Positions 1 through 64,000 of a stretch of 64,000 nt of DNA are shown here, piece by piece. A program made the translations under genes and the position numbers. How positions within the stretch are numbered: the first letter of the stretch is position 1; every line of letters starts with the position of its first letter. Source of the stretch: Dehalococcoidia bacterium. GTDB lineage: Bacteria > Chloroflexota > Dehalococcoidia > GIF9 > UBA5629. The stretch covers positions 32,001 through 96,000 of the forward strand of contig JBEKIW010000004.1 in NCBI GenBank assembly GCA_050011565.1, written 5' to 3'. The notes beneath the pieces are model-generated. The model was given only the letters and a program-made list of their open reading frames with translations, did not search any database and had not been told where the DNA came from.

Positions 1-446
1 TGCATACCAACCGGATTTTTAATTCTTTCCTGGCTATCCAGAGCGTAGTTGCGGGGGATGGCATGTAGTATCCTGCGGTCATCCGGCAGATTGACCTGCT
101 GGGCGGACGAAAGCACTCGCTTCAAATCGTCGTGCCGAACCAGGCGGTCATTACGTGGTATGGCTACCACTCCGTGGCTGTTAATCGAACTTATATGTCT
201 GCCGGTAACGCCTATATAAGCCGATTCGACTTTAAGACCGCTTGCTTGTTCAGCCCTCCTTATCGACTCACAGACTGCTTCTTTCGCCTCCTCAACGTTG
301 ACCACCATACCTTTATGCATACCATGTGACGGCACGAGGCCTACTCCTAATACCTGCACGTTGCCTCCGGAATCAAGTGAGCCGATGATGGTGCATATTT
401 TGGTTGTGCCAACGTCAATTGCTGAGATGAGTTTCTTCATGGCCAT
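1..446 (-). CDS. ftsA: Cell division protein FtsA (N-terminal part; runs off the window edge)
   Basis: Manual translation from ATG at 446 with GGAGGA RBS: MAMKKLISAIDVGTTKICTII...GMHKGMVVNVEEA...SAYIGVTGRHI, the FtsA signature. Not in the ORF track because it is truncated. Confidence 0.95.
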   Translation of the reverse strand, partial: MAMKKLISAIDVGTTKICTIIGSLDSGGNVQVLGVGLVPSHGMHKGMVVNVEEAKEAVCESIRRAEQASGLKVESAYIGVTGRHISSINSHGVVAIPRNDRLVRHDDLKRVLSSAQQVNLPDDRRILHAIPRNYALDSQERIKNPVGM

Positions 447-505
447 TTTGTCCTCCTTTATTTTATTTAAGTGGAACTTCCTCCATTAATAATTTTTCTA
501 TTTTA

Positions 506-1441
506 TTAAAGGCGCTCGGCTACTCTAAGCTTGGCGCTGCGACTGCGAGGATTGGATTTAATTTCGCCTAGAGATGGTGTGATTATCTTCTTGGTTATTA
601 TTTTCAGGCTGGCCACGTGTCCACACTGACAGACAGGGATAGCCGGCGAGCAAATACATCCTTTGCTTTCTGTCAGCATAAATTGTTTGACGATTCGATC
701 TTCCAGGGAGTGATAACTTATGACCGCCAGCCTGCCTCCGTGGTTAAGACAGTTTATGGTTTGTTTCAGCGCCGCCGAAAGGTTTTCGAGCTCGTGATTG
801 ATATAGATGCGCAGCGCCATGAAAGTTCTGGTGGCCGGATGAATTTTACCGCGATAGCCGCCGGTAGCTTTTTCTATTGCATCGACTAATTGAAGCGTAT
901 CGTTGATAGGCCGGCTGTTTACGATATGCCGGGCTATCCGTTTGCTATATCGCTCTTCACCGTAGGTCTTGATTATTTCGCTTAACCTTTCCTCGGGGAA
1001 AGTGTTTACCACATCGGCCGCAGTAAATTCCTGAGTTGAGTCGAAACGCATATCTAAAGGGCCATACTGCTGGAAGCTGAAACCACGTTCAGAATCGTCA
1101 AGCTGGGCGGATGATAGACCAAGGTCAAAGAGAATGCCCTGTACAGGTAAGAACCTGTTTTCTCTGCAAATTGCCTCCAGACTAAGAAAATTGCCGTTCA
1201 CCAGAATAGTATCCTCGATGTATTCGGCCATCCTGTCCTTAGCTGTCTCAATAGCTTTCGGGTCGGCATCTATGCCGAGGAGCTGTCCTCCAGGCAGAAT
1301 CCTTGTCAGAATGGCTGCAGCATGTCCTCCGTTTCCCAGGGTGCAGTCGACATATCTTTCTCCGGGGTGAGGACGCAGGGCTTCCACGACCTCATTAAGC
1401 AGCACCGGTTTATGAACAGGTATAGTCATGGTCAGGCTCAT
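506..1441 (-). CDS. rsmH: 16S rRNA (C1402-N4)-methyltransferase RsmH/MraW
   Basis: HKPVLLNEV, DCTLGNGGHA, DLGLSS, GPLDMR, HPATRTF, NPRSRSAKLR motifs. Start moved to ATG 1441, overlapping the mraZ stop (ATGA). Confidence 0.97.
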   Translation of the reverse strand: MSLTMTIPVHKPVLLNEVVEALRPHPGERYVDCTLGNGGHAAAILTRILPGGQLLGIDADPKAIETAKDRMAEYIEDTILVNGNFLSLEAICRENRFLPVQGILFDLGLSSAQLDDSERGFSFQQYGPLDMRFDSTQEFTAADVVNTFPEERLSEIIKTYGEERYSKRIARHIVNSRPINDTLQLVDAIEKATGGYRGKIHPATRTFMALRIYINHELENLSAALKQTINCLNHGGRLAVISYHSLEDRIVKQFMLTESKGCICSPAIPVCQCGHVASLKIITKKIITPSLGEIKSNPRSRSAKLRVAERL

Positions 1442-1866
1442 CGTTGTTCCTCGAGGCTTTCTATGATTTGCCACAGTTGTTCTTCGGCTGCCGTTTTTTC
1501 GGTTTTCCATAAAGTAGGGTTCCATACTTCAACACAGTTGTTAGAACCGACTACAAAAGCGGTGTCGCCTATTTCAACGCGGCTTCGCAGAGTGGGAGGT
1601 AGAGCTACTCTACCCTGGCCATCCAGCGAAAGGCTGAAAGCAGTACCGAACATCGCCCGGTTCATGGTTCTTACTTTGCTGGACGGCAGGGCCTTAGCCG
1701 ACAAGGTGTCAGCTACTTTGTGCCACTCCTCGACAGGATAAATGACGATGCACTTTTCCAGCCCTTTAGTCAATACCAGTTCACCCATCAATTCCTGTCT
1801 GAATTTAGGGGGCAAAGGCAACCTGCCCTTATTATCGACTTTATATTCGTATTCGCCGAGAAACAT
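1438..1866 (-). CDS. mraZ: Division/cell-wall cluster transcriptional repressor MraZ
   Basis: MFLGEYEYKVDNKGRLPLP...LDGQGRVALP, two SpoVT/AbrB repeats; directly upstream of rsmH. Confidence 0.97.
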   Translation of the reverse strand: MFLGEYEYKVDNKGRLPLPPKFRQELMGELVLTKGLEKCIVIYPVEEWHKVADTLSAKALPSSKVRTMNRAMFGTAFSLSLDGQGRVALPPTLRSRVEIGDTAFVVGSNNCVEVWNPTLWKTEKTAAEEQLWQIIESLEEQR

Positions 1867-1886
1867 ATCTGCCTAATCCCGGGTGT

Positions 1887-2252
1887 TTAAGCCAGTACGG
1901 GCTCCCCTTCAAGCTGCTTTTCTAAGATCCTGATTTCGTTCCAATCCAGTCTAGCCAGTTCTTCAATGTATTCCTGCGTCTGAGGATCGCTGGCCAGAGA
2001 GTAGGTGATGAGGCCGTTACCATCTTCTTGTTCCTGCAAGATGCCTTTTTCAATTAAAGTCCGGATGGCTTCCCTCAAGTTAATTCTGGCGGTGTCCAGA
2101 GCGTTAGCAATGGTATAAAGACTTAACTTCGTTCTGGGATGGCGCGCCCAAAAATGGATTAACTGGAGTTCAAGATTGGTACGGCTGTTCTCCTTTAAGA
2201 AATTGAACAGTCTACTATTGGCTAATCTATACTGAACACAATCAATGACCAT
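1887..2252 (-). CDS. Hypothetical protein, probable winged helix-turn-helix
   Basis: 121 aa ORF with GGAGG RBS; LYTIANALD...LREAIRTLIEKGIL pattern resembles a wHTH; co-oriented with mraZ, 20 bp gap. Confidence 0.7.
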   Translation of the reverse strand: MVIDCVQYRLANSRLFNFLKENSRTNLELQLIHFWARHPRTKLSLYTIANALDTARINLREAIRTLIEKGILQEQEDGNGLITYSLASDPQTQEYIEELARLDWNEIRILEKQLEGEPVLA

Positions 2253-2261
2253 TACATTCCT

Positions 2262-2333
2262 CCTTTACCACTTTTTACCACTTTTAACCATTATATTACA
2301 CATCTTACCCAATTTGTCAATACCTTTACCACC
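2262..2333 (-). promoter_or_regulatory. Promoter with 10-bp-periodic (G/A)TGGT repeats (MraZ/DCW-box-like)
   Basis: Minus strand has TTGACA (2315-2320), TAATATAAT (2290-2298), then ATGGTTAAAA-GTGGTAAAAA-GTGGTAAAGG (2262-2291), with another GTGGTAAAG near 2324-2332. Confidence 0.7.
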
Positions 2334-2524
2334 GGATTTCGTATTATTTTTATGAAATTTTTCCACTTTGGTCCGTTGTTTGTCTTGCAATGCCCAATAA
2401 ATAGTAATTATGGCCCGACTTTCTCTATATCTAGTGATAGCGCTAAAGATAATCTCACCCTGAGGTAGTACTAAAGTATGGGTCGACTTTTCGGTTTTGA
2501 GCTTTAGGTATGGTATGGTAAAAT

Positions 2525-3028
2525 ATGCAAATGCGAGCCGGTATACTTGTCATTAGTGACAAGGGGTGGCGTGGTGAGCGACTCGACAAGAGTGGGCAGA
2601 CAGCTAAGGAAGTTATCAGTCAACTTAGCCTTGATATTTTGAAATACGAGGTTGTGCCGGATGAGGCGGATATAATTTCAAATAAGCTTAGAGAGTGGTG
2701 CGATGAGGGCGGCCTTGACCTGATACTGACCAGCGGTGGTACCGGATTATCGGATAGAGATGTCACGCCGGAGGCAACGTTAGCGGTTGTAGATAAGGTT
2801 GTTCCGGGTTTGACAGAGGCGATGAGAATGGAAACGATGAAGAGAAAGCCTGAGGCGATACTTAGTCGAGCTGTTGCCGGTAGTCGGGGCAGGTGTTTAA
2901 TTATTAATCTGCCGGGCAGCCCCAAGGCAGTGAAGGAATGCCTGGAGGTAATTCTGCCGGTTCTACCTCATGCACTGGATGTTCTCGGCGGGAGAGTGTC
3001 TGATTGTGGTCACGGTGGAGACAGCTAA
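2525..3028 (+). CDS. mog: Molybdopterin adenylyltransferase (MogA/MoaB family)
   Basis: ISDKG...DKSG, LILTSGGTGLSDRDVTPEAT, LSRAVAG, NLPGSPKAV motifs. Confidence 0.92.
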   Translation: MQMRAGILVISDKGWRGERLDKSGQTAKEVISQLSLDILKYEVVPDEADIISNKLREWCDEGGLDLILTSGGTGLSDRDVTPEATLAVVDKVVPGLTEAMRMETMKRKPEAILSRAVAGSRGRCLIINLPGSPKAVKECLEVILPVLPHALDVLGGRVSDCGHGGDS

Positions 3029-3769
3029 ATGCGAATTGATATTTTGACGTTATTTCCCCAGATGTTTGATGGCTTGTTGAATTGCAGCATTATCGCCAGA
3101 GCCAGAGAGCGTGGCCTGGTTGATATCAGACTTCACGATATTCGTGCTCACACTCATGATAAACATCATGTTGTGGATGATTATCCCTACGGTGGCGGAG
3201 CCGGAATGGTTCTCAAACCGGAGCCTATATTTGAAGCCGTGGAAGCCATTAAAGTAGAACTCGGGTTGTCAACGGTGCCGATTATTCTGCTAAGCCCTCA
3301 AGGTCGACTTTTCAATCAGACTGTTGCCCGGGATTTAGCAGGATATGAGCATCTTATTCTTATCTGCGGTCATTATGAAGGTGTTGATGAGAGAGTAGCC
3401 GAGCATTTGGCCACTGACGAGATCAGTATTGGCGACTATTTGCTCAGCGGCGGTGAAATAGCAGCTATGGCTGTGACAGACTGTATAGTAAGGTTATTGC
3501 CCGGTGTGCTTGGCTCCGAGGCATCACTTGCTGAAGAGTCGCACGTTGGAGGGCTGCTGGAATATCCGCAGTATACTCGCCCGGAGACATTTCGTGACTG
3601 GGCAGTACCGTCGATCTTACTGTCGGGGGACCATGGAGACGTTGCCCGATGGCGGCGTCAGCAAAGCTTAATACGAACAGCAAAGGGGCGCCCGGACCTG
3701 CTGGAGAAAGCTGAGCTTTCCACCGAGGATAAAAAGTTACTCAACGAAGCCTCTAAAATTAAGTCATAG
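3029..3769 (+). CDS. trmD: tRNA (guanine-N1)-methyltransferase TrmD
   Basis: [46 protein letters not shown]. Confidence 0.98.
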
Positions 3770-3786
3770 AAGGGATGTAATTGTAA

Positions 3787-4245
3787 ATGAATATCAACTC
3801 CATCAGTAAAGTTAAGGTAAATCCTAAAATACCTCAAATCAGCCCGGGGGATACGGTAAAGGTTAGTTTTAAGGTTAAGGAAGCTAATAAAGAACGTGTT
3901 CAAACTTTGAGTGGCCTGGTAGTCAGGGCTAGAAAAGGAGCCAGCGGCGGTAACTTTACGGTCAGGCGCGTTACCTCCGGGATTGGTGTTGAGCACACCT
4001 TTCCCTTTGCCTCTCCGTCTTTGGAAAAAGTTGAGGTGGTACGGCACGGGAAGGTTCGCCGGGCCAAGCTATATTACATTCGCCGCCTGAGTGCTCGAGA
4101 GGCACGACTTAAGGAGAGACGCGAAAAGATGACGGAAAAAGCTACGGCTCTGGAAGCTACCGGTATAGAGGGTGAAATTGAAGAGCCTGTGGCGGAGCCG
4201 GAAGCGGCTGAAGAAGAGGTTGAAGAAGTCAAAGAAGCTGAATGA
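3787..4245 (+). CDS. rplS: 50S ribosomal protein L19 with acidic C-terminal tail
   Basis: PGDTVKV, FTVRRV..GIGVEHTFP, GKVRRAKLYYIR; follows trmD. Confidence 0.97.
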   Translation: MNINSISKVKVNPKIPQISPGDTVKVSFKVKEANKERVQTLSGLVVRARKGASGGNFTVRRVTSGIGVEHTFPFASPSLEKVEVVRHGKVRRAKLYYIRRLSAREARLKERREKMTEKATALEATGIEGEIEEPVAEPEAAEEEVEEVKEAE

Positions 4246-6674
4246 ACTATGCGGAAGTTGCGGTCAACTCACCTATTGCTCAACGTCGTAGTTTTTGTTA
4301 CTCAATTCCCCCTGAGCTGAATATTGATATCGGGCAAGCCGTCTGGGTGCCTTTTGGTTCTAAAACCCTGCAGGGCATTGTCGTCAAGTTAAGCGATTAC
4401 CCCTCGTTCGAAGCCACTAGAGAAATCGACGATATCATTGCACCCCTTCCTCTACTGTCTTCAGTTCAAATTGAGATTGCCCTGTGGTTAAGCAAACATT
4501 ACCTTGCCCCTCTTTTTGATTCTGTGGCTTTGATGCTGCCTCCGGGGTTCGAACGGCGTCTGGTTACTTTTCTGCAGCTCCTGTCAGTTCCAGTCGATTC
4601 ACAGCTCAGCGCTGAGCAGGAACAATTTATTAATCTTCTTAAAGATAGGGATAAGGTCAGCTTAAAGGAAGTCGAGCGGAAGTTAGGCAAAAAGAAAACC
4701 GAGTCGGTTGCTCAGCAGCTTTTGCGGCGCGGGCTACTGGCGAAAAGTCAGCAGCTTGAGGAAGCCAGAATAAAGCCAAAGCTGGTCACTCATTTGAAAC
4801 TGCAGATTGATAGAAGCAGGGCTGAAACAGAAATCATGAGGCTGAAGGCAGCCAGGGCTAATAAGGAAGCGGCAGTGCTTGAATTGCTGCTTAATAGACC
4901 AGGATTGGTTCCGTTGCCTGAACTTAGAAAGTCTGCCGCTTTCTCGAAGGCAGCGATTGAGTCTTTGAAAAGCCGCGGTTTAGTAACGGTGGCCGAGGTT
5001 GCTATCAGGCGTGACCCTTTGGCTCACCTTAATATTGCTGCGTCATTACCACCGAAGCTTACATCATCACAGGAAATGGCATGGCAAAAGATACAAACTG
5101 GCATATCTCCAGAATACCGGGATAAAACGCGTCCTGTCTTTTTGCTTCATGGCGTTACCGGCAGCGGTAAGACCGAGATATATCTGCGAGCGTTGACTGA
5201 AGTTGTGGCTCGAGGTAAACGAGGTATCTGTCTTGTCCCTGAAATTGCACTTACTCCGCAGACGATAGAGCGTTTTGCTTCTCGATTCCAGGGCCGTGTC
5301 GCTGTCATTCACAGCGGGCTGTCATTAGGTGAGCAATTTGATGAGTGGTATCGGATAAAAGAAGGCGGCTGTGATGTTGTTATTGGTCCGCGTAGTGCCC
5401 TTTTTGCACCTCAGCCGGACCTGGGATTGATTGTTCTTGATGAAGAGCATGAATGGACGTATAAACAATCTGACAAGTCGCCGCGATATCATGCTCGAGA
5501 CGTGGCAATTAAACTGGCTAAACTCAGCGGTGCCGTGGTCATTCTGGGCAGTGCCACGCCTGACGTGGAGACTTACTATAGAGCACAGCGGGGAGATTAC
5601 CAGCTTATTGAGCTCAAAGAGCGCATTACGCCTTATGGCCCGTCTCCCTTACCTGAAGTTGATGTTGTGGATATGAAGGAAGAGCTTAAAGCCGGGAACC
5701 GCAGCCTTTTCAGTCGCTCTCTAATTAAGGAAATGACTGAAGCATTGGCTCATAATGAACAGGTGATTCTGTTTCTCAATCGGCGCGGCACGGCCACATT
5801 TGTTCAATGTCGGAAATGTGGATTCGTTTTCCGTTGTTCACACTGCACTGCGGCGCTAACTTATCACTCGGTAACCAAAAAGATGGTCTGCCATCACTGT
5901 AATTATTCCATTGCTGTGCCTGCGGATTGTCCACAATGTCTTAGCCAAGAGCTCAGGTTCCTGGGTGTCGGTACTCAAAGGATAGAAGAAGAAGTCAGGC
6001 AGCTTTTCCCCAATGTACGTGCTCTTCGTTGGGATAGTGATATGACTTCCAGGCGGCGGGCCCATGAGGAAATATTGACTAAGGTCCGAGCTCACGAGGC
6101 TGACGTACTTATCGGCACGCAGATGGTGGCCAAAGGATTGGACCTGCCTGAGGTAACACTGGCTGGCGTGATAAGTGCTGACACCAGTTTGAATTTGCCT
6201 GATTTTAGGGCTGGGGAACGTACTTTCCAACTTTTGTGCCAGGTAGCCGGTAGGGCGGGAAGAGGCTTTATGCCCGGTAGGGTTATTCTACAAACTTACT
6301 GTCCGGAGCATTATGCTGTTCAGGCAGCTTCAAGGCATGATTATTCAGCCTTTTATGCTAGAGAGTTGGAATATCGCCGTCAGTTTGGTTATCCTCCTTT
6401 CAGCCGATTAGCCTCTCTTACCTTTAGTCATACAAATGAAACAGCTTGTTTGCAAGAAGTTGAGAGGATGGGCCGCTTACTTACGGTCGAAAAAGATAGG
6501 CGGGGCGTCCCTGACTTAAGATTGATTGGGCCTATGCCAGCTTTTGTACCCCGGCTCAGAGGACATTATCGATGGCAGCTGGTCCTTTGTGGAACTGACC
6601 TGGATGACTTCCTGACAGACGTAGCCTTTCCTCGAGGCTGGGTTGTGGACATCGATCCGGTCGGTATGGTTTAA
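4242..6674 (+). CDS. priA: Primosomal protein N' (replication restart helicase)
   Basis: GVTGSGKTEIY, DEEH, SATP, four CxxC pairs, IGTQMVAKGLD, QVAGRAGR. Confidence 0.98.
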   Translation: MNYAEVAVNSPIAQRRSFCYSIPPELNIDIGQAVWVPFGSKTLQGIVVKLSDYPSFEATREIDDIIAPLPLLSSVQIEIALWLSKHYLAPLFDSVALMLPPGFERRLVTFLQLLSVPVDSQLSAEQEQFINLLKDRDKVSLKEVERKLGKKKTESVAQQLLRRGLLAKSQQLEEARIKPKLVTHLKLQIDRSRAETEIMRLKAARANKEAAVLELLLNRPGLVPLPELRKSAAFSKAAIESLKSRGLVTVAEVAIRRDPLAHLNIAASLPPKLTSSQEMAWQKIQTGISPEYRDKTRPVFLLHGVTGSGKTEIYLRALTEVVARGKRGICLVPEIALTPQTIERFASRFQGRVAVIHSGLSLGEQFDEWYRIKEGGCDVVIGPRSALFAPQPDLGLIVLDEEHEWTYKQSDKSPRYHARDVAIKLAKLSGAVVILGSATPDVETYYRAQRGDYQLIELKERITPYGPSPLPEVDVVDMKEELKAGNRSLFSRSLIKEMTEALAHNEQVILFLNRRGTATFVQCRKCGFVFRCSHCTAALTYHSVTKKMVCHHCNYSIAVPADCPQCLSQELRFLGVGTQRIEEEVRQLFPNVRALRWDSDMTSRRRAHEEILTKVRAHEADVLIGTQMVAKGLDLPEVTLAGVISADTSLNLPDFRAGERTFQLLCQVAGRAGRGFMPGRVILQTYCPEHYAVQAASRHDYSAFYARELEYRRQFGYPPFSRLASLTFSHTNETACLQEVERMGRLLTVEKDRRGVPDLRLIGPMPAFVPRLRGHYRWQLVLCGTDLDDFLTDVAFPRGWVVDIDPVGMV

Positions 6675-6685
6675 TAGGTCGTTAA

Positions 6686-7177
6686 ATGAGCGTACGTGCT
6701 ATTCGGGTTTTACCAGACCCCGTACTCAGACAAAAAGCTAAAAAAGTATCCAAGATTGATAAGTCTGTTCAGCAGCTTATCGATGATATGATAGAGACCA
6801 TGAGGGCAGCCTCCGGGGTTGGTTTAGCAGCAAATCAAATCGGAGTACCGCTGAAAATAGCTGTGATTGAAATACCGGGCGAAGAAGTCACTGTATTGGT
6901 TAATCCTGAGATAATAAAAAGGGAAGGCGAGCGTACCATAGGGGAGGCTTGTTTAAGCGTTCCCGGCTATCAAGGGGAGATTAAGCGTTCAGTCTGTGTC
7001 AAAGTAAAAGCCAGGGATAAACAGGGGCATAATATACGTATCAAAGGGGAGGAACTCCTGGCTCAAGCGCTAGAGCATGAGATAGACCATCTTAACGGTA
7101 TATTGTATATCGACCGTGTGGAAGAGCCGGACAAGTTACATAAGGTGGAACCTGAAACAGGTCAAGAAGAGCTTTAG
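6686..7177 (+). CDS. def: Peptide deformylase
   Basis: GVGLAANQIG, EACLSVPG, HEIDHLNG. Confidence 0.97.
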   Translation: MSVRAIRVLPDPVLRQKAKKVSKIDKSVQQLIDDMIETMRAASGVGLAANQIGVPLKIAVIEIPGEEVTVLVNPEIIKREGERTIGEACLSVPGYQGEIKRSVCVKVKARDKQGHNIRIKGEELLAQALEHEIDHLNGILYIDRVEEPDKLHKVEPETGQEEL

Positions 7178-7193
7178 TTATTCGGCAGTTGAG

Positions 7194-8315
7194 CTAGCTC
7201 TGCCATTCCATCTCGACAACGAATCTGCCAGTTAATCCCTCTAATTCCACATTGTAGAAACCCGGCGTAGTTTTGGCGATTTTGAATGATATTTTCCGAT
7301 TTTCACCCGGGCCGAGGTCTATCTCTTCGGTACTTTCAACGGCGCCCTTTAGTTTAAGCGCTGCGCTGTAAGTGCCGGGAAGTTCACCGTTGTTGCTTAC
7401 CATGGCACTAATAATAATGTTTTCTCCTTGCTTGGCGCGTTCAGGTGCTATGATTAAATTGCTTACTGTAAAATTTGCCGGATCCAGCGGTATGATAATG
7501 AAAATACCGCTCAGGCCGTCCACTTCGGCGTAATATTCACCCCCATCCTTGTTTACAGTGAATGTGGTGGCCTGAGTTGCCCCGGGTGATAGCATCAGGT
7601 CTATTATGTTCTCGACCATGCCGTTTATCCGCAATACTACGCTGTATGTGCCGGCTTCAGAGCCGTTATTGGATACTATGGCGCTAATGGTTACCGGATT
7701 CCCATATTTTACCTGGTTTGGCGTAATAGTCAGATTGCTCACCGAAAATATAGGTCTTCTAGCATATTGTGGGTATGGGGCTGCCATTGGACCTGGTGCT
7801 GGAAATGCTCCCGGCGCTTGAAATTGTTCCTGCATAGGGAACCCTCCCGGAGCTTGGGGTGGCATTGTGGTTCCGACGGGTTGATTGAAGGAGCCAGGGC
7901 CTGACATCGGAGTTGGGATTGGCATCGGTCCTTGCGGTCCCTGCATCCCTTGCATGCCAGGCATACCCTGCATACCACCAGGCATTCCCTGCGCACCTTT
8001 GATAGCTGCTGCACCTTGCTTCTTGCGTGATGGCACGGTCACAAGCACTATAATCATTATGAGCAATGCGCCGATTACGCCGCCGATAGTCCACCAGGCC
8101 CACCGGGGGAAAATAGACCAGAAAGACGTTCCCCCTAAAGCCGTGACGTTATCCCCTTCTCCAGCAGACGTGACATTATCTCCCGCTTGAGCTGGATATA
8201 GGCTAATCGTTGGATTTTCTATCTCAAGCTTAGCTGCTGAGCTGGTTGAAACATTAGCCAGTAAAGCGACAGCTAGTAATAAGATTACCGGCAGCATACG
8301 AAGCACTTTTCTCAT
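7194..8315 (-). CDS. Membrane protein: signal peptide, one TM helix, Pro/Gly/Met/Gln-rich linker, two CARDB-like Ig domains
   Basis: Hydrophobic N-terminus, TM near aa 73-95, PGGMQGMPGMQGMQG tract, two repeats of F(S/T)VSNL.I.P...ISA.VSNNG...GTYS. Confidence 0.75.
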   Translation of the reverse strand: MRKVLRMLPVILLLAVALLANVSTSSAAKLEIENPTISLYPAQAGDNVTSAGEGDNVTALGGTSFWSIFPRWAWWTIGGVIGALLIMIIVLVTVPSRKKQGAAAIKGAQGMPGGMQGMPGMQGMQGPQGPMPIPTPMSGPGSFNQPVGTTMPPQAPGGFPMQEQFQAPGAFPAPGPMAAPYPQYARRPIFSVSNLTITPNQVKYGNPVTISAIVSNNGSEAGTYSVVLRINGMVENIIDLMLSPGATQATTFTVNKDGGEYYAEVDGLSGIFIIIPLDPANFTVSNLIIAPERAKQGENIIISAMVSNNGELPGTYSAALKLKGAVESTEEIDLGPGENRKISFKIAKTTPGFYNVELEGLTGRFVVEMEWQS

Positions 8316-8447
8316 GCTTGCCTCCTGTAGTCTTTCATAGTTCAGATGCTAATACTGTACGATAAAACGAGCTATAAATCAATAGGTGTGCTTTGGTAGT
8401 CGGTTTTCCGAGCAGTGATGAGTAGGAGACCGGACAATTTTTACAGT

Positions 8448-10877
8448 CTACCTATCATGGTTTAGCCACAGCCCCTTGCCATCGGTTATAAACTCGATAG
8501 TGCCATGAGTTGATGTTAGATAAATCCTGTCACTGCCCACCCGCGTGGTCAGTCTGTCCACTACCTCGGCACGAGGTAGTGCGAATCTATTGTCGGTGCC
8601 GACTGAAATTACGGCTATTTCGGGATTAACTGCAGCCAGGAATTGCTCGGAGGTTGAGGTCAGGCTGCCATGGTGGGCAACTTTTAGCACTGTGCTCTTA
8701 AGATTAGCTCGCTGGGCAATCAGGTACCATTCAGCTTCCTTACCGATGTCAGAAGTAAACAAGAAACTTACTCTATTCCAGCTAAGGCGCAGCGCTAAAC
8801 TATTATTGTTAACATCGTCCGAAGTGCCTTGAAGCAAAGGTGAAGGAGGGTGAAGCACGTCTACCTTTATTCCGTCCCCGAGTTCGATTTTTTGACTGGC
8901 ATGAGCAATCTTATGCCCGGCTTCCTCGCTTTTAACTAAGCTGAGCCACTGCTGATAGGTAGTTGAGTTTTCAGCTATGTCGGGCTCAAAGATTTGCTTT
9001 ACTTTGTAGTTACGGAGTACTTCTATAAGGCCTGTCATGTGGTCAGCTTGCGGTTCAGTCAAAATTACCAAATCGACGGTTCTATCCCAGAAAGGTAACT
9101 TTTTACTCAGCTCTAAATCTATGGCTCTAGGGCTCGGGCCACCGTCAATAAGGATGTTCTGGTGGCTCGGTGTTTGGATAAGGATGGCATCCCCCTGACC
9201 GACATCGAGTATGCTAACGTGAAGTTTATCGTCGGGCATATTCAAGATGGCAGCCCAAATAAAAATGGCGGCAATCAAAAGTGGCGATATGACCCACTTC
9301 TTTGGCACTTTAGAGGCTAAGACTGAACCTTTGCTTGCCTGGAGACTTATTTTGGAAGCGGTCAGATGGAGTAGGTCGATTAATTGATTGCGATAATATA
9401 TGGCTGTTGCGGTCACAGCCAACAGGACGTAGTAAAGCCATATTTGCCAGACCTCAATACTTTCCAGCCTAATTGATGAAAATGGCAGGACATCGAAAGC
9501 ACGTACTACAAGCATGAAATAACTAATGAAAAGCCAGGATATCCAACCTAGAATCAAGGCTAGTGAAGGTGCTAAAAGGCCCACACCGGCGACTAGCGCT
9601 GTCGTGATTATAATTCCTGGCAAGGCCAGCACAGAGAAGAATGTAGCCGGTAGGCCGACGAAAGAAACAACATGAAAATAATAGGCAATAATCGGCCAGG
9701 TGGCCAACAGGGCAGCCAGAGTAACGGCAAAGCTATCAGCAATAAAATTACCTAAAGATGCTGCCGTTCCCTTCTTGCCTGCAGCGGCCATTACTCCTTT
9801 CCTGGACCATGCCTGGAGATAGGGCGAAATGAAAATAAGGCCAGCCATCGCCAGAAAGCTCAGTTGAAAGCTGGCATCCCATAAAACCTGAGGCTCTATT
9901 CCTACCATTACTGCCGCAGCGAAGGTCAGAGCGATTAAGGCACTACTTTGCCTACCTAGAAATTCGGCTAGAAGGAAAAGGCTGCCCATTATGGCGCCGC
10001 GGACTACAGGAGGATTCATGCCGGTAAGGAGAGCGTAAAGCCAGATAATAAGAAGGGCCAGCCAAATATAAATGGAGTATCGCTTGCCGAAAAGCCAGAT
10101 TCCAGCAGCCAGAAGCATGCCTATGACGATGGTGATGTTTATACCGGAGATAGCCAGTACGTGGGCGGTTCCGGTTCTGGAGAACGCTTGATTCAGGGAA
10201 TATGGTATGTCGCCTCTCAAGCCAAGAAGAATACCTTGAGCCAGCGAGGCCTGCGGTTCTGGCAGAGCTAGTGAAAGACTTTGAGAAAGGCGATTTCTAA
10301 GTGAGTAAATCCAGGCCAAGGGCTTGAAACCTTTGCCAGTATCGAGTATTTCTGTTCTGGGATAATTTATGATTGAGTAAATCCCTTGCCTGGCTAGATA
10401 GTCCTTGTAATTGAAATCATCAGATTGTGAAGGTGTTTCCAACTTATCTGTTATTCTCAACACATCACCGTAATGATATTCGTGATATCTGAGGACGTTT
10501 ACCAGGGCCTTACCTGAAGCTTCCACATAGACGCCATTTACCTGTAATTTAGTAGCTGAAAGGCGGAAGACAGAAGTTGTGTTTCCGGGGTCGGGTTCAG
10601 TGGCTATAATCCCCTCGATTACAATAGTTCCCTTGTCGTTATAGAATTGAAGGTGGTGCTCATCAACCACAGGAAGGCTTGTTTGGAAGCGCAGACAGCC
10701 GCCGAATAAGGACAAAAGGCAGAAGCCAGCCAGGAGCAGTTGCCTTTTATAATTCAAGAGAAAAGGAATCAGACATAATGGAATAAGCCCGATAAAAACT
10801 ATACCCCAGGGCAAAGCAAATCTTGAACCCAGGTAAATACCTATTACCCAGGCGATACTGAGATAAACAAGTGCCAT
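8448..10877 (-). CDS. comEC: DNA internalization competence protein ComEC/Rec2
   Basis: DUF4131-like region, competence domain (HVLAISG, SFQLSF), C-terminal metallo-beta-lactamase (LDVGQGDA, IDGG, KVAHHGS). Confidence 0.95.
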   Translation of the reverse strand: MALVYLSIAWVIGIYLGSRFALPWGIVFIGLIPLCLIPFLLNYKRQLLLAGFCLLSLFGGCLRFQTSLPVVDEHHLQFYNDKGTIVIEGIIATEPDPGNTTSVFRLSATKLQVNGVYVEASGKALVNVLRYHEYHYGDVLRITDKLETPSQSDDFNYKDYLARQGIYSIINYPRTEILDTGKGFKPLAWIYSLRNRLSQSLSLALPEPQASLAQGILLGLRGDIPYSLNQAFSRTGTAHVLAISGINITIVIGMLLAAGIWLFGKRYSIYIWLALLIIWLYALLTGMNPPVVRGAIMGSLFLLAEFLGRQSSALIALTFAAAVMVGIEPQVLWDASFQLSFLAMAGLIFISPYLQAWSRKGVMAAAGKKGTAASLGNFIADSFAVTLAALLATWPIIAYYFHVVSFVGLPATFFSVLALPGIIITTALVAGVGLLAPSLALILGWISWLFISYFMLVVRAFDVLPFSSIRLESIEVWQIWLYYVLLAVTATAIYYRNQLIDLLHLTASKISLQASKGSVLASKVPKKWVISPLLIAAIFIWAAILNMPDDKLHVSILDVGQGDAILIQTPSHQNILIDGGPSPRAIDLELSKKLPFWDRTVDLVILTEPQADHMTGLIEVLRNYKVKQIFEPDIAENSTTYQQWLSLVKSEEAGHKIAHASQKIELGDGIKVDVLHPPSPLLQGTSDDVNNNSLALRLSWNRVSFLFTSDIGKEAEWYLIAQRANLKSTVLKVAHHGSLTSTSEQFLAAVNPEIAVISVGTDNRFALPRAEVVDRLTTRVGSDRIYLTSTHGTIEFITDGKGLWLNHDR

Positions 10878-10884
10878 TGGGAAT

Positions 10885-11394
10885 TCAATCCTCCACGGTT
10901 ATTAAATCTCTCATTCTGTCTAACGTTGATTCGCCGATACCCTCGACGTTCAATAGGTCCTCGATTCTGCGGAAAGGGCCGTTTTGACTGCGGTAGTCGA
11001 CAATGGCTTGAGCCCTGCCCGGCCCGATTCCGGGTAAGGCATCCAATAGCTAGGTTTCAGCCCGGTTTAAGTCTATCTTCTGGGGTTGAGAGAGTTCGCC
11101 GGTCTTAGGCACATAGATCTCGATTTTATCTGTGTCTGCATCCGGTATAAGGCCGGCAGTCTGAATAAGCGACTCAATGGTGTCATCTTGTCTTAAGGGA
11201 TATAGACCGGGATTAGCCACGGCGCCGCCGATATAAATATCTCCGTCATATTGAAGTGGTGCAGCCTGGGACAGGGAAATCTCTACGGGCTTGTGGCTGC
11301 TTTGCTTGATTGTCAAGATTATTCCTCCGGCAATAAGGCTGACCAGCAGAAAAGCGACAATAATTAACCAATATTTTTCCAGATGACTAGACAT
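10885..11394 (-). pseudogene. comEA: ComEA family DNA-binding protein (TM, SLBB, HhH) interrupted by an in-frame TAG at 11050-11052
   Basis: The same frame continues after ...KIDLNRAET* with LLDALPGIGPGRAQAIVDYRSQNGPFRRIEDLLNVEGIGESTLDRMRDLITVED*, a complete HhH domain ending 7 bp before the comEC start. Confidence 0.85.
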
Positions 11395-11452
11395 AATAAA
11401 CTCCTTGTTTCTATCTTATTGGTTGTAATAGTGATAAAATTCCACATATATA

Positions 11453-11905
11453 ATGGACTCGAAAACGATAACTGTCAATCGAAAAGCGTATCACGATTAT
11501 CATATTCTGGAAAGCCTGGAAGCGGGCATTGTCCTCACCGGCAGCGAGATAAAATCAATTCGTGCCGGCCGGGTTAACATTCGTGATGCCTATGCCAGGC
11601 CGGAAAACGGCGAGCTGTGGCTGGTTAATGCACATATTGCTGCCTATGAAGCTGCCAGCCGCTTCGGTCACGAACCGAATCAGCCACGCAAGCTGCTGTT
11701 GCATCGCCGTCAGATAGATGAATTGACGGGCATGGTGGCTCAGAAAGGTTTGACTCTGGTGCCCTTAAAGTTATATATTAAGAAAGGGACTGCTAAATTA
11801 GAGATCGGGGTGGCTCGGGGCAAAAGGCTTCACGATAAGCGTGAAGCGATAGCGCGCCGCGAGACGGAGAGGGAGATAGAGCGGGCGATGAAGCGGAAGG
11901 GCTGA
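11453..11905 (+). CDS. smpB: SsrA-binding protein SmpB
   Basis: NRKAYHDY, EAGIVLTGSEIKSIR, RKLLLH, GKRLHDKR; adjacent to tmRNA. Confidence 0.98.
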   Translation: MDSKTITVNRKAYHDYHILESLEAGIVLTGSEIKSIRAGRVNIRDAYARPENGELWLVNAHIAAYEAASRFGHEPNQPRKLLLHRRQIDELTGMVAQKGLTLVPLKLYIKKGTAKLEIGVARGKRLHDKREAIARRETEREIERAMKRKG

Positions 11906-11928
11906 CGGCACATTAAAAATTAAACTAT

Positions 11929-12274
11929 GGGGGCGTGAGGCTTCGACAGTGGGAGGCCTACAGGATAGCAGGTCGAGGTGCCATCCACCTCGTTAAACAG
12001 GTGGCAAAAGACAACTGCCGAAGCAGTTCCAATTGCAGCCTAATTAGGTTGCACATTCAACCTGACCTCACCCCGATGGGTTGGGATTGGGTGACGAAAT
12101 GTCGGGGTGCTCCAACCTCGATGTCGATAGAGGTTGGCTAAGAATCATCGACTGGCCTGGCTATTATCGGTCAGCAGAGCCTAGCTAGGTGAGATAAATG
12201 AGCTGACTAAACCTGTAGTATGTTCTGGCAACCTTCTTCTGGACGGGGAGTTCAACCCTCCCCCGCCTCCACCA
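11929..12274 (+). ncRNA. ssrA: tmRNA; tag reading frame AEAVPIAA* at 12017-12043
   Basis: 5' GGGGGCG...TTCGAC and 3' GGACGGGGAGTTCAACCCTCCCCCGCCTCCACCA tRNA-Ala-like ends with G3:U; tag ends in AA; follows smpB. Confidence 0.96.
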
Positions 12275-12283
12275 GAAATAAAT

Positions 12284-12309
12284 CGGGCTCTGACGCAAGT
12301 CAGAGCCCG
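12284..12309. terminator. Intrinsic terminator hairpin after tmRNA (probably bidirectional)
   Basis: CGGGCTCTGAC-GCAA-GTCAGAGCCCG, an 11-bp stem flanked by A-rich and T-rich tracts between convergent genes. Confidence 0.85.
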
Positions 12310-12412
12310 TTTAAATTAATAGATGTTTGGTGTAACACAAGCCTCCGACACGTGGGCTTTTCGCAGATTGGGTAATGGTGACGCCGCCTCTGGTCTTATC
12401 TAGACCTGACTA

Positions 12413-14770
12413 TCAAGTAGCACGCCGGAAGATTAGCAACAACGCTACAACAGTGGCGATAATCAGGGCCCCTATGATTAGAATGCCAATCATAAGGTCG
12501 CTGGCACTTGTGCCAGTGGTGCTGCTGCCGGTGCCCAGTATGGTGAAACTGCCTTTCTGTCCGCCGATATCTACTGTGTAAGTTCCCGGCTGAGCTCTGG
12601 TTACGGTGAACTTCACCGGTTGGGTGGCCTGCGGGCCAACGCTGACCGTCTTGGTTTGCTCCACCTGTCCGTTTATCTTGAGGGCGACATTAAGGTTGCC
12701 GGCCTCACCACCGGTATTGACCACATTGGTTGTGATGGTCACCGGCTGGTTGGCAGACGTCTGCTGCGGGTCTATGCTCAGGTATTGCACCGACATCTGG
12801 GCCGGTTTAAGCGACGACACCCGTCGTGGTGCTGGCATCACTGGTACTTGCACTGGTACTGGTACTGCCGGGCCGCCGGGGTCAGCGATCTTGCCGTCAG
12901 CTTGTCCATCAGCATCTCCCAGGCCGCCATCTTTGATGGTCAGGGTAAGTATATTATCGCCGTCGTTGTGTCCTAGCAGCGAAGTGCAGTTCACCCAGGC
13001 TCCGTTGATGCACTTCCAGTACTGGGTACCTGTGGGCATATTGGAAGGAAGAGTGATGGTTATGGTCACCGTTGAGCCAGTGGGAATATCAGTGACATTA
13101 AAAGAGAAGAAGCCCTGGGGGAAGCTGAAGCCTGAAAGGGTTCCGCATGGAGTAGAGATTGCTGCGGTTAGACCCGTAATAGAGCCGTTGCTGGTGGTAA
13201 ATGTGGCAGTGCCGGTGCCTGTAGCGGTGCTGACACTTTGGGTTGGTTGCAGCACGGTAAAGCCGTTAGGCAGGGTTCCTGTTCCCCCGGGTGTAGTGAC
13301 CGAGAGATCTCTGGTACCCGGTGTAGCACCAGCGGCGATGATGATATTGACGGTTATCTGTGTGGCGCTGTTCACGGTGAAGCTGTTGGTGGTGATGCCT
13401 GAGCCGAAGCTGACTACTGTAGCTCCGGTGAAGTTGCTACCGGTGATAATGACATTGTTCACCGTCTGCCCCTGGTTGCCCGAGTTGGGGCTCACCGAGG
13501 CGACTACCGGAGCTTGTATCAGCTGGAGTTCAAAGGATCCGATATCGCAATTTGTTCCCTGCGGCCTGGCCACACCACGCTGGTCGGTTGGTGGGGCTCC
13601 ATCGCAGGTGCCCCGGTTAAAGGCGGGGCTGCTGGCTGTGATGGCATGTGTTGAGGTAGGACCCCCGTTATTCTGCAGAGGACCAAGCTGCGGATCGACG
13701 CCATTCTGGTCTGTGGGCTGGTTAAAATAACGGCTGATTTCGACATTTTCGCTGTCTATGTTGTAGCCCTCTGAATGGACCCCGGTTGCAAGCATCTGAT
13801 ATCCATTATTATAGTTGCTGTCTCCAGCCGTATTATTGGCTACGATGCAATTTTTAAAGTACATCGAGCTAAGTGACCCATCGGAGTAACCGCCGCCAGC
13901 AGAGCCTGGACCAGTCGCGTGGTTATAGGCTATGGTTACGTTCAGCAGGTGCATTGTTGCGTCAGGGTCGCAGAAAATACCTCCTCCAGTCCCCCAGCTA
14001 TCTGTAACGGTATTACCGCTTATGGTGCAGTTGGTCAGCTCCACCAAACCGGAATCACCGCCGAAGGTTCTTTGGGTAAATATACCGCCGCCGCTAGCAG
14101 TGGCAGTGTTTCCGCTCACAGTGCACCGGTTCATATAGAGAGTACCGCCATCGTTGCACACGCCGCCACCATAAGTAGGCAAGGGACCAGACCCGCCGCC
14201 CTTGGTGTTATTTATGATGGCGCAGTCGTTAATGGTAACTATGTGCGCCTGTGAAATATAAATGCCGCCACCGGCGTCGGAGCCTGCCGGGGCGCCATTC
14301 CGGATAGTAAAACCGGATATGGTGTTCTGCTGGAAAGGCTGACTGGAAACCTCAATCACGAATCCATTATGGTTGGCGTCTATGATGGTGCTAAGGGCAC
14401 CGGCACCAATAAGGTTCATAGTCTCCGATAGGTGAAGTCCGTGTTCATGATAAGTGCCAGCGGCAACATTAACGGTGCCGTTGTCAGAAACAATACCTAT
14501 ACCGGCAGCTATGGTTTGCTTCGGACCGATGTTGCCCGAAGCAGGCACAGGTGAGCTGCCATCGTAAGTATCATCATTGCCCGTGGCGCCATTGACATAA
14601 ACAGTCTGGATGGATATGGAAAAGCTACCTATCCTGGAGCTTGTATCCGCCAGGCCGGGTCCAACGGCACCAGCTATGCCGGGTAACAAGGCCAGTCCTA
14701 TCAAAACCACTAGTAACAGCAGGGAAAATGCTGGTTTGATTTTGCCTTTGGTGCTATCGTTAACTCTCAT
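12413..14770 (-). CDS. Large secreted surface protein: beta-helix (choice-of-anchor Q-like), IPT/TIG, choice-of-anchor U-like and CARDB domains, C-terminal TM anchor
   Basis: Signal peptide; GGGI repeats; DPQLGPLQNNGGPT.TH...DQRG..RP....DIG; SVSPNSG...ITGSNF; LTIKDGGLGDADG...DPGGP; C-terminal TM plus RR. Confidence 0.85.
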   Translation of the reverse strand: MRVNDSTKGKIKPAFSLLLLVVLIGLALLPGIAGAVGPGLADTSSRIGSFSISIQTVYVNGATGNDDTYDGSSPVPASGNIGPKQTIAAGIGIVSDNGTVNVAAGTYHEHGLHLSETMNLIGAGALSTIIDANHNGFVIEVSSQPFQQNTISGFTIRNGAPAGSDAGGGIYISQAHIVTINDCAIINNTKGGGSGPLPTYGGGVCNDGGTLYMNRCTVSGNTATASGGGIFTQRTFGGDSGLVELTNCTISGNTVTDSWGTGGGIFCDPDATMHLLNVTIAYNHATGPGSAGGGYSDGSLSSMYFKNCIVANNTAGDSNYNNGYQMLATGVHSEGYNIDSENVEISRYFNQPTDQNGVDPQLGPLQNNGGPTSTHAITASSPAFNRGTCDGAPPTDQRGVARPQGTNCDIGSFELQLIQAPVVASVSPNSGNQGQTVNNVIITGSNFTGATVVSFGSGITTNSFTVNSATQITVNIIIAAGATPGTRDLSVTTPGGTGTLPNGFTVLQPTQSVSTATGTGTATFTTSNGSITGLTAAISTPCGTLSGFSFPQGFFSFNVTDIPTGSTVTITITLPSNMPTGTQYWKCINGAWVNCTSLLGHNDGDNILTLTIKDGGLGDADGQADGKIADPGGPAVPVPVQVPVMPAPRRVSSLKPAQMSVQYLSIDPQQTSANQPVTITTNVVNTGGEAGNLNVALKINGQVEQTKTVSVGPQATQPVKFTVTRAQPGTYTVDIGGQKGSFTILGTGSSTTGTSASDLMIGILIIGALIIATVVALLLIFRRAT

Positions 14771-14846
14771 ATCACGGGTTAAGGTGAAGAATTAATGAAA
14801 ACTCTCTGCTACTAAATCAACTTTGGAATTCATCATATTTTGGAAT

Positions 14847-14875
14847 ATTATATGGATGGTTATTCAACTTGTCAA
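14847..14875 (-). promoter_or_regulatory. Consensus sigma70 promoter for the surface-protein gene
   Basis: TTGACA-17 bp-TATAAT on the minus strand. Confidence 0.8.
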
Positions 14876-14889
14876 TAGATTGCTTATTT

Positions 14890-15939
14890 TCAAACAACAA
14901 GTATTTTGCCCTGCGGCTTACTAATTACTTCTCCGACAATAGCTGCCTCCGATATGCCGGCTTTTTTCAGCCTTTCTAGGAGTAGCTCAGCCTCTTCTGG
15001 GGCCAGGGAGATTAGCAGCCCGCCTGAGGTTTGAGGGTCGAAGAGAATATCCTGGATATAGTCGGGCACCTGCTTGGAGAACTCCACCATTTTGCCGTAG
15101 AACTCCCTGTTTCTTTTTAAACCACCGGGACAAAGACCTGCTTTGGCGAAATCTACTACTTCTGTGAAGACCGGAACCGAGCTCGAATGTACTTTCATGC
15201 CTACCTGGCTGTTTTGGGCCAGCTGGCAGGCGTGACCGAGAAGGCCGAAGCCGGTTATATCGGTGCAGGCATGAACTTCCAACTCTTGCATCAGTTCCGA
15301 GGCTTTTTTGTTTAGTGATGCCATATACTTCGTTATCTTGGCTACGGTTTCTTTGCTGGCTTTACCGGCTTTCAAGGCAGTGCTGATGATTCCGGTTCCA
15401 AGTGGCTTGGTGAGGACGAGTTTATCTCCTACCTTAGCTCCGGCATTAGTTATCATGCGTTTGGGATGAACGATACCGGTGACGGAAAGCCCGTATTTTA
15501 GCTCGGCATCGTCTATGCTGTGTCCGCCGACCAGTGTCACGCCGGCTTCCATCATTTTGTCTACCCCGCCCTTGAGGATTTCTTTGAGGATAGAGATGTC
15601 CAGCTTATTTATCGGGAAACAGACTACATTCATGGCGGTCAGAGGCTTGCCGCCCATAGCGTAAACGTCACTTAGCGCATTGGCGACAGCAATCTGGCCG
15701 AAATCGTATGGGTCGTCGACTATAGGCGTGAAGAAATCTATGGTCTGGATTATAGCCAGTTCATCGCTCAGCTTGTAAACGCCGGCATCATCCAGGCTTT
15801 CCATGCCCCGAATCACGTTCTTATCATGTATCATGGGCAAGCCGTACAGGGCTTTGTCTAGGTCTCCCGGACCTAACTTTGAAGCTCAGCCAGCTCCAGT
15901 GACGCTCTCGGTTAGACGGGGATGCATACTCTTATCCAT
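14890..15939 (-). CDS. selD: Selenide, water dikinase SelD; selenoprotein with Sec at codon 18
   Basis: MDKSMHPRLTESVTGAG-U(TGA 15886-15888)-ASKLGPGDL matches the SelD (C/U)xxK active site; DDAGVY, DFFTP, GGHS, DPQTSGGLL downstream. The ORF track starts too late. Confidence 0.97.
15851..15885 (-). promoter_or_regulatory. SECIS element of selD
   Basis: After UGA: GCTTCAAAGT-TAGGTC-CGGGA-GACCTA-GACAAAGC; 6-bp upper stem with a G-containing loop starting 17 nt after the UGA. Confidence 0.85.
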
Positions 15940-16033
15940 TTGTGGCGTATTGTAACATTGGCGATTAGGCGGAAGCAAAGGCTAGATGCCAGCTTTGAAA
16001 CTCGTTCCGAGTATAGTAGAATATCCCTGCACT

Positions 16034-17416
16034 ATGGTAACTGAACTTCGACGGCTTCCCAGCGTAGATAAGGTTATTTCTGATGAGCGAATAAAACAGC
16101 TCCGCGTTCATTATCCGCATGACCTGATTGTGGACCTGGTTCGACGGCATCTCGAGGAAGCTCGCCTCTCCATCACGCGCGGCAGCCCATCTCCTTCCCT
16201 GGATAAGATTGTGGACTTTATCCAGTCCGAATTGCAGGCACTGGAACAGCTCAGCCTGCGCCCGGTTATAAATGCCAGCGGAATAATACTTCATACCAAT
16301 TTAGGTCGTGCCCCGCTCAGTAAAGAGGCAAGGACAGCAATGGAGGTGATTGCCACAGGGTATTGCAACCTGGAGTTCGACCTTGACAGAGGAGCACGGG
16401 GTTCAAGAGATGTTCACATTGAAAAACTTCTATGCCAGTTGACCGGCGCTGAGTCAGCGATGGTGGTAAACAACAATGCCTCCGCAGTATTACTGGCTCT
16501 CACAGCCCTGGCTAAAAAGAAAGAAGTGATTGTTTCACGAGGCCAGGCCGTAGAAATAGGGGGTGGCTTTCGCATCCCTGATGTTATGCGACAGAGCGGG
16601 GCAAAGCTGATAGAGGTAGGCACCACTAACTGCACCTACATTAACGACTATGAGCAAGCGATTAGTCCACGAACAGCGGCTCTGCTACGTGTGCATGCCA
16701 GCAATTTCAGAGTCGAGGGTTTTACTCATTCGGTTGATATCGAGGAACTGGCGGCGCTGGGTAAGAAGCATGATATACCTGTGCTGGATGATTTAGGCAG
16801 CGGTTGTCTACTGGATACAACTACCTTCGGGCTTGCCGGAGAGCCCATGGTACAGCAGAGCGTTTCGCTTGGTGTTAAGCTGGCTTGTTTCTCCGGGGAC
16901 AAGCTCATTGGCGGACCTCAAGCCGGGATTATTGTGGGCAGGAAAGCCATGGTCGACAAGTTAAAAAGGCATGCGCTGGCCCGGGCAGTGCGAATTGACA
17001 AGATAAGGCTTGCCGGTCTGGCCGCAACATTAATTCACTACTTGAAGGGTGAAGCTCTGGAGAAAATTCCAATCTGGCGAATGATTTCGGCACCTCTTGA
17101 TGAAATCGATAGACGAGCCAGACTCTGGGCGAAAGCACTTGGTGATTTGGCACAGGTGGTGGAAGGTGAGACCATGGTTGGTGGCGGCAGCCTTCCTGGC
17201 AGCACGCTTCAAACCAGGCTGGTGGCTATCGGCGGTAAGCAAGGTGGCAGAACCACAGTCCTTTCTTTAGATCGAAAACTGAGGCACAATGTGCCACCGG
17301 TCATCGGCCGTATCAGCGACGATGTTCTACTCCTCGACCCAAGAACAGTTCTTGGCGAGGAGGATAATATTGTGTTGCAGGCGCTTAAAACAGCGACTAC
17401 CGGCCTGAATCGATGA
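16034..17416 (+). CDS. selA: L-seryl-tRNA(Sec) selenium transferase
   Basis: RRLPSVD, INASGIILHTNLGRA, VNNNA, EIGGGFR, EVGTTN, FSGDKL.GGPQAG. ATG 16034 preferred over 15986. Confidence 0.97.
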   Translation: MVTELRRLPSVDKVISDERIKQLRVHYPHDLIVDLVRRHLEEARLSITRGSPSPSLDKIVDFIQSELQALEQLSLRPVINASGIILHTNLGRAPLSKEARTAMEVIATGYCNLEFDLDRGARGSRDVHIEKLLCQLTGAESAMVVNNNASAVLLALTALAKKKEVIVSRGQAVEIGGGFRIPDVMRQSGAKLIEVGTTNCTYINDYEQAISPRTAALLRVHASNFRVEGFTHSVDIEELAALGKKHDIPVLDDLGSGCLLDTTTFGLAGEPMVQQSVSLGVKLACFSGDKLIGGPQAGIIVGRKAMVDKLKRHALARAVRIDKIRLAGLAATLIHYLKGEALEKIPIWRMISAPLDEIDRRARLWAKALGDLAQVVEGETMVGGGSLPGSTLQTRLVAIGGKQGGRTTVLSLDRKLRHNVPPVIGRISDDVLLLDPRTVLGEEDNIVLQALKTATTGLNR

Positions 17417-17509
17417 TAGTGCAGGTCATCACTTTGGCTTTGCTGTCGGCTAAACCGTTATATTTTCATCTTACCTTCTGAGATTAGTTCACAGGGGAAG
17501 CAAAACAGA

Positions 17510-19357
17510 ATGTTTGTCGTAGGTACTGCCGGACATATAGACCACGGTAAATCGGTTCTGATAAAAGCCTTAACGGGGATAGACCCGGACCGGTTGCGCG
17601 AGGAAAAAGAACGGGGCATGACCATTGACCTCGGTTTTGCCTGGCTGAAATTACCCAGTGGGCAGGAAGTGGGAGTTGTTGATGTTCCGGGACACGAACG
17701 CTTTGTAAGAAACATGCTGGCTGGGGTAGGCGGCATAGATTTAGCTTTGCTTATCGTAGCAGCTGATGAGGGCGTGATGCCTCAGACCAGAGAGCATTTA
17801 GCCATACTCGATTTACTTGACATAACAAAAGGGATTGTAGTCATCACTAAAAAAGACCTGGTGGATGAGGAGTTGCTGAGCCTGGTCAAGCTGGAGATTG
17901 AAGAGGTAGTAAAGTCGACTAGCTTAGCCCGGTCGCCTATCGTCGCCGTATCGGCAGTCAGTGGTGAGGGGATGGCAGACCTTGTTTCCAGTATAGACCA
18001 TGTTCTAGCGTCCACTGAGCCGAGGAAGGACATCGGCAGGCCGAGGCTTATGATAGACCGCGCTTTCACCATAGCCGGCTCGGGCACGGTAGTAACCGGA
18101 ACATTAGTCGATGGCTCACTAACGGCAGGGCAGGAGGTGGAAATCCTGCCCTCGGGAATCAAAGCCAGGCTCCGGGGATTACAGACTCACAAGACTCGCA
18201 TTGATATGGCTAATCCGGGCAGTCGGGTGGCAGCTAACCTGACCGGAGTGGCAACTTCTCAATTGGAACGTGGTGACGTGCTCACTACGCCAGGGTGGTT
18301 GGTGACGACAACCAGGGTGGACGTAAGCCTTCGTATGCTTTCAAATCTTAAACATCCCTTACGTCATGGTACTCCGGTCGGTTTTTTTACAGGTGCTGCT
18401 GAGGTAATGGCCAAAGTTCACCTGCTGGAAAAAGAAAAGCTGGATTCTGGAGATATTTCCTGGGCCCAACTCACCCTGTCTAAGCCGGTGGCATTGGTTA
18501 AGAGTGACCACTTCATTATCCGCTCACCGATGGATACATTGGGAGGTGGTGTGATTGTGGAGTCGCACGCACTGAGACATCGCCGATTTCGACCGGATGT
18601 AATTCAAAACCTGAGGATAAGGGCAGAGGGAACCGTGGCTGACGTTGTAATTGCCACTCTGGAGGCGAACCAGCCCTCGGGACTAGAGGAGCTGGCAGTC
18701 CAGTGTGATTTGGGAACTGATGAAACTCATGAAGTCGTCAGTAAGCTTGTTAACGATGGAAAGGTGGTAATGGTGGGGCAGGGGAAACAAAGCCTTCTCT
18801 TTACCGGTTCGGGTTGGGAACAATTGGCTAAAAAAGCGGAAGATATCGTGAGGAATTATCATCGAAAATTACCCACCCGTGCCGGAATACCCAAGGGTGA
18901 GCTAAGCAGTAAGTTGAAACTATCGCCGACTTCTGCCGCATTGCAGAGACTTTTCGAATCTGGTGTTCTGGTTGAAGAGGGCGCGGCTGTTCATCTACCT
19001 TCTTATCGGATCCAACTTTCCCAGCGACAACAAGAAAAAGTAAATAACTTTCTCCGTGTCTTGAAGGAGAATCCTTATTCTCCACCCGGCGATATAACAT
19101 TGGAACCCGACCTGCTGAATTTGCTTATTGAGCAGCAACAGGCCGTGAAAGTAAGCGATGGAGTAGTCTTTTCCGCAGCTGCCTATGAGGAAATGGTGAA
19201 TAAAGTTACGGCTTATGCCAGGACAAAGGGTAAAGTGACCCTTGCTGAAGTCCGAGACATGCTAGGCACCAGCCGGAAATATGCCCAGGCACTTCTGGAA
19301 TATATGGACGAGAAAAAAATCACCCGCCGGGTTGGTGACGAGCGAATACTGAGATAA
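17510..19357 (+). CDS. selB: Selenocysteine-specific elongation factor SelB
   Basis: [38 protein letters not shown]-terminal SRKYA winged helix. Confidence 0.98.
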
Positions 19358-20065
19358 CTAATACTGTTTGATAAATTGGCCGTTGTCCTCGTAGAAATAC
19401 CAGGAGCCATTATCAGCTGAGTTTACCGGACAGGTTTTGATTACACTCCACATCCCGTTGCCTAGATATTGAGCAGTAAAAGTCGCTGCGGCGTCCTCAT
19501 ACTGAGGACAGCTGGCAGTACTTCAGCCGGTCCTCATGGTTTGTAACCGACAATCAGGGCTAAGCTGCTTGGCAGCGGCAATGACCTGGTCTATAGTGTA
19601 GGCAGGTGAATCGGAGACGGGTTTTGGTTTCTGTTGCCCGGTCGTGCCAGCCGTAACGGGTGGAGTTGTGGGAGGGGATTGGCCGCCGAAGTTATACCCG
19701 CCAAGCCAGTTAGATGAATCTCCCTGGCTGCTCGTACCAACAGCGTAGATGATTCCTACCAGGAAGAAAATGATGGCTACGACGATAAGATAGCGTCCAA
19801 TATGACCTATAGGCCTTTGTACCTTATATTCTACATCAGCCGCGTTTCTGTAATGGGTGTATTCAACTCCGCTGGCTGGGGGACTGGCATGCTGCGCCAG
19901 GTGGTACAGCTTTCCACCACAATTGGTGCAAAACCCGGATGAAGTTCCAACTGCGGTTCCACAGTGGCGACATCTGTATTCGAAGCGCTGGCCACATGTG
20001 TTGCAGAAATGCTGCCCCACGGGGATTTGAGCACCACACTTAGGACACGGAAACGATTGCTGCAA
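19358..20065 (-). CDS. Double zinc-ribbon membrane protein, predicted selenoprotein (235 aa, Sec at codon 181 if the UGA is read through)
   Basis: N-terminal CxxC x4, TM helix, Pro/Thr linker, then ...SPDCRLQTMRTG-TGA(19523-25)-STASCPQY...GSWYFYEDNGQFIKQY-TAG(19358-60), with a SECIS-like hairpin after the TGA. The part up to 19523 is certain; the extension is predicted. Confidence 0.75.
19493..19509 (-). promoter_or_regulatory. Candidate SECIS hairpin
   Basis: GTCCTCA-GTA-TGAGGAC, a perfect 7-bp stem starting 13 nt after the UGA with a loop beginning in G; lower pairing CTGC/GCAG and AAGT/ACTT. Confidence 0.7.
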
Positions 20066-20388
20066 CTTGGACTCCGTTTCTTCTTATATACATGTTACTG
20101 CGCAATCTAAGCCGTATGCAAATCCGTCCGAAACCAGTTATATACCCGGCGGAAGCAAAGCAGGAAATCTCCATATTTTCGTCATCTTATAGTCCCCTTC
20201 CTTTTATTTAATAGAGGGCAGTTATTATGCAAATCGGGCACCTGGTACTTATGTCTGCATAATTCGTGGTACCTAAGTGTCTCGTGGAAACAGTACTAAT
20301 TCATCATGTTTTGTTTATTGCCCTATGTGAAAATAACAATGTAGATATCAAGCCAACTGATGACACGCTTTATGATAAGGAGGAAGAA

Positions 20389-20523
20389 ATGAGCAAAAGT
20401 AAGAAGTTCATGTCCATCATCGGAGGTGATAAGAAGCTGTTGGGTATGTTGAGTGGCATTGTTATTGATGTTACAGCTCTGGTAGCTATCCTAGTCATGG
20501 CCTGCGTCTGGTATTTGCCATAA
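20389..20523 (+). CDS. Small membrane peptide (44 aa)
   Basis: AAGGAGG RBS then MSKSKKFMSIIGGDKKLLGMLSGIVIDVTALVAILVMACVWYLP*; single hydrophobic helix. Confidence 0.6.
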   Translation: MSKSKKFMSIIGGDKKLLGMLSGIVIDVTALVAILVMACVWYLP

Positions 20524-20554
20524 CTGCCAAAATACCGTTGGGTTTGGAACTCCG

Positions 20555-20638
20555 ATGGTAAGAGAACTTATCGGTGTCATTGGGGGCTTCGTATTTGTTG
20601 CTCTGCTTTTCTGGGCGTGGGCTTGGTATTTTTTGTGA
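20555..20638 (+). CDS. Small membrane peptide (27 aa)
   Basis: MVRELIGVIGGFVFVALLFWAWAWYFL*; almost entirely hydrophobic, resembles the upstream peptide; weak RBS. Confidence 0.45.
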   Translation: MVRELIGVIGGFVFVALLFWAWAWYFL

Positions 20639-20854
20639 TATATATTCTTGCTGGTAATGCCAGCTACTTCTTTACGTGTCTTCCTCCAGACAAAAGCCGT
20701 ACTGAAACCACCTCCTAATTCTATCTGGAATCCCCGATTAAACTACTCAGGCCATCTTTAAAGCGCTTTGTCTGTGTTATTTCCTTTGGTTTGCAGTTAG
20801 CACGTAGGTCAATAAAACTGCAACCTACGCTTTCTTCAACAGCTGTCAAAAAGG

Positions 20855-20951
20855 TGGCGGGAGCGTATGGGGGTCGAACCCACCGGAGACACTATCAATG
20901 CCTCCCGACGGATTTGAAGTCCGCGAAGCCCACCGGGACTCAAACGCTCCC
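20855..20951 (-). tRNA. selC: tRNA-Sec (anticodon UCA)
   Basis: GGGAGCGT...GGACTTCAAATCC...long variable arm...GGGTTCGACCCC...ACGCTCCCGCCA; 8-bp acceptor stem, G73, encoded CCA. Confidence 0.97.
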
Positions 20952-21103
20952 CCAAATATGGTCTTACTCAGGCGTATTCCAGGTCTCAGGACTGGCTCAG
21001 CTAACATAATACCAGATTCGTAAGAGTTATGAAATGACTCATATTCCCGTTAAAATCAAATTTGTTATAATTGCGCTGCATTTAATTTCATACGAGATTA
21101 GGA

Positions 21104-22429
21104 GTGAGCGAGATTTCTAATTCCTTACGCAGAACTGAACCCGGTGTATTAACTCGGTTACAGAAAGCGCGGCGTATACGAGCTATGAGAAAGGCATTTA
21201 GTGTAGTCAGGAAACGACAACAGGCGAATATTCGCCGCATACCTGATCTCGAAGGTCGAAAAAGAAGACTCAGGCAAGCTCGGAAGCGTGCCGTTGGCAG
21301 CGAGGCTCTTCTTAAACAGGCAGTTGAAAACCTGAGGCAAAACGGAATAAAGGTTTACATGGCCGACAGCCGGGAAGAAGCCGTATCGCTGGTTATTAGG
21401 GAAATAGCAGATAACAGGCTGGTAGTTAAGTCAAAGTCGAATTTGACCAAGGAAATCGCGCTAACTGAAGCCCTGGAAGCGGCCGGCACTAAGGTTATAG
21501 AGACCGATATCGGGGACAGGATAATCCAGCTTTGCGGGGATGTGCCATCACATCCAACAGGTCCGGCCAGCCATTTAACAAAGCATGACATAGCTGAAAT
21601 CCTATCTGCTCACCTGGGCAGGAAAGTGGAACCGAACGCTGAGACGCTGGTTCAGCTGATTAAGGAAGAGATATATACATATATTGGCGAGTCTACTATA
21701 GGAATAACGGGGGCCAATGCCATTGTTGCTGAGGATGGAGTTGTATTGCTGCTGCATAATGAGGGAAATATTCTGCAGGTGTCAACGAGGCCGGAAAAGC
21801 ATATTATCCTTGCCGGGATAGATAAAATATACCGGAATACGGAAGACGCCCTGAATATGGTGAAGCTCCAGACATTTTGCGCCACAGGCTCCCTGGCCAC
21901 TTCATTCGTAAATATAATCAGTAGCCCAAGCCAGACCGCTGACATTGAAAAGCAGTTAATCAAAGGTGTCCATGGGCCCAGGGAACTGTGTGTCATTCTG
22001 GTTGATAACAACAGAAGCAACATAGCGAAGAGCGAATATAAAGATTTACTCTACTGTATAGGTTGTGGTCAGTGTCTGCTGGTTTGTCCTGCCTACGGAG
22101 TCTATGGTAATAGATTTGGCATGGATAGCCAGCTTGGGGGAAGGGGATTAGTTTATTCTGCCTTGAGCAGCGAGACATCTGTTAATAGTATTAAAGGGCT
22201 GGACCTGTGTCTTGGCTGCCGGAAGTGCCAGCAGAACTGCCCTGTAGCCATAGATATTCCTTCTATGGTTACAAAGATGCGTTTAGAAAGGCAAAGTAAG
22301 ATTCTGGAACCACATCTGCAGACCGCGTATGATTTTATTCGCGCCCATGTAGAATGGATAGGCAGTGCTTTACGCCTCGAAATGCTGTTGCTGGCATTAA
22401 AATTGTCACCAAAGGCGGATAACGATTAA
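21104..22429 (+). CDS. LUD-domain/LutB-like iron-sulfur protein
   Basis: VKSKSN, ETDIGDRI, HPTGPASH, GITGAN, NEGN, GVHGPREL, two CxxCxxCxxxCP ferredoxin motifs. Confidence 0.85.
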   Translation: MSEISNSLRRTEPGVLTRLQKARRIRAMRKAFSVVRKRQQANIRRIPDLEGRKRRLRQARKRAVGSEALLKQAVENLRQNGIKVYMADSREEAVSLVIREIADNRLVVKSKSNLTKEIALTEALEAAGTKVIETDIGDRIIQLCGDVPSHPTGPASHLTKHDIAEILSAHLGRKVEPNAETLVQLIKEEIYTYIGESTIGITGANAIVAEDGVVLLLHNEGNILQVSTRPEKHIILAGIDKIYRNTEDALNMVKLQTFCATGSLATSFVNIISSPSQTADIEKQLIKGVHGPRELCVILVDNNRSNIAKSEYKDLLYCIGCGQCLLVCPAYGVYGNRFGMDSQLGGRGLVYSALSSETSVNSIKGLDLCLGCRKCQQNCPVAIDIPSMVTKMRLERQSKILEPHLQTAYDFIRAHVEWIGSALRLEMLLLALKLSPKADND

Positions 22430-22453
22430 CGGCCCACTAACCTTAAGCAACTA

Positions 22454-22546
22454 TTACTGACTTATGGGCAGTTCTACCACGAATATAGCTCCTTTGTTTG
22501 GTTCGCTCCTTGATTTCAAAGTGCATCCGCAAGTAGACTTTATCAT
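22454..22546 (-). pseudogene. Remnant of a histidine kinase C-terminus
   Basis: ...SEPNKGAIFVVELPISQ* closely matches SEPGKGATFIVELPISRE* of the kinase at 23514-25421. Confidence 0.55.
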
Positions 22547-22699
22547 TGCGTGTATACTGGCCCCCTTTACTTAAGGCTATTATGCCGCTAAAATAATGGG
22601 CGAGGTTCTCAGGCTAAAGTTACCGCGATAGCAGCGAGTTTCATAAGCTTTCCGAGTCTATTTGTTTCACATCAGTATTACATCTTCGGGAGGAATAAA

Positions 22700-23452
22700 T
22701 TGGCAGATTTTACAGGTAAAGTTATAATAGTCACCGGCGGCAGCTCAGGCATCGGCCGTGCTGCTGCTATTTTGTTCGGTAAGCGTGGTGGCAAGGTTGT
22801 AGTTGCCGCCCGGCGCATCAATAAAGGCGAGGAAACCGTACAAATGATAAAAGAGGCTGGCGGCGAGGGCATGTTTGTGCAAACGGATGTCAGAATTGCT
22901 GCACAGGTAGAAAACATGGTCAAGAAAACGGTTGATACTTACGGCAGGCTTGATATTGCTTTCAATAATGCCGGTAAGGCCGGCATTTTTCAAAGTCTGG
23001 TCGAGGAGACGGAGGAAGCATTCTACGAGCAGATAGATACTAACCTCAAGGGCGTCTGGCTGTGTATGAAGTACGAGATTCCTGAGATGCTCAAACAGGG
23101 CGGTGGCGCCATAGTCAATAATTCTTCCATCACCGGCCTCAGGGCTTTGCGCAAGATCGCCGCTTACAGCGCCAGCAAGCACGCTGTGGTCGGGCTGACC
23201 AATGCGGCGGCAAAGGAATTTGCTCCCTACAATATCCGTATCGTAGCCATATGCCCGGCCTGGACCATGACGGAAATGACTAAGGAATTCACCATCGACC
23301 CGAAGCGCAAAGTCAAAACTGAGGGTACCATCCCGCTGCGCAGAATAGCCCAGCCCGAGGAGATTGCCGAACTGGCGTGCTTCCTGGCGTCGGATAAGGC
23401 GTCTTTTATCGCGGGAGGCGCCATCGCCATCTCCGGCGGGCTGGATATCTAA
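22700..23452 (+). CDS. SDR family oxidoreductase
   Basis: TGGSSGIG, NNAG, YSASK. Confidence 0.92.
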   Translation: MADFTGKVIIVTGGSSGIGRAAAILFGKRGGKVVVAARRINKGEETVQMIKEAGGEGMFVQTDVRIAAQVENMVKKTVDTYGRLDIAFNNAGKAGIFQSLVEETEEAFYEQIDTNLKGVWLCMKYEIPEMLKQGGGAIVNNSSITGLRALRKIAAYSASKHAVVGLTNAAAKEFAPYNIRIVAICPAWTMTEMTKEFTIDPKRKVKTEGTIPLRRIAQPEEIAELACFLASDKASFIAGGAIAISGGLDI

Positions 23453-23513
23453 CTCAGGCCCTCTGTCGTTGCGTTCACGAATTGATGAAACATAGATATC
23501 CCTGCGATATCAA

Positions 23514-25421
23514 CTATTCCCTACTTATGGGAAGCTCTACTATAAAAGTTGCTCCCTTCCCAGGTTCACTTTCGACGTATATGTTGCCACCATGTTCTGT
23601 CACTATGCTGTGACAGATGCTCAAACCCAGCCCAATGCCCTGGCCTACTTCTTTGGTGGTGAAAAAGGGGTTGAATATCTGCCCAAGGTTTTCGGGTGGT
23701 ATGCCGGGACCATCATCGGCAAATGAGGCTCTGATGACATCTCCTTTGCTCTCGGTGGTAATGGTCAGCGTGCCTTTTTTGTGTGCCTGGAACATAAAAT
23801 ATTCGGCATCGATGATGATATTCAGGAAAACCTGCCGCATTTGAGTTGGGCCAACCATAACCAGCGGTAGCTCGGGATCGAAGTTGGTCTTCACCTTGAT
23901 GTTTGTGTTCTTCTGTTCATATTGCCGCAGTTTAAGCACATCTTTGATAAAGCTGTTTATGTCAGAGAGTTGCATTTGCAGCGGCCGCTTGAGAGCGAAG
24001 ACCATAAAGTTCTTAATAACTTCAGAGGCACGCTGGGCTTCTTCATAAATGCCTGTCAGGTCGGTCCTGACATCTTCAGACAGGTCTTTTCTATCCAATA
24101 GCAGCTGGGCATAGCCGATGACGCCGGTCAATGGGTTATTAAGCTCATGGGCGAAGCCTCCTGCCATATTGCCGAGGGCAGCCAACCGGTCGGTGACAGT
24201 CAGGCTGTCCAGCGTTTTCTTTTGCTCGGTGATGTCAGATAAGACACCGGTGATACCTATTACCTGCCCGTGTTGCATCCGTTGGCGGCTGTTGGTGCGC
24301 GTGTAGCGAATGCTACCGTCTTTGTCTAAAACCCGAAACTCAAAAGGCTTAAGTATGCCAGCCAGGACACGTTGGAAGCTGGATATTAAACCGGGCATGT
24401 CATCCGGGTGGACAAAACGACTGAAATTCTGACCTTTCAATTCGTCCGCCTTGTATTTACCAATCCGTTCTATAGCCGGGCTGATGTAGGTTATGTTGCC
24501 CTCTGTATCCACTTCGAATATGACGTCGTTAATATTTTCAACCAGATTCTGATATCTCTCCTGGGATTGCTGCAGTGTTTCCTCGGCCAGCTTGCGCTCG
24601 GTGATGTCCTGCACAATACCGAATAGTTTGACGACCCGACCGTAAGCATCCTTAATAGGTTGCATTGTCGCTGAATAGAAAACATGTCGCCCGCTTGGTA
24701 AGTCAGCTTCCAAGTCGTATTTAAAATCTTTACCTTCCTCGATAGCACAGCGTGCATATTCGCGCAATTTTAGGCCTTGCTCTTGAGAGTAATAGGAAGC
24801 TTCTTCCTCAGCAGTGGGTGGACCCAAAGCAGGGTCGCGATCGTAGATCTTGTATGTGTTGTCAGACCACGTGATTTTTTGGCTTTCGACATCAAATTCC
24901 CAGCTTCCAATCCGTCCCGATATTTGGGCCTCCTTTAACTTTGCCTCACTCTGCCGCAGTGCTTCTTCGGCCTGCTTGCGCTCGGATATATCACGGATAA
25001 CGGCTGTAAAAAAGACTCCTTCTCCCGTCTTCCATTTTGCCATAGAAAGCTCCAGCGGAAATTGGCTCTTGTTTTTTCTGAGTCCAATCACCTCAACGGT
25101 TTTACTGATGATTCTTGGCTTGCCACCTGACGTTATACTCTTTAGTCTGCTTATGTGGGTGTCTTGGAATCGCTCGGGCATGATGATGGTAAGTGATTTC
25201 CCCACCATTTCTTTTGCAGTATATCCAAATATTTTTTCGGCGGCGCGATTCCAGAGAACTACTTTCCCCTGTGAGTCAATAGTGACCATACCATCCGGTA
25301 TACTTTCTGCTATAGAGCGGTAACGTTGTTCTCTATATTCTAATTCTTTAAGGGTCTGTGACCGTTCAGGATGTGTGGGCGTCTTTCTAGGTTTCCGCGT
25401 TTTTGACTTTGCAACCTTCAT
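23514..25421 (-). CDS. Cytoplasmic multi-PAS sensor histidine kinase
   Basis: Three PAS/PAC domains, AHELNNPL H-box, DDGPGI, PFFTTK, GIGLGL; no TM segment; no adjacent response regulator. Confidence 0.93.
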   Translation of the reverse strand: MKVAKSKTRKPRKTPTHPERSQTLKELEYREQRYRSIAESIPDGMVTIDSQGKVVLWNRAAEKIFGYTAKEMVGKSLTIIMPERFQDTHISRLKSITSGGKPRIISKTVEVIGLRKNKSQFPLELSMAKWKTGEGVFFTAVIRDISERKQAEEALRQSEAKLKEAQISGRIGSWEFDVESQKITWSDNTYKIYDRDPALGPPTAEEEASYYSQEQGLKLREYARCAIEEGKDFKYDLEADLPSGRHVFYSATMQPIKDAYGRVVKLFGIVQDITERKLAEETLQQSQERYQNLVENINDVIFEVDTEGNITYISPAIERIGKYKADELKGQNFSRFVHPDDMPGLISSFQRVLAGILKPFEFRVLDKDGSIRYTRTNSRQRMQHGQVIGITGVLSDITEQKKTLDSLTVTDRLAALGNMAGGFAHELNNPLTGVIGYAQLLLDRKDLSEDVRTDLTGIYEEAQRASEVIKNFMVFALKRPLQMQLSDINSFIKDVLKLRQYEQKNTNIKVKTNFDPELPLVMVGPTQMRQVFLNIIIDAEYFMFQAHKKGTLTITTESKGDVIRASFADDGPGIPPENLGQIFNPFFTTKEVGQGIGLGLSICHSIVTEHGGNIYVESEPGKGATFIVELPISRE

Positions 25422-25633
25422 ATTATGTTCTCTGTCTCCGACGGTGCTATATGTCTGGAATACCCCAGCATAAATTTACTTGGCTTCCTTTATATTATAT
25501 ATATTTGCTGATAAGGCTTATATTTGTCAAGTTTGTTCTGATGTGAACTGACTAGCGGAATACGTTACAGTGACATAGTTTTACGGTTGTTGTAAAATCA
25601 AGCTTAGGTGAAGAGATAGAAGGAGTCGGGTGA

Positions 25634-25867
25634 ATGGAGCTATACGTCTTGACTCAATCCGGTAGAAAGGCAATATCGGTGCTCAGGAAGGCGGGTGATG
25701 AGCTGGACGCAAACCTGCTTGAATACCTGGGCATGGCCGAAGGTGCCACGGTGGAACAATTTGCTGATGCCATGAAATTGGATGAGAAGATGGCGTATGA
25801 TAAGCTGAGGTCGTTCAGCGCTAAAAGATGGGCCTGGCGCAAGATGACCAAGCTGGCGAGATTCTAA
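25634..25867 (+). CDS. Small hypothetical protein, possible wHTH
   Basis: 77 aa with AAGGAG RBS; LLEYL...ATVEQFADAMKL pattern. Confidence 0.6.
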   Translation: MELYVLTQSGRKAISVLRKAGDELDANLLEYLGMAEGATVEQFADAMKLDEKMAYDKLRSFSAKRWAWRKMTKLARF

Positions 25868-25925
25868 TTTTGCAGGAGAATCAGTTTTTCCTTCTTAGAC
25901 AGATTGTGATTTAAGGAATACGCGA

Positions 25926-26156
25926 ATGATGCTGCGAAAGCGTTGCGCTTACTGCCGTGGACAGGGTTCGGTATCTGGCTCTGAAGGGCCTTCCGCTCCG
26001 CCTGAGCCATGCCCGGTTTGTAATCAACGGGGCTATAATCTGGTGCCGGGCGGCGCTGCACTATGCGGTTTATGTCAGGGTAGCGGGCGAGTACCTGCTG
26101 GAGGTGGAAGTTGGAGGCCCTGTCCTGACTGTAATGGTATTGGCTTCAAATGGTGA
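25926..26156 (+). CDS. Stand-alone DnaJ-type cysteine-rich zinc-finger protein
   Basis: Four CxxCxxxG repeats (CAYCRGQG, CPVCNQRG, CGLCQGSG, CPDCNGIG); AAGGA RBS. Confidence 0.75.
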   Translation: MMLRKRCAYCRGQGSVSGSEGPSAPPEPCPVCNQRGYNLVPGGAALCGLCQGSGRVPAGGGSWRPCPDCNGIGFKW

Positions 26157-26181
26157 TGACGCTCAATTAACCGGTTGATGG

Positions 26182-26964
26182 ATGATAGACATGGCCGAGA
26201 TTGAGATACTGTGCTGGAATGTTAATGGTATCCGGGCGCTAAGGGGTAGGGGCTTTCTGGATTGGCTGCAGAAAGAATCTCCGGATATTCTTTGTCTTCA
26301 GGAAACGAAAGCACATCTTGACCAGCTTGATAATGATTTGCGTGAGCCGCCGAGCTATAAAACTTACTGGAATTATCCCGAAAGAAAAGGCTATGGGGGA
26401 GTTGCCACTTTTACCAAGACGGAGCCTGTCGCCGTGAAGTACGATCTTGAGCGTGTGGGGTTGGACCTAGAGGGGAGAGTCATAATAACTGAATATACTG
26501 ATTTCATTTTAATGAATATATATTTCCCAAACGGGAAAATGGGTGATGAGCGATTAAAATACAAGATGGATTTCTATGACGCTTTTCTTGATTTTACTGA
26601 TTCCCTGAAAGCAAAAGGAAGAAAGCTGATTATATGTGGCGATTTTAACACTGCCCATAAGGAGATAGACATAGCCAGACCGAAAGAGAATGAACGTGTC
26701 TCCGGATTCTTGCCCATGGAGAGAGCCTGGATGGACAAGTTTGTATCCCATGGTTATGTTGATACATTTCGCAATTTCAACAAAGAGCCGAATCAATATA
26801 CCTGGTGGGATATGAAGACAAGAGCCCGAGAGAGAAATGTGGGTTGGAGAATTGACTATTTTTTCGTAACTGAAAACCTGCTGCCGGCGGTTTCAAAGGC
26901 GTTTATTATGACCGAGGTGACAGGTTCTGACCATTGCCCCGCTGGAATAATATTGAAGCTATAA
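26182..26964 (+). CDS. xth: Exodeoxyribonuclease III / AP endonuclease
   Basis: WNVNGIRA, LCLQETK, YFPNG, GDFNTAH, GWRIDYF, SDHCP. Confidence 0.96.
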   Translation: MIDMAEIEILCWNVNGIRALRGRGFLDWLQKESPDILCLQETKAHLDQLDNDLREPPSYKTYWNYPERKGYGGVATFTKTEPVAVKYDLERVGLDLEGRVIITEYTDFILMNIYFPNGKMGDERLKYKMDFYDAFLDFTDSLKAKGRKLIICGDFNTAHKEIDIARPKENERVSGFLPMERAWMDKFVSHGYVDTFRNFNKEPNQYTWWDMKTRARERNVGWRIDYFFVTENLLPAVSKAFIMTEVTGSDHCPAGIILKL

Positions 26965-27062
26965 GCTAAGGGGAGCAGCGCTACGACCTTCACCAATGTT
27001 GTGGCTGCGCCCGTCATCATAATATCCACCTGAGAAATAGCGGCACAAGTGATTGGACTCGC

Positions 27063-27830
27063 TTAAGTCGTCAATGTTCCGCCATCGACAACTATGGTTG
27101 TTCCGGTTACGTATCTGGAGGCATCAGAAGCCAGATAAATCATAGCGCCGACGATTTCATCAGGGTCGCCGATACGTCTCATCGGTACTCTCTCTAAAAA
27201 TACTTTTTTATAATCCGGCATTGCCTCGAAGATAGAATCACCGAGGCGTGTATGTATGTGACCGGGGGCTATGGCATTTACCCTTATATTATATTTAGCC
27301 CATTCCTCGGCCATAATTTTGGTCGCCTGTACTACAGCGGCCTTGCTGATTGAATACACACCGATATTAGGTTCGTGCATATAGCCATCTACTGAGGCAA
27401 CGTTGATAATAGTGCCGCCATGCTCCTTCATTATCTTGGCTACAGCCTGACTGAGGAATACCAGGCCCTTCAGATTTAGATTCATGATTGAATCCCATAG
27501 CCGTTCCTCTATGTCGAGCATCCCACTTAAGGCTGGGCTGGTGCCGGCATCATTTACCAATATATCAATTCTGCCGAACTCCTTGTGAACCGTCTGTACC
27601 AGGTTCTTTATCTGTTCCAGCTTGCCTACATGTGCTGCTACCGGAAGGGCTTTTCTCCCCAAGCCCCTTATCTCATCGGCTACTATTTCCAGGTCAGGAA
27701 GCGTTCGGCTGGCAATGGCAACATCGGCACCGGCTCTGGCAAAGCCGAGAGCAGTGGCTTTACCGATACCGCGACTGCCGCCGGTTATAAGAGCTACCTT
27801 CCCATCCAAAGAGAAGTCTGGTTGTGTCAT
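27063..27830 (-). CDS. SDR family oxidoreductase
   Basis: TGGSRGIG, YSISK, IRVNAIAPG. Confidence 0.92.
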   Translation of the reverse strand: MTQPDFSLDGKVALITGGSRGIGKATALGFARAGADVAIASRTLPDLEIVADEIRGLGRKALPVAAHVGKLEQIKNLVQTVHKEFGRIDILVNDAGTSPALSGMLDIEERLWDSIMNLNLKGLVFLSQAVAKIMKEHGGTIINVASVDGYMHEPNIGVYSISKAAVVQATKIMAEEWAKYNIRVNAIAPGHIHTRLGDSIFEAMPDYKKVFLERVPMRRIGDPDEIVGAMIYLASDASRYVTGTTIVVDGGTLTT

Positions 27831-28021
27831 TTCCTCACCTCATTGGAATATTTGATGTTTTCGATTTGATGCTCTCATGGAAAAACGAATAGCGGCCGTA
27901 ATATGTACATTATATTAAGTGCAGGTCAAGCAGCTAATTAAACTACGGGTTCTCTGAGATACCCGGTCAGCACTTTGCACAGAGCCTAAACCTTACTCAG
28001 CTAGCTTATATAAGGCCAAAT

Positions 28022-28447
28022 TTAATTGACGGTGATGGTGAGATTGAAAGTCCAAACGCCCTTCTCACCGCCTTCCCAGGGACGGCCGTATTCCATAGTT
28101 ATGGTACTGGTGCCCTTCTTAAGCGCTTTGAATGTCCAGACTTCATTGCCCGGGGCTCCTACGACGCCTGTTTTTTCCGGGGAAACGAACTCATGGCCTG
28201 TTTGCTGTACCACCGTTTGGTCGCTTATCTGTGCCGACTCGGACCACTGGAAGCCTGTTGTAGCGTTGGAGCACAGGGTTACTGTAAATGTATTGCCGGT
28301 AGCGACTGTCATCTGTTTGCTGACATGCGGTTGACTCTGAAGGTCGTCGCAAGAAACAGTCACCGATGTTCCTGTGGGTGGAGTACAGGCTGCCAGCCAC
28401 AACGATAGGATGAGCATTGCTAATACAGGTATCATTCTTAGCTTCAT
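28022..28447 (-). CDS. Lipoprotein, protease inhibitor I42 (chagasin) family
   Basis: Lipobox LAAC; SNATTGFQW, GAPG, YGRPWE chagasin motifs; GGAGG RBS favours start 28447. Confidence 0.88.
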   Translation of the reverse strand: MKLRMIPVLAMLILSLWLAACTPPTGTSVTVSCDDLQSQPHVSKQMTVATGNTFTVTLCSNATTGFQWSESAQISDQTVVQQTGHEFVSPEKTGVVGAPGNEVWTFKALKKGTSTITMEYGRPWEGGEKGVWTFNLTITVN

Positions 28448-28648
28448 TTTGCTTACCTCCATGCTTTCATTGGCCTTTTTACACTCCATAATATTATAAC
28501 CTAGATAGACCAATTTTGCTTAGCGACGATATCCGGGCAGTGAAGTCTGGGGATAGACAAACGACCAAGCTAGCCGTTCTGGAGTTGGGTGTACAATTCT
28601 GGTTCTAAACGCGCAAATTTCTAGCAGATGGTGCAGAGGTATACTGGC

Positions 28649-28885
28649 TCAGCTAAGTTCCAGTACCGAATCTGGACTATTGAATGGTTCGCCGGTTGCT
28701 TGACTGTGTCCTATTGACCAAGGTGCTACTGTTTCACCGCAATACGGGCAACTTCTCATAGCGGGGTCAACATCAACATGGCAATGAACACATTTATGTG
28801 CCAAGCTCTCACCACAAAACCGGCAAAATAGCTGACCCCATCTGTTGGCTCCGCCGCATTTTGGACAAGCTAATATATGTTCCAT
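28649..28885 (-). CDS. Small double zinc-ribbon protein
   Basis: CPKCG..FCRFCG..CVHC..CPYCG. Confidence 0.75.
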   Translation of the reverse strand: MEHILACPKCGGANRWGQLFCRFCGESLAHKCVHCHVDVDPAMRSCPYCGETVAPWSIGHSQATGEPFNSPDSVLELS

Positions 28886-29181
28886 GCTCTTTTTCGTTCC
28901 CCGTTTGCCAATCTAATCAGCTACGCATTTTCCGACGCCAATTGGGTACGCGATTCGCACTAGCTGATTTACCCCGTTTTTGGCTTCTTCTATATACAAT
29001 AACGTGAATCAAAGCATTTTGGTTTAGGGACGATACTAATCACATTTATTGTTCACTTCGGTAAAAAAAGAGTATGAATTAGTTGGACAGTATTTTCCCG
29101 CAAAGAAAGAGTTAAATAAAAGCAATCGCAAAACAGGCAAAATGCTTTACGGCATGTTAAAATGTTAATCAGTTCAAGTTT

Positions 29182-29263
29182 GGGGAAGTGTCGGAACTGG
29201 CAGACGAGCATGACCTAGGATCATGTGCCGCAAGGCGTAGGGGTTCGAGTCCCCTCTTCCCCA
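29182..29263 (+). tRNA. tRNA-Leu (anticodon UAG), CCA not encoded, atypical C33
   Basis: GGGGAAG/CTTCCCC acceptor, TGGCAGAC D-loop, CATGA-CCTAGGA-TCATG anticodon arm, variable arm GCCGCAAGGC, GTTCGAG T-loop. Confidence 0.93.
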
Positions 29264-29356
29264 GAATTGGATACAGTCCTACATATTTCTGTGCATCTGA
29301 TTTTTTACTGTGTATAAACTGAGTCGAGCAACAGTTAAAATTGGAAGGAGAAAGAA

Positions 29357-30115
29357 ATGGCTTATGAGAATCTGATATATGAAAAAAAGGATAGTGTGGC
29401 TAGGATAACTATCAATCGTCCCAGCGTGATGAATGCTATAACGCCGACGCTCTTAGCGGAAATGAAGGCGGCGGTGCTGGAAGCTGGGAAGGACAGCGAG
29501 ATAAAGGTGATAGTGCTCACCGGAGCCGGCCGTGCCTTTTCCGCGGGAGTGGATTTAATAGCTCTGGGAGACCGCAAACTGGAAAGAGGAAAGGTGGGGC
29601 CTATATTGGATGACCCGGCTAGAGCTCTTATAGACACCATACAGGAGGTTCCGAAGGTTGTCATAGCTATGGTCAACGGATTTTGCATAACTGGGGCCAT
29701 GGAAATCGTATTGGGCTGCGACCTGGTTGTGGCCGCGGAAGAAGCGAAATTCGGAGACACTCATGCCCGCTGGGGACTGCGACCTACCTGGGGCATGAGC
29801 CAGCGTTTGCCTCGCGCTATCGGAATGTTGAAGGCTAAAGAGCTATCATTCACGGCTGATTTGATTACAGGAAAGGAAGCACAGCAATTAGGCCTGGTAA
29901 ATATGGCAGTTCCGGCAGACAAACTGGAAGAGACTGTGCAAGAGCTGGTAAAGAAGTTGATGGCGAATAGCATGGCATCTCTGGCCGCTTACAAGTATCT
30001 TTACAATCAAGGCGCGAAAGATACACTGAAAAAGGGCCTGGAACTTGAAGCCAAGAGCGAGTTCGATATTAAGGATACAGAGGAGAGGCTGGCGAAGTTC
30101 AGGAAGAAAGACTAG
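29357..30115 (+). CDS. Enoyl-CoA hydratase/isomerase (crotonase) family protein
   Basis: ITINRP..MNA, AFSAGVDL, IAMVNG, GAMEIVLGCD. Confidence 0.92.
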   Translation: MAYENLIYEKKDSVARITINRPSVMNAITPTLLAEMKAAVLEAGKDSEIKVIVLTGAGRAFSAGVDLIALGDRKLERGKVGPILDDPARALIDTIQEVPKVVIAMVNGFCITGAMEIVLGCDLVVAAEEAKFGDTHARWGLRPTWGMSQRLPRAIGMLKAKELSFTADLITGKEAQQLGLVNMAVPADKLEETVQELVKKLMANSMASLAAYKYLYNQGAKDTLKKGLELEAKSEFDIKDTEERLAKFRKKD

Positions 30116-30163
30116 GCCTTAGCGCTGGCTTCGACATAGACCTGGTGCAATTAGCGTAAGGAA

Positions 30164-30907
30164 TCAAAACACAACCTGGCAATTAACGCCCTGTTTTTTA
30201 AAGGCTGAGGCAAGCTCTTTACCTGTCAGAGAAAAGAAATCATCGTTCATTGCACCCTCTAACTTACATTTCCGATATACCCAGTCGCTGTAGTGATAGT
30301 TCATTCTGTCAATCAATACGTAATCCACCTTTCCCGATAGTAAGGCAGACAGTTCCTCGGCATGGGGAAGCATCGGCGCAATCATGGCAAAAGTCCTGAT
30401 TCCCGCCTGATGTAGCTCATTCAGCGCGTTTATTCTTTCCTTAATCGGCGGCGTGTTTGGTTCGAAAAGTCGCCTTATATTATCATCTGCCGTAGTAACC
30501 GTTAGTCCAACTTCAATATCGCTAGCTTTTATAATCAATTCCTTATCACGTAAGACAAGCGGCGACTTGGTCTGGATGGTGATTGGCCAATCGTGTGCAA
30601 CCAAGATTTCAAGGCACTTTCTTGTCAGTTCATATTTTGCTTCTATCGGCTGATAGGCATCGCAGACTCCGCTTATCCACACCCTACCGCGTGGCTTCTT
30701 GTTTATCTCTTTCTGCAGCAGTTCCGGCGCATTAATCTTAACATCAACGAATTCGCCCCAAGGTTCAATGTGACCGGTGGTCCTTTTCATAAACCGGGCA
30801 TAGCAGTAAGTACAAGCATGCTGGCAGCCGGTATAGGCGTTGATGGTATAGTCGTAAACTTTTGATTTAGACAGGATACTTTTAGCGTAAATTTCTCGTA
30901 CAATCAT
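30164..30907 (-). CDS. Radical SAM protein, SPL/Rv2578c-like family
   Basis: NAYTGCQHACTYCYA, DAYQPIE..Y.LTR, QTKS, FEP. Confidence 0.88.
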   Translation of the reverse strand: MIVREIYAKSILSKSKVYDYTINAYTGCQHACTYCYARFMKRTTGHIEPWGEFVDVKINAPELLQKEINKKPRGRVWISGVCDAYQPIEAKYELTRKCLEILVAHDWPITIQTKSPLVLRDKELIIKASDIEVGLTVTTADDNIRRLFEPNTPPIKERINALNELHQAGIRTFAMIAPMLPHAEELSALLSGKVDYVLIDRMNYHYSDWVYRKCKLEGAMNDDFFSLTGKELASAFKKQGVNCQVVF

Positions 30908-30978
30908 GGATACAGAACTTTCAACGATGAATATTGTTTGGCCTATTAATAGGTGTGTATGTGGGTGGTATGGTAAAG

Positions 30979-32430
30979 CTATACTTTACCGAATTGGATA
31001 CCGCATTTATATAGAATGAAAAGGGCTTTGATCGAGTCTCTTAGTGTAGGATATACCGGAAATCGCTCGTCCTCGAAAGCCTTTTTTACCATCAGATGAT
31101 ATCTTCTATCCTCTTCGTCCTCTGAATAGGCCTCCAGCGAAATGCATATCATCACGGGTTTGCCGATTTCATCCCGGGCATAGCGGCAGCCATTAACCAG
31201 GAGTTCAACAAGCTCCTTAAAGTGTGCTTCAAAAGCTCCACCCAGTACATGCCTGAGATAGTTAATCTCATCGAGGTGCAGTACTATTGAATGTATTTTG
31301 CTATCCTGAGCCAGGATTTTTATGACGTCGGCAAGATTACCTGATGTCCCCGACAAATTGTAGAATATAGGCCAGGCATCCAGGGGATTCCCGATGCTGG
31401 TTCCGGCTATCGGCACTATCTTCCTAAGTTCGGCTAATGTTTCTTTCTGGAATTGGGGAACTTCCAGTCCGGCCTTTACACACACGTCGGTTTCGAGCAC
31501 ACTGAAACCACCGGAGTTCGTAATAATAGTGGTGCCTTTTCCGGTAGGAAAGGGTGAAGAGGTGAGTGCTAAGGTACCGTTTAGTAATTCGTCGAAGTCC
31601 TCGACTTGGGTTACGCCGGTCTGTTTGAAAATCGAGCTCCAGATTTCCGGCGAACCGGCAAGTGAACCTGTATGAGAGGACGCAGCCCGGCTACCGTGCT
31701 CGGTTACACCGCCTTTTAAGGCCAGGATCGGTTTTTTCCTGGCAGCTTCAGCCAAAGCCGATTTGAGTCGCTTACCGTTTCTCGTACCTTCCATGTATAA
31801 AGCTATGACTTTAGTGTCGGGGTCGTCTGCAAGATATTCCAGAAAATCGGGACAGTCAAGGTCTACGGCATTACCGTAGCTGATTACCTTACTAAACTTC
31901 AGGTTTCTTATCTTCCCGAGGTTCAGGAATTCTACCCCAAAGGTGCCGCTTTGCGAAATGACTCCTATCGAACCTTCTTCAAACGAGGCATTGAAAGTGA
32001 AGCTTAACCCGGATTTGGAGCAATAGATTCCCATACAATTGGGGCCGATCAGTCTAATCTTGCCTTTAGCAATGTCTTTTACCTCGTTTTCTAACTTTTT
32101 CCTTTCTGGAAGCCCGGTCTCGCTAAAGCCTGCCGTGAAAATGTGTGCTGTCTTGACACCTTTTTCTATGCACTCGGCCAATACCTTCGGAACTTGCGTT
32201 GCCGGGACAGCAATGACAACATAATCGATGTTATCCTGGATATCGAGGATACTGGGGTAGCATTTTTTGCCAGCAAGTTCACTATATCTTGGGTTCACCA
32301 GATACAGCTTGTCCCACATCTTCGAGTTCGTTAAAGATTGTGCGAATCCATTATCCGTAGACGCGCCTATTAAGGCAACCGCTCGTGGGTTGAAGATATA
32401 TTCAAATTCGACGGCGTCCTGTGTTTTCAT
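30979..32430 (-). CDS. Acyl-CoA synthetase (NDP-forming) alpha-type subunit / CoA-binding protein
   Basis: VALIGAS, GPNCMG, SQSG, GNAVD, SHTGSLAG phospho-His, TNSGG, NPLD; no ATP-grasp domain. Confidence 0.87.
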   Translation of the reverse strand: MKTQDAVEFEYIFNPRAVALIGASTDNGFAQSLTNSKMWDKLYLVNPRYSELAGKKCYPSILDIQDNIDYVVIAVPATQVPKVLAECIEKGVKTAHIFTAGFSETGLPERKKLENEVKDIAKGKIRLIGPNCMGIYCSKSGLSFTFNASFEEGSIGVISQSGTFGVEFLNLGKIRNLKFSKVISYGNAVDLDCPDFLEYLADDPDTKVIALYMEGTRNGKRLKSALAEAARKKPILALKGGVTEHGSRAASSHTGSLAGSPEIWSSIFKQTGVTQVEDFDELLNGTLALTSSPFPTGKGTTIITNSGGFSVLETDVCVKAGLEVPQFQKETLAELRKIVPIAGTSIGNPLDAWPIFYNLSGTSGNLADVIKILAQDSKIHSIVLHLDEINYLRHVLGGAFEAHFKELVELLVNGCRYARDEIGKPVMICISLEAYSEDEEDRRYHLMVKKAFEDERFPVYPTLRDSIKALFILYKCGIQFGKV

Positions 32431-32564
32431 TATTGCCTCCGATACATTTATATCTCAAATTCACAGAGTTATTAGACAGCAGGCAGGCCCAGCTAGGCAA
32501 AAAGCGACACACTATTATAGTCCTGATTTTAAATTCATACAATTTGAGAGCCGGAATGCTAAGC

Positions 32565-32593
32565 TTGACTCATCATCGTAGCATTGATAAAAT
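32565..32593 (+). promoter_or_regulatory. sigma70-type promoter of the thrS operon
   Basis: TTGACT-17 bp-TAAAAT. Confidence 0.7.
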
Positions 32594-32689
32594 GCGACTA
32601 TTAAGGCCGGTTAGCTTAACGATAGGGGACCTTTCCAGTATTGTTTTGTCACTGCCAATTAGTTTACCAGCATTTTTGGTCCGTGATTG

Positions 32690-32724
32690 ACCTCTCGCTG
32701 ATAAATGGCGCGAGGTTTTTGTTT
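32690..32724 (+). terminator. Terminator/attenuator hairpin in the thrS leader
   Basis: ACCTCTCGC...GCGCGAGGT stem followed by TTTTGTTT, just upstream of thrS. Confidence 0.65.
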
Positions 32725-32745
32725 GATTTAATATAGAAATTGGAA

Positions 32746-34488
32746 ATGGCTATGGAAGAGAAAGAAGCGAGATTGGAAAAGATGCGGCATTCGGCGGCTC
32801 ACGTGATGGCTGAAGCTGTCAAGGCCCTTTTTACGGGAGTTAAATTTGGCATTGGTCCGGCTATTGAGGATGGTTTTTACTATGATTTTGAGCTTCCCCG
32901 ACCTCTTGTGCCAGATGATTTGATAGCAATTGAAGCCAAGATGCGAGAGGTAATTACCGGTAATTTTTCTTTTTCTCGAGAGGAGATAGGCAAAGCGAAA
33001 GCACACAAGTTATTTGCCGAGCAGCCTTACAAGTTGGAACTAATTGATGAGCTTTCGGATAAGAAGGTGACAATATATCGCCAGGGCTCTTTTGTCGACT
33101 TGTGCCGTGGTCCTCATGTAAATTCAACCGGCGAGATTAAAGCTTTTAGGCTTACCAGCATTGCCGGAGCCTACTGGCGAGGTGATGAAAGACGCCCCAT
33201 GTTGCAAAGGATTTACGGGGTTGCCTTCGAAACCGATGCTGAGCTAGAGGGTTACCTCGCCCGGTTGGCTGAGGCGGCCAAGAGAGACCACAGGAAGTTG
33301 GGTAAGGAGCTCGACCTATTTAGCCTTCATGAAGAATTCGGCCCGGGATTGGTCCACTGGCACCCTAAAGGTGCTCTGGTTCGCCAGATTATTGAGGATT
33401 TCTGGAAAGCGGAGCACAGGAAACGAGGTTACGAAATCGTTTACACGCCACATATAGCCAAGCTGAATTTGTGGAAAACCAGCGGGCACTGGGACTTTTA
33501 TCGGGAGAATCTGTATTCGCCGATGGACGTGGAGGGACAGGAGTACATTGTCAAACCGATGAACTGCCTGGGGCATATCATGATATACAAGACCCAGTTG
33601 CGGAGTTATCGCAATCTACCCCTTCGCTATGCTGAACTGGGTACGGTTTATCGTTACGAGCGTTCTGGGGTATTGCACGGGCTGGCGCGGGTGCGTGGTT
33701 TCACCCAGGATGACGCTCATATTTTTTGTCGTCCTGATCAGATTGAAGCCGAAGTATCCGAGGCAGTGCGCCTGGCTAGATTTATGATGAAGACCTTTGG
33801 CTTTAATGAGTATGAGCTTCTCCTATCTACACGCCCCGACCATTATGCCGGCACTATTCAGATTTGGGAAGAGGCTACGGAGGCACTGCGAAAGGTACTG
33901 GAAAGCCTTGGCCTTAAGTATACGATAGACCCCGGCGAAGGCGTCTTTTATGGCCCAAAAATCGATGTCAAGCTCAGGGATGCCTTGGGCCGCTTGTGGC
34001 AGGGGCCAACCATTCAAGTCGATTTTAATTTGCCTCAGCGTTTCGATGTCAATTATATTGGTGAGGATGGCCTGGAACATCAAGTGGTTATGGTACATCG
34101 AACCGTTTTGGGAAGTATGGAACGTTTTATGGCCTGCTTGGTCGAAAATTATGCCGGCGCTTTCCCCGTTTGGCTGTCACCAGTTCAGGTGGCTATCATA
34201 CCTATCGCCGACCGTCATCTCAGCTATGCGAACCAGGTGGCGGATGAACTCAGAGAAAATGGCATCCGTGTCCAGGTTGATGCCCGCTCGGAGAGAATGA
34301 ACTTAAAGATAAGAGAGGCGCAATTGATGAAGATCCCTTATATGTTTGTTGTTGGGGATAAAGAAATGGAGGCTTCTCAAGTCTCTCTTCGATTAAGGAG
34401 TGGAGAAGACTCAGGTTTGCTGCCGGTTTCTAAGTTCTTAGATAGAGTTAGACCAATTATTGAAACTAAAGCGCCAGATAAACTTTGA
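32746..34488 (+). CDS. thrS: Threonine--tRNA ligase (lacks the N-terminal TGS domain)
   Basis: RHSAAHVMA, DLCRGPH, AYWRGD, RDHRKLG, KPMNC, RVRGFTQDDAH, FYGPKID. Confidence 0.98.
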   Translation: MAMEEKEARLEKMRHSAAHVMAEAVKALFTGVKFGIGPAIEDGFYYDFELPRPLVPDDLIAIEAKMREVITGNFSFSREEIGKAKAHKLFAEQPYKLELIDELSDKKVTIYRQGSFVDLCRGPHVNSTGEIKAFRLTSIAGAYWRGDERRPMLQRIYGVAFETDAELEGYLARLAEAAKRDHRKLGKELDLFSLHEEFGPGLVHWHPKGALVRQIIEDFWKAEHRKRGYEIVYTPHIAKLNLWKTSGHWDFYRENLYSPMDVEGQEYIVKPMNCLGHIMIYKTQLRSYRNLPLRYAELGTVYRYERSGVLHGLARVRGFTQDDAHIFCRPDQIEAEVSEAVRLARFMMKTFGFNEYELLLSTRPDHYAGTIQIWEEATEALRKVLESLGLKYTIDPGEGVFYGPKIDVKLRDALGRLWQGPTIQVDFNLPQRFDVNYIGEDGLEHQVVMVHRTVLGSMERFMACLVENYAGAFPVWLSPVQVAIIPIADRHLSYANQVADELRENGIRVQVDARSERMNLKIREAQLMKIPYMFVVGDKEMEASQVSLRLRSGEDSGLLPVSKFLDRVRPIIETKAPDKL

Positions 34489-34555
34489 TTTCATCTCGTG
34501 AATATGGTATATTTTTGCTCGATGGTTCCCTTCGTGTAAGGAGGTGAGGAGAAAC

Positions 34556-35104
34556 ATAGTCAAGGAATTACGCGTTAATCGACAAATTAGGTCTAAGGAG
34601 GTTCGACTTATAGGGGAGACAGGCGCACAGATGGGAGTATTTCCTGTTGAGAAGGCGTTACAGATGGCTAGTGAACGCAGTCTTGACCTGGTAGAGGTGG
34701 CGTCAAATTCAGTTCCTCCTGTATGTCGAATTCTTGACTATGGTAGGTACAGATACGAGCAGACCAAAAAGGAGCGTAAAGCCCGCAAAAGTCAGAGAAA
34801 TATTGTACTCAAGGAGATCAGAATCAGGCCTCGGGTGAAGGAACATGACCTCGATACCAAAATTAAGATAGCGCGGAAATTATTGGAGGATGGCGATAAA
34901 GTAAAGGTATTTGTGGTTTTTCGAGGGCGTGAGTTTACGCATCCTGAACTTGGTTTGAAACTTCTCAGAAAAGTGGCGGATGATTTGAAAGATATAGCGA
35001 TGTTTGATGGCGCTCCGTCTTCAGCGGACCGTTTTATGAGCCTGGTGCTGTCACCGAGTTCAAGTAAACACATTAAGAAACCAGCTATAGAGGAGAAAGT
35101 ATAA
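34556..35104 (+). CDS. infC: Translation initiation factor IF-3 (probable non-canonical ATA start)
   Basis: VNRQIR..EVRLI, LDLVEV, PPVCRILDYG, FRGRE; GGAGGTGA SD lies 8 nt before ATA at 34556. Confidence 0.95.
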   Translation: MVKELRVNRQIRSKEVRLIGETGAQMGVFPVEKALQMASERSLDLVEVASNSVPPVCRILDYGRYRYEQTKKERKARKSQRNIVLKEIRIRPRVKEHDLDTKIKIARKLLEDGDKVKVFVVFRGREFTHPELGLKLLRKVADDLKDIAMFDGAPSSADRFMSLVLSPSSSKHIKKPAIEEKV

Positions 35105-35308
35105 TTGCCGAAGCTTAAGACACATAAAGGGGCCCAGAGTCGATTGCACATCACCGGCACGGGCAAAATAATGCGAGTTAAAGTTGGTAAAAGCCATTTA
35201 AGGCGTAAGAAACCGGCCAGGACCAAGCGTCTTTATGACGAGATGATTCCGGTTCAACCTGCTGATAAGGTTAGATTGAAGAAACTACTGCCTTACGGCA
35301 TTAAATAG
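35105..35308 (+). CDS. rpmI: 50S ribosomal protein L35
   Basis: MPKLKTHKGA..R..TGTGK..SHL; TTG start. Confidence 0.96.
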   Translation: MPKLKTHKGAQSRLHITGTGKIMRVKVGKSHLRRKKPARTKRLYDEMIPVQPADKVRLKKLLPYGIK

Positions 35309-35323
35309 ATTAGGAGGAATTGA

Positions 35324-35683
35324 TTGCCACGAGTTAAAGGCGGAATAGTCACCCATCGAAGACATAAAAAAGTATTAAAGTTAACAAAAGGGCATAAGGC
35401 TACCAGGCATTCTCTATTTCGACGTGCTCACGAGTCAATGTTGCATGCTTTATCTTATGCCTATAGGCATCGCCGAGAGCGAAAGGGTGATATGAGGCGG
35501 TTGTGGATTGTAAGGATAAATGCTGCTGCCCGTGCTGAAGGGCTTTCTTACAGCCAGTTTATGGACGGGCTGAGAAAGGCCAATGTGGAAATCAACCGTA
35601 AAGCCTTGGCAGACATGGCAGTAAATGACCCGTCCAGCTTCTCCACGTTACTTTCGCTAGCTTCATCCAAAATTAAGAGCTAA
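35324..35683 (+). CDS. rplT: 50S ribosomal protein L20
   Basis: [29 protein letters not shown]. Confidence 0.97.
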
Positions 35684-35706
35684 AATCACCCTCACGTAGT
35701 GAGAAT

Positions 35707-36744
35707 ATGCTAAATCAAGTTGAAGAGCTTGCCTCTAAAGCTCTTGATGAGCTAGCTAAAGTCACCAATGTCAATGAGATTGAAGCGTGGCGAATCCGTT
35801 ATTTAGGCAGAAAAAGTAATTTAATACATATTCTGCGTTCGTTGGCAACTGTGCCAATAAATGAAAGGCGTGAAGTCGGAGCCCGAGCCAACGAACTAAA
35901 GAAATCTCTGGAAACCGCTTTTGAAGAGAAGAAGGTTGATTTAGAAAGCGATTCAGCCCTTCTCACCGGGCGTGAGACTTTAGATGTCACCTTACCCGGT
36001 CAGCAAATTCCCCTGGGCCGTCTCCATCCAACAACTCAAATACTTGAGGAGATTTGTGACATTTTTAGCAGCATGGGTTTTCAAGTAGTGGAAGGGCCGG
36101 AGGTAGAATGGGACTATTATAATTTCGAAGCCCTCAACATGCCGGCAGACCATCCGGCACGTGATATGTTTGCTACATTATGGGTGGACTTTGAGACTAA
36201 AACCGGCGACAGACCTATGCTCTTGAGGACTCACACTTCTCCAGTCCAGATAAGAGTAATGGAGAAAACACCTCCACCGATCAGAATAATAGCACCGGGG
36301 CGAGTTTATAGATACGAAGCCACAGATGCCACGCACGAGTGGATGTTTTATCAAGTTGAGGGGTTGGCAGTCGATAGAAACATAACCCTGGCCGACTTAA
36401 AAGGAACATTGTTTGAATTTGCTCGCCGCCTTTTTGGCGAGGACAGGAAATGTCGTTTTCGTTGTGATTACTTTCCTTTCGTAGAACCTGGCGTTGAGGT
36501 GGCTATTGATTGTCTGGTGTGTCATGGTGCTGGATGCAGGCTGTGCGACAATAGCGGCTGGATTGAAATTCTGGGTGCGGGGATGGTGCATCCCGAAGTT
36601 CTTCGACGCCTTGGTATTGACCCTCAGATTTATTCAGGTTTCGCCTTCGGTATGGGGGTGGAGCGTATTCCTATTCTTCGCTACGGCATAGATGACATTC
36701 GCCTTTTTTATGGTAACGACCTCAGGTTTCTGAAGCAGTTTTGA
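35707..36744 (+). CDS. pheS: Phenylalanine--tRNA ligase alpha subunit
   Basis: [36 protein letters not shown]. Confidence 0.98.
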
Positions 36745-36769
36745 GTCTATTTATTGCCGAGACCTTAAT

Positions 36770-39175
36770 ATGAAAGTTTCACTTCGCTGGCTAAAAGAAT
36801 ACGTCGACTTTTCACTGCCGGTTGAGGAGTTGTCTGAACGGCTGACCATGGCAGGGTTAGAAGTTGGTGAGACAAAGGTAATTGGTGTAAATTGGGATAA
36901 CATAGTAGTTGGCAAGATAATCGATGTTAATCCACATCCAAATGCCGACCGGCTGAAATTAGTAACCGTAGATTTAGGCAAACAGCATTCCACCGTGGTC
37001 TGCGGCGCACCTAACGTGGCCGTTGGTGACAAGGTGGCTTTTGCCCGGGTTGGAGCTCAACTCATAGATGGTCATAGCGGCGAAATGGTGCAATTAAAGC
37101 CAGCCAAGATTCGGGGCATTGTTTCTGAAGGGATGGTCTGCTCTGAGAAAGAATTGGGGATTTCTGACAGTCATGAAGGTATTATGATTCTTCCCGGAGA
37201 AGCGATTATTGGTACTCCTTTGTCTGAATATATTGGCGATACGATTCTTGACCTTGACATAACGCCAAACCGCCCCGATTGTCTATCCGTGATTGGTATC
37301 GCCAGGGAGATAGCGGCTCTAACGGGAAGCAAGATGAACGTTCCCGAAATTCATTACAATGAGTCGGAAAGAGCGGTAGATTCCTATGCCGCTGTGCAAA
37401 TAGTCGAACCGAACTTGTGTCCCAGGTATTGTGCCAGCTTGATGGCTGATATCAAGGTAACTGAATCGCCGCAGTGGATGCAAGGAAGGCTGTTAGCTTG
37501 CGGTATGCGTCCCATTAATAATATCGTTGATGTTACCAACTATGTGATGCTGGAATACGGTCAGCCGCTTCATGCCTTCGACTTCAACGAGATACGCGGT
37601 AAACAGATTATCATACGCCGAGCTGCAAATGGTGAAGCCATAACTACGTTGGACGGGGTACAGAGGACTCTCAACTCGAATATACTGGTGATTGCCGACA
37701 AAGAGAGAGCCATCGCTATTGCCGGTATAATGGGAGGAGCAGATTCTGAAGTTACAGAGAATACTACAACTGTTCTGATAGAGTCGGCGAATTTCAATCA
37801 GGCTGTTATTCATCGAGGAAGCCTTGGCCTCCGGCTGAGCAGTGAAGCATCGCTACGTTTTGAGAAAGGTCTTAGCCGAGACTTACCGCTAATAGCATTG
37901 AAACGGGCTACACAATTGTTGGCGGAGCTGGCTCAGGGCAAAGTGGCCAAAGGCATTATCGATGTTTATCCTGGCAAACAGCAGAAGGAGCCTATATTTT
38001 TTCCTGTCTCTGATGTTAGACGCCTTCTCGGAGTGGAGTTAAAGGCAGGCGACGCATGCAAGACTTTGGAGCTACTTGGGTTTGGTTGTCGACAAGTGGA
38101 ATATAATTCGCAACTTCAAGTAGTGGTCCCCTGGTGGCGCACGGACGTAAATTGCACTGCCGATTTGGTTGAAGAGATAGCTCGCATTATAGGTTATGAT
38201 AAAATCCCGACTACTATGCTGAGTGCCACGTTGTCAAGGTACGAGCCAGTGCCGATGCTGCATCTCAGACGACAACTGCGTAATATCCTTATCAGTTGTG
38301 GTTTTCAGGAAGTACTTACCTATTCCTTGACCAGTTTAGAGATGTTGGGGATGCTTTCACCAGAGCTTCGTTTAATAGGCCCCAATCCGATGAAGGTGGC
38401 TAATCCGATGTCCAGAGAGCAAGAATATCTTAGGACCAGTCTAAGGGCTGGCCCGCTATCAGTTCTAGCTCGCAATGAAAGATATGAAGAGAACGGCATA
38501 AGACTTTTTGAGATTGGCAAGGTCTTTATGCCCAGGGAAATGGATTTGCCTGAAGAACACGAGATGCTTTGCGCTGTACTTAGTGGTTCCCAGCGCAGCT
38601 TATCCTGGCGCGGCGAAGAAGAGCCGGTTGATTTCTTCGTTGCCAAGGGAGTGGCAGAAACCATTTTATCACGGTTAGGAGTAGGGGTGAGATTTGAGTC
38701 AAGTCAAGACGAAAGCCTATTCCCCGGCAGAATCGCTGATATAGTGGTCGAAACCCATAAATTGGGTACAGTTGGGGAACTGCACCCTAAAGTATCAAAA
38801 GCATTTGGAATTTCCGGGACTGCTTATCTTATTGAAATCGATTTGGATAAATTATCATCCTTTACGGTCACTCTCAAAACATTTCAAGCCATCCCTCGAT
38901 ATCCGAGCACAAGTAGAGATATTGCGCTGCTGGTAGATGAAAAAGTAACATATCAACAGATTTGTTTCATCATCCAGAGCTTTTCTCTAGTAAGCTCGGT
39001 TGTCCTTTTCGACTTCTATTTGGGAAAACAGGTGCCAGCGGGTAAGAAATCGCTGGCTTTCAGAATCGTTTACCAATCATCGACTCATACCTTGACCGAT
39101 GGTGAAGTCGACGAAGTCCAGCAGCAAATTATCGATAAGCTGCAGCGCGAATTAGGGGCCGTTTTGAGGAGTTGA
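36770..39175 (+). CDS. pheT: Phenylalanine--tRNA ligase beta subunit
   Basis: HPNADRL, VCGAPN, TPNRPDC, GQPLHAFD, DLVEEIAR, KKSLAFRI. Confidence 0.98.
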   Translation: MKVSLRWLKEYVDFSLPVEELSERLTMAGLEVGETKVIGVNWDNIVVGKIIDVNPHPNADRLKLVTVDLGKQHSTVVCGAPNVAVGDKVAFARVGAQLIDGHSGEMVQLKPAKIRGIVSEGMVCSEKELGISDSHEGIMILPGEAIIGTPLSEYIGDTILDLDITPNRPDCLSVIGIAREIAALTGSKMNVPEIHYNESERAVDSYAAVQIVEPNLCPRYCASLMADIKVTESPQWMQGRLLACGMRPINNIVDVTNYVMLEYGQPLHAFDFNEIRGKQIIIRRAANGEAITTLDGVQRTLNSNILVIADKERAIAIAGIMGGADSEVTENTTTVLIESANFNQAVIHRGSLGLRLSSEASLRFEKGLSRDLPLIALKRATQLLAELAQGKVAKGIIDVYPGKQQKEPIFFPVSDVRRLLGVELKAGDACKTLELLGFGCRQVEYNSQLQVVVPWWRTDVNCTADLVEEIARIIGYDKIPTTMLSATLSRYEPVPMLHLRRQLRNILISCGFQEVLTYSLTSLEMLGMLSPELRLIGPNPMKVANPMSREQEYLRTSLRAGPLSVLARNERYEENGIRLFEIGKVFMPREMDLPEEHEMLCAVLSGSQRSLSWRGEEEPVDFFVAKGVAETILSRLGVGVRFESSQDESLFPGRIADIVVETHKLGTVGELHPKVSKAFGISGTAYLIEIDLDKLSSFTVTLKTFQAIPRYPSTSRDIALLVDEKVTYQQICFIIQSFSLVSSVVLFDFYLGKQVPAGKKSLAFRIVYQSSTHTLTDGEVDEVQQQIIDKLQRELGAVLRS

Positions 39176-39282
39176 TTTATCGGTGACAGAAGTCTTCAAA
39201 AATTTTCTCTAATAAGCGAAAATTTTGATTTGATTTGCGTTATAATTGGATGTGATTATTTACAGGAAAGGGGTAGACAAGC

Positions 39283-41034
39283 GTGAAAACTAAAGTTTTC
39301 GCTCCGGTTTTATGCCTGGCTTTGCTTTTGACTATTTGTTTGGTAAGTCCTGTTCAGGCTGCAGCGGCAATGGCTCCTAATACTGGTGTGGTTGGGGCTA
39401 CGGTGACCGTATCGGGACTGTTAAAAGGTACTTATTCTATTAAATGGGACAGCGTGGGAATCAAGAGTGGCAATCTATCTGGAGATGGTAGCGTCAGCTT
39501 CACAGTGCCTGATACCGCCGGAGGTAATCATATAGTTACAGTAGACAATCCGACTGGTACTCAGGTATTGTCTGATACTTTCTCTGTTCTTCCGTCTCTA
39601 AGTGTCAGTCCAGATTCAGGTGTAGTCGGTGATGAAATCACTGTCAGCGGTAAGGGCTTCTTAGTCAGCGAAAACAACATTGTAGTTTCTTACGATGGCA
39701 CAAGTGTGAAGACAGGAATCGCGGCCGGTAATACGGGCTCGTGGGAAACAACTTTTTCCTTGCCAGCCTCTGCAAAAGGAAGTCGCACGGTCGATGCATC
39801 GGGGCAAACTACCAAGGCAAGTGACGTTCCCGATGTCACCGTGACCATAAATCCCACCATCAGTATGACTCCTGTATCAGGTAATGTTGGCACCTCAGTT
39901 ACCGTTAGCGGTACCGGCTTTGGCAAGAGTGAAGAAAGCATTCAAGTTACCTACGATGGTGCCAGTGCTAAGACCGGGCTCAGTGCCGACACCAAAGGGT
40001 CTTGGAGTGCTGTCTTCAATATTCCTAACTCAACCAAAGGCGGGCATACAATAGACGCCTCGGGTGCTTCCACAAATGCCGGTGATGTTCCGGATCTCAC
40101 TTTTATCGTGTCTTCGGCCGTGACTGTTAAGCCCGCGTCCGGATCTGTAGGTGATGCTATCACCGTCGCCGGCTGCGGTTTCGGCGGGAGTGAAAGCGGC
40201 ATTACAATAACGCTTGACGGTAACATTGTCAAGAGCGATATCGTAGCTAATAGCGAAGGATGCTGGAACTCATCTATGACAGTACCGTCAACTACCGCAG
40301 GCAATCATGTGATAGATGCCTATGGCGCTTCAACCACGGCCTCTGAAGTTGCGGATACTAAGTTGGTTGTTTTGTCCAAGATGACTCTGGAGCCTGCTGA
40401 GGGCCATGTGGGCAGTAATATAGCGATAAACGGTGCTGGTTTCGGAGCAGGTAAAGTGGTGACTCTTAAATATGACAGTACTGCCCTGGTTAACGAATAC
40501 ACCACCGATGATAAAGGCAATTTTCAGGCGAGCCTGGTAGCTCCTAAAAGTCCTGGCGGTAAGCATAACTTAACTGCTACCGATGCCGGCGGCGCCTCAG
40601 CCACAGCAGTTTTCAATATGGAAACAACTCCACCGTCAGTGCCACAAATTGTGTCGCCGAAGGAAGGCAGCAGGGTAGGCCTTTTCGACCGTATTACTGC
40701 TACTTTTGAGTGGGCTGCTGTTTCTGACCCCAGCGGTGTTAGCTACAGCTTGCAGATATCTACTCAATCTGATTTTGCAACTACGCTGCTGAGTAAGGAA
40801 AACCTGGCTGAGCCTAAGTATACTTTGACTGATGAGGAGGCTTTATCGCGAGGAAAATATTATTGGCGAGTTAAAGCTATAGATGGCGCCAGTAATGATA
40901 GCGGCTGGGCTCAGTCCATAGAATTTAAAGCCGGGCTAATGCCTCTATGGGCATTCATACTTATCGTCATCGTTGCCGCCCTTTTCTTGACTCGTTTGTT
41001 TTTCTTTGTGCGTAATATGAGAAAGGAACACTAG
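39283..41034 (+). CDS. Secreted IPT/TIG-repeat surface protein with FN3-like domain and C-terminal TM anchor
   Basis: Signal peptide; about five repeats of P.SG.VG..V.V.G.GF; YYWRVKAIDGASN; C-terminal TM. Confidence 0.82.
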   Translation: MKTKVFAPVLCLALLLTICLVSPVQAAAAMAPNTGVVGATVTVSGLLKGTYSIKWDSVGIKSGNLSGDGSVSFTVPDTAGGNHIVTVDNPTGTQVLSDTFSVLPSLSVSPDSGVVGDEITVSGKGFLVSENNIVVSYDGTSVKTGIAAGNTGSWETTFSLPASAKGSRTVDASGQTTKASDVPDVTVTINPTISMTPVSGNVGTSVTVSGTGFGKSEESIQVTYDGASAKTGLSADTKGSWSAVFNIPNSTKGGHTIDASGASTNAGDVPDLTFIVSSAVTVKPASGSVGDAITVAGCGFGGSESGITITLDGNIVKSDIVANSEGCWNSSMTVPSTTAGNHVIDAYGASTTASEVADTKLVVLSKMTLEPAEGHVGSNIAINGAGFGAGKVVTLKYDSTALVNEYTTDDKGNFQASLVAPKSPGGKHNLTATDAGGASATAVFNMETTPPSVPQIVSPKEGSRVGLFDRITATFEWAAVSDPSGVSYSLQISTQSDFATTLLSKENLAEPKYTLTDEEALSRGKYYWRVKAIDGASNDSGWAQSIEFKAGLMPLWAFILIVIVAALFLTRLFFFVRNMRKEH

Positions 41035-41127
41035 AGATCGTTTCGCCGGGCAGGTTTATTTTTCTTAAAGTTGGTTAGTTTTGTCGGCAAAGAATAGGTC
41101 TGAGCAGCGTGTAAAAACGAGCGTGCC

Positions 41128-42837
41128 TTAATTCCCGCTAGCTTCACGGATTAACTTATCAATTTTCAAGGCTATCGCTTCCAATGGCACCAGTTCGGCT
41201 TGCTTTTCCTTGCGCCATTTTAGCTCTATACTCTGGCTTTGCAGAGTGCGGGGGCTTATGGTTAGGCGCAGCGGTATTCCCAGAAGGTCTGCATCGTTGA
41301 ATTTGACACCCGGGGAATCGTCTCTGTCATCGTAGAGAACTTCAATGTTTCGATTCGTCAGGTCCTGATAGACCTTCTCAGCAGCTTCAGCAACATCTGG
41401 ATTTTCCAGACGGAGAGGGCAAAGGTAAACTTGATAAGGGGCAATGCTTAAGGGCCAGATAATACCTTTATCATCATGATTCTGCTCTATTGCTGCTGCC
41501 AGCAGCCTGCCAAGCCCGATGCCGTACGTACCCATGATAATTGGGCGCGACACCCCATTTTGATCAAGAAAGGAGGCGCCAAGTTTCTCACTTAGAAAAG
41601 TGCCCAGTTTGAAGACATGGCCGACCTCGATTCCGAGGCTAGAAAAGAGTTTACCACTGCATTTTGGGCAACCATCCTCGGGCCGAGCCGTGGAAATATC
41701 AGCTATTATGCTGACCTCGAAATCGCGGGGATAGTTAACGTTTTTGAGGTGAGTGTCCGGTTTATTGGCACCGGCAACGAAATTGGAGCCCAGGGTTATC
41801 GAATCATCGGCGATAATCTTGATTCCCTTCAAGCCAACCGGCGAAGCCGCACCAGCAACTAACCCGGCTGTACTCACTTCGGCTTCCGTAGCCAGGCGCA
41901 ATTCGGAGGATTTCAGGAGATTTCGGAGTTTCGTCTCGTTGACTTCCATATCACCTCTGATGACCACGAAGACGAGCTCGCCATCAGCAGAATAAAAGAC
42001 GGCTTTAAGCGTCTGATGTGGTGCCACGCCAACAAAATTAGCTACCTCTTCGATGGTTTTTATATTCGGGGTCGATATTTCCTCGACAGGTAAAGCTGTT
42101 TTCATCTCGAATTTGGTTTTTTCGCTCTGAGCTTTTTCCAGGTTCGCGGCGTAGTCGCAGTTTACGCAATGGATGATTCCATCTTCACCGGTCTCGGCAA
42201 TGAGCATAAACTCATGAGACTCCTTGCCGCCTATAGCGCCGCTGTCAGCTTCCACTATCGAGGCCGGTAAACCGCAGCGGGAATAAACGTTCTTGTAGGC
42301 CTGTATCATTTCTTGATATGTTCTATCTAAATCTGCCTCATCCGTATGGAAACTGTAGAGGTCTTTCATAATGAATTCACGGACACGTAACAGCCCGCCT
42401 CGAGGTCGAGGTTCATCGCGAAACTTATTTTGGATTTGGTAGAGCAGAAGTGGTAAGTCGCGATAGCTTTGCACAAAATGTGCAACAAGGTCTGTAATGA
42501 CCTCTTCATGGGTAGGCCCCAAGACTAATGTGTGTTCTCGTCGGTCGGTAATAGTGAACAGTGTTTTGCCGAAAGCAGTATATCTGCCTGATTTCTCCCA
42601 TAGTTCGAAGGGCTGGAGTGAAGGCAACATCAATTCCTGCCCTCCCGCTTTATCCATTTCCTCTCGAATTATTTGCTCAATTTTCTTGAGCACCCTCCAA
42701 CCCAAAGGCAAATAGGAATAAACACCAGCCGCTACCTGTTGAATCATGCCAGCCCGGAGTAACAACTGATGACTGGCGGTATCAGCTTCTGACGGTATTT
42801 CCTTTAGCGTTTTGCCAAACAAATTGGAAAATCTCAT
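41128..42837 (-). CDS. proS: Proline--tRNA ligase (bacterial type, with editing domain)
   Basis: SHQLLLRAG, LGPTHEE, FRDEPRPRGGLLRVREF, GIEVGHVFKLG. Confidence 0.98.
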   Translation of the reverse strand: MRFSNLFGKTLKEIPSEADTASHQLLLRAGMIQQVAAGVYSYLPLGWRVLKKIEQIIREEMDKAGGQELMLPSLQPFELWEKSGRYTAFGKTLFTITDRREHTLVLGPTHEEVITDLVAHFVQSYRDLPLLLYQIQNKFRDEPRPRGGLLRVREFIMKDLYSFHTDEADLDRTYQEMIQAYKNVYSRCGLPASIVEADSGAIGGKESHEFMLIAETGEDGIIHCVNCDYAANLEKAQSEKTKFEMKTALPVEEISTPNIKTIEEVANFVGVAPHQTLKAVFYSADGELVFVVIRGDMEVNETKLRNLLKSSELRLATEAEVSTAGLVAGAASPVGLKGIKIIADDSITLGSNFVAGANKPDTHLKNVNYPRDFEVSIIADISTARPEDGCPKCSGKLFSSLGIEVGHVFKLGTFLSEKLGASFLDQNGVSRPIIMGTYGIGLGRLLAAAIEQNHDDKGIIWPLSIAPYQVYLCPLRLENPDVAEAAEKVYQDLTNRNIEVLYDDRDDSPGVKFNDADLLGIPLRLTISPRTLQSQSIELKWRKEKQAELVPLEAIALKIDKLIREASGN

Positions 42838-42895
42838 ATATTTTTATCCCTACCAGCGTTAAAGAAAGTTCGCAAGCTACGTCATTACTAACAAG

Positions 42896-43177
42896 TTATT
42901 CTATACTAAAGGGAGGATATTTGTCAGTTAGAAGCAGATAATAGCTGCTTACCCTCGTATACCAGCGGACATAGCCGGCGACAAAAGTGAAAGCCCATTT
43001 GGGATATTTACCGGTAAAGAGAATAGCCCACCAGGAGATGAAGGCGATAACACCGGAAGCAATGCCTAGAGCCCAAAGAATAATCGCGTGAGGTATAACC
43101 ATGAAGGCTCTAAAGAAGGTGGTTAGCCGTGAAAGCTTCTCCGAATAACTTGTGCCGACGGTTATTGGGTATTCCAC
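42896..43177 (-). CDS. DUF4389-like small membrane protein
   Basis: LSRLT.FFR...IPH...W.AILFTGKYP...Y..LLTDKYPPF. Confidence 0.82.
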   Translation of the reverse strand: MEYPITVGTSYSEKLSRLTTFFRAFMVIPHAIILWALGIASGVIAFISWWAILFTGKYPKWAFTFVAGYVRWYTRVSSYYLLLTDKYPPFSIE

Positions 43178-43260
43178 TTTATTCTCCTTTTTGTTTATAT
43201 ATGTTTACAAATGTCTTTATATTCTGTTCGGATGAAGTTTAGCTACAGGAATATATCTGT

Positions 43261-44313
43261 TTAATTTAGTAGGTTTTTAACTTCTGCCATAAGTGCCTTC
43301 AAGAAGTCTTTTTCAGCTACGGTGCTGACAACTTTGCCTTTTCTAAAAATGGCACCTTTGCCTCTGCCGCAGGCAATGCCGACGTCAGCTTCTTTCGCTT
43401 CGCCGGGACCATTGACAACGCAGCCCATAACAGCAACCTTGATGGGCTGGCTTATATCTCTTAAGCTGCTGTCTACGGATTCAGCAAGGCCGATAATATC
43501 GACTTCAGCCCGCCCACATGATGGGCAGCTTATCAAAGTAGGGCCGTGTTGGCGAAGACCAAGAGTTTTCAAAATCTCGTAGGCAGTGTTGACCTCTTCA
43601 CATGGGTGGGCACTAAGAGAGACCCGTATGGTGTCGCCAATACCTTCATCAAGTAGTATACCAATACCAACAGCACTGCGGACAGCACCGGCTCTGGGGA
43701 GTCCCGCCTCAGTTATGCCCAGGTGCAAAGGATAAGATATTTTGGCGGCTATTGCCCTGTAAGCTTCAACAGTAGTAGGCACGTCAAAGGCTTTCAGCGA
43801 TACTTTGATCAAATCAAAGTCTAAACTTTCCAGCAGCTTGATTTGCTCCAGAGCTATATTCACCATGTGCTTAGAGGTAGATATGGATGGCTTCGATGCA
43901 GGCGGTAGGCTTCCTGCATTGATGCCGATACGAATGGGCACTTGCCTTTGCCTGGCTGCCTTTACTACTTCGGTAACTTGTTCCGGCTCTCGTATATTAC
44001 CGGGGTTCAGACGAAGCCCATCGGCACCTGCTCTTAAGGACTCGAGGGCAAGCCGATAGTCGAAATGTATATCAGCAACAATTGGGATGGATGTTTTCTT
44101 CTTGATGTTTGAAATAGCCTGCGCAGCTTCAGAATCCGGTACAGCTACTCTGGCTATCTCACAGCCACAATCGGCGAGTTCATTAATCTGATTTACAGTA
44201 GCTTTTATATCTCTGGTGTCGGTTTTGGCCATTGATTGGACTGCAACAGGAGCATCACCGCCTATGGTTACGTCTCCAATTCTGATAGGTTTTGATTGCC
44301 TGCGTACTATCAA
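43261..44313 (-). CDS. ispG: HMBPP synthase IspG
   Basis: VQSM, ADIHF, RLNPGN, HLGITEAG, GDTIRVSL, SCPSCGR, MGCVVNGPGE. Confidence 0.97.
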   Translation of the reverse strand: MIVRRQSKPIRIGDVTIGGDAPVAVQSMAKTDTRDIKATVNQINELADCGCEIARVAVPDSEAAQAISNIKKKTSIPIVADIHFDYRLALESLRAGADGLRLNPGNIREPEQVTEVVKAARQRQVPIRIGINAGSLPPASKPSISTSKHMVNIALEQIKLLESLDFDLIKVSLKAFDVPTTVEAYRAIAAKISYPLHLGITEAGLPRAGAVRSAVGIGILLDEGIGDTIRVSLSAHPCEEVNTAYEILKTLGLRQHGPTLISCPSCGRAEVDIIGLAESVDSSLRDISQPIKVAVMGCVVNGPGEAKEADVGIACGRGKGAIFRKGKVVSTVAEKDFLKALMAEVKNLLN

Positions 44314-45380
44314 GGTAAAATACTCTCTCCCTGAATAATATGTGTAACATCAAAGTAGCTTACCACAATAATCAGAAGCATTAGCACCGCGAAGCCTATA
44401 AGGTGGACAAGGCCCTCTCTTTTTGGGGATATCCTTTTTCCTCGCCGGACCCATTCTAAAGCCACAAAGATTAGTCTGCCCCCATCGAGACCCGGGAAGG
44501 GGAAGATGTTAATTATGGCCAGGTTTATACTGATTAGCGCGGCAAATTCCAGCAGGGGGCTTATGCCGGCTTTAGCAATCTGACCGGTGATTTCGGCAAT
44601 ACCTATCGGTCCGGTTACTTGAGGTGGTGTTCCTCCAATGAACCACCCTACCACTTCATTACGGAATAAAACGAGTATTTCCCAGCAATGAACTATACTT
44701 GAAGGCACCGCTTTCCAAATAGGGTCCGATTGGCGGACTGTTGTACTGTCTACACCGATGATATTGATGCCGGTTGCCCCTTGCCCCTCAGGCGGATTCC
44801 ATCTTGGCTTCAAACTTAGTTCCTTAGGAGGGAGTTCGTCGCTTTGAAGCAAAATATTTACCTGTGAGCCTAGGTAAAGCTGGATAAAATAACCAACATC
44901 GCTACGATTTTTAATTGTGTGACCGTTTATTGCTAGGATTGTATCTCCCGGCTCAATTCCAGCCATCTGAGCTGGTGAACCTGGGGCAACTTCTTGTACC
45001 TGTACTTTCTCGAGAATCATATTGTGCGGGATCATAAAACTGATAGAAAACAGTAATATGGGTAGCAAAATATTCATCAACGAGCCGGCACTGAGAACCA
45101 GAATTCGTACGGGGATGCTCTTGCTGGCGAGGCTTCCCGGCAGTGTTGGGTCTTCTTCTCCGACCATCTTGGTAAAGCCACCCAGAGGTATTGCATTTAT
45201 AGAATACGTTGTCTCCCCTCGCCTGAAGCTGATGATCCTGGGCGGAAAACCTATGCCGAATTCCTCCACCTTTACTCGAGCAAGCTTGGCGGTGATGAAA
45301 TGCCCAAATTCATGGGCGAAGACAAGTAATATTAGTATGCCTATAAAACTGACAATTGTAAGTACTATTGTTTCAATCAT
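44310..45380 (-). CDS. rseP: RIP metalloprotease RseP
   Basis: HEFGH, PDZ domain, NIFPFPGLDGG. Confidence 0.95.
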   Translation of the reverse strand: MIETIVLTIVSFIGILILLVFAHEFGHFITAKLARVKVEEFGIGFPPRIISFRRGETTYSINAIPLGGFTKMVGEEDPTLPGSLASKSIPVRILVLSAGSLMNILLPILLFSISFMIPHNMILEKVQVQEVAPGSPAQMAGIEPGDTILAINGHTIKNRSDVGYFIQLYLGSQVNILLQSDELPPKELSLKPRWNPPEGQGATGINIIGVDSTTVRQSDPIWKAVPSSIVHCWEILVLFRNEVVGWFIGGTPPQVTGPIGIAEITGQIAKAGISPLLEFAALISINLAIINIFPFPGLDGGRLIFVALEWVRRGKRISPKREGLVHLIGFAVLMLLIIVVSYFDVTHIIQGESILP

Positions 45381-45384
45381 AAAT

Positions 45385-46512
45385 TTACCTTGCTGCTGAC
45401 TTCAGCGCCGTGTCTCTTGCCCACTCATCAGCTATTAAAATTTCTTCCAGAGTAGGGCTATCTATGCTCTGGTGTAAGCTAATGGTCTTGTCTATGATTT
45501 CTGCGATTTGGGGGAAAGCGATGCGCTGTTCAAGAAAAAGTTGGATAGCAATCTCATCGGCGGCACAAAGTACAGCAGGGTAGGTTCCTCCTTTTTTCCC
45601 GGCATCCAATGCTAGTTGTAGGCAGGGAAACATGGCACAGTTTATTGTCTCAAAGGTCAGCGAATTCAATCGTGCGAGGTTCATGCGAGGCAAATTATCG
45701 TTGGCTAGCCGCTCGGGATACGACAAAGCATATTGAATGGCGAAACGCATATCGGGGACACTAAGTTGAGCCTTAAGTGAGCCGTCAATAAATTCTACGA
45801 GAGAATGAATTATGCTCTGTGGATGAATTACTATTTCGATTTTGTTAAGGGGTATAGAAAAAAGCCAGCTAGCTTCGATTGTTTCCAGTCCCTTATTCAT
45901 CAGGGTAGCCGAATCAATAGTAACTTTTTTCCCCATTTTCCATACCGGATGTTCTAGAGCTTCATCAACTGTAACCTTAGATAATCTTAAAGGTGAATGA
46001 TGATAGAAAGGCCCTCCCGAAGCGGTGAGGATAAGCTGAGCTACCCCACCTTTCTCTCCTTGCAGGCATTGGTGTATGGCGCTGTGTTCGCTATCAATAG
46101 GCAGGATTTGTGCCTGCCGGAGTTTAGCCTCCTTCATAATAATTTCGCCTGCCATGACCAGCACTTCTTTATTGGCCAGAGCTATTTTTTTTCCTGACCT
46201 TATGGCTGCTAATGTCGGGGTCAGTCCTATTTTACCTGACGTGGCTACGACTACCATGTTGACTTCTGGATGAGTGGCAACCTCTTCCATCGAAGAGAAT
46301 TTGGTGTTGCCCGGAAGATTGAATCTGTGGGGTGAGTATACTAGTTTAGGCTGAAATTGACTTATTTGATCGCTGAGTAGGCTGGCATTTTTCCCACCGG
46401 CTAAACCTATTATCCTGAATTTGTCAGGGAAATCTCTTACTATGTCCAGGACTTGCTGACCTATAGAACCTGTTGAGCCTATAACGGCTAGTTTTTTAAT
46501 AACTTTACTCAT
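45385..46512 (-). CDS. dxr: 1-deoxy-D-xylulose-5-phosphate reductoisomerase
   Basis: GSTGSIG, LANKE, PIDSEH, TASGGPF, W.MGKK.TIDSATLMNKGLE. Confidence 0.98.
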   Translation of the reverse strand: MSKVIKKLAVIGSTGSIGQQVLDIVRDFPDKFRIIGLAGGKNASLLSDQISQFQPKLVYSPHRFNLPGNTKFSSMEEVATHPEVNMVVVATSGKIGLTPTLAAIRSGKKIALANKEVLVMAGEIIMKEAKLRQAQILPIDSEHSAIHQCLQGEKGGVAQLILTASGGPFYHHSPLRLSKVTVDEALEHPVWKMGKKVTIDSATLMNKGLETIEASWLFSIPLNKIEIVIHPQSIIHSLVEFIDGSLKAQLSVPDMRFAIQYALSYPERLANDNLPRMNLARLNSLTFETINCAMFPCLQLALDAGKKGGTYPAVLCAADEIAIQLFLEQRIAFPQIAEIIDKTISLHQSIDSPTLEEILIADEWARDTALKSAAR

Positions 46513-47303
46513 AATTTTGCCAGTTCTACGAAATAGTATACTATAACTCCCGTGAATATGAGACTGTCCACACGATCCAGCACGCCACCGTGTCCCGGTA
46601 CTAGGTTGCCTGCGTCCTTGACGCCTGTGTTACGCTTAAGCAGTGACTCCACTAAATCCCCAAGCTGTGCGAATATGCTGATAATGAAACCCGCAAGGGC
46701 TATCTGCCAGTAGCTGAAGGGCAACGTAAAGATTAAGCCGATAGTGAGAGAAGCCACAATACTGACTAACAGCCCGCCCATAGCTCCTTCCCAGGTTTTT
46801 CCGGAGCTTATTGACGGGGCAAGTGGGTGTTTGCCCCAGGCTCTGCCGACAAAAAAGGCGCTGGTATCATTGGCAAATGTGGTGAACATGGCCAAAAATA
46901 CTAATTCCCTGCCCGATTCCAAGCCTCTGAGTTGGACCCAGTAGCTGAGCATCCAGCCGATATAGAGGATAGCGGCCATCGTCCATACCCAGTTGGTAAA
47001 AGCCTGGTCTCTCGGGCGACGAAATAACAGCCAGATCAGGGATATAATTATTGCTGAGGTAATCAGGAAAGGTAATGTAGCCGGATATGGGCAGTGAGGA
47101 CTGGCGATTATAAGTAGTACCCAGGCGATACCGAAATAGGTGATTGGCTGCACTTTTAACCCGCCTGCCATTCGGTAGAACTCCCAGCTCGCAAGACCAG
47201 CCATGGCGGCTATTAAAAGTGTAAACCACGGTTCACCGAACCATATTATGGCGATCAGGAGTGGTAAGCCGACAAAAGCAGTTAGAATTCTATGCCTGAG
47301 CAT
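46509..47303 (-). CDS. cdsA: Phosphatidate cytidylyltransferase
   Basis: DTSAFFVG, S.GKTWEG, GDLVESLLKR..GVKD.G..PGHGGVLDR.D. Confidence 0.96.
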   Translation of the reverse strand: MLRHRILTAFVGLPLLIAIIWFGEPWFTLLIAAMAGLASWEFYRMAGGLKVQPITYFGIAWVLLIIASPHCPYPATLPFLITSAIIISLIWLLFRRPRDQAFTNWVWTMAAILYIGWMLSYWVQLRGLESGRELVFLAMFTTFANDTSAFFVGRAWGKHPLAPSISSGKTWEGAMGGLLVSIVASLTIGLIFTLPFSYWQIALAGFIISIFAQLGDLVESLLKRNTGVKDAGNLVPGHGGVLDRVDSLIFTGVIVYYFVELAKL

Positions 47304-47441
47304 ATTAATTCTTTGGCTCTGCGTGTCTTAAGTAGAGTTGGCCGCAGCGAGGGGCGTCAAATGTTGGTAGGGCTTGATTCATTGCATTTAACGTTTAGAT
47401 TTATTTGCTGAAAAGGTGAGGGCTCGAAAGTTACGGAGTTC

Positions 47442-47999
47442 TTAGACCTCCATTATCTCCTTTTCTTTGGTTTGTCCTATATTGTTTATTTTGTCCACGA
47501 AGTTGTCAGTAAGCTTTTGAAGCTGTTCAGAAGCACGTGCGCATTGGTCTTGTGATATTCCCTTGTCCTTTTCTGACTGCCTCAATTTTTCGATACCTTC
47601 GCGTCTTAAATTACGAAGAGCAATCCTAGAGTCTTCCAACCTTTTGTGAACTGCTTTGGTTAACTCTTTACGGCGTTCTTCGGTGAGCGGCGGAATGGGT
47701 ATGCGCAGAACACGGCTGTCGCTTATTGGATTCAGGCCGAGGTCAGAGGTGAGAATGGCTTTCTCAATGCTTTTGATTGAACTACTGTCCCAGGGCTGTA
47801 TAAGTATCATTTTGGCATCAGGGATTGAGATAGAAGCCATTTGGTTGATTGGAGTGAGGATGCCGTGATAATCAGCTTTTATATGCTCTACTAGAGCCGG
47901 TGAGGCACGTCCCGTTCGGATGGTCGCCAGGTCTCGGGTCAAAGCTTCGACAGCCTTTTGCATTTTGCCGTTGATTTCAGTGAGTATTTGCTCAATCAT
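47442..47999 (-). CDS. frr: Ribosome recycling factor
   Basis: IRTGRASP, IQPWD, PPLTEERRKEL. Confidence 0.98.
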   Translation of the reverse strand: MIEQILTEINGKMQKAVEALTRDLATIRTGRASPALVEHIKADYHGILTPINQMASISIPDAKMILIQPWDSSSIKSIEKAILTSDLGLNPISDSRVLRIPIPPLTEERRKELTKAVHKRLEDSRIALRNLRREGIEKLRQSEKDKGISQDQCARASEQLQKLTDNFVDKINNIGQTKEKEIMEV

Positions 48000-48001
48000 T
48001 T

Positions 48002-49244
<1,243 letters not shown>

Positions 49245-49283
49245 GTTTCTCCTCCTTAATATATGGGTGGTATTATTGCTTTC

Positions 49284-50069
49284 CTATTTATTTTCATCTG
49301 GTGTAAAGATATGTGATTCCAGTAGTTGGCCCGGTTCTGTATCGGTTGGAGTGAGCTCAGCCCTTCCTATTTCGCCGGTCTCTTTAATCATCTTGCCTTC
49401 AAGAACGGCATCAGCTATCTTGCTGCATATAAGTTTTATAGCCTTTATGGCATCATCGTTAGCTGGAATCAGGTAATCGATATCTTCCGGATCACAATTA
49501 GTGTCCACAATAGCCACTACCGGTATGCCGACCTTTTTTGTTTCAGCCAGAGCTATCTTTTCCTTAGTTGGGTCTATGATAAATATGGCGCCAGGAAGGG
49601 TAGTCATTTCCTTAAAGCCGCCAAGAAGCTTATTTAGCCGGGCTATTTCCTTTTCAACCTTCATTTTTTCTTTCTTAGACAGGTAATCTAACTCACCTTT
49701 ATCCCTTTGGTCTTCGAGACGCACCAGATAATCTATTCTCGCCTGGATAGTGCTGAAGTTAGTTAACATTCCGCCCAGCCATCTTTGGTTGACATAATAC
49801 ATACCACACCGTTTGGCTTCATCTTCTACTATTTCCTGAGCTTGCTTTTTAGTACCCACAAAGAGAATGCTTTGCCCATTGCTGACCAAATCTCTAACAT
49901 AATTATAGGCCCTGTCCAGCATGACTACGGTCTGTTCTAAGTCGATAATGTGGATACCGTTGCGCTGTGTAAATATATAGCTTTTCATACGTGGATGCCA
50001 GTGGCCCGTGAGGTGTCCGAAATGAGCCCCGGCTTCCAGTAGTTGTTTAACTGAGATAGACTCCGCCAA
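49284..50069 (-). CDS. rpsB: 30S ribosomal protein S2
   Basis: [39 protein letters not shown]. Confidence 0.98.
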
Positions 50070-50149
50070 ATTGTAACCTCCTAATCATATTAAACAGGTG
50101 AAACCAAGTTTTTGCGACTTACATAGGATTTTTGCCAAAGCCGCTCATC

Positions 50150-50178
50150 AGTATAACATAAGGTGATTTCTGAGGCAA
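50150..50178 (-). promoter_or_regulatory. rpsB operon promoter (extended -10)
   Basis: TTGCCT-17 bp-TATACT with TG one base upstream of the -10. Confidence 0.6.
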
Positions 50179-50294
50179 TTGAACACATGGGACGTTCATT
50201 TAAAATTAAGGTGGTCTGATAACCCAAATGAGATGATTCAGTCACCCAGGACAATTTAGTAGATATGTCAAAACCTTTCAACGTTAAGGTAAAG

Positions 50295-50325
50295 ACTTAG
50301 CCCCTCTAGATAAGAGGGGCTAAGT
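50295..50325. terminator. Hairpin downstream of the acyl-CoA dehydrogenase pair
   Basis: ACTTAGCCCCTCT-AGATA-AGAGGGGCTAAGT, a perfect 13-bp inverted repeat followed by CTTT on the minus strand. Confidence 0.8.
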
Positions 50326-50350
50326 GAAGTGCCCTTGCAGCGGGAAGCTC

Positions 50351-51484
50351 TTATTTTAAACCAATTTCCCGGGCTACCAGCTCCCTGTGGTAGTCAGTAC
50401 TACCGAAAGAGGTGTCTGCAGCTTTTGACCTGCGATAATAAAGTGGTATATCGTGGTCATAGCTGGTGGCAATACCGCCGTGTAATCTTATTGCCCATTG
50501 TCCCACATCCTTATAAACCTCGTTGATATATGCCTTTGCCAAGGAGGCTTCTTTGGCACAGGGTTGTCCCTCTGATTCCATCCAGGCTGCCTGATAGACT
50601 AAATAACGGCCGGTTTGCATTGACGTCCACATGTTAGCCATTATGTGCTGAAGTGCCTGGAAGGCTCCGATAGGTCTTTCGTACTGAACCCTTTCTTTTG
50701 AGTACGCGACGGTCATTTCGATGCATGTTTGCATGGCCCCGACGGACTCTGCGCACTTAGCAATAGACCCTTTGCGCAACATCATTTCCACAATAGGCCA
50801 TCCTGCGTCTATCTTGCCCAGCATGTTTTTCTTGGGTACAGCTACGTTCTCAAAGCGCACCTCGCACAGTTTATCTGCGCCTATAGTTGGTATTACTTCG
50901 CAGTGTATTCCAGGGGTCTTGGAGTTCACTAGAAACAGTGTGATTCCTTTCTCTGGAGAATCCCCGTCTTTGGTTCGGGTAACACAGACGATATAATTAG
51001 CAACATGGGCCATTTCAACAAAGAGCTTTGTGCCATTTATTATGAAGTCATCCCCTTTAGGTGTTGCTTTGACGGAAATTCCAGAAGCATCGAAGGTCCC
51101 TTCAGCCTCCAGAAGCGCCATAGTCATAATCAAACCTCCGCTGGCTATTTTGGGTAGGAACTCTTTCTTTTGTTCCTCGGTCCCGGCTTCCAGGATAGGG
51201 AAGGTACTTATTACCGTAGGAATCAGCGGTCCCGGGAGTATATTTCTGCCTACCTCCTCTAACAGGACTGTCAGGTCCTGGAAGGTATAACCAATACCCT
51301 CGTATTGTTCAGGGATAACCAACGCCATCCATCCCAGCTCAGCCATCTTCTTCCAGAGCTCGGGGGAATATCCCTTCTCACTCTTTTCAAGCTCTCTCAC
51401 CAGAGTTTTTGGGCATTCCGTGGTAAGGAAGTCCCGTGATGCTTTCTTCAGAATCTCTTGTGCTTCAGTAAATCTAAGGTCCAT
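50351..51484 (-). CDS. Acyl-CoA dehydrogenase family protein (partner subunit type)
   Basis: ACAD fold: LWKKMAELGW, NGTKLFV, R.Q..RPIG.FQALQH, HGGI. Confidence 0.9.
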   Translation of the reverse strand: MDLRFTEAQEILKKASRDFLTTECPKTLVRELEKSEKGYSPELWKKMAELGWMALVIPEQYEGIGYTFQDLTVLLEEVGRNILPGPLIPTVISTFPILEAGTEEQKKEFLPKIASGGLIMTMALLEAEGTFDASGISVKATPKGDDFIINGTKLFVEMAHVANYIVCVTRTKDGDSPEKGITLFLVNSKTPGIHCEVIPTIGADKLCEVRFENVAVPKKNMLGKIDAGWPIVEMMLRKGSIAKCAESVGAMQTCIEMTVAYSKERVQYERPIGAFQALQHIMANMWTSMQTGRYLVYQAAWMESEGQPCAKEASLAKAYINEVYKDVGQWAIRLHGGIATSYDHDIPLYYRRSKAADTSFGSTDYHRELVAREIGLK

Positions 51485-51507
51485 GATTCCTCCTATCGAA
51501 ACTTAAT

Positions 51508-52692
51508 TTATTTCATCCGGGGTAAGCCCAAGCCGTACCAGGCGATGATATTCCTTTGTATCTCGTTTGTACCCATGGAGATTATGGTTACGAAACACTC
51601 TTGGAATTTTTTCTCCCAGGCTCCGTGCATTGGGGCCCAGCGGGAGTTTTTGACCTGACCATACGGGCCTGCGATGTCAGTGGCAACGAAAGCGAAGCGC
51701 TCGCCTAGCTCACTATAGAATATCTTTGCTGCTGACGCATCCATCAGTGCCATCTCGTTCCTGTTTTGCAAGTCAGCTATTCGATAGGCGATGGCTTTGG
51801 CTGCTTCCAGTTCGCAGGCTAGCTGTGCCACCCGGTTGCGTACCAACGGGTCTTTCGACAGAAGTTTCCCGTTCCGTTTGGTTGTATTACAAAATTCGAC
51901 CAGCTCTTCTAGTTCGCGGTACATGCCCATGATTTCACCCATTCCAGACCTCTCGAAGCCGGCTAAGAGATTGACTATAGCCCAGCCTTCGTTTTCCTGG
52001 CCCACGATGTTTTTCGCCGGCACATGAACATCATCGAAGTAAACTTCAGCAAACGGGGCATCGCCATCAATATAGGGAATGGGTCGTACTGTTACGCCAG
52101 GGGTTTTCATATCGAGCAAGAGGAAGGTGATATTGTGGTGTTTGCGAGCTGCTGGGTCTGTCTTAAATACTCCAAACCCCCAATCAGCCCGATGAGCACC
52201 GGTATTCCAGGTCTTCTGGCCATTAATAACGTATTCATCACCCTTTTTTATTGCGGTGGCTGACAGAGTGGCCAAATCCGAGCCCGCATTTGGTTCGCTC
52301 CACAATTCGCACCACATAACCTCTCCTCGTGCAATGGGCGGCAGAAATTCTTTCTTTATTGGGTCGCTTGCCGCCTGTAGAAGGGTAGGAGCGAGCATTT
52401 GGATTCCAAAGATATCGACTCCAGGAATCCCGTGATATCCTCTTGCTTCGGCGAAGAGGACTTTGTCCATCATGGTGCCACTACCGCCGTATTCAGCGGG
52501 CCAGGCTAGACCAAGCCATCCCTTTTTAGCGAATTCCTTGGCGCAGTAAAGGTGGAATTGCCAGCATTCATCAACCTCAAACACGGCCTCCAATCCGATA
52601 AAACTTGCCGGCCTTTTTTTCTCGAGCTCCTTACAGAAATCGAAATACTCCTTTCTGTGCGCCTTTTCTTCTTGTGTTAGCTCAAAATCCAT
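51508..52692 (-). CDS. Acyl-CoA dehydrogenase family protein
   Basis: WPAEYGG, SEPNAGSDLA, NGQKTW, FER, GTNEIQRNIIA..GLGLPR. Confidence 0.92.
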   Translation of the reverse strand: MDFELTQEEKAHRKEYFDFCKELEKKRPASFIGLEAVFEVDECWQFHLYCAKEFAKKGWLGLAWPAEYGGSGTMMDKVLFAEARGYHGIPGVDIFGIQMLAPTLLQAASDPIKKEFLPPIARGEVMWCELWSEPNAGSDLATLSATAIKKGDEYVINGQKTWNTGAHRADWGFGVFKTDPAARKHHNITFLLLDMKTPGVTVRPIPYIDGDAPFAEVYFDDVHVPAKNIVGQENEGWAIVNLLAGFERSGMGEIMGMYRELEELVEFCNTTKRNGKLLSKDPLVRNRVAQLACELEAAKAIAYRIADLQNRNEMALMDASAAKIFYSELGERFAFVATDIAGPYGQVKNSRWAPMHGAWEKKFQECFVTIISMGTNEIQRNIIAWYGLGLPRMK

Positions 52693-52965
52693 GTGTGCCT
52701 CCTTTAAATGTTAAACTCCCTATGAAAGTGCCGCTGACAAGAGTTGATGTCGACCATCGACCACTAGTCAATCGCCGCACCTAGGTTTCTAATCCATCTC
52801 AATTTGCTGTATCTAGTCTCAATTCCGAAGATTACCGACAATCTTCGTACGGGCAAATGCACTGATTGAGTCTCGGAAAAACCTTCTAAGCTCAACCCTC
52901 AATTACGCCCGTATATTATAATATAGATTTCGTCGTTTGGAAAGTATCTGATATCTCGTACTTAC

Positions 52966-53796
52966 CTAGGTCGACCGGTGATGGATTTCTTCAATTTTGT
53001 AATGCAGGATACCGGCCGGTGCCTTTACCTCGACGTTTTGCCCTTTTATACATCCGAGCAAGGCTTGACCCATGGGTGAGGCAACTGAGATTTTGCCTTC
53101 CATTGCATTAGCTTCACTGATATCAACAAGTGTATAGCGTACCTGTTCTCCTGAAGCTATATCCCGTAGCACCGCCGTATCACCAAAACTTATTTCTCGG
53201 CTACCGGCTTGTTGCTCGTCCACTAAAGCAACCATTTTCAGAGTTGATTCCAGCTGTTTAATACGCGCCTCTACGTGTCCTTGATGCTCCCTGGCCGCTT
53301 CAAGAGGCGCATTTTCGCGGAAATCCTTATCTGAGGCAGCTTTCTTCAGTTCTTCAGCTATACGCGGGCGACCTTTTTTAAGGCTGTTAAGCTCCGCCTG
53401 TAAATCAGTGTAACCTTGATTAGTCAGCAATACCTTCCGGTAGGAGCGCCGTTTTATAGACGTAGATTTGGGTGGTGTTTTTTTGCTCTTCAGATGGACT
53501 GCAAGGTTCTTTTTGGTCATGCCCTGCTTGTGTATGTAAGTAAGAAAGTTTTTAATTATCCCTAATTTCTCGGCTACTTCAGTCGTTGAAGAGGTGATCT
53601 GCTCAGCATAGTTGGCGACTTCCGGAATGGTTAGCCCGATCAGCGGGCGTTTTTCTCCATACCAACGTACAAATTTGTATACTTCTTGTTGGGCTTTTAG
53701 CCTTTCGTCTGAGGATAATGTTAGAAGAAACTGAGTGGCAGCCTCTCCTAGACTATAATCAGATAGAGCTGAATCAGGTGTGTTTTTTGAGGCCAT
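52966..53796 (-). CDS. greA: Transcription elongation factor GreA with an extra ~120 aa N-terminal domain
   Basis: C-terminal LT..GY..L..EL, DFRENAPL.AA, ISVASPMG.ALLG; additional helical N-terminal domain. Confidence 0.88.
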   Translation of the reverse strand: MASKNTPDSALSDYSLGEAATQFLLTLSSDERLKAQQEVYKFVRWYGEKRPLIGLTIPEVANYAEQITSSTTEVAEKLGIIKNFLTYIHKQGMTKKNLAVHLKSKKTPPKSTSIKRRSYRKVLLTNQGYTDLQAELNSLKKGRPRIAEELKKAASDKDFRENAPLEAAREHQGHVEARIKQLESTLKMVALVDEQQAGSREISFGDTAVLRDIASGEQVRYTLVDISEANAMEGKISVASPMGQALLGCIKGQNVEVKAPAGILHYKIEEIHHRST

Positions 53797-53881
53797 CCCT
53801 TTGCTCTAAGACGGCGTTAATAATAGAACATGGAGACGGGCTGTGTCAAATATAGCGGGAATTCAGGTTTCTGATACCTCG

Positions 53882-54766
53882 CTATGATGATACTGCGTAG
53901 CCTATAAACTTGTAGGCCAGTTTAGCTGCCAGAAAGGCGCAGGAATCGGTGTAGTCCTTGGGGCACAGTTCCACCAGGTCGAAACCAATGACACGTTTAT
54001 GACGAGTTACATAACTTAATAAATTCAGGACTTCGTGCCATTGCATTCCGCCTGGTTCAGGAGTGCCCACTGCCGGCATAACTGAAAGGTCAAAGACGTC
54101 TAAATCGATTGATACGTACACGTTGTCGCTTAATGAGGTTGTTATATTCTCAGGTGGAGCTAAATCTGAGCTTGATGTTGTGATATAGAAGGGATGCATT
54201 TTATTTTGGGTTAAAAACTCCCGCTCCTCCAAACTTAAGCTTCGTACTCCAACTTGCACGATAGGGCAGAGTTCATGAATACGGCGCATTACGCAGGCAT
54301 GGCTATATTTGGTTCCTAAATATTCGTCTCTGAGGTCGGCATGTGCATCTAGCTGCAGCACACAAACATCCTGCATCTTTTCTTTCAGGGCTTGAACCAT
54401 GCCGAGGCTAAGGGAGTGCTCACCGCCAAACATTACAGGGAATTTCCCTTGTTTTACCAGTTCACCCGCAATACGATAAACCCGTTCAATCATCTTTTCC
54501 GGGCTATTTAACAAGGGTTGGACTGCCGGTAAAGTATGAATTCCGACTTTATATATCTCGCGGTTGAGTTCAATATCATAAAGTTCTAAATATTGCGAAG
54601 CGTTGATAATAGCCTGCGGCCCTTCGCGCGTGCCGCTATGCCATTCGGTAGTGCTGTCATAGGGCACTGGTAAAATCACCACTCTGGCAGTTTGCACGTC
54701 GGAGTAAGGGGATGACAATCCGGCGAAGTTTTGCCCGGGGGAGAGCAGGTCCTCTATGTTTTCCAT
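53882..54766 (-). CDS. speB: Agmatinase
   Basis: GGEHS, DAHADLRD, SIDLDVFD, GTPEPGG. Confidence 0.93.
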   Translation of the reverse strand: MENIEDLLSPGQNFAGLSSPYSDVQTARVVILPVPYDSTTEWHSGTREGPQAIINASQYLELYDIELNREIYKVGIHTLPAVQPLLNSPEKMIERVYRIAGELVKQGKFPVMFGGEHSLSLGMVQALKEKMQDVCVLQLDAHADLRDEYLGTKYSHACVMRRIHELCPIVQVGVRSLSLEEREFLTQNKMHPFYITTSSSDLAPPENITTSLSDNVYVSIDLDVFDLSVMPAVGTPEPGGMQWHEVLNLLSYVTRHKRVIGFDLVELCPKDYTDSCAFLAAKLAYKFIGYAVSS

Positions 54767-54769
54767 ATC

Positions 54770-55165
54770 TCAAACTGAGCGGAGTTGAGCCGTATCCGCA
54801 ACTTCGGGGAGTTCAGCCATCTTCCAATCGCGGTTTATAAGGCGACTTGACAGTCTAGTTAGTTGAAATTTGTCCTTGAAGTCCTTCACGACCTGCTCGG
54901 CATTAAAATTCTTGCAGGAGAAAACGTCTATATTTATGTAACAACGTTCGACGAAAGTATGAATGCTGACATGGCTTTCGGCGATAAAAACGAATCCGGA
55001 TATTCCCCAGTCTTCAGGCTTCGAGCCGATGTATTTAAAAACGTGCGGAGATGAAATCTTTGTCATGTCAATCCGGGCAGGATATGAGTCCAACAGTTGA
55101 TAGATAAATTGCTCATCCTGCATTAATCTTGGATTATCTCCATAGCCATCAATAGTCAGATGCAT
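54770..55165 (-). CDS. speD: Pyruvoyl-dependent decarboxylase of the S-adenosylmethionine decarboxylase (SpeD) family
   Basis: MHLTIDGY, IAESHVSIHTF, IDVFSC; substrate uncertain. Confidence 0.85.
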   Translation of the reverse strand: MHLTIDGYGDNPRLMQDEQFIYQLLDSYPARIDMTKISSPHVFKYIGSKPEDWGISGFVFIAESHVSIHTFVERCYINIDVFSCKNFNAEQVVKDFKDKFQLTRLSSRLINRDWKMAELPEVADTAQLRSV

Positions 55166-55173
55166 GGTTCCCC

Positions 55174-56397
55174 CTAAAGCAAAATTCTCCTTAGCTCGAA
55201 AAGTGCTGCCGTGACCGCTCTTTGCTTTATTTGTAGGCGGTTACCAGGGTAGTTTTTAGCAAAACTCTGCTTACTCCGCCCGTCATCAAGGCTAACAAAG
55301 ATGGTACCGATTGACTGCCCCTCAATTTCAGCGGGCCCCATTACCCCGGTGAGACCGACACCGATAGATGTCCTGAGCGTTTCTCTAGCCGTTGTTGCCA
55401 TAGCCTCGCATGTTTCCATGCTTACAGTTCCGTATCGAGATATACACTGCGGGTCAAGGCCGAAAGCCGCTCTCGACGCTTCGCTATAAGCAACCAGTCC
55501 TCCCGCAAAATATTTAGAGCTGCCGGGAACATTGGTGATAACATTGGCTAAAGAACCACCAGTATAAGACTCCATAGTGGCAAGGGTTAGCTTTTTGGAC
55601 GACAGTAAATTTCCGACGATGCTCTCCAGTGTTTCAGGGTCTGTTCCCCATATATAATCATTTAAAATCCCCCTGATGTCACTTTCTCGTTGGTTAATAA
55701 GCTTTTGCGCTTTGTCTTCGGTCTGTGCTTTAGCCGTGATGCGCAGGTAAATGCCATCAATTTTAGCATACGTAGCCAATGTCGGATTTGTAGAGGGAAG
55801 AAACGGGCTTGCTCTCTCGTCTACCTCTGCTTCGGTCAGGCCGAAGGTCTTAAGGGTTTTGGAAACAATTACAGCGCCGGATGACCTCTGTTGCAACCTG
55901 GGCACTATTTCTTTCGTCCACATCAATTCCATCTCACGTGGTGGGCCAGGCATGGTAATAATTATTCGATTATCGTTTTCCACCCACCAGCCCGGTGCGG
56001 TGCCCCTGGGGTTCGGGACAATTTCTGCTGAGGGAATTACTGTAGCCTGCTTGATGTTGCTTGGTGGCATTTCTCTCTTGAAATATCTGAATAGCTCTTC
56101 GAATTTCTGGACGAGAGCGTAGTCAACCGTAAGTTTTTCTCCGAGGAACTCAGCTATTGCTTCTCGAGTGATATCATCTTGGGTCGGTCCTAAACCGCCG
56201 GTAGTGATAATGATATCGGATCTTTGCCATCCTTGCTTTAAGGTTTCGATTAGCCTGCCCTGGTTGTCGCCAACCATTGATATAAAGTTAAGGTCAAGGC
56301 CAAGCAAAGGTAGCTGGCTCGCGAGATAAGCGGAATTTGTATCGATGATGTCCCCCAAAAGAAGCTCGGTGCCAATCGAGATTATTTCTGCCTTCAT
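55174..56397 (-). CDS. cinA: Competence/damage-inducible protein CinA (MocF plus PncC domains)
   Basis: IGTELLLG, GGLGPTQDDIT, GTAPG, PGPPRE, ESYTGG. Confidence 0.95.
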   Translation of the reverse strand: MKAEIISIGTELLLGDIIDTNSAYLASQLPLLGLDLNFISMVGDNQGRLIETLKQGWQRSDIIITTGGLGPTQDDITREAIAEFLGEKLTVDYALVQKFEELFRYFKREMPPSNIKQATVIPSAEIVPNPRGTAPGWWVENDNRIIITMPGPPREMELMWTKEIVPRLQQRSSGAVIVSKTLKTFGLTEAEVDERASPFLPSTNPTLATYAKIDGIYLRITAKAQTEDKAQKLINQRESDIRGILNDYIWGTDPETLESIVGNLLSSKKLTLATMESYTGGSLANVITNVPGSSKYFAGGLVAYSEASRAAFGLDPQCISRYGTVSMETCEAMATTARETLRTSIGVGLTGVMGPAEIEGQSIGTIFVSLDDGRSKQSFAKNYPGNRLQIKQRAVTAALFELRRILL

Positions 56398-56417
56398 CGT
56401 AAGTCGTGCCCGTTACG

Positions 56418-57713
56418 TCAACATCTAATCGTAGAAATTCCCAAGTATTTCTCTACCAATGCCATGGCGCAGTACTTGCCGCACATACTACAGGCTGGCC
56501 CGCCAGCGCTATATTTACTATGAATTGTTTTAACTTTTTCAGGGTCTAAAGACAGCTCGGCCTGCAATTCCCAATCAAGGTTCTTCCTGGCCATTGACAT
56601 TTTCCTATCCCATTCACTGGCTCGTTTTGTGCCTCTAACGATGTCGGCGGCGTGGGCGGCAATGCGCGAAGCTATTACACCGATTTTTACATCTTCAACA
56701 TCCGGTAGTGAAAGATGTTCTGTGGGAGTGACATAACATAGAAAATCAGCTCCCGAAGCGGCAGCAATGGCACCGCCGATAGCTGCTGTAATGTGGTCAT
56801 AGCCGGCACCGATGTCTGTTACCAGCGGGCCGAGAACATAAAACGGAGCGCCGTGACAGAGGCTCTTCTCTAGCTGAACATTAGCGGCAATTTGATTTAA
56901 CGGTAGGTGTCCTGGTCCCTCAACCATTGTTTGCACCCCGGCTTCTCTACCACGATCTACGAGTTCTCCGAGAGTAATCAGCTCTTCAACTTGAGCCCGG
57001 TCGGTGGCATCAGCTATGCTGCCGGGACGCATGCCATCACCCAGACTTAGAGTTACGTCAAATTTACGGGCTATATCTAACAGACGGTCAAAGTATTCAT
57101 ACAGCGGGTTCTCGCGGTCGTTGTATAATATCCAACCGATAAGAAATGCGCCTCCACGGGAGACAACATCGGTTAATCTTTTCTGATGTTTTAATCGGGC
57201 TATGGCGGCTCGAGTGACGCCGCAATGTACAGTCATAAAGTCGACGCCATCCTTTGCCTGCTGCTCAATAACAGAGAAGATTTGGTCTACAGACATGTTT
57301 ACAATTGCACCATATCTTTCAATGGCTTCAATCCCTGTTTGGTATATCGGCACAGTACCTACAGGTAAAGTACTGGCAGCTATGATAGATTGGCGGATCG
57401 CTGAGATGTCGCCCCCGGTACTCAGATCCATAACCGCATCAGCACCAAAGCGTGTAGCGGTAAGGAGCTTTTCCAGCTCGCTGTCCATGTTGCCATACTC
57501 TGACGAAGTGCCGATGTTGGCATTGACCTTAACCGAAAGCTCTACACCAATGCCACGTGAAACCAGGCTAGTATGATTAATGTTAGACGGGATTACTATT
57601 TTACCTTCAGCCACGTATTGCCCGACAATCTCAGGGCTTACGCTTTCCTGTTGCGCTACGTGTTTCACTTGGGGTGATAGTATACCCCGGTTTGCCAACT
57701 CCAATTGACCCAT
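56418..57713 (-). CDS. thiC: Phosphomethylpyrimidine synthase
   Basis: [43 protein letters not shown]; preceded by a TPP riboswitch. Confidence 0.96.
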
Positions 57714-57727
57714 GTTATCTCCTAAAG

Positions 57728-57771
57728 AAAAAAACCAAGAGCTTTAGTAACCACTACTAAACCCTTGGTTT
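57728..57771 (-). terminator. Terminator of the TPP riboswitch expression platform
   Basis: AAACCAAGGGTTTAGTA...TACTAAAGCTCTTGGTTTTTTT on the minus strand. Confidence 0.85.
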
Positions 57772-57776
57772 GATTT

Positions 57777-57875
57777 ACCGCTTCCCTACGCTTGTATTAC
57801 CAAGGTCAGGTTCTGACGGTTCTCCGCAATAACGGAGTCTCAGCCTGGTTTATTTTTCTGGGCACCCCTAGCGGT
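57777..57875 (-). ncRNA. TPP riboswitch
   Basis: ACCGCTAGGGGTGC...GGCTGAGA...GAACCTGA...TAATAC.AGCGTAGGGAAGCGGT upstream of thiC. Confidence 0.95.
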
Positions 57876-57951
57876 TAGCTAAAACCAATATTAAATATAT
57901 CATATAACGACGCTGAGAAACAAGTAAATTTTTAGCGAAACCATTGCTTGA

Positions 57952-59577
57952 CTATCTTCTGGCTTTATATCGCCGCCAGGTTATTGTCGCCAAGCCCACT
58001 ATCCCAGCGATAAACACTAGTGGGATAACCAGAGACAAAATAAGGACTCGACTTGACATGGGTATTACTTCAAATTCGTTAGCATCTGACCACAACCCTT
58101 CATTGCCGATGTCATCCACAGCCATTACTCGCCAGGTATAGCTGCCTATAGTTACGATGTCATCTCTGGATAAACTGTACTCTGAATCTACCAGCCCTTT
58201 CTTTAAGACAGTCGGTGATGAAAAGTCATTACCATTGGCAATCTCCAAGTTGTACGTTGTTTTACCCTGGACTTTAATATCCGACCAATCAAATGTAACA
58301 TCAGGCGCCACAAGTCCTCGTTTGTCAGCGCTTTGAAACGAGATGATTCCCATCAGTTGCTTGGCTGTCCCAAGAAATACATCACCAACTGAATCAAAAA
58401 CCGCTAATTTAGCTCCCTGCGCGGGGGATACTAGCGATGGTGCAGTAGGTGTGACTTTGTCGATTATGAAAATAGTTTCTGCCGAACCGCCTGCTCCTCC
58501 TGTAGCTTTCACTTTGTTTTCTTTGATAGTACTTTGAGGGGCTTCAAAACTGGTACTAAAGCTACCTTTATCGTCGGCAATGGCATTTGTACTGAGGTTA
58601 GTTCCTTCAAAGCTCAAGCTAATAGCTTCATCCTTGTTGAAGCCTGTTCCGTTAACAATGACCTTTGTCCCCTTGTTTCCCGAAGGCGGCTCTAATTGGA
58701 TATTTGGAACCACGTTAAAATCCATATCAGGGATGATTCCTTTAGGTGTGAAATCGCTACCAAAGATGCCAAGCAGGTGAGGTCCTTTAGTGGTGGGTGG
58801 AATATTCAAAGTAGCATTCAAGACTCCATCTGTGCCCGCTATAAGATTGACCAGGAATATTTGATTATCCCATGTAAAGGTGATCCCGTCCTCACTGGTT
58901 CGGAAGCCATATCCTTCTACTGTAATCTCCGTTCCTACCGGACCGGAGTTCGGTTGTATCTTAACAAATGGTGCAACAATGAATTTGTGCTCGCCGATTT
59001 CAGAGGCATCAGTCGAACTGCTGAAAGCACTGATATAGTATTCACCCTTAGTCGGCTCGGGGGCGTCAAAATTGACGCTCCACATACCGAGATGGTTGGC
59101 AGTAGCAGAAAACGGGAGGGCGGTTTTATTCCACGTTACTTTAATATCTTTTTCGAAGCAGACGAAGCCGTTACCAGTAACCGTAAGCGATGTATATGGC
59201 CGGCCAATACGCGGAAATATTTCTATTCCGGGCAATACGGTGAATGTAGCTGATGCGGTGCTGCCGGTCCAATTGCTGTCGTCTGTAATTCTAATGGTGT
59301 AGCTGCCTCGACAGACTGTTGGTACCTGCAAATCGAATGCTAACTCACCAGTGTCAGATATAGGTACCTTGCTCAATATAATTTGTTTATCCCAGTAGAT
59401 GGTAGCCAATCGGCCGGAGAATCCATCACCGCTGATATGCACGGATGTATTGACGGTGCCTGACGTAGGCGCTATCGTAATATTAGAAGCATGAGTGGGT
59501 ACAGGGGAGGCCAGAAATATGAGCGGGAGAACAATAATTATAGCTAAGAACGTAAGTAAAACTTTAGAATGTGCCAA
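57952..59577 (-). CDS. Secreted IPT/TIG-repeat surface protein with C-terminal TM anchor (paralog of 39283-41034)
   Basis: Signal peptide, P.SG..GT...V.G.GF repeats, YTWRVMAVDDIGN, C-terminal TM plus basic tail. Confidence 0.82.
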   Translation of the reverse strand: MAHSKVLLTFLAIIIVLPLIFLASPVPTHASNITIAPTSGTVNTSVHISGDGFSGRLATIYWDKQIILSKVPISDTGELAFDLQVPTVCRGSYTIRITDDSNWTGSTASATFTVLPGIEIFPRIGRPYTSLTVTGNGFVCFEKDIKVTWNKTALPFSATANHLGMWSVNFDAPEPTKGEYYISAFSSSTDASEIGEHKFIVAPFVKIQPNSGPVGTEITVEGYGFRTSEDGITFTWDNQIFLVNLIAGTDGVLNATLNIPPTTKGPHLLGIFGSDFTPKGIIPDMDFNVVPNIQLEPPSGNKGTKVIVNGTGFNKDEAISLSFEGTNLSTNAIADDKGSFSTSFEAPQSTIKENKVKATGGAGGSAETIFIIDKVTPTAPSLVSPAQGAKLAVFDSVGDVFLGTAKQLMGIISFQSADKRGLVAPDVTFDWSDIKVQGKTTYNLEIANGNDFSSPTVLKKGLVDSEYSLSRDDIVTIGSYTWRVMAVDDIGNEGLWSDANEFEVIPMSSRVLILSLVIPLVFIAGIVGLATITWRRYKARR

Positions 59578-59765
59578 TTTATACCCTTCCTCAATATTTT
59601 GTCGTTAAACAAAGTAGTTTATAGTGGTGGGAAGGAAAAATCAAATCAAAATCCTTGGGGATGTCAAAACTTGTGCTGGGGTTATCGCTACCATTAATAC
59701 GAAGTTGGCTTGACAATGCAAACGTCATATTGATAGACTTTCGCCGGTTGGGTATTTCTTAGCGT

Positions 59766-59839
59766 GGCCCCGTGGTGTAGCGGACTAACATGCCACCCTG
59801 TCACGGTGGAGATCGTGGGTTCGAATCCCATCGGGGTCG
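59766..59839 (+). tRNA. tRNA-Asp (anticodon GUC), CCA not encoded
   Basis: GGCCCCG/CGGGGTC acceptor, CCACC-CTGTCAC-GGTGG anticodon arm, GTTCGAATC; TTGACA promoter at 59710. Confidence 0.96.
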
Positions 59840-59919
59840 CATTCTTTATGTGCAAGTGGAATTTCCGAACCCGGATTCATTCAATCAAGATATTGCCAGT
59901 TACCTGATTTTAAAAGCAA

Positions 59920-61518
59920 TTAGCCCAGCTTACGCAGTTCCGCTCTCAAAACTTTGCCTAAAAGGTTCTTAGGCAATGCGTCAATAAATTCTACACTCTT
60001 AGGCGTTTTAAAGGTGGGCAGGCATTCCTTGCAAAAAGCTATCATCTCTTGTTCGTTAGCTTGCTCCTGCGCTTTGAGCACAACGAAAGCCTTTATTTCT
60101 TCTCCATAGGTCTTATCCGGGACGCCGATAACACCGGCTTCGGCAACCTTGTGATTTCGATAAAGAACCTCTTCTATTTCTCGTGGAGATACATTTTCTC
60201 CCCCACGGATGATAATATCCTTTTTCCGATCAGTGATGTACAGATAACCGTCTTCATCCATATAGCCTATATCACCTGTGTAAAGCCAGCCGTTCCTGAT
60301 AGCCTGTGCTGTATCCTCAGGCAGGTTCCAGTAGCCTTTCATCAAAGTAGGGCCCTTTACTACGATCTCGCCTCGTTGTCCCTGCGGTAGCTCGTGGTCG
60401 TTGTCGTCAAAAACTTTGATAACGTTGCATCTTAACAGGTTCTTGCCGATAGAGCCGTATTTAGGCGGGAGGTCAACCGGTTGTCCGGTGGTAGTGGCTC
60501 CCGATTCGGTTAGCCCCCAACCTTCTTTTATATCCACTCCTGTCTTTTCTTTCCACCTCAAGGCGATTTCCACAGGAAGTGCTGCTCCGCCGGAATTGCA
60601 GGATTGAAGTGAACTTAAATCGTATTTGTCCAGGTCTGGGAAATCCAGCATCTGTATGTACATGGTGGGCACCGCTGCCATATGTGTAATCTTAAATGAT
60701 TGAATCGCTTTCAGGGCTTCCTCGACATTCCACCACCTGAGCACGACAGCTCTTCCACCTACGAAGGAACCCATAATGCTGAAGGCAATGCCATATGAGT
60801 GAGAAAGAGGCAGCACCCCCAGGCTGATCGTGGTCCGACTAACGCCGGTAATACCCAGCGATTCTTCGATTGGTTTAAGTGTCTTGGGGTCTATGGAATA
60901 GATTGTTGAGCGAACAGTCAGTGGCAGGTGGATGAGGACATATTCAAAAAAGCATAGGGCATTGATGTAAAGAGAATAGTGGGTATGCATCACTCCTTTA
61001 GGCTGACCTGTGGTGCCGGCAGTGTAGATTAAAGCTGCAACATCATTGTTATCGGTTTCTTCTGCAATTAGTTCGTCTGAGCTATCGGACATCAGTTTAC
61101 GGTATGAGAGCGTCCCGGGAATGTCATCTTTGTCGGTCAAGATGATATATTTCAACTTGGGAGCCTGTTTCTGTGCCTCTAGAATCCATCCCAGATAATC
61201 CGAGCTGGTAAGTAAAGCTTTGGCTCCGCAATCGCGATATATATAAGAGGCCTGGTCAGGCCGAAGCAGCGGATTTAAAGGTACTACTATGCCACCTATC
61301 TTGTATATGGCAGGGAAAGCTGAAAATACAGGCGGGCTGTTTGGCATCTGCACCGCTACCTGGTCCCCTTTGCCGATTCCAAGCCCCTTTAATGCATTGC
61401 CCAGTTGATTGGCGGTGCGATTTGTTTCAGCGTTGGTATACCATCTGCCTTCGAAGTAGATACTCTCATACTCCCCGAACCTTTTAACATTGTCCTCGAT
61501 GAGACTACCGATATTCAT
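59920..61518 (-). CDS. Long-chain fatty acid--CoA ligase (AMP-forming)
   Basis: YTAGTTGQPKG, GWGLTE, TGDIG, DRKKD, GKVLR. Confidence 0.93.
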   Translation of the reverse strand: MNIGSLIEDNVKRFGEYESIYFEGRWYTNAETNRTANQLGNALKGLGIGKGDQVAVQMPNSPPVFSAFPAIYKIGGIVVPLNPLLRPDQASYIYRDCGAKALLTSSDYLGWILEAQKQAPKLKYIILTDKDDIPGTLSYRKLMSDSSDELIAEETDNNDVAALIYTAGTTGQPKGVMHTHYSLYINALCFFEYVLIHLPLTVRSTIYSIDPKTLKPIEESLGITGVSRTTISLGVLPLSHSYGIAFSIMGSFVGGRAVVLRWWNVEEALKAIQSFKITHMAAVPTMYIQMLDFPDLDKYDLSSLQSCNSGGAALPVEIALRWKEKTGVDIKEGWGLTESGATTTGQPVDLPPKYGSIGKNLLRCNVIKVFDDNDHELPQGQRGEIVVKGPTLMKGYWNLPEDTAQAIRNGWLYTGDIGYMDEDGYLYITDRKKDIIIRGGENVSPREIEEVLYRNHKVAEAGVIGVPDKTYGEEIKAFVVLKAQEQANEQEMIAFCKECLPTFKTPKSVEFIDALPKNLLGKVLRAELRKLG

Positions 61519-61751
61519 GATTCCTCTTTCCCCGGCTTTCTAATTTTAGGCGGTAACCGATTTTAACTGCCCTGAAGGTTGATAGGATAGTACACTTGTA
61601 GATTTTCAACGTCAAGTCTTGTGAAATATATAGGAATTTATTCCTATATATACTTGTCTGAAGTTGCAAAGGTTTGACTGGTAACGGGGGCTGTGCTAGT
61701 CTACAGTTACTGTTTTTTCCGTCCAACAATTGTTAATCAGGAGGTTAATTA

Positions 61752-63194
61752 ATGGTAGGCATTAAATCATACGGCGCTTACATCCCAAGGTATCGGATAA
61801 ATCACAATACAATCTTTTCTGCAGTAGGGTTCCTTGGTACTTTTCCGCCACCGGGTGAGAACGCAGTTGCCAACCATGATGAGGATACGCTTAGCATGGC
61901 AGTAGCTGCCGGCGTTGATTGCTTGAATAGCATGAAAAGAGAGGAGATAGAAGGACTCTATCTGGCAACCACCAGCCAGCCCTATATGTTAAGGCAGAAC
62001 TCAGCATTAGTGGCGGCTGCACTGGACCTGCAAAATAATATTAGAACTGCAGATTTCCTTGGCTCTAACAAGGCAGGAACGGGTGCACTTCTTTCTGCCT
62101 TTGACGCCGTCAAAGGCGGTACATTAACCAATGTACTGGTCTGTGCCTCTGATTGCCGTGTAAGTAAACCGGGTAGCTCGCAAGAGCCTCTATATGGTGA
62201 TGCCGCTGCCGCTGTCCTTATGAGCAGTGATGACGTCATTGCTACACTCGAAGGTCACTTTTCTATATCTTATGATTTTCCTGACCGCTGGAAAGCAACC
62301 AGTGATAAATTTGAACATGCCTGGGAAGATAGGTTTATTCGCGACGCGGGCTATACCAAGATTATACCCGAGGCAATTTCCGGCCTGCTGAAAAAGTACA
62401 ACTTAGCTATTACTGACTTCACCAAAATTGCATTTCCTGACCTTTATCCTAGAGAACATGCCGCGATAGTCAAACGATTGGGCGCCGACCCTCGCCAGAT
62501 TCAGACATCGTTGCTGGATAAAGTCGGTGATAGCGGTGCGGCTTCGCCCCTGATGATGCTGGTGGCAGCGCTGGAAGATGCCAAGCCAGGGGATAAGATA
62601 ATGGTTGCCAGCTTCGGAAATGGCAGCGATGCTATGTTTTTCCAGGTAACTGAAAAGATTAAGAAGATAGGTGATAGGCGTGGCATAAAGAAGAATTTGG
62701 AGACGAAAAAGGAGCTTGCCAGTTACGAAAAATACCTCGCCTTTCGTAATCTGACACCTGTGGAGTTGGGGATGCGGGGTGAAATAGGTTTTCGCACTCC
62801 CATGTCTACATTGTTCAGGGAACGAGAAACAGTTTTGGCCCTGTGCGGCTCTAAATGTAAGCGTTGCGGGACGCCGCAATATCCACGCCAAAGAATATGC
62901 GTTAATCCTGACTGTGGTGCTGTAGACCAAATGGAGGGCTATCGTTTTTCTGATAAAAAAGGTGTGCTGTTTACTTATACAGGTGACAATCTGGCAGCCA
63001 GCATTGACCCGCCCGCGATTTATGGGTTCGTAGATTTTGATGGCGGAGGAAGGTTCTGGTTTGACATTACTGATTGCGACCTGGACTCGACTAAAGTGGG
63101 CATGCCTGTGGAGATGACCTTTCGCAGGAGATATGTTGATGAGAGCGGTGGTGTTTATGGCTATTCCTGGAAAGCAATGCCAGTGCGTGCCTAA
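61752..63194 (+). CDS. HMG-CoA synthase-like / DUF35 (zinc ribbon plus OB-fold) fusion protein
   Basis: GI.SYGAYIPRYR, DEDTLSM, GDAAAA, SFGNG; C-terminal CKRCG..YP...C.NPDC and OB-fold ending WKA.P. Confidence 0.88.
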   Translation: MVGIKSYGAYIPRYRINHNTIFSAVGFLGTFPPPGENAVANHDEDTLSMAVAAGVDCLNSMKREEIEGLYLATTSQPYMLRQNSALVAAALDLQNNIRTADFLGSNKAGTGALLSAFDAVKGGTLTNVLVCASDCRVSKPGSSQEPLYGDAAAAVLMSSDDVIATLEGHFSISYDFPDRWKATSDKFEHAWEDRFIRDAGYTKIIPEAISGLLKKYNLAITDFTKIAFPDLYPREHAAIVKRLGADPRQIQTSLLDKVGDSGAASPLMMLVAALEDAKPGDKIMVASFGNGSDAMFFQVTEKIKKIGDRRGIKKNLETKKELASYEKYLAFRNLTPVELGMRGEIGFRTPMSTLFRERETVLALCGSKCKRCGTPQYPRQRICVNPDCGAVDQMEGYRFSDKKGVLFTYTGDNLAASIDPPAIYGFVDFDGGGRFWFDITDCDLDSTKVGMPVEMTFRRRYVDESGGVYGYSWKAMPVRA

Positions 63195-63226
63195 GCGTCA
63201 AAACTGACTTTACGGAGGATACGAAA

Positions 63227-64000
63227 ATGGCAGAAGGTATTAGAGATAAGGTAGCTATCATCGGCATGGGCTGTACAAAATTTGGTGAGTTGTGGGATAA
63301 AGGCGCTGAAGACCTGATGGTGGACGCCTTCCAGGAATGCATTGAGGACGCCGGTATGGAAAAGAAGGATATCCAGGCAGCCTGGTTTGGCGTGCATTTT
63401 GAGGAGCAAAGTGTGGGAAAAGGGGCTACCTCTATGGCACTAGCGCTAAAGCTTCCTTTTATTCCTGTTACCAGGGTTGAAAACTTCTGCGCTACCGGCA
63501 CGGAAGCTCTGAGAGGGGCTTGTTACGGCGTAGCTTCGGGGGCATACGATATCGCTTTAGCCTTAGGTGTGGAAAAGCTAAAGGATACCGGGTATGGCGG
63601 CCTTCCCGGCGGCCAGGGCCTTTTAGGGTCCAGAAATGCGCTTATAATGCCTAAAATAACAGCACCGGGAAGTTTTGCCATGCTGGCGACGAGGTATTTC
63701 GCAGTGTACAGCCTCAGCCCCGAAGAAGGTAAGAAAATGCTGGCCAGGGTATCAGCCAAAAGCCATCATAATGGTTCTTTGAACCCCAAGGCACATCTGC
63801 GACGCGAAATAACTGTGGAGCAGGTTATGAATGCTCCAATAATTGCCTGGCCGCTGGGGCTTTTCGATTGCTGCGGTGTCAGCGATGGTTCGGCAGCAGC
63901 TATCGTAACCACAGCTGAGCTGGCTAAAAAGTTCAGGCCTGACCCCGTATATATCAAATCTCTCCAGATTGCCTTAAGTTCGGGCGAGGAATTGATGTAT
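63227..64000 (+). CDS. Thiolase family protein (acetyl-CoA acetyltransferase-like); runs off the window edge
   Basis: Manual translation MAEGIRDKVAIIGMGCTKFGE...VTRVENFCATGTEALRGA...GVEKLKD...NPKAH...DCCGVSDGSAA; GGAGG RBS. Confidence 0.92.
   Translation, partial: MAEGIRDKVAIIGMGCTKFGELWDKGAEDLMVDAFQECIEDAGMEKKDIQAAWFGVHFEEQSVGKGATSMALALKLPFIPVTRVENFCATGTEALRGACYGVASGAYDIALALGVEKLKDTGYGGLPGGQGLLGSRNALIMPKITAPGSFAMLATRYFAVYSLSPEEGKKMLARVSAKSHHNGSLNPKAHLRREITVEQVMNAPIIAWPLGLFDCCGVSDGSAAAIVTTAELAKKFRPDPVYIKSLQIALSSGEELMY

Follow-up and report, generated by a model that had tools for sequence, protein, structure and literature searches.

The gene described here lies on the minus strand of the window, the 64,000-nucleotide stretch of DNA that was analyzed, where selA, selB, selC, and selD are all found no more than 6 kb away from it (Table 1). 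Its open reading frame (20065-19523) runs for 180 codons to a TGA, after which a further 54 codons remain open before a TAG. A first-pass annotation made from the sequence had claimed that this opening abuts the selB stop, and the coordinates bear this out, with the TAG at 19358-19360 and the end of selB at 19357. It had also claimed that the window holds the entire SelA/B/C/D machinery, which was confirmed by domain matches and by the tRNA-Sec, and that selD carries a SECIS element of similar layout; selD does have an in-frame TGA, and a hairpin whose loop is rich in G comes after it. Translation through the TGA gave a product with the arrangement C172-x8-U181-x4-C186 and a further Cys, C212, just as the predicted pattern of C-x8-U-x4-C plus an extra Cys required. 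Public gene calls stop at the TGA and yield 10 shortened proteins of 170 to 184 residues.

Table 1. Features of the putative selenoprotein gene and of the sel locus around it
Feature	Position	Strand	Details and evidence
selD, itself encoding a selenoprotein	14890..15939	-	Sec-TGA 15886-15888, GAGUASK; AIRS protein 14890-15840, in-frame TGA
selA	15986..17416	+	PF03841, E 2.5e-140
selB	17510..19357	+	convergent, stop abuts selenoprotein stop; GTP_EFTU and SelB wing domains
Putative selenoprotein gene, complete, 235 aa	19358..20065	-	TTG 20065-20063, Sec-TGA 19525-19523, TAG 19360-19358
Extracytoplasmic Sec domain (predicted), residues 152-235	19361..19612	-	alignment A1, AlphaFold2 model
SECIS hairpin (putative)	19491..19512	-	lower stem GC (G-C/C-G pairs across bulged U), 7-bp upper stem GUCCUCA/UGAGGAC (GTCCTCA 19509-19503, TGAGGAC 19499-19493), GUA loop (19502-19500); -11.6 kcal/mol
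Sec codon UGA, residue 181	19523..19525	-	same alignment column as homologue TGAs
Low-complexity Gly/Pro/Thr/Ser-rich linker, residues 110-151	19613..19738	-	translation; poorly conserved among orthologues
Single TM helix (predicted), about residues 92-109, YLIVVAIIFFLVGIIYAV	19739..19792	-	translation; K81, R84, R91 precede
Cytoplasmic double zinc ribbon (predicted), residues 7-53, four CxxC pairs	19907..20047	-	PF12773, PF13240
GGAG, Shine-Dalgarno-like, 6 nt 5' of TTG start	20072..20075	-	sequence inspection
tRNA-Sec (selC)	20855..20951	-	790 nt upstream of selenoprotein gene, same strand

The order of genes in the window, with selC followed by the selenoprotein gene and then by convergent selB-selA, was conserved among loci carrying this form. 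The selB neighbor was kept in all 14 genome loci of the window subtype and in 21 metagenome loci, and of the 28 orthologous loci scanned, 20 had a tRNA-Sec on the same strand, upstream of the gene. A related form (T1b) and a lipoprotein form were found outside sel loci. No conserved transporter neighbor was present among the loci examined, nor was there a conserved sigma-factor or regulator neighbor among the genome loci examined.

The hairpin downstream of the UGA

A perfect 7-bp hairpin with a G-first loop and a lower stem had been proposed to begin 13 nt past the TGA, and it was found exactly there, with a spacing of 20 nt between the UGA and the loop. Our own simple implementation of the bSECIS criteria, taken from section 5 of PMC13188914, called for a loop of 3 to 9 nt with a G in its first two positions, an upper stem of at least 4 bp, a distance of 16 to 37 nt from the UGA, and a folding energy of -7.5 kcal/mol or lower. 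The hairpin of the window gene (loop GUA, 7-bp stem, 20 nt, -11.6 kcal/mol) passed, and 38 of 40 homologues passed as well. Its fold z-score was only -1.45, with 16 of 200 shuffled sequences folding equally well, and the probability that 54 codons would remain open by chance is about 0.08 by an arithmetic estimate. Since neither the open frame nor the hairpin rises above chance singly, their significance rests on conservation.

Covariation analysis, which had been proposed as a check, revealed that the hairpin is kept in the homologues and that compensatory changes have occurred within it. In the hairpin alignment, 83.9% of the cells were paired, compared to 44 to 56% when the partners were slid, and double changes were present at six of the nine pairs, including pair 23-39 (CG 20, GC 14, GU 4) and pair 25-37 (CG 32, UA 6). 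The observed covariation score was matched by none of 500 shuffles. The rate of third-position change was 0.09 in the hairpin codons versus 0.38 elsewhere, showing that synonymous change is suppressed there. Part of the conservation of the hairpin is protein driven, because it overlaps the peptide motif P-Q/L-Y-E-E/D, and the covariation falls partly between subfamilies, so it reflects only a small number of events.

Conservation of the UGA and of the coding frame beyond it

Across 24 related genomes, 40 homologous domains were aligned, and the TGA fell in one column in every one of them. Each of the 16 near-full-length matches (from 15 related genomes, with 42 to 75% identity over residues 1 to 235) had one in-frame TGA, and exactly one was likewise present in each of the 61 best matches among the 77 species genomes of the taxonomic family. 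Metagenomes provided 119 loci, among which all 92 members of the protein family, comprising 81 distinct domains, carried the Sec-TGA, with neither TGG nor TGY occurring at that site. A DNA-pattern scan of the metagenomes also returned 13 TGG matches, all of them unrelated sequences. Both the TGA and the frame downstream of it were conserved down to about 38% identity. The first-pass annotation had named homologues ending with TAA or TAG at this site, or a loss of coding conservation after it, as evidence that would count against its proposal. No such homologue was found among the 40 domains and the 92 metagenome members, and the region 3' of the UGA was conserved as coding sequence: the invariant residues W61, K65, C67, W77, and F79 (alignment A1) all lie downstream of the UGA, and pairwise divergence there was 0.19, 0.16, and 0.35 by codon position.

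The occurrence of the gene was also compared to that of SelA across the 77 genomes of the taxonomic family. The domain and SelA were found together in 31 genomes, the domain only in 7, SelA only in 7, and neither in 32. A UGA-containing gene in genomes without sel genes had been listed as a further point against the proposal; the seven genomes that have the gene but no detectable SelA are all at most 88% complete, and in one of these the sel locus coincides with a scaffold gap of 100 N. In a class-level sample of 400 genomes, the selenoprotein domain was found in this taxonomic family only.

Related forms with Sec, Cys, or neither

A lipoprotein paralogue in the same genome has the Sec domain as well, preceded there by a lipobox signal peptide. 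The spacing of the partner Cys varies, being U-x4-C in the window protein and CxU, UxC, or UC in paralogues, and 78 of the 81 distinct metagenome domains had a Cys no more than five residues from U. A search for Cys/UGA pairs at position 181, another of the proposed checks, identified three homologues with Cys at the Sec position, all known as protein sequences (P0013, P0018, and P0022), one of which, P0018, is a fusion with a thioredoxin-fold domain of the AhpC/TSA / ResA-like type. These three were the only Cys homologues among 71 matches in 1.84 billion representatives, a number that is unusually low for a selenoprotein. When the Cys form P0013 was sought in 400 sampled Chloroflexota genomes, only Sec forms of the family were found.

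Six database proteins, known from protein records, instead had Trp at the Sec position. They came from contigs of 545 to 1595 bp and appeared in the tree as scattered sisters of Sec-containing sequences, and if the Trp were genuine, about five separate changes from Sec to Trp would be required. Because of the short contigs and the scattered positions, we read these Trp residues as putative UGA codons that were translated under a table in which TGA encodes Trp.

The Sec domain is also related to a group of Sec-less small lipoproteins (P0035, P0042, P0077, and others; HMM E 1e-20 to 8e-4), which formed its sister clade in the tree (99/99). These lipoproteins, which are marked by the motifs DIPRYTADQVI ... 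WYFYEDTGKL and include a copy in a related genome (L190), share its scaffold, and most also share its two Cys, but they contain a short connection in place of the Sec/Cys loop. Like the Sec domain, they are without Pfam or NCBIfam annotation. The lipoprotein form has a conserved neighbor, a 4-Cys protein found in 57 of the 77 genomes of the taxonomic family, including lineages without Sec. This protein had no Pfam or NCBIfam match, its model had a mean pLDDT of 49.8, too low to be of use, and its listed database relatives were unnamed or called hypothetical protein. Because genomes lacking the selenoprotein carry this protein too, it offers no clue to function and was dropped.

We considered whether the gene might not encode a selenoprotein at all, the TGA being a true stop or the mark of a decayed gene, with a frame left open by chance, or a codon for another residue such as Trp. 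The hairpin taken alone, the six Trp-bearing proteins, and the public calls ending at the TGA are all compatible with this explanation, but we judge it to be exceedingly unlikely. The TGA and the frame beyond it persist in 40/40 and 92/92 sequences at the divergence described above, the pattern of change by codon position is that of coding sequence, the Trp-bearing proteins derive from short contigs and would demand repeated independent changes, and none of the metagenome TGG matches belongs to the family. TGA is otherwise a stop in these organisms, where it terminates selD and several members of the protein family, and its reassignment was rejected on these grounds. A pseudogene was rejected on conservation. 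A separate downstream open reading frame was also rejected, as the predicted domain has its helix before the UGA and its sheet after it and so spans the codon. It is very likely, from the conservation of its sequence, that the product of this gene is a selenoprotein.

Architecture and predicted fold

The N-terminal region matched the double zinc ribbon (DZR) model PF12773 over residues 7 to 50 (E 4.2e-10, 40.1 bits, above the cut-off of 27.3) and PF13240 (E 1.8e-10). An N-in topology is suggested both by the positive-inside rule and by the lipoprotein paralogues, in which the Sec domain is exported, and a single-pass protein with an exported C-terminal domain is therefore supported. The DZR match, the helix with K/R on its N side, and the lipobox paralogues all fit the single-pass architecture first described, in which a double zinc ribbon lies in the cytoplasm and a domain is exported.

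The Sec domain of about 85 residues is predicted to be of the alpha+beta type, with a helix, Cys172, the Sec loop, four or five beta strands, and Cys212. Its AlphaFold2 model had a mean pLDDT of 84.5, with low confidence in the Sec loop (mean pLDDT of 60 for model residues 31 to 40), and placed Sec181 between the first two strands, on a loop of some 13 residues that is poorly ordered. Both Cys172 and Cys212 are invariant, and most of the relatives that have neither the loop nor Sec possess them as well. The best matches in a fold search were PepSY domains, with VIA-align Z scores of 5.5 to 6.9 over 57 to 61 residues, a range that is rated common; these were the YpeB C-terminal domain (5boi, 6.9), YpmB (2gu3, 6.1), CD1622 (4exr, 5.9), and UipA (7atk, 5.5). 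Foldseek returned nothing from the PDB at E <= 0.001, a profile search for sequence relatives in the PDB gave none beyond a chance row at E 9.7, and the PepSY model PF03413 was absent from the Pfam matches of 40 members at E <= 1. Taken together, these results weakly suggest a PepSY-like arrangement. The Sec domain would share with PepSY proteins a single helix on an antiparallel sheet of four or five strands, an extracytoplasmic location, and frequent anchoring by a membrane helix or lipid, but it differs from PepSY domains in the presence of Sec, in the 13-residue loop, which is an insertion, and in the lack of a PF03413 match. The domain was also compared to the thioredoxin fold and did not resemble it, having a helix and an antiparallel sheet in the model, variable U-Cys spacing, and no match to a thioredoxin-family Pfam model.

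In its overall layout of N-terminal DZR, TM helix, and variable outer domain, the protein is like the DZR-anchored single-pass proteins of the TcaA type, but its outer domain is a selenoprotein domain, and the NCBIfam match of its N-terminal part to TcaA-type proteins was weak (E 3e-5), with 23 bits lying far below the cut-off of 550. This layout, along with the position of the gene in a sel locus, is what might be expected of a transmembrane sensor similar to an anti-sigma factor, in which the zinc ribbon would hold a regulator while the Sec domain reports redox or selenium status, and in which selenium scarcity would cause termination at the UGA and leave a protein without the sensing domain. 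Such a sensor is very unlikely, because the zinc ribbon and TM helix form a generic anchor in this genome (13 matches, for example on an FN3 / purple-acid-phosphatase-N domain), the lipoprotein paralogues lack a cytoplasmic part altogether, and no sigma factor or regulator is a conserved neighbor.

Comparison to known selenoproteins

No member of the Sec domain group had a match in Pfam-A 2025 better than E 0.005, and none matched a selenoprotein family; NCBIfam release 20 matched the zinc-ribbon part only, with nothing on the Sec domain. The first-pass annotation had recognized no known selenoprotein family in the protein, and this was upheld for the 119 families of a 2026 catalogue (Table 1 of PMC13188914), none of which fit when judged by the domain identifiers among the matches. 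Nearly all entries in that table carry a Pfam, NCBIfam, TIGR, cd, or PTHR identifier. For the families of Haft and Tolstoy (2025), the comparison was made by way of the review table and NCBIfam release 20, and the supplementary family lists of BSepDB and deep-Sep, which lie outside the comparison, might list this family. A full-text literature search combining selenocysteine with PepSY found nothing, and the family was not described in the titles and opening parts of abstracts of the literature on selenoproteins and Dehalococcoidia. The literature comparison covered portions of PMC13188914, PMC13326102, and PMC12013277.

Like the canonical bacterial selenoproteins SelD and FdhA, the gene has an in-frame UGA with a G-first apical loop within 16 to 37 nt, and it would rely on selA, selB, selC, and selD, which here lie beside it. 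Unlike SelD and FdhA, it belongs to an unrelated protein family whose Sec domain is without a Pfam, NCBIfam, or catalogue match. The protein also resembles the exported thiol-disulfide selenoproteins catalogued in the 2026 review (the UGC-containing TlpA family, DsbA-like and DsbG-like proteins, and the thiol:disulfide interchange protein) in being extracytoplasmic and in having a Sec adjoining a Cys with a presumed redox role, and P0018 is fused to a TlpA/ResA-like domain. Conversely, those proteins have thioredoxin folds and a fixed UxxC, CxxU, or UGC.

Proposed decoding and role of the Sec/Cys loop

We consider it highly probable that this gene encodes a genuine selenoprotein of an uncatalogued family, decoded through SelB and the hairpin, with the Sec/Cys loop as its proposed working site. 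SelB from the adjoining gene would bind the 7- to 9-bp hairpin 13 nt past UGA-181 and deliver Sec-tRNA(Sec) there, allowing translation to run for 54 more codons. In the product, a TM helix and a flexible linker would join a double zinc ribbon in the cytoplasm to an extracytoplasmic alpha+beta domain of about 85 residues, within which Cys172 and Cys212 may form a structural disulfide while Sec181 and its partner Cys would serve as the working site. The loop would be either redox active, as a selenenylsulfide couple, or a soft-ligand site for chalcogen or metal outside the cytoplasm, and it is probably serviced by thioredoxin-like reductases of the TlpA/ResA type.

It is possible, if on the doubtful side, that the loop of this selenoprotein is not a catalytic couple and serves instead to bind selenium, sulfur, or a soft metal on the outer side of the cell, capturing it or passing it on. 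In that case the copy in the sel locus would help the Sec pathway to acquire or sense selenium. The fixed location of the window form between selC and selB in the loci counted above points in this direction, although this position may merely reflect co-regulation of a Sec-dependent gene, and the T1b and lipoprotein forms lie outside sel loci. The varied Cys spacing (CxU, UxC, UC, and Ux4C) is more in keeping with a flexible chelating loop than with a fixed site of the CxxU type. UipA, one of the fold look-alikes, is a membrane-anchored PepSY protein that was solved with bound uranium, but the fold match is weak. The 2026 review (PMC13188914) states that in SaoB, SaoC, and proteins related to them, Sec may coordinate a metal. 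Against a binding role here, no transporter is a conserved neighbor. A more specific and unlikely version is that the sel-locus copy is a dedicated, Sec-dependent outer component of selenium supply, whose tethered Sec/Cys loop would capture or sense selenium species from the environment on behalf of the Sec pathway encoded by the surrounding genes. Since synthesis of the protein would itself track selenium availability, this would create a self-reinforcing circuit, and no such circuit is described in those portions of the literature that were compared.

The favored reading, a selenoprotein of an uncatalogued family with a proposed Sec/Cys working site, would enlarge the bacterial selenoproteome by one well-supported family. 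BSepDB lists two Dehalococcoidia among the 10 bacteria richest in selenoproteins. Most characterized selenoproteins have a thioredoxin fold according to the 2026 review (PMC13188914); the new family would provide a different scaffold, and in an exported protein. Nearly all of the members found use Sec and not Cys, so methods that depend on Cys homologues are likely to miss the family, a limit that the deep-Sep authors themselves state. Public annotation shortens the protein at the UGA or, on short contigs, seems to read the UGA as Trp. Because the gene holds a fixed place between selC and selB, a connection to selenium handling can be put to the test.

The selenoprotein gene and its surroundings

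On the minus strand of the window, 180 codons lead up to a TGA at 19525-19523 and are followed by 54 further open codons before the TAG; the read-through product has 235 residues and carries C172-x8-U181-x4-C186 plus C212. The open reading frame, TGA, 54-codon extension, and stop abutting selB that the first-pass annotation had described were all reproduced. Its hairpin 13 nt after the TGA and its C-x8-U-x4-C motif with a further Cys were confirmed by sequence and translation, and the SelA, SelB, SelD, and tRNA-Sec of its sel locus were all found around the gene. Taken by themselves, both the hairpin (fold z -1.45) and the open frame after the TGA are within chance, and the case for this gene rests on comparison.

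Positions of the selenoprotein gene, its hairpin, and other features in the window
Feature	Position	Strand	Remarks
Selenoprotein ORF	TTG start 20065-20063; TAG stop 19360-19358	-	GGAG six bases 5' of start
Hairpin GTCCTCA-GTA-TGAGGAC	19509-19493	-	Starts thirteen bases 3' of TGA; two-pair lower stem across bulged U
SelA	15986-17416		
SelB	17510-19357		Convergent to selenoprotein gene; stop at 19357 directly abuts its TAG
SelD	14890-15939	-	Itself a selenoprotein; Sec-TGA 15886-15888
tRNA-Sec	20855-20951	-	Strand shared with selenoprotein gene
tmRNA	11929-12274	+	Tag AEAVPIAA; close to sel locus
TPP riboswitch	57766-57879	-	

The convergent selB and selenoprotein genes meet at their stop codons (19355-19360), with zero intergenic bases, which leaves no space for a terminator, so that the two transcripts must overlap or end within the opposite gene. 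The selD product begins MDKSMHPRLTESVTGAGUASK..., its automatic ORF call starting only downstream of the Sec-TGA, and a hairpin of its own, AGGUC-CGGGA-GACCU, lies approximately 11 nt 3' of the UGA. The order tmRNA-selD-selA-selB was also seen in metagenome loci L076, L108, L121, and L134.

Conservation of the UGA and of the sequence beyond it

A six-frame search with the read-through product covered the window's own genome and 60 relatives, 61 in all. It returned 16 near-full-length matches in 15 genomes, with 42-75% identity and exactly one in-frame TGA each, as well as a second set spanning only residues ~150-232, again with one TGA each and with one copy elsewhere in the window's own genome. 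Similarity thus continues past one shared TGA, on both sides of which the first-pass annotation had proposed to look for it. When 40 Sec domains were excised from 24 genomes and aligned (alignment A1), the TGA fell in a single column in 40 of 40, with no homologue stopping there at TAA or TAG; locus L039, offset by two columns in a first alignment, is in register in A1. Across the whole taxonomic family (77 species genomes), each of the 61 best matches has exactly one TGA. Of the 72 matches listed for these genomes, 65 carry a single TGA. The 7 that carry none are two short fragments, both halves of one copy with a frameshift at the Sec site, half of a second frameshifted copy (the front part; its TGA is in the rear half), and two relatives that lack the Sec loop; one further relative (L192, in genome G461) is weaker. 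Lipoprotein-form copies L193 (G012:C5) and L194 (G007:C7) have a frameshift at the Sec loop or close to it, which could be assembly error or gene decay, and the L194 frame additionally continues into the adjoining four-Cys gene.

Public metagenome contigs were scanned for GGC-TGN, its third base left free, followed by the hairpin core, a pattern that demands the hairpin and so counts only forms that have it. This gave 119 loci, 92 of them family members by HMM (81 distinct domains). The free base gives TGA in 91 of the 92; the exception is a locus where the pattern had hit a Cys codon two residues before the real TGA. Neither TGG nor TGY was found at the Sec site in the metagenome family, the TGG (13/13) and other TGY matches being unrelated sequences. 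Several members use TGA twice, first as a Sec-TGA with the hairpin and then, ~50 codons on, as a terminal TGA without it (loci L010, L022, L032, L033, L043, L046, and several metagenome loci). The terminal stop of selD in the window is also TGA, and TGA is thus an ordinary stop in these organisms.

The invariant residues of the 40-domain alignment are C27, U36, W61, K65, C67, W77, and F79 (domain numbering), most of them after the UGA. In the 54 post-UGA codons of 13 orthologues, mean pairwise divergence at codon positions 1/2/3 was 0.19/0.16/0.35, which, at the level of sequence, is a signature of translation past the UGA. Both results contradict an absence of coding conservation downstream, which the first-pass annotation had named as grounds for rejection.

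The hairpin as a SECIS element

[quoted passage not shown] The window hairpin fits, with a GUA loop, a 7-bp stem, 20-nt spacing, and -11.6 kcal/mol, as do 38 of 40 homologues in our own simple implementation of the consensus as given there. In the 40-sequence DNA alignment, 83.9% of stem cells were paired, compared to 44-56% when partners were slid by 1-3 columns, and six of nine stem pairs had changes on both sides (pair 23-39: CG 20, GC 14, GU 4; pair 25-37: CG 32, UA 6). The covariation proposed as a check in the first-pass annotation was present, its score being reached by 0 of 500 shuffles; much of it splits between subfamilies, so that few independent events are involved. A second caveat is that the hairpin overlaps the conserved peptide P-Q/L-Y-E-E/D, which leaves part of its conservation attributable to the protein. 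Some changes alter the protein in a way that preserves pairing: Asp changes to Glu jointly with the codon on the opposite strand of the stem, and in one member Gly replaces an otherwise near-invariant Glu, along with CCC for CCU. Third-position divergence was 0.09 in hairpin codons versus 0.38 in the other post-UGA codons. Comparison across homologues shows the UGA of the window gene to be, by sequence criteria, a decoded codon. SelB acting with a SECIS is the sole known route by which such a UGA could be decoded here.

Distribution with the Sec machinery

Among 400 genomes sampled evenly across the class, the domain was found in members of this family alone, and a search of 400 sampled genomes of the phylum with a Cys form gave the same picture. 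Among the 77 family genomes, the TGA-bearing domain and SelA were both detected in 31 and neither in 32; the domain occurred without detected SelA in 7, and SelA without the domain in 7. The first-pass annotation had named a UGA in genomes without selABC as grounds for rejection, and this check, too, favours a selenoprotein: the 7 genomes without detected SelA among 38 domain genomes are all 62-88% complete, and of the five inspected for a sel locus, two have parts of one and three gave borderline tRNA matches only. One of the two has SelB and tRNA-Sec; the other has a 100-N scaffold gap exactly at the expected C-terminal gene half and selB, with tRNA-Sec adjoining.

Relatives without Sec

Searched exhaustively with the HMM, 1.84 billion representative proteins gave 71 matches. 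Public gene calls of the window form (T1a) stop at the UGA, at 170-184 aa. Cys occupies the Sec position in three proteins (P0013, P0018, and P0022), one of which, P0018, is fused to an AhpC/TSA or ResA-like thioredoxin-fold domain. Six proteins, on contigs of 545-1595 bp, have Trp there (P0012, P0014-P0017, and P0021). These are scattered in the tree as sisters of Sec rows (e.g., P0012 with L027, support 99/94), so that approximately five separate changes would be needed if the Trp were real; most simply, we infer, a metagenomic gene finder applied a TGA=Trp table to these short contigs and translated TGA codons as Trp. Such artefacts could be mined for selenoproteins. The other matches are small lipoproteins or membrane-anchored proteins that keep the scaffold and mostly both Cys and lack the loop; these loop-less relatives form a separate clade (support 99/99).

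Predicted structure, function, and novelty

AlphaFold2 on the 40-row alignment (mean pLDDT 84.5) predicted a helix at 13-23 followed by six short strands, with Sec36 in a low-confidence loop between strands 28-30 and 44-46 (residues 31-40 block, mean pLDDT 60). Foldseek with this model gave no significant match, and no sequence relative of the domain was found in the PDB. The top fold matches among representatives were PepSY domains (YpeB, Z 6.9; CD1622, Z 6.1; YpmB, Z 5.9; UipA, Z 5.5), a weak resemblance at Z values that are common, and we therefore describe the arrangement as PepSY-like without assigning the domain to PepSY.

Cys172 and Cys212 would form a structural disulfide, since both are kept in most loop-less relatives. 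Sec181 may work together with a nearby Cys; 78 of 81 distinct metagenome domains have a Cys no more than five residues from U, at +5 (40), -2 (21), +2 (13), or +1 (4). The TlpA/ResA-like domain fused to one Cys homologue points to thiol-disulfide chemistry outside the cell. In the main rival reading, for which the variable spacing and the position in the sel locus leave room, the Sec/Cys loop has a putative binding or selenium-handling role.

The Sec domain has no match in Pfam-A (2025 copy) or NCBIfam release 20. PMC13188914 lists 119 selenoprotein families and subfamilies; almost all of them have a domain identifier, and none as listed there fits. As described, BSepDB holds previously reported families only, and deep-Sep, per its authors, may drop candidates without Cys homologues. 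The decoding mechanism is known and the family is probably new, an earlier description in supplementary family lists being possible. It is unusual in that its scaffold is not a thioredoxin fold, its domain is exported, Sec is near-obligate, and the gene keeps a fixed position within the sel locus.

Architectures and synteny

Three forms occur. T1a opens with a double zinc ribbon (Pfam DZR, E 4.2e-10), continues with a single TM helix preceded by K/R and a linker rich in Gly, Pro, and Thr, and ends in the Sec domain, which here has U-x4-C. Its convergent neighbor is selB in 14 of 14 genome loci and in 21 metagenome loci, and 20 of the 28 loci scanned for tRNA-Sec have one upstream on the same strand. 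The conserved order runs selC, selenoprotein gene, convergent selB-selA, with selD next in the window. T1b has the same anchor, and selB is not adjacent in the four loci with enough flank to judge. In T2, a signal peptide with a lipobox Cys precedes the common Sec domain. The window's own genome holds one such lipoprotein, of 115 aa with U-G-C (G000:C2:176703-176972, plus strand; locus L002, 1423-1770), with a zinc-ribbon/TM/FN3-like protein before it and a four-Cys protein after it.

That follower, of 106 aa with four invariant Cys, is conserved after T2, in 27 of the 32 loci from metagenomes and 11 of the 22 from genomes. It was recovered at L002 1810-2127 (plus strand) and 34 other loci with 88% mean column identity, has an invariant C-x2-C-x5-C and a later G-C-P/S, stands beside T2 in several genera, and belongs to Chloroflexota in every source that names a host. 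We found no family assignment, name, or confident structure model for it. Its presence in 57 of the 77 family genomes, including lineages without Sec, rules it out as a T2-specific partner. The zinc-ribbon/TM module has 13 matches in the 2-Mb genome of the window (e.g., window 28730-28876, minus strand; G000:C4:60730-60876), one with an FN3-like outer domain, and recurs in related genomes; it seems to serve as a general cassette for anchoring varied outer domains in the membrane.
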